In this document: positions 1 through 14,649 of the stretch, one piece after another
How the letters are laid out: the number at the start of each line of letters is the position of its first letter
Position numbering within the stretch: position 1 is the stretch's first letter
Source: Myxococcota bacterium
GTDB lineage: Bacteria > Myxococcota_A > Polyangia > Polyangiales > Sandaracinaceae
Reading direction: 5' to 3'
Length of the DNA: 14,649 nt
NCBI GenBank assembly: GCA_036149055.1
Contig: JAYZQJ010000177.1
Span: 1-14,649, forward strand
Notes under the pieces: generated by a model
Told to the model about the DNA's origin: nothing
Seen by the model: only the letters and a program-made list of their open reading frames with translations
Databases searched by the model: none
Made by a program: the position numbers and the translations under genes

Positions 1-58
1 GCGCGAGCCGCACGCGCCACTCGAGTCGTTCGATCCCGCGGCAGCGGGCGGCCAGCGA

Positions 59-209
59 GCGCGCAGCGCGAGCGCGAGCCGCAGGGCCCCCAGCGCCCCG
101 CGCTGGGGTCGCGGGGCCAGCGCGCGAAGCGCGCGAGGGCCCGACGGAGTCGGGAGGGGGGCCCCATTGGGCTTTGCCCAATGGGGGGAGGGTTTGCACC
201 AAACCCTCC
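59..209. repeat. Cluster of perfect 3-nt-loop hairpins (REP-like palindromic element) downstream of the TonB-dependent receptor
   Basis: gcgc-gca-gcgc (59-69), ccccagcgc-ccc-gcgctgggg (88-108), gcgcgc-gaa-gcgcgc (120-134), cccgac-gga-gtcggg (140-154), ccccattgggc-ttt-gcccaatgggg (162-186), ggagggtttg-cac-caaaccctcc (187-209). Begins 7 nt beyond the receptor stop codon. Confidence 0.75.
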
Positions 210-216
210 AAGAACC

Positions 217-2220
217 TCAGTCGCTGGCGAGGGTGAGGCTGACGAGGAAGGAGCGACCGGGGAGGGGGAAGCCGAGGAGGTCGGGGCCGCGCTGGTCGAA
301 GAGGTCGCGCACGGCGAGGTCGAGGCGGAGGCGGCCTCCCCACGTGGACAGCGCGGCCCCGACGCCGACGCGGGTGCGCGAGGGGAGGGCGGAGGTGTTG
401 GCCGGATCCCAGTGGGACGCGCCGACGTGGAGCAGGTCCGCCCAGAGCTCGAGGCGATCGAGCGGCCCGAGCGCGAAGAGGCGGAGCGACGGGCGCACGT
501 AGGCGGTCACGCCGGGGCGGAGCGGGAGCCGGCGCGTCTGCCCGAGGTAGGGCGTCCAGGTCTCGAGCACGGTGAGCGCGCCGCTGAGGTGGAAGTGGCG
601 GGTCACGCTCCCGTTCACCCCGAGCTCGCCGCCGGCGAGGGTCGCCGAGGCGACGTTCTCGGGCACGGCCTGGAACTGGTTGTTGCGTCGGTAGCGGATG
701 AGGTCGCTGGCGAAGGTGGCGAAGCCGCGGAGCTCCGCCTGCCCGCGCACCGGCCCGGCCCGGCCGCGCAGCGTCGCGCCGAGGTCGAAGGTCTCCGCGC
801 GCTCGGGCCGGAGGCGGGTGTCGCCCCGCAGGAAGGCGCGATCCCCGAAGAGCTCGAGCGCGGTCGGCGCCCGGGTGGCGGTCGCGAACGAGGCGCTGAT
901 CGCCAGCCCGCGGGTCGGCTCGATCGCGCCGCCGAGGCGGAACGTCGGCGCGACCTGCACGACCTCGTTCGTCTCGCCGAGCCGCTCGGGGCGGATCTCG
1001 CTCAGCCGCGCCCCGAAGACCGAGAGCCGCGCGGACGGTCGGAGCTCGTAGCGCACGCCGTCCGTGCGGCCGTGGAGCCGCGCCTCGGCCGCCGCCGTGC
1101 CGCCGTCTCGCTGGCTGTCCTCGGGGGCCCGCCGCGCCAGGGCGTCCTCGGGCCAGAGCGACTCGTGCACGTAGAGCCCGAGGCCGGTCAGCTCCAGCCA
1201 GTCGGCGACGCGCCCGCTCGCCGCCACCCGGGTGACGACCCGCAGCGCCTCGTCGTCGGTGGCGGTCCGCAGGGGCGAGATCTCCCGGTCCAGGTCGGTG
1301 AAGCGGCGCCGTCGATAGCCGGCGGACGCGGCCGCGCTCACCCGCCAGTCGGCCTCGGTCTCCGGCCGCCCGCCTTCGGTCACCGCCCAGCTCAGCGCGC
1401 CGAGCAGGCTCGTCTCGCCCCGGCGGGTGTCTTCGGTCGGCTGCACCGCGGGGCCGGGCACCCCGCCCAGCCGCTCGAGGCCGAAGAAGACGGCGCTCAG
1501 GGTTCCGTCGCCGATCCGCAGCCGGAGGTGGCCGAGCGCGGAGCCCTGCCGGAGCCACGCGTTCTCCCGGTGTCGCTCCACCGGCGCGTCGCCGTCGAGC
1601 AGGCCGACGTCGGCGAGGTAGGGGAAGTCGCCCTGCGAGGTGGTTGCCCCCACCGCCGTCGTCCAGGAGACGTCCTCGCTCGAGGCGTGGGCGCCGGCCC
1701 GAGCGTGGGCGAGCCCGAACGACCCGGCGCCGATGGTGCCGAAGGCGCGCGGGCCGTCCTCGCGCGGCACCAGCCGGATCACGCCGCCGAGGCCCCCGAC
1801 CCCGAGCCAGGTCGGGGCGCCGCCGCGGTAGACCTCGATCCGGTCGAGCACCCAGAGCGGCACGGTGGAGAGGTCGAAGGCGCCCCCGTCGGCGGTGGTG
1901 AGGGGGACGTCGCCGAAGAGCACCTCCACCTGGTCGGCGTCCGAGCCGCGGAGCGAGAGGGTGGTCGGGCTGCCCCAGGCGCCGCTGCGGAGCGGGCGGG
2001 CCCCCGGCACCTCGAGCAGCCCGTCCTCCAGGGTGTCGAGCGCGCTCGGGCGATCCTGGGCGTCGACCTCGGTCGCGCTCGCCGTGGGATCGTCGCCGCC
2101 GGTCGCCGGCATCGGCCGCTCGACCCGCGCGGTCACGCCCAGCTCGCCCGCCTCGCCCGCCTCCTGGGCCTGGGCGGGCGCGGCGATCGCGACCAGCGCG
2201 AGGGCGACGGCGAGGCGCAT
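217..2220 (-). CDS. TonB-dependent outer-membrane receptor, probably BtuB-like (cobalamin)
   Basis: 667 aa. Signal peptide (MRLAVALALVAIAAPAQA), plug motifs (LSLRGSDADQVEVLFGDVPL; LDRIEVYRGG), barrel motifs (RAPTALELFG, LRPERAETFDLG, VRDLFD) and C-terminal FPLPGRSFLVSL. B12 specificity is inferred only from the nearby cobalamin riboswitch. Confidence 0.9.
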   Translation of the reverse strand: MRLAVALALVAIAAPAQAQEAGEAGELGVTARVERPMPATGGDDPTASATEVDAQDRPSALDTLEDGLLEVPGARPLRSGAWGSPTTLSLRGSDADQVEVLFGDVPLTTADGGAFDLSTVPLWVLDRIEVYRGGAPTWLGVGGLGGVIRLVPREDGPRAFGTIGAGSFGLAHARAGAHASSEDVSWTTAVGATTSQGDFPYLADVGLLDGDAPVERHRENAWLRQGSALGHLRLRIGDGTLSAVFFGLERLGGVPGPAVQPTEDTRRGETSLLGALSWAVTEGGRPETEADWRVSAAASAGYRRRRFTDLDREISPLRTATDDEALRVVTRVAASGRVADWLELTGLGLYVHESLWPEDALARRAPEDSQRDGGTAAAEARLHGRTDGVRYELRPSARLSVFGARLSEIRPERLGETNEVVQVAPTFRLGGAIEPTRGLAISASFATATRAPTALELFGDRAFLRGDTRLRPERAETFDLGATLRGRAGPVRGQAELRGFATFASDLIRYRRNNQFQAVPENVASATLAGGELGVNGSVTRHFHLSGALTVLETWTPYLGQTRRLPLRPGVTAYVRPSLRLFALGPLDRLELWADLLHVGASHWDPANTSALPSRTRVGVGAALSTWGGRLRLDLAVRDLFDQRGPDLLGFPLPGRSFLVSLTLASD

Positions 2221-2301
2221 GCCGCGCTCTATCAGGCGGCCGACGGCCGGTCACGCGGCCACTCCGCTGGCAATCTGGCGCCGCGGCTCTAGCTTGGCGC
2301 C

Positions 2302-4293
2302 GTGGACGGGGGGATCCCGAGCGCAGGGATGCGGACGCTGCTGGCGGCCCTCGCCGATCCGGTCATCGGATACGGCGGGGACGGCACGTGCCGCTACCTC
2401 AACCCCGCCGCGGAGGCGACGGTGACCCGCGAGCTGCTCGGGCGGAGGCTCTGGGACGTCTACCCCGGCCTGCGCGACTCCGAGTTCGGCCGCGCCTTCG
2501 ACGAGGCCCTCGAGACGGGCGGGCCCGTCCGTCATCGCTCCCGCTACGAGCCGACCGGCATGGACTACGAGGCCACGCTCGTCGGCGTCGACGGCTGGGT
2601 GATCGTCACCTTCCGCGACGTCACGGAGGCGCTCGCCAGCGCCCACCGGACCCGGCAGCTCGGCTCGCTGGCGCGCGCCTCGGAGCTGCTCGGCTCCGAC
2701 CTCGACACCGAGCACGTCCTGGACGAGCTGATGCGCCTGGTCGTGCCCGAGCTCGCGGACTGGTGCACGGTCGATCTCTACCGCGGCGGCCGGCTGGTCC
2801 GCATCTCGGTGGCTCACCGCGATCCGAGCAAGGTGGCGCTCGGCTTCGAGATCGCCGAGCGCTGGCCGATGGGGCCGGCAGAGAGCCCCCTGCTGGCGCG
2901 CGTGATGGCGGGTGAGACCGTGGTCGTGCGCGACATCGACGGGGCCGCGCTCGCCCAGATGGCGCGGGGGCCCGAGCACCTCGCCATCCTGAGGGAGATC
3001 GGCCTCGGGGCGGTGGTCGCCTGCCCCCTCGTCCGGCCGGAGCGCCCGCTGGGGCTGATCTGCTTCGCCAGCGAAGGCGAGCGGACCTTCGACGACACCG
3101 ACGTGACCGTGGCCCGGGAGCTGGCTCGCCGCGCGGCCACCGCGCTGCACCTCACCGACCTCCTCGTCGAGCTGCGGGAAGAGCGGGACCGCGCGGAGGA
3201 GGCGGTCCGGGTGAAGGACGACTTCCTGGCGGTGCTGGGGCACGAGCTGCGCAACCCGCTCGCGCCGATCCGCACCGCGGTGGAGGTCCTCGGGGCGGAG
3301 CCTCGCTTCGCCGAGGTGAAGGAGATGGCCATCATCGACCGTCAGCTCCGGCACGTGACCCAGCTCGTCGACGACCTGCTCGACGTGGCGCGGATCACCC
3401 GGGGCACGATGGAGCTGCTGCGCGAGCCGATCGACCTGGCCGACGCGCTGCAAGCGGCGATCGAGATGGCCAGCCCGCTGGTGGACCAGCGCGGCCACAC
3501 CCTGGAGATCCGGGCGCCGGCGGGGGCGTGGGTGGACGGGGACGCGCGGCGGCTCGCGCAGGTCTTCAGCAACCTCCTGACCAACGCCGCCCGCTACACG
3601 CCGCGAGGCGGGACCATCGAGGTCGCGGGAGCGGTGGTCGGTGACCGGGTGCAGGTGGCGGTGCGCGACGACGGCCGCGGCATCTCGCCGGACTCGCTGC
3701 CGCGCCTGTTCCGACCCTTCGAGCGCATCGAGCCGTCGGGTGCGGACGGCGGGCTGGGCCTCGGGCTGAGCATCGTGCGCGGCCTGGTCGAGAAGCACGG
3801 CGGCGACATCACGATCGAGAGCGACGGCGTCGGTCGCGGCACGACGGTGACCGTGCGGCTCCCGCTGCTGCCGAGCGAGGGGCGGGTCGCCCGCGCGCCG
3901 AGCCCCTCACGCGAGCGGCGGGCGGACGTGCGCGGGCGGGTCCTGCTCGTCGACGACAACGAGGACGCGGCGCTCCTGCTCGCGGTGGCGCTCCGCAAGC
4001 GCGGCTTCGAGGTCGTGGTCGCGCACGACGGGCCGGCGGCGCTCGAGCTGCTCGACGGACCGCTCCACGCGGCCATCCTGGACCTGGGCCTGCCCGTGAT
4101 GGACGGGGTGGAGCTCGGCACCCGGATCCGGGAGCGGCTCGGGGACGCGGCGCCGCCGCTGGTCGCGCTCACCGGCTACGGCCAGCGCGGCGCCCGCGAC
4201 CGCACCACCGCGGCCGGGTTCGCGGCGCACCTGGTGAAGCCGGTGGAGATCGCGGCGCTGGTCGAGCTGCTGCGAGGGCTCGTGGCTCGGTAG
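2302..4293 (+). CDS. Cytoplasmic hybrid sensor histidine kinase/response regulator (PAS-GAF-HisKA-HATPase-REC)
   Basis: PAS (YLNPAAE...LLGRRLWDVYP), GAF (VVPELADWCTVD), H-box FLAVLGHELRNPL, N-box FSNLLTNAARYT, G1 DDGRG, G2 GGLGLGL, receiver LLVDD...LDLGLPVMDG...ALTG...KP. Start is GTG 2302 or ATG 2329. Confidence 0.95.
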   Translation: MDGGIPSAGMRTLLAALADPVIGYGGDGTCRYLNPAAEATVTRELLGRRLWDVYPGLRDSEFGRAFDEALETGGPVRHRSRYEPTGMDYEATLVGVDGWVIVTFRDVTEALASAHRTRQLGSLARASELLGSDLDTEHVLDELMRLVVPELADWCTVDLYRGGRLVRISVAHRDPSKVALGFEIAERWPMGPAESPLLARVMAGETVVVRDIDGAALAQMARGPEHLAILREIGLGAVVACPLVRPERPLGLICFASEGERTFDDTDVTVARELARRAATALHLTDLLVELREERDRAEEAVRVKDDFLAVLGHELRNPLAPIRTAVEVLGAEPRFAEVKEMAIIDRQLRHVTQLVDDLLDVARITRGTMELLREPIDLADALQAAIEMASPLVDQRGHTLEIRAPAGAWVDGDARRLAQVFSNLLTNAARYTPRGGTIEVAGAVVGDRVQVAVRDDGRGISPDSLPRLFRPFERIEPSGADGGLGLGLSIVRGLVEKHGGDITIESDGVGRGTTVTVRLPLLPSEGRVARAPSPSRERRADVRGRVLLVDDNEDAALLLAVALRKRGFEVVVAHDGPAALELLDGPLHAAILDLGLPVMDGVELGTRIRERLGDAAPPLVALTGYGQRGARDRTTAAGFAAHLVKPVEIAALVELLRGLVAR

Positions 4294-4354
4294 CCGACGT
4301 CGCGCCCCGATTGACGGATGAGGCGGCCCGCGACAGGCTGGGTGGGCCACGAGT

Positions 4355-4555
4355 CCGGCCGGGTGGTGGCTTCATCCGGACGGGGAGACGTCCCCTCGGG
4401 GGCGTCGAAGAGGGAACCCGGTGTGAATCCGGGACTGTCCCGCAGCGGTGAGCGGAAACGAAAGCCGTCAACGCACTGGGCGCGAGCCTGGGAAGCGACG
4501 GCCGGTAGGAGCGACCTGGGTCGCGTGTCCGCGAGTCCGAAGACCTGCTCGAGGT
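4355..4555 (+). promoter_or_regulatory. Cobalamin (AdoCbl-type) riboswitch aptamer
   Basis: Conserved elements occur in the expected order: AGGGAA-cccGGTGtgAATCCggg-aCTGtcccgCAGCGGTga ... gCACTGgg ... GGGAAG ... B12 box gAGTCCGAAGACCTGC. It lies in the 5' leader of the 4654 gene. Boundaries are approximate. Confidence 0.93.
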
Positions 4556-4653
4556 GCCGGCGCGGAGATGGTTCCGTCGCCGGGGGTCACAGGGCCTCGC
4601 GGAAGGGCCCCGGCCGATCCACGCGATCGCCGGGGTCCGGGACACGGACCGAG

Positions 4654-5478
4654 ATGCGAACGACGATGGCGTGGGCGCTGCTGCTCACGAGCTGGACCGG
4701 CTGCGACGGCGGGGGGCCGATGTCCCCCGACGCGGCGACCCCGATGAGCGACGCCGCGGTCGAGGCGGTGTGCGGAGACGGCGCGCGGCAGCCGGGCGAG
4801 GGCTGCGACGACGGGAACGCGGAGACCGGAGACGGCTGCAGCGCCACCTGCGCGGTCGAGGCGCCCGCCGCCGACGCGGACGAGGTGGTCGACGCGCCCG
4901 ACGCCACCGGCGAGGGCTTCGGCGATCCCAGCCGGGCCGTCAACGGCGTGCGCGGCGGCGGCCTCACCGCCCAGAGCCTCGACGTCTACTCGATCTCGCT
5001 GGAGGGGCACCTCGTGCTCGGGTGGTCGGGCCGCCGGGTGATGGATGGCCCGGGCGTCGACCTGGTGGTGTTCGAGAACGCCTTCCACTACGGCGACGGC
5101 GCGACCTTCATGGATCCGGTCGTGGTCGAGGTCTCGAGCGACGGCGAGACCTGGGTCGCCTTCCCGCACGACTACGTGGCCGAGGACGAGGCGCGCTACT
5201 CGAACCGGGCCACCGACTGGCGCGGCTTCGCCGGGCGGACCCCGGTGCTCTTCCACGAGGAGGAGCGGGCGGAGCTCGATCGCTTCGACCCCGAAGAGGC
5301 GGGCGGCGACGGCTTCGACCTGGCGGACCTCGGGCTCGCCTCCATCCGCTACGTCCGGCTCAGCCCGGCCTCCGCGCACACCAACCCCGACACCGGCGCA
5401 CCGTTCCCGCGCGACCCGGTGAGCGACGGCCCGGACATCGACGGAGTCGCCGCGCGCTGGCTCGCGGAGGCGCCGTGA
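4654..5478 (+). CDS. Lipoprotein with a Myxococcus Cys-rich repeat plus a 'cell surface protein' domain (BtuH-like B12-binding candidate)
   Basis: 274 aa from ATG 4654 (the track ORF is over-extended through the riboswitch). Lipobox WTG-C, repeat VCGDGARQPGEGCDDGNAETGDGCSATCAVE, and C-domain motifs DGPGVDLVVFENAF, VEVSSDG, GGDGFDLADLGL..IRYVR. Confidence 0.8.
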   Translation: MRTTMAWALLLTSWTGCDGGGPMSPDAATPMSDAAVEAVCGDGARQPGEGCDDGNAETGDGCSATCAVEAPAADADEVVDAPDATGEGFGDPSRAVNGVRGGGLTAQSLDVYSISLEGHLVLGWSGRRVMDGPGVDLVVFENAFHYGDGATFMDPVVVEVSSDGETWVAFPHDYVAEDEARYSNRATDWRGFAGRTPVLFHEEERAELDRFDPEEAGGDGFDLADLGLASIRYVRLSPASAHTNPDTGAPFPRDPVSDGPDIDGVAARWLAEAP

Positions 5479-6683
5479 GGCTCGCGCTCGCGCTGGCCCT
5501 GGTCACGGGCTGCGCGCCGGCCGCCACCTGCGAGCTCGACGCGCCCCTGACCGCCGAGCCGGAGGCCGCCTGGGCGGTGGTCTCGAGCGACTACGCCTCG
5601 AGCGCCATCACCCTGCTCGGGCCCGACGGCGCGCTCGTCCGAGAGGGCTGGCTGAGCTCGGGGAGCGCGCCCCCGGGCATCGTCGCCAGCCTGAGCGGCG
5701 ACGTGGCGATCGCGAGCGGCCCGATCACCCCGTGCGTGGTTGCCGTGGTCGACCGGTTCGGCACCGACGTGGTCAGCTTCCTCGACCACTGCGCGGGCGA
5801 GGTCGTCTCGCAGGTCGACGTCGGCTCCAGCTTTCGCGCGAACCCGCACGACGTCATGCGACTCGACGAGCGCCGGGTGCTCGTCAGCCGACACGAGCCG
5901 AACCCGGGCGCCGACGATCCGCTCGGGGCCGGCAACGATCTGCTGGTCGTCGACTGGCGCGACGGCGAGGTGCTGCACGCGATCGATCTCTCGGCCCTCG
6001 ACGCCGAGGTGGACGGCGAGCGCCTCCCCGCGCGGCCGAGCCGGGTCGCGCCGCTCGGGCGCTTCGTGGTGATCGGGCTCGGGCGCGCCTCGCTCGACTT
6101 CATGGTTTCGGGGCCGGGCGCGGTGGCGGTCCTCGACCCGGAGAGCGGCGACGTCGAGGCGCTGACCCTCGACGGGCTCGAGGGCTGCGACGAGGTGGAC
6201 GGCGCCCCGGGCGGCGACGCGGCGCTCGTGACGTGCGGCGGGCCGGCCTTCGTGCAGGAGGACGCCCGGCGGGCGGGCGCCGGCCTCGCCACCCTCGCCC
6301 TCGACGGCGGCGAGGTGGTGGTGCGTCACGTCTGGCGGGCGGCCGAGCACCCCGAGGCGCCGGTCTTCAACGCCTGGGGCGTGCCGCTCTCGGCGGACCG
6401 GGCGGTGGCGGTCGCGATGGGGGACCTGCGCGAAGGGGTGAACGACCGGGTGGCGGTGATCGACCTGCCCAGCGGACGGGTGGAGCCGCTCTTCGAGGCC
6501 GGCTCGGCGTTCGTGGTCGGGGACGGCGCCTGGGATCCGCAGCGGGAGCTCCTGCTCGTGCCCGACGCCCACGAGGGGGCCGCGCGGCGCTTCTCGGGCG
6601 AGGCGCTCGAGCCCCTGCCGGCCGCGCCGACCGGGCCCTGCACCGGGCTGCCCCCGCGGGAGATCCGGCCGCTGTCGATTTAG
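5475..6683 (+). CDS. Lipoprotein, probable YncE-like beta-propeller (BtuG-like candidate)
   Basis: GTG 5475 overlaps the upstream TGA (GTGA). 402 aa with lipobox VTG-C and repeated short strands ending in D (VSFLD, LLVVD, VAVLD, VAVID), plus SDY and ANPHDV motifs. The fold is inferred. Confidence 0.75.
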   Translation: MRLALALALVTGCAPAATCELDAPLTAEPEAAWAVVSSDYASSAITLLGPDGALVREGWLSSGSAPPGIVASLSGDVAIASGPITPCVVAVVDRFGTDVVSFLDHCAGEVVSQVDVGSSFRANPHDVMRLDERRVLVSRHEPNPGADDPLGAGNDLLVVDWRDGEVLHAIDLSALDAEVDGERLPARPSRVAPLGRFVVIGLGRASLDFMVSGPGAVAVLDPESGDVEALTLDGLEGCDEVDGAPGGDAALVTCGGPAFVQEDARRAGAGLATLALDGGEVVVRHVWRAAEHPEAPVFNAWGVPLSADRAVAVAMGDLREGVNDRVAVIDLPSGRVEPLFEAGSAFVVGDGAWDPQRELLLVPDAHEGAARRFSGEALEPLPAAPTGPCTGLPPREIRPLSI

Positions 6684-6748
6684 GTGACGGAACGGCGCGA
6701 CCCCGGCCACCCAGTGATGCGCAGGATGGGGAGGACCCGGGAAATCAG

Positions 6749-8233
6749 ATGCATTCACTTCGACTTTCGCTTCGCCTCGCGTGCCTCGCGGGGCTCGCCC
6801 TCGCCGCCAGCGCGTGCGGAGGGCAGGTGCACGTGGGCGACGACGACGGGGGCGTCGGAGACAGCGACGGCGGCTCCAGCCAGTGCGGCCCGGTCGTCTG
6901 CGGCGCGGGCCTCGAGTGCTGTAACGCCAGCTGCGGCATCTGCGCCCCGCCCGGCGTCGCCTGCCCCGCGATCGCCTGCGCGGACGAGTGCACCACCAAC
7001 GCCGACTGCGCGGGCGGCGAGTACTGCCAGCTCGACGAGGGCGCCTGCGGCGGCGTGGGCGTGTGTACGCCGCGGCCGTCCGCCTGCGACGAGCTGTACG
7101 ATCCCGTCTGCGGCTGCGACGGCGTGACCCACTCGAACCGCTGCTCCGCGGCCGGCGCGGGCGTCAGCGTGGCCTCGGTCGGCGAGTGCGGCACGGATCC
7201 CGTCTGCGCGCCGCTCGACGCGCGCGGCGAGGGCGCCTGCGACGCGATCGTGGGCGTGACCTGGGACGGCACGCGCTGCCTCGAGATCAGCGGCTGCCGC
7301 TGCGTCGGCAGCGACTGCGGCCGGTACGGCGCCGGGGGGCTGGAGCGCTGCCAGCGCGAGTACGCCAGCTGCGGCACCTGCGCGGCCCAGGACGCCGAGG
7401 GGGTCGGGGACTGCCGCGCGCTGCTCGGCTACCGCTGGGACGGCGACGGCTGCTCCTCGATCGGCGGCTGCGAGTGCGCGGGGGCCGACTGCGACCGGCT
7501 GTACATGGACGAGTCGAGCTGCCTCGCCGACTTCGCGCACTGCGTCCCCGGCCCGGCCTGCGCGCGAAACGCGGACTGCGAGCGCGGGAGCTACTGCCAC
7601 CTCGAGCCCGGTCAGTGCCTCGCCGGCGATGGTGGGACGGGCTTCGGCGAGTGCCGGAGTCGTGTGACCGATGTGTTCTGCACCGACGACGGTCCGCCGA
7701 TCTGTGGCTGCGACGGCCGCACCTACGCCTGCGAGTCCGAGGCGAACCAGGCGGGGACCTCGGTGGCCTACGACGGCGCGTGCGACGGTGGGCCGTGCAG
7801 CCCGCAGATCGCCCGCGGCATCGGGCCCTGCTTCCTGGACCTGGGCGTGGCCTGGAACGGCACCGAGTGCGTGAGCGTCGGCGGCTGCACCTGTGAGGGC
7901 CCGGACTGCGACTCGCTCTACCGCTCGCACGCCGAGTGCCGGGCGGCGCGCACCGGCTGCGGCCCGGAGATGCGCCCCTGCGGCGGCTTCGCCGGCCTGG
8001 TGTGCGATCCCGACGAGTGGTGTGACTACCCCGACGGCAGCTTCTGCGGCGGCACCGACGAGACCGGCGTCTGCCGGCCGCGCCCGGACACCTGCCCGCC
8101 GGTGATCGACGAGGTCTGCGGCTGCGACGGGGTGCTCTACACGAGCGCCTGCGACGCCAACGCCTCCGGCTACGACACCTTCGGCGGTGCGCCCGGGCCG
8201 AGCGGCTGCGGCGCGCCCCCGCCGATGCCGTGA
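6749..8233 (+). CDS. Cys-rich lipoprotein with three Kazal-type and three Kunitz-like modules
   Basis: 494 aa from ATG 6749 with lipobox ASA-C. Kazal-like motifs YDPVCGCDGVTHSNRC, PPICGCDGRTYAC and DEVCGCDGVLYTSAC alternate with three copies of a ~55-aa 8-Cys module. Confidence 0.85.
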   Translation: MHSLRLSLRLACLAGLALAASACGGQVHVGDDDGGVGDSDGGSSQCGPVVCGAGLECCNASCGICAPPGVACPAIACADECTTNADCAGGEYCQLDEGACGGVGVCTPRPSACDELYDPVCGCDGVTHSNRCSAAGAGVSVASVGECGTDPVCAPLDARGEGACDAIVGVTWDGTRCLEISGCRCVGSDCGRYGAGGLERCQREYASCGTCAAQDAEGVGDCRALLGYRWDGDGCSSIGGCECAGADCDRLYMDESSCLADFAHCVPGPACARNADCERGSYCHLEPGQCLAGDGGTGFGECRSRVTDVFCTDDGPPICGCDGRTYACESEANQAGTSVAYDGACDGGPCSPQIARGIGPCFLDLGVAWNGTECVSVGGCTCEGPDCDSLYRSHAECRAARTGCGPEMRPCGGFAGLVCDPDEWCDYPDGSFCGGTDETGVCRPRPDTCPPVIDEVCGCDGVLYTSACDANASGYDTFGGAPGPSGCGAPPPMP

Positions 8234-8271
8234 CCGTTGACGGCGCGCGCGGGTCGTCCCAGAACGCCCGC

Positions 8272-9060
8272 GTGTGCACCATCGTCGCGATCAAGGGCCT
8301 GCACCCCGACTACGGGCTCGTGCTCGCCGCCAACCGCGACGAGTTCCGCGCCCGCCCCGCCCGCCCGCCCGAGGTGACGCACGTGTCGCCCCGGGTCGTG
8401 GCGGGCGTCGACGTGCCGAGCGGCGGCACCTGGCTCGGCGCCAACGAGCACGGCGTGTTCGTGGCGCTCACCAACCAGCGCCAGTACGAGGGCGCCGACG
8501 ACACCCTGGCCTCGCGCGGGCCGGTGGTCTCGAGCGCGCTGGCGGCCGGGCGGCTCGAGGCGGTGGACGCCTTCGTCGAGGGGCTCGACGCGCGCCGCTA
8601 CAACAGCTTCAACCTGTTCTGGGGCGACGCCACCACGCTCCGGGTGGGCTACGCCCGCCGGGCCCACGCGGCGGTGAGCGTGGAGACCCTCGGCGACGGC
8701 GTGTGGGTCCTGCCCAACGATCGCATCGGCTCGGCCGAGTTCCCGAAGACCCACCGGGCGATCGCGCTGACCGACCCGTTCGTCACCGCGCCCTGGCCGC
8801 GGCTGGCGGAGGGGCTGGCGGCGATGCTCGGTGACCACGAGGAGCCCCCGCTCGAGGCGGTCCCGGCGCCGCCGGCCGACGCGGTGTTCGATCACGCGAC
8901 GCTGCGTCGCCTCCAGGCGCTCTGCGTGCATCTGCCGGTGTACGGGACCCGGAGCGCCACCTTGCTCGCCCTGGCCCCGGGGCGGGTCGCCCACCACCTC
9001 TTCGCCGACGGGCCGCCCTGCGTGACACCCTTCGAGGACCAGATGGAGCTCTACCGATGA
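8272..9060 (+). CDS. NRDE family (TANGO2/DUF833) protein
   Basis: GTG 8272 gives the family-typical N-terminus MCT. Motifs LAANRDEF, GGTWLG, ALTN, SRG, YNSFNL and YGTRS are present. 262 aa. Confidence 0.92.
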   Translation: MCTIVAIKGLHPDYGLVLAANRDEFRARPARPPEVTHVSPRVVAGVDVPSGGTWLGANEHGVFVALTNQRQYEGADDTLASRGPVVSSALAAGRLEAVDAFVEGLDARRYNSFNLFWGDATTLRVGYARRAHAAVSVETLGDGVWVLPNDRIGSAEFPKTHRAIALTDPFVTAPWPRLAEGLAAMLGDHEEPPLEAVPAPPADAVFDHATLRRLQALCVHLPVYGTRSATLLALAPGRVAHHLFADGPPCVTPFEDQMELYR

Positions 9061-9548
9061 ACGTCCGCCCCCCGCTCGCCCTGGTCTTCACGACGGTCGC
9101 CACGGCGCTCGCGCTGCTCGGCTGCGGCGACACCCGCCGCGCGCCGTCCGGCCTCGACGTCGATCCCTGGCTCCCGAAGACCGAGGAGGAGCTGGACGCG
9201 CGCATCCTCGAGGCGCGCGCGCAGGCCCGCGAGAGCGACCGCCAGGTGCTGCTCGACTTCATCGCCGACTGGTGTGAGGACTGCCGCGAGGTCGTGCGGC
9301 TCAGCAAGCGCCACCCGGCCCGCGGGGTCATCGAGGAGAAGTACGTCGTCGTCTACGTCGAGGTCGGCCGCTTCGATCGGCACCGTCACCTGATCGAGCG
9401 CTACGCGATCGACCGCATCGCGACCCTGGTGGTGCTCGACCCCGAGTCGGGCGAGCGGGTGGCCCAGACGACGCTCGAGCCGATCACCGGCGGCCAGCGC
9501 GGGCTCACGTCGGCGCAGCTGGCGGCGTGGCTCCGCGATCCCAGCTGA
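9057..9548 (+). CDS. Thioredoxin-fold lipoprotein
   Basis: ATGA overlap with the NRDE stop, lipobox LLG-C, active-site context VLLDFIADWCEDC. 163 aa. Confidence 0.88.
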   Translation: MNVRPPLALVFTTVATALALLGCGDTRRAPSGLDVDPWLPKTEEELDARILEARAQARESDRQVLLDFIADWCEDCREVVRLSKRHPARGVIEEKYVVVYVEVGRFDRHRHLIERYAIDRIATLVVLDPESGERVAQTTLEPITGGQRGLTSAQLAAWLRDPS

Positions 9549-10863
9549 TCGCGTCGAAGCGCGCGCGCAGCGAGGCCCCTCGCCGCGGATCGAGCCGCTC
9601 GATCCAGCCCACTCGACCGTCGAGGTGGGCCCTGAAGTCGGCGTGCCCCTCCCGGTTCGCCGCCTCCGGGCCGCGGCGCGCGCAGTCCACGAGGATGGCC
9701 TCGAGCCGCTCGCGCTCGGCGCGCCGCACCGAGAGCTTCCGGTTCACGATCACGCCGCAGAGCTCCTGCCTCCCGCCCGCGCGCATGACCCGCGTCTTGC
9801 GATGATTCGGCGTCAGGCCCTCCTCGAGCGCGATCGCGCCGACGCGAGGGAGCAGGGCGTCGATCCGCCGCTCGAAGCCCGCGTCCCCCGAGAACGCGAG
9901 GTCGTCCGCGTAGCGCGTGTAGACGCCCCCGAGCGCCCGGGCGAGGCCGGCGAGGCGGCGGTCGAGCCCGAACGCGACGAGGTTCGCCAGCATCGGGGAG
10001 CTGGGCGCGCCCTGGGGCAGGTGGCTGGCCGCCAGTCGCTCGCGGAGGGCTCGGTGCTCGGGCCCGCGGAGCGCGCGCAGCACCCGGCGCGGCGTGGACG
10101 TCGTGGCGAGACCGGCGAGCAGCCCGGCGACCTCGCGGGGGTAGCCGCCGACCGCGAAGAGGCCGCGCACCCGGGCGAAGCCGATCTGCGCGAAGAAGTC
10201 GGTCAGGTCCATGCGCACGACCACGCGCTTGCCGACGTGCGCGCCGACGTGATCGAGGAGGTCTCGCCCGGGCACGAAGCCCTTGGCCGCCTCGTGCACC
10301 GGGAACGCGCAGAGCACGCGATCGAGGAGCCGCCGCTGCGCGATGGCGAGGGTGGGCTTGGGCGCCTCGAGCAGCCGCGCGCCGCCGCTCCGCTTCGGCA
10401 CGAGGCGGCAGACGTAGTGGTGGAGGCGAGCGTCGCGCGCCTTCGGGTTCATGCCGCGCACGTCCGCCAGCCAGTCGAGCGCGTCCAGCCGGAGCTCGAG
10501 GTGGGAGGCGACGTCGGCCGCGTCGAGGAGCGGCGGCGCCGCGAACGGGGCCGGGCGCATCACCCGGGCGGGCAAGAGCGCGCGGGTGACGTGGAAGGAG
10601 CGCAGCGCGCCGCCGGCGCCCGGATCCCGGGAGACCGCGCGCTCCCGCAGGGCGCGGAGCCGGCCGATCAGCGCGGCCCGATCCGTCGGCGCCTCCGGGA
10701 AGGTCACCGCCAGCCGGCGCGCGGCGTGCCGCAGGAAGCGTCGCTGGGCCTCGCCCTCCGCCCGCACGCAGCGCTCGAAGCGCGCGTGGATCGAAGCGAC
10801 GTCCCACGGCCCGGCGAGGGCGGCGTCGGCGAGCACCTCGAGCGCGCGGCGGTGATGCGTCAT
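9505..10863 (-). CDS. Retron-type reverse transcriptase with N-terminal extension
   Basis: 452 aa from ATG 10863. Motifs PKRSGGARLLEAPKP, AAKGF, region X variant DHVGAH, MDLTDFFAQI, HLPQGAPSSPMLAN, catalytic YTRYADDLAFSG (9901-9912), NHRKT and region Y variant QELCGVIVN. No maturase or endonuclease domain. Confidence 0.93.
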   Translation of the reverse strand: MTHHRRALEVLADAALAGPWDVASIHARFERCVRAEGEAQRRFLRHAARRLAVTFPEAPTDRAALIGRLRALRERAVSRDPGAGGALRSFHVTRALLPARVMRPAPFAAPPLLDAADVASHLELRLDALDWLADVRGMNPKARDARLHHYVCRLVPKRSGGARLLEAPKPTLAIAQRRLLDRVLCAFPVHEAAKGFVPGRDLLDHVGAHVGKRVVVRMDLTDFFAQIGFARVRGLFAVGGYPREVAGLLAGLATTSTPRRVLRALRGPEHRALRERLAASHLPQGAPSSPMLANLVAFGLDRRLAGLARALGGVYTRYADDLAFSGDAGFERRIDALLPRVGAIALEEGLTPNHRKTRVMRAGGRQELCGVIVNRKLSVRRAERERLEAILVDCARRGPEAANREGHADFRAHLDGRVGWIERLDPRRGASLRARFDAISWDRGATPPAAPT

Positions 10864-10871
10864 GGGCAGGT

Positions 10872-11025
10872 GACGGCGGGGGCCCGACGTGACGCTCCTG
10901 GCGCGAGCGGGTCTGCGTGTACGCGCAGCGAGGCTCGTGCGGTGATCGGCATGGTACGGGCATGTCCCCGGGGGAGCCCCGGGGAGGTGGAGCCGAGGCC
11001 CCACCGGGCTCGGGCCCCCACCGTC
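10872..11025 (-). ncRNA. Retron msr-msd non-coding RNA
   Basis: On the - strand, a2 GACGGUGGGGGCCCGA (11025-11010) pairs with a1 UCGGGCCCCCGCCGUC (10887-10872) over 16 bp with one G-U. G11009 follows a2 (AG) and faces G10888. msr hairpins lie at 11005-10986 (8 bp) and 10985-10965 (9 bp), and the msd hairpin at 10940-10901. It ends 8 nt before the RT ATG. Confidence 0.85.
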
Positions 11026-11039
11026 GCGAGGAAGCCTAC

Positions 11040-13727
11040 CTACCGGGGCAGCGCCCAGTCCATCGTGAAGAACCCGTGCGAGCGGTATTCGCAGCCCGTG
11101 CCTCCGCACGCCCACTGGCCGCGCGCCGGCCCCACGCGCTCGTCGTAGACGACGTAGTCGGGGAGGATGTCGGGCAGCGCCAGGCTCCGCCAGGTGCCGA
11201 GCGGTCGCGGGCCGGCGATGACGAGCACGGCGCGCTCGGGCGCGAGCGGGCTCGGCGCCACGAAGACGGCGCCGACCTGGGCTCCCGCGTGGCGCGTGTC
11301 GCCGACCGTCACCGCCTCCTCGCCCACCCGGATCGGCAGCCCGTCCGCCATGCGCGCGTGCACCGCGTTGCTGTGCGGCGGCCCGACCAGCACCAGGGTG
11401 CGCTCCCGGATCATCGCCTCGGTCACGTCGACGTCGTCGACGATCGGGTAGTCCACGATCCAGCCCTTGGGTCTCGCCCAGTGAGCCGCGACCAGCCGGT
11501 TGATCAAGGTGTGATCGGGGTCCTGGGTCCCGATCACGAACACGAGGGGCTCGTGGTAGACGTCGCGGATCGGCCCGCTCACGCCCTCGCGCTTGCTCCC
11601 CGGAGCCGGCCACGCCGCGGTCGAGACCCGCCAGCGCGCGTCGGCGCGCTCGAGGGTCAGGGGCGAGGCGCCGGTCAGGCGCTGCCCGTCGACGACCACG
11701 GTCAGCGGGCCTTCGACCTCGGGCGAGAAGGTCACCGCGCGCGCGCCGGTGATCGAGGCTTCGACGGTGGCGCCGTCGAGGCGGGCGTCGACCTCGGCGA
11801 AGGCGTCGGCCGCCTCGCGCGCCTCCACCCGGACCCAGTAGGCGGCGCGGGTCCGCTCGCGCGCGGTGCGCAGCCGGACGTGCGCGGGGGCCTCGGGGCG
11901 GCGATGGCGGCCGAGCCAGTCGAAGATGGCGCCGCCAGCGTAGGTCTCGGTCCAGACGTTGTGGCCGAGCTCAGGCTCGCGGTGCTCGTGCGGGTAGTCG
12001 AGCGCGTCGAGGCGGCGCGCGAGCACGCGGGTCCACTCGAGCGGGCGGTCCCGGGTGCCGCGGACGAGCAGGGTGGGGAGGTGCAGCCCGTTCTCGGCCC
12101 AGTCCACGTCGGAGCGGTGCGCGACGAGGAAGCGCTCCACCTCACCGAGCGCGTCGTGGTCCGTGTCCTGGCGCACCCGCTGGTCGTGATAGCCGGCGAG
12201 CGCGGCCGCCGCCGCGAAGCGGTCCGGGTGCCGGTAGGGCAGGTAGGCGGCGCCGGTCCCGCCCATCGAGCCGCCGGTGATGTAGACGCGGCGTGGATCC
12301 ACCCGGAAGCGGGCCTCGACGTCGGCGAGCGCCTCCATCACGTCGACCTCACCCGCGTGCCGGTAGTACGCCTGCCCCCGGCCGGTGGGCGCGACCACGA
12401 TCATCGGCCCCTGCCGCGGCGCCTCGCCGGTCCGACCGTGCCCGAGGAGCGTCTCGCCGCCCTCGTAGTCGCGCGCCAGGCCGAAGGTGTTGCGAAAGTA
12501 GTCGCCGGCGTTGCCCTTGTAGCCGTGCAAGGTGATCAGCACCGGCCAGGCGCGCGAGTCGCGATAGGCCGGCGGCACGAACAGCTCGTACTCCTGGGCC
12601 GTTCCGTCGAGGCGCGAGAAGAAGGCCATGCGCTCGTAGCCGCGGATCCGCGCGAAGGGATCCCGACCCCGCGCGAGGCTGCGCGTGATGCGCCGCGCGT
12701 CGGCCTGGAGCACGTTGCGCCACGCCTGGTCCCCGTCGTGCTCCCGGACGACCCGGGTCAGCTCGTCGATCCGCCAGGCGATCGGCGCGCGGGCTCCCTC
12801 CGGCGCCTCCCCCAGCGCCTCGCGCAGCTCGGCCGCGGCGGCGAGGGCGCGGCGGTCGCTGATCAGGTGCCGACGACCGGGCCGCGCCTCGCGCTCCCCC
12901 ACCAGGGCGGTGACGTCGAGCAGCCCGCGGTCCGGGATCGCCCACGCGCGCTCGAGCGGCGCCTCGAGGGCGAGCGTCTCGCCGTCGATCACCACGCTCG
13001 GCGCGCCCTCGAGCCCCCCGCCCGGGCGGTGCAGCCGGAGCCGGACCTCGGGCCCCTCGTCGCCGAGCCCCCGCGTCTCGTCCAGCGCCACCGAGCGCTG
13101 CCGCAGCGTGACCTGGGTTGCCTCGTCGAGCTCGCCGTAGGTGATCGCGACCGCGCCGGGGCCCGGCCGGAGCCGCGCGCTCAGCAGCCGGACCGCGCCG
13201 CGCCAGGCGCCCCGCTCGGGCTTCTCGAAGCGCACCGAGAGCGCGCGCTCCCCCGCGGCGAGAGGGAGGCGCACCAGGCCCCAGTCGCGATGGAAGCGAT
13301 CGGGGCTCTCCACCCGCCCGAGCGCCTCGCCGTCGAGCGAGATCTCCGCCGCCCCCCGCATCCCGACCATCACCCACGCGTGCGTGTCGCGCGGCACCAG
13401 CAAGGTGGCCGACAGCGTGATCGCGTCGCTCCCCGCCGGTGCCGCGTCCGCGAGCTCCATGCGCCACGAGGGGAACGCGACCACCTCCTCGCCCACCCTC
13501 CAGGTCGAGAGGAAGCCCTCCGGCCCCGGGCTCGCCAGCGGTCGGCCCTCGGCCAGCGCCCGCGGATCGGGCGGCGGCTCCGCCGTCTCCCGCGGAGGCT
13601 CGCTCGGCTCGGTCGGCTCGGCGACCGAGACCGGCTCGGGCGGCGCCGTCGGCTCGGCCGGCCGCGGCGGCTCCGGATGCCCACACCCCGCGAGCCACAC
13701 CACCAACACACACGCCGCCGCCCTCAT
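11040..13727 (-). CDS. Large lipoprotein with an alpha/beta-hydrolase domain (S9 peptidase / PHB-depolymerase-like esterase)
   Basis: 895 aa. Lipobox LAG-C, Pro/Glu-rich linker, PVLITLHG, nucleophile elbow YITGGSMGG, candidate Asp (GTRD) and His (LGHNVW), and an additional C-terminal alpha/beta domain. Confidence 0.88.
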   Translation of the reverse strand: MRAAACVLVVWLAGCGHPEPPRPAEPTAPPEPVSVAEPTEPSEPPRETAEPPPDPRALAEGRPLASPGPEGFLSTWRVGEEVVAFPSWRMELADAAPAGSDAITLSATLLVPRDTHAWVMVGMRGAAEISLDGEALGRVESPDRFHRDWGLVRLPLAAGERALSVRFEKPERGAWRGAVRLLSARLRPGPGAVAITYGELDEATQVTLRQRSVALDETRGLGDEGPEVRLRLHRPGGGLEGAPSVVIDGETLALEAPLERAWAIPDRGLLDVTALVGEREARPGRRHLISDRRALAAAAELREALGEAPEGARAPIAWRIDELTRVVREHDGDQAWRNVLQADARRITRSLARGRDPFARIRGYERMAFFSRLDGTAQEYELFVPPAYRDSRAWPVLITLHGYKGNAGDYFRNTFGLARDYEGGETLLGHGRTGEAPRQGPMIVVAPTGRGQAYYRHAGEVDVMEALADVEARFRVDPRRVYITGGSMGGTGAAYLPYRHPDRFAAAAALAGYHDQRVRQDTDHDALGEVERFLVAHRSDVDWAENGLHLPTLLVRGTRDRPLEWTRVLARRLDALDYPHEHREPELGHNVWTETYAGGAIFDWLGRHRRPEAPAHVRLRTARERTRAAYWVRVEAREAADAFAEVDARLDGATVEASITGARAVTFSPEVEGPLTVVVDGQRLTGASPLTLERADARWRVSTAAWPAPGSKREGVSGPIRDVYHEPLVFVIGTQDPDHTLINRLVAAHWARPKGWIVDYPIVDDVDVTEAMIRERTLVLVGPPHSNAVHARMADGLPIRVGEEAVTVGDTRHAGAQVGAVFVAPSPLAPERAVLVIAGPRPLGTWRSLALPDILPDYVVYDERVGPARGQWACGGTGCEYRSHGFFTMDWALPR

Positions 13728-13793
13728 CCTCCGTGAATTTCACGCCTTCCCGGCCAAAGGCAAAGAACCCGCCCGCCGCCTCCGGTCCCGACG

Positions 13794-13896
13794 CCCTCGT
13801 CGTCGACGCAGAAACCAGGGAGCAGGCCCCTCGGTGTCGACGCAGAACCAGGGAGAAGCCGAGCCCTCGTCGTCGACGCCGAACGAGGGAGAAGGG
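13794..13896. repeat. Three imperfect ~35-bp direct repeats with a GTCGAC core
   Basis: ccctcgtcgtcgacgcagaaaccagggagcagg (from 13794), ccctcggtgtcgacgcagaaccagggagaag (from 13828), ccctcgtcgtcgacgccgaacgagggagaag (from 13864). Confidence 0.75.
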
Positions 13897-13984
13897 AGGT
13901 GGGAGGCGAGGAGGAGTCGCCAACCGAGCCCGGCGCCGCGCCCGGCCCCGCTGCCGCTTCCGGCTCCGCCTCCGCCGCCGGTCT

Positions 13985-14125
13985 TCGCTGCCGCTGCCGG
14001 TCTCGCTGCCGCTGCCGGTCTCGCTGCCGCTGCCGGTCTCGCTGCCGCTGCCGGTCTCGCTGCCGCCGCCGGTCTCGCTGCCGCTGCCGGTCTCGCTGCC
14101 GCCGCCGGTCTCGCTGCCGCTGCCG
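13985..14125. repeat. 18-bp tandem repeat (TCGCTGCCGCTGCCGGTC), about 7.8 copies
   Basis: Units start at 13985, 14003, 14021, 14039, 14057, 14075, 14093 and 14111 (partial). Two units carry a T>C variant. There are no spacers. Confidence 0.95.
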
Positions 14126-14211
14126 CCGCGTGCACGGGGTCGGCCTAGGGCGAGGACGCGGAGACCGGGGATGATCCCATTCGATTCATCGATCGGGCTG
14201 GGACGCGGAGA

Positions 14212-14487
14212 CCGGTGCCGAGTCCGAGTCCGGTGCCGAGTCCGAGTCCGGTGCCGAGTCCGAGTCCGGTGCCGAGTCCGAGTCCGGTGCCGAGTCCGAG
14301 TCCGCTGCCGAGTCCGCTGCCGAGTCCGGTGCCGAGTCCGGTGCCGAGTCCGAGTCCGGTGCCGAGTCCGAGTCCGCTGCCGGGGCCGAGCCCGCTGCCG
14401 AGTCCGAGCCCGCTGCCGAATCCGAGTCCGCTGCCGCATCCGAGTCCGCTGCGGAGTGCGAGTTCGCCGCCGAGTCCGCTGCCGGTC
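14212..14487. repeat. Hexamer-based tandem repeat (CCGAGT/CCGGTG/CCGCTG; 18-bp unit CCGGTGCCGAGTCCGAGT)
   Basis: Five perfect 18-mers at 14212-14301, followed by 12- and 18-bp units that degenerate rightwards. Confidence 0.95.
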
Positions 14488-14569
14488 ACGCCGTGCTCGT
14501 TGCGTCTCATCCGTATGGAAGGCAGACGTGTTGGCGCCTCGTCCTCCTCCTCCGACGGTGCCGGACGCG

Positions 14570-14649
14570 GCCGGGCGAGTAAAGGACGCCTGCGGCGCCG
14601 GCTTCGCCGGCTGCGGGCCCTGCGGGCCCTTGTCCCTGACTAGCCCGGC
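14570..14649. repeat. Multi-branched palindromic element (REP/MITE-like) at the window end
   Basis: Outer imperfect inverted repeat gccgggcgagtaaaggac (14570-14587) / gtccctgactagcccggc (14632-14649) encloses gcc-tgc-ggc, gccggc-ttc-gccggc and gggccc-tgc-gggccc. Confidence 0.7.

Follow-up and report, generated by a model that had tools for sequence, protein, structure and literature searches.

The 14,649-nt stretch of contig JAYZQJ010000177.1 from a Myxococcota bacterium (GCA_036149055.1) that was analysed here, hereafter the window, very probably carries an intact retron of the stand-alone reverse transcriptase (RT) clade 11, as regards both identity and chemistry, the clade-11 label being drawn from PADLOC model names, taxonomy and architecture. 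The PADLOC outgroup model is linked to clade 11 in Table 1 of PMC13712802, and stand-alone cassettes are described as part of clade 11 by Mestre et al. (2020, PMC7736814). The locus is a new example of a catalogued lineage and not a new kind of system. A preliminary description of the window had called the retron complete, which held for the RNA–RT cassette; unlike the tripartite retrons of the Ec86 type, it carries no effector gene in cis.

Fold of the RNA upstream of the RT gene

The RNA and its predicted product comprise the following features:

11010..11025, minus strand: 5' arm of the closing stem (a2 of the preliminary description), from the fold and a repeat finder; inner five pairs covary
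11009, minus strand: predicted branching G in a GAGC context, from sequence and conservation among relatives
10986..11005, minus strand: msr hairpin 1, 8 bp with a 4-nt loop; length varies among relatives
10965..10985, minus strand: msr hairpin 2, 9 bp with a 3-nt loop; the most conserved element
10941..10964, minus strand: unstructured linker, expected from known retrons to be the site of the RT stop and of the RNA–DNA hybrid
10901..10940, plus strand: msd hairpin, folding better as the plus (cDNA) strand
10889..10964, plus strand: predicted msDNA, 5' end at 10889, probable 3' end at about 10945–10965, about 57–77 nt
10888, minus strand: G opposite the branching G, conserved in relatives
10872..10887, minus strand: 3' arm of the closing stem; 8 nt separate it from the RT start codon

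Between the upstream stop at 11040 and the RT ATG at 10863 lies a 176-nt gap, and the geometry previously claimed for it, namely 16-bp arms with one G-U pair and G11009 facing G10888, proved exact at every coordinate. The 16 pairs of the arms include U11020–G10877 as the single wobble (A-C on the plus strand) and showed pair probabilities of 0.87–1.0; the stop of the upstream esterase gene lies 14 nt ahead of the 5' arm, and in the ensemble G11009 and G10888 were 71% and 62% unpaired, respectively. Folding likewise recovered both msr hairpins, and the msd hairpin, with the sequence given in the preliminary description, lies exactly at 10901–10940 of the plus strand, for which DNA parameters gave −14.0 kcal/mol as against −9.6 kcal/mol for the minus strand.

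The fold of the ncRNA had a z of −4.79, with none of 200 shuffles equally stable, and its arm score of 43.5 was reached by none of 1000 dinucleotide shuffles, whose maximum was 36.5. The plus strand also folded strongly (z −3.80), with the lower minimum free energy of the two (−110.3 vs −101.1), so that energy by itself cannot choose the strand. In addition, a generic repeat finder returned 55 inverted repeats in the GC-rich 1.8 kb around the locus. Given these repeats, the case for the RNA stands on conservation, not on one sequence. At the gathering threshold of Rfam the ncRNA had no match, six chance matches with E up to 10 being returned.

Conservation of the RNA among relatives

Strong arms were found in 48 of the 78 upstream regions, compared with 5/78, 8/74 and 3/78 in the controls. 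These 48 were picked without motif selection, and 40 of them showed the G/G closure, as against 1, 1 and 0 in the controls. Among the held-out matches of the RNA model, as aligned by the model, the branching position was G in 27 of 27 and the facing position was G in 26 of 27. The covariation analysis suggested in the preliminary description showed the arms to be conserved and covarying across relatives: 21 of the 27 pairs compensated, and the covariation score was 0.409, compared with 0.149 after shuffling and at most 0.093 after sliding.

In hairpin 2, 99.8% of the cells were paired, with four invariant and three compensating pairs, and the msd hairpin showed compensatory changes in all 14 pairs. 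The third loop position of hairpin 2 is C in the window and A in 58 of the 59 rows; this A is also absent from several held-out relatives. The RTs of Ec86 and Ec73 bind 8–9-bp stems with 3-nt loops (PMC6868368), and by analogy msr hairpin 2 is likely the hairpin recognized by the RT.

The RNA model matched 76 of the 80 related RT loci, 58 of these 76 having been training rows, and none of the eight type-XIII-side loci. Meanwhile, wobble pairs favoured the RNA strand in the arms and the msr and the cDNA strand in the msd, where A-C pairs (T-G in the cDNA) numbered 30 vs 4 G-U pairs in 42 dereplicated rows. Such a strand asymmetry is what msDNA synthesis predicts, and it lends independent support to an msd hairpin selected as DNA.

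The RNA, which had gone unrecognised in the preliminary description, is a member of a conserved family that precedes clade-11-like RTs and occurs with them in at least six phyla. We infer that this family is the published clade-11 'OutgroupA' structure; in line with it, our own RNA model gave a full match in Burkholderia (80.7 bits) and a partial one in Tsukamurella (37.5 bits). The earlier reading of an msr–msd–RT retron with a predicted branch at G11009, an msd hairpin and a predicted start at 10889 is supported. Retron RNAs are contiguous, with terminal arms of 8–30 bp, an unpaired G directly after the 5' arm, one to three short msr hairpins and a longer msd hairpin, and the window RNA shows all of these.

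Predicted msDNA

The predicted start of the msDNA at 10889 follows from the assumption that the G facing the branching G is skipped, as is the G opposite the branching G in Ec86. The first base after the facing G was G in 36 of the 59 rows, consistent with a start at 10889, where the 10-mer given in the preliminary description begins on the plus strand; the work of Khan et al. is also consistent with this predicted start. The distance from 10889 to hairpin 2 was 75–82 nt in all 59 aligned rows and 77 nt in the window. The earlier estimate of 65–75 nt for the msDNA lies within the predicted bounds of about 57–77 nt, the exact length being beyond computation. The predicted 76-nt msDNA did not exceed its own shuffles in stability (z −0.05). 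Known retrons keep an RNA–DNA hybrid of 5–10 nt (PMC6868368), and in them the 2'-OH of the branching G primes reverse transcription (section 6 of the same paper); by analogy, the 2'-OH of G11009 would serve as the primer here.

Reverse transcriptase and its N-terminal domain

The RT gene and its landmarks are as follows:

9505..10863, minus strand: retron RT of 452 aa, clade-11 ('outgroup') type, from profiles, PDB and Foldseek
10561..10863, minus strand: helical N-terminal domain of about 100 aa, of no named family, typical of the lineage
10237..10251, minus strand: region X, with HVGAH where Ec67 has NAYKH in the alignment; H209 invariant in 92/92
9901..9912, minus strand: YADD catalytic motif, residues 318–321; YADD in 92/92
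9754..9762, minus strand: start of region Y, LCG replacing VTG, from the alignment

The PADLOC models RT_other and RT_outgroup matched the RT at 476 and 447 bits, respectively, vs 304 bits for RT_XIII; RT_Ec107-like gave 163 bits. The best 14 PDB sequence matches and the top Foldseek matches were retron RTs, and the RT core aligned with 7v9x_A at a TM of 0.80 (by target) and an rmsd of 3.7 (Foldseek). The YADD motif named in the preliminary description is present, whereas the textbook NAxxH and VTG are replaced by HVGAH and LCG. In region X the H is retained and the N and A of NAxxH are replaced; in region Y the G is retained, and the lineage carries LCG in 40/92, LAG in 20/92 and VTG in 13/92. 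The region-X N is absent from the validated RTs of Mx65 and Ec48 as well, and among the aligned sequences departures from NAxxH and VTG are the norm in this RT lineage. By its profile and structure matches the RT belongs to the retron group. For the phylogenetic placement suggested earlier, a quick tree was built without validated reference RT sequences; in it the 77-row group of the window stood apart from the type XIII RTs (SH-aLRT 98). The PADLOC ranking and this tree put the RT with clade 11 and not with clade 10.

The N-terminal domain was found at 68 of the 80 loci and was undetected in the type-XIII-side relatives; modelled alone, it reached a pLDDT of 87.9. Of the profile hits with at least 50 residues after the domain, 81 of 95 continued into the RT core, and the 14 with a long non-RT tail looked by eye like frameshifted RT starts; no stand-alone or other-fusion copies were shown among the profile hits. 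Pfam gave the domain no family (one marginal hit in 60), Foldseek gave no match at E 0.001 or better, the ESM Atlas returned an RT cluster and otherwise leads below the bar only, and the best VIA-align match, Cas12c (Z 5.8, rmsd 4.2, 82 aligned), was in the chance range for helical bundles. These structure and family searches do not show the domain to be a new fold. It has no invariant residue, and its three columns conserved at 90% or more (A12, G18 and W43) hold small or aromatic residues, the window RT having F43 at the W43 column.

Limits of the cassette and search for an effector

The locus is laid out as follows:

9553..11066, minus strand: whole cassette (ncRNA, RT and the final 8 codons of the gene upstream), from comparison with G001; no further gene within
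11040..13727, minus strand: host gene upstream, encoding an esterase-like alpha/beta-hydrolase; a flank outside the system
9057..9548, plus strand: convergent thioredoxin-like host gene, the other flank

In a genome of the same genus (G001), the sequence on either side, as far as 9552 and again from 11067, matched the window at about 80%, and 119 unrelated nt take the place of the 1,514-nt RNA–RT cassette. This empty site limits the complete unit to the RNA and the RT alone, and no effector is encoded in cis at this locus. PADLOC matched none of the neighbours (esterase, thioredoxin-like and TANGO2 genes). The last 13 codons and the stop of the RT are antisense of the neighbouring gene. Retention of Trp441 through selection on the overlapping host codon was considered and rejected, the relative L115 having the same codons and no adjoining RT.

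An all-vs-all comparison of 3,132 ORFs at the RT loci gave lineage synteny only, and no neighbour family recurred across phyla beyond 2–6 loci of generic families. The flanking genes across loci were ordinary metabolic and housekeeping ones. In a set of 104 flanking ORFs drawn from 58 of the 80 loci, PADLOC matched five, of which three were generic OmpA/ABC and two were real-looking defence genes; this set excluded 22 near-duplicate, truncated or type-XIII-side loci, and some of its ORFs are perhaps spurious. The cassette occupies a fixed site in one acidobacterial lineage (12 loci); among relatives it is patchy, and its sites differ between genomes. No integrase, tRNA site, evident target duplication or convincing flanking repeat was found at the locus. 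Viral contigs held no close relative (best 39% identity), and phages gave one 37% match. Among plasmids, five large plasmid records came up.

A promoter and terminator scan of the locus returned no such site. Contigs from RNA runs of two studies cover the ncRNA, a weak line of evidence, and join the esterase 3' end to it, and both variants in them lie at unpaired positions. These contigs do not cover the RT, an absence that is not informative. DNA run X12 gave short spurious pieces only.

Proposed mechanism and function

In the proposed mechanism, a 1.5-kb two-part cassette would be gained or lost between two host genes. Its minus-strand transcript would fold with the 16-bp arms closed, a structure shown by conservation, and region Y of the RT would bind msr hairpin 2, as in Ec86 and Ec73. 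Upon priming at the G11009 2'-OH, G10888 would be skipped and copying would run from 10889 through the msd hairpin; the RT would probably halt in the linker ahead of hairpin 2, and host RNase H would leave 5–10 nt of hybrid. The predicted product is a branched RNA–DNA with a hairpin DNA of about 57–77 nt, bound to the RT.

As for its purpose, our guess, which we hold only tentatively, is that the RT–msDNA particle works, as sensor or as antitoxin, on a partner whose gene lies elsewhere, with phage defence as the most plausible setting. On the other side, only two of the 104 flanking ORFs look like defence genes, and the searches of viral contigs and phages gave no close relative. The literature searched, with most subscription papers outside its coverage, yielded no demonstrated function for 'retron' with 'clade 11' in the text available, no match joining retron, Ec107, orphan, effector and phage defense from 2021, and none joining retron, clade 11 and RT-DNA. 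The locus offers a clean test case for the question, raised in Mestre et al. (PMC7736814), of what role retrons without a linked effector have.

It is rather unlikely that the cassette has been domesticated, with its msDNA or RT in a non-defence cellular role. A cellular function is suggested by Mestre et al. for clades with vertical inheritance (PMC7736814), and the ordinary neighbours, the fixed acidobacterial site, the RT GC3 of 0.947, like that of the host genes (0.958–0.968), and the presence of the RNA in RNA runs agree with it; however, the patchy presence and varied sites suit an accessory element and not a core function. We also regard as unlikely a selfish or near-neutral mobile cassette that, like Ec107, would persist by spreading horizontally to intergenic gaps and bring the host no benefit. 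The clean empty site, the lack of a partner and the RT stop borrowed from the neighbour's antisense fit such an element, as does Ec107 itself, which takes the place of a short intergenic palindrome, but RT and RNA are each single copy in the genome, an integrase, tRNA site and evident target duplication are lacking, and both RNA and RT are strongly conserved over at least six phyla, which needs some selection.

A one-protein system, in which the lineage-specific N-terminal domain would be a built-in effector or sensor held in check by the RNA–msDNA, appears quite unlikely. RT-fused effectors exist in other retron types (PMC7736814), and the occurrence of the domain at 68/80 loci, its confident fold when modelled alone, its non-detection on the type-XIII side and the RT linkage of 81/95 longer hits speak for it; its conservation, with three columns at 90% or more, no invariant residue and F43 in the window, is not catalytic-looking, and myxobacterial type XIII RTs are N-terminally extended yet have separate partners. 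If it were true, clade-11 retrons would be self-contained, forming a widespread 1.5-kb one-protein system outside defence islands, and this locus would be the minimal unit with exact empty-site boundaries.

That the copy is decayed, with the right ancestry and msDNA production lost, is improbable. The RT differs at ten columns that are at least 85% conserved, the loop of hairpin 2 has changed from A to C, and the native stop is lost; the ten departures together with the loop change make reduced activity of the window retron possible. Against decay, the full 452-aa frame is whole in 12/12 cluster members (4–7 substitutions each), the RNA-contig variants fall at unpaired positions, and the loop A is missing in several held-out relatives too. 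It is highly improbable that the locus belongs with Mx65 and Mx162 in type XIII and has its partners elsewhere: the GAGC context, the substituted region-X asparagine as in Mx65, the similar predicted size and the 304 bits on RT_XIII accord with this, whereas RT_XIII gave 438–540 for the relatives' true type XIII RTs and RT_outgroup gave less, an order that the window RT inverts; the window RT sits on a separate tree branch, and the RNA model matched 0/8 such loci. Finally, a type VIII-like esterase-linked retron, with the co-oriented esterase gene upstream supplying the effector, is scarcely credible: the stop of that gene 14 nt ahead of the 5' arm, the RNA contigs bridging its 3' end and the ncRNA, and the putative serine esterase of type VIII retrons (PMC7736814) might suggest it, but six orthologue loci (63–80% identity) have no RT in the available sequence, the family recurs at 0/80 RT loci, no type VIII model is among the 25 PADLOC matches listed, and the G001 empty site largely refutes it.

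Comparison with known retrons

The preferred reading, an intact clade-11 retron, places the locus beside clade 11 as described in PMC7736814 and PMC13712802 ('clade11-A', 'OutgroupA' RNA model), with which it shares the best profile, the lack of an accessory gene and the upstream msr–msd RNA. The taxa of the relatives (Pseudomonadota, Actinomycetota and Acidobacteriota, including Bryobacterales) fit clade11-A. Clade 11 according to Mestre et al. is essentially actinobacterial (PMC7736814), whereas the host here is myxobacterium-related; the clade-11 list of Khan et al. includes Myxococcus xanthus DZ2. The window retron differs from clade 11 in its short hairpin 1, the C in the hairpin-2 loop and the borrowed C-terminus. 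Clade-11 members were built and assayed for RT-DNA by Khan et al., and two, chosen for RT-DNA production, were taken to editing tests. The family alignment allows precise prediction of the branch point and template, and a retron with a short GC-rich msDNA could join the editing tool sets, for which clade-11 members have already been surveyed.

With type XIII, or clade 10 (Mx65, Mx162, Sa163 and Ne144), the locus has in common the myxobacterial host group, an N-terminally extended RT and a short predicted msDNA. The likeness to Mx65 drawn in the preliminary description stood for size and for the GAGC branch context, common to Mx65 and the window RNA, but not for the RT, which lies outside the type XIII of Mx65 and Mx162; type XIII has another RT clade and RNA family, and its SWIM/WGR/HEAT partners are not beside the window RT. 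Retron-Eco1 (Ec86) and Eco2 (Ec67) share the RT-core fold, YADD, closing stem, branching G and an msr hairpin with a short stem and a 3-nt loop, and differ in that the window RT is about 22–25% identical to theirs, has altered NAxxH and VTG and an extra N-terminal domain, and has no linked effector and no recognisable fused one. Retron-Eco5 (Ec107), of the stand-alone branch of clade 2, is likewise an effector-less two-part cassette, set between genes that have only a short gap between them in relatives; its RT belongs to an unrelated clade, and the window RT is the longer.

Predicted RNA fold and possible transcription

Fold prediction on the - strand revealed all the elements claimed in the preliminary description (arms, unpaired G, two msr hairpins and an msd hairpin) at their expected positions:

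176-nt gap between the esterase-like gene and the RT start, - strand: ncRNA
11025-11010 and 10887-10872, - strand: terminal arms, 16 bp with one U-G pair (predicted fold)
11009, - strand: unpaired G, the predicted branching G, opposite G10888 (predicted fold)
11005-10986 and 10985-10965, - strand: two adjacent msr hairpins inside the arms (predicted fold)
10901-10940, - strand: longer interrupted msd hairpin inside the arms (predicted fold)
10863-9505, - strand: RT ORF, 452 aa, YADD at residues 318-321

The gap folded with a z-score of -4.79 on this strand, and the arm score was reached by none of 1000 shuffles. Because the + strand also folded strongly (z-score -3.80, with a lower MFE than the - strand) and the predicted 76-nt DNA was no more stable than its own shuffles, single-sequence energy was not decisive, and conservation is the deciding evidence for a retron RNA.

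Contigs from three RNA runs (two studies) spanned 10818-11144, 10870-11127 and 10900-11090, and in two runs were the only long pieces in the searched stretch (rough chance 7-13% each). These contigs hint faintly at expression of the retron RNA; they indicate no strand or expression level and may include DNA. They reach into the esterase gene, which places the probable transcript start upstream of the gap. Two variants in the contigs both lay at unpaired positions, and none at the loop C of 10974.

Conservation of the RNA in relatives

Of 92 related loci in GTDB genomes, the best 80 were used to sample the RNA family. A motif-blind search for strong arms enclosing 95-165 nt succeeded for 48 of the 78 upstream regions that could be used, versus 5/78 downstream, 8/74 far-upstream and 3/78 shuffled regions, and a G facing a G closed 40 of the 48 upstream arms versus 1, 1 and 0 in the respective controls. 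For covariation, the window was aligned with 58 loci chosen by short motifs including both Gs, after one mis-anchored locus was dropped; conservation of these Gs within the alignment is therefore circular and was not used. Covariation, proposed as a check in the preliminary description, was present: 95.6% of cells in the 59 rows were paired, 21 of 27 pairs showed compensatory change, and the covariation score was 0.409 versus 0.149 for shuffled, a test inflated by row relatedness, and at most 0.093 for slid alignments.

A covariance model built from the alignment matched 76 of the 80 loci, a figure that includes 58 training rows. Of the four loci missed, two had no upstream DNA. None of eight type-XIII-side loci of the relatives (six PADLOC-confirmed) was matched. 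Among held-out sources it matched 27 of 29, and in the alignment fitted to the model the branch G was present in 27/27 and the facing G in 26/27. The RNA occurs as a single copy in the genome.

Some members deviated. In L095 (1094-1236, - strand) of the relative G012, the RNA interior was inverted between the arms relative to the RT gene. Either the assembly flipped at the inverted repeat, or the inversion is genuine, in which case it would inactivate the retron. Four planctomycete loci (L074 3145-3311, L075 4480-4629, L078 4465-4614, L079 4536-4698) branched separately; their msd hairpins were long and near-perfect, their model scores were low (31-45 bits), and they probably represent the second clade-11 RNA family. 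L039 (4666-4800) retained arms and msr hairpins without the msd hairpin found in its close relative L026, and is possibly a natural msd deletion.

Apparent strand of selection and predicted msDNA

Wobble pairs were counted in 42 rows dereplicated at 85% identity, one misaligned row having been dropped. Among the non-Watson-Crick pairs, the arms had 29 G-U and 10 A-C, and msr hairpin 2 had 35 and 1; the msd stems showed the opposite bias, with 19 and 11 A-C against 4 and 0 G-U. Two positions, of which one closes the loop, contribute most of this signal, and the rows are related. Because A-C in the transcript is T-G in the reverse transcript, selection on the msd hairpin appears to act on the cDNA strand, which is what msDNA synthesis would predict. 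As DNA, this hairpin in the window scored -14.0 kcal/mol on the + strand versus -9.6 on the - strand.

In Ec86, the facing G is skipped at the start of reverse transcription. Such a skip fits the report of Khan et al. that msDNA most often begins with G, since the predicted first base was G in 36 of 59 rows. Counted from 10889, the template in the window measured 77 nt up to the base of hairpin 2 (75-82 nt across all 59 rows) and 52 nt up to the distal end of the msd hairpin. With the 5-10 nt hybrid reported for known retrons (PMC6868368), the msDNA should thus be about 57-77 nt, which leaves the preliminary estimate of 65-75 nt plausible. With its 9 bp and 3-nt loop, hairpin 2 is shaped like the hairpins that the Ec86 and Ec73 RTs reportedly bind (PMC6868368).

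Reverse transcriptase

The ATG start was consistent with the N-termini of related proteins; a longer reading of 702 aa, which overlaps the esterase gene, lacks credibility. PADLOC scored the RT at 476 bits for RT_other and 447 for RT_outgroup, far over 304 for RT_XIII, and ranked 25 of 31 relatives likewise and six as type XIII. NCBIfam returned retron families only, all below cutoff, and PDB sequence and fold matches were headed by the retron RTs Ec67, Ec86 and Ec78. Phylogenetic placement, raised as a check in the preliminary description, was performed with a quick midpoint-rooted IQ-TREE of 89 rows, none a validated reference RT; the window grouped with Myxococcus and actinobacterial proteins among 77 rows that were separated from the type XIII rows (SH-aLRT 98), its closest named neighbours being Sandaracinaceae/Polyangia genomes. 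Across 92 aligned proteins, the key H of region X (HVGAH) was invariant and the G of region Y (starting LCG) at least 90% conserved, with non-canonical forms prevailing in the lineage. The RT is single-copy in the genome, and several same-family genomes carry two or three RT matches.

Cassette boundaries and neighbourhood

In the same-genus genome G001, both flanking genes are adjacent. The match to the window (~80%) runs up to 9552 and resumes at 11067, and the two matching parts lie 119 nt apart in G001 rather than 1,514 nt. This genome (L092) has a type XIII RT elsewhere. No RT was found at 13 flank loci of relatives within the at most 1.5 kb examined on each side, which favours gain of the cassette in this lineage. 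The cassette holds RNA and RT only, and no stop of its own: the last 13 codons and stop of the RT (9505-9548) are antisense of the thioredoxin-like gene, which thereby supplies Trp441, conserved in 76 of 92 proteins, and 12 more codons. This borrowed C-terminus suggests that the junction involved microhomology or that a deletion followed later.

Elsewhere in the window, a cobalamin riboswitch (RF00174, 91.3 bits; 4388-4546, + strand) precedes several co-oriented ORFs (~4654-8233) without clear families and lies near a TonB-dependent receptor gene (217-2220, - strand). Close to the end of the contig (~13880-14400), short tandem repeats of low complexity yield repetitive spurious ORFs.

Possible function and comparison with known retrons

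The cassette very probably works as a retron. As to its purpose, a partner in trans, likely in defence, is tentatively put forward. Against a defence role, clear defence genes numbered only two among 104 flanking ORFs, each next to a clade-11 retron, the DISARM-like DrmD (L028, 1553-4414, - strand) and the Wadjet JetA (L060, 6465-8000, + strand), and no close relatives were found on viral contigs or phages. Mestre et al. (PMC7736814) left effectors in trans versus another role undecided for stand-alone clade 11. A cellular role is rather doubtful; in its favour, genes flanking related RTs were ordinary for the most part, and the largest common neighbourhood among the 80 loci was a 12-locus acidobacterial block. 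A selfish cassette is unlikely. Improbable is an effector built into the N-terminal helical domain (~100 aa), which was found in 68 of 80 loci and matched no assignable family in sequence-family and structure searches.

Mestre et al. (PMC7736814) assign Mx65 and Mx162 to clade 10 (type XIII) and report that clade 11 contains stand-alone cassettes. The SPIRE survey (PMC13712802) ties clade11-A to the OutgroupA model, and its entry gives 71 members, an accessory domain in none and no assigned novelty score. Khan et al. list 18 clade-11 retrons, nine with RT-DNA test vectors, and took two, one from Myxococcus xanthus DZ2, into editing tests prioritising RT-DNA producers; from that choice, clade-11 msDNA synthesis has probably been demonstrated already. 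The window cassette shows the testable features of the clade-11 stand-alone retrons and lacks those of type XIII (Mx65/Mx162) and tripartite retrons, and thus adds a member to an already catalogued group.
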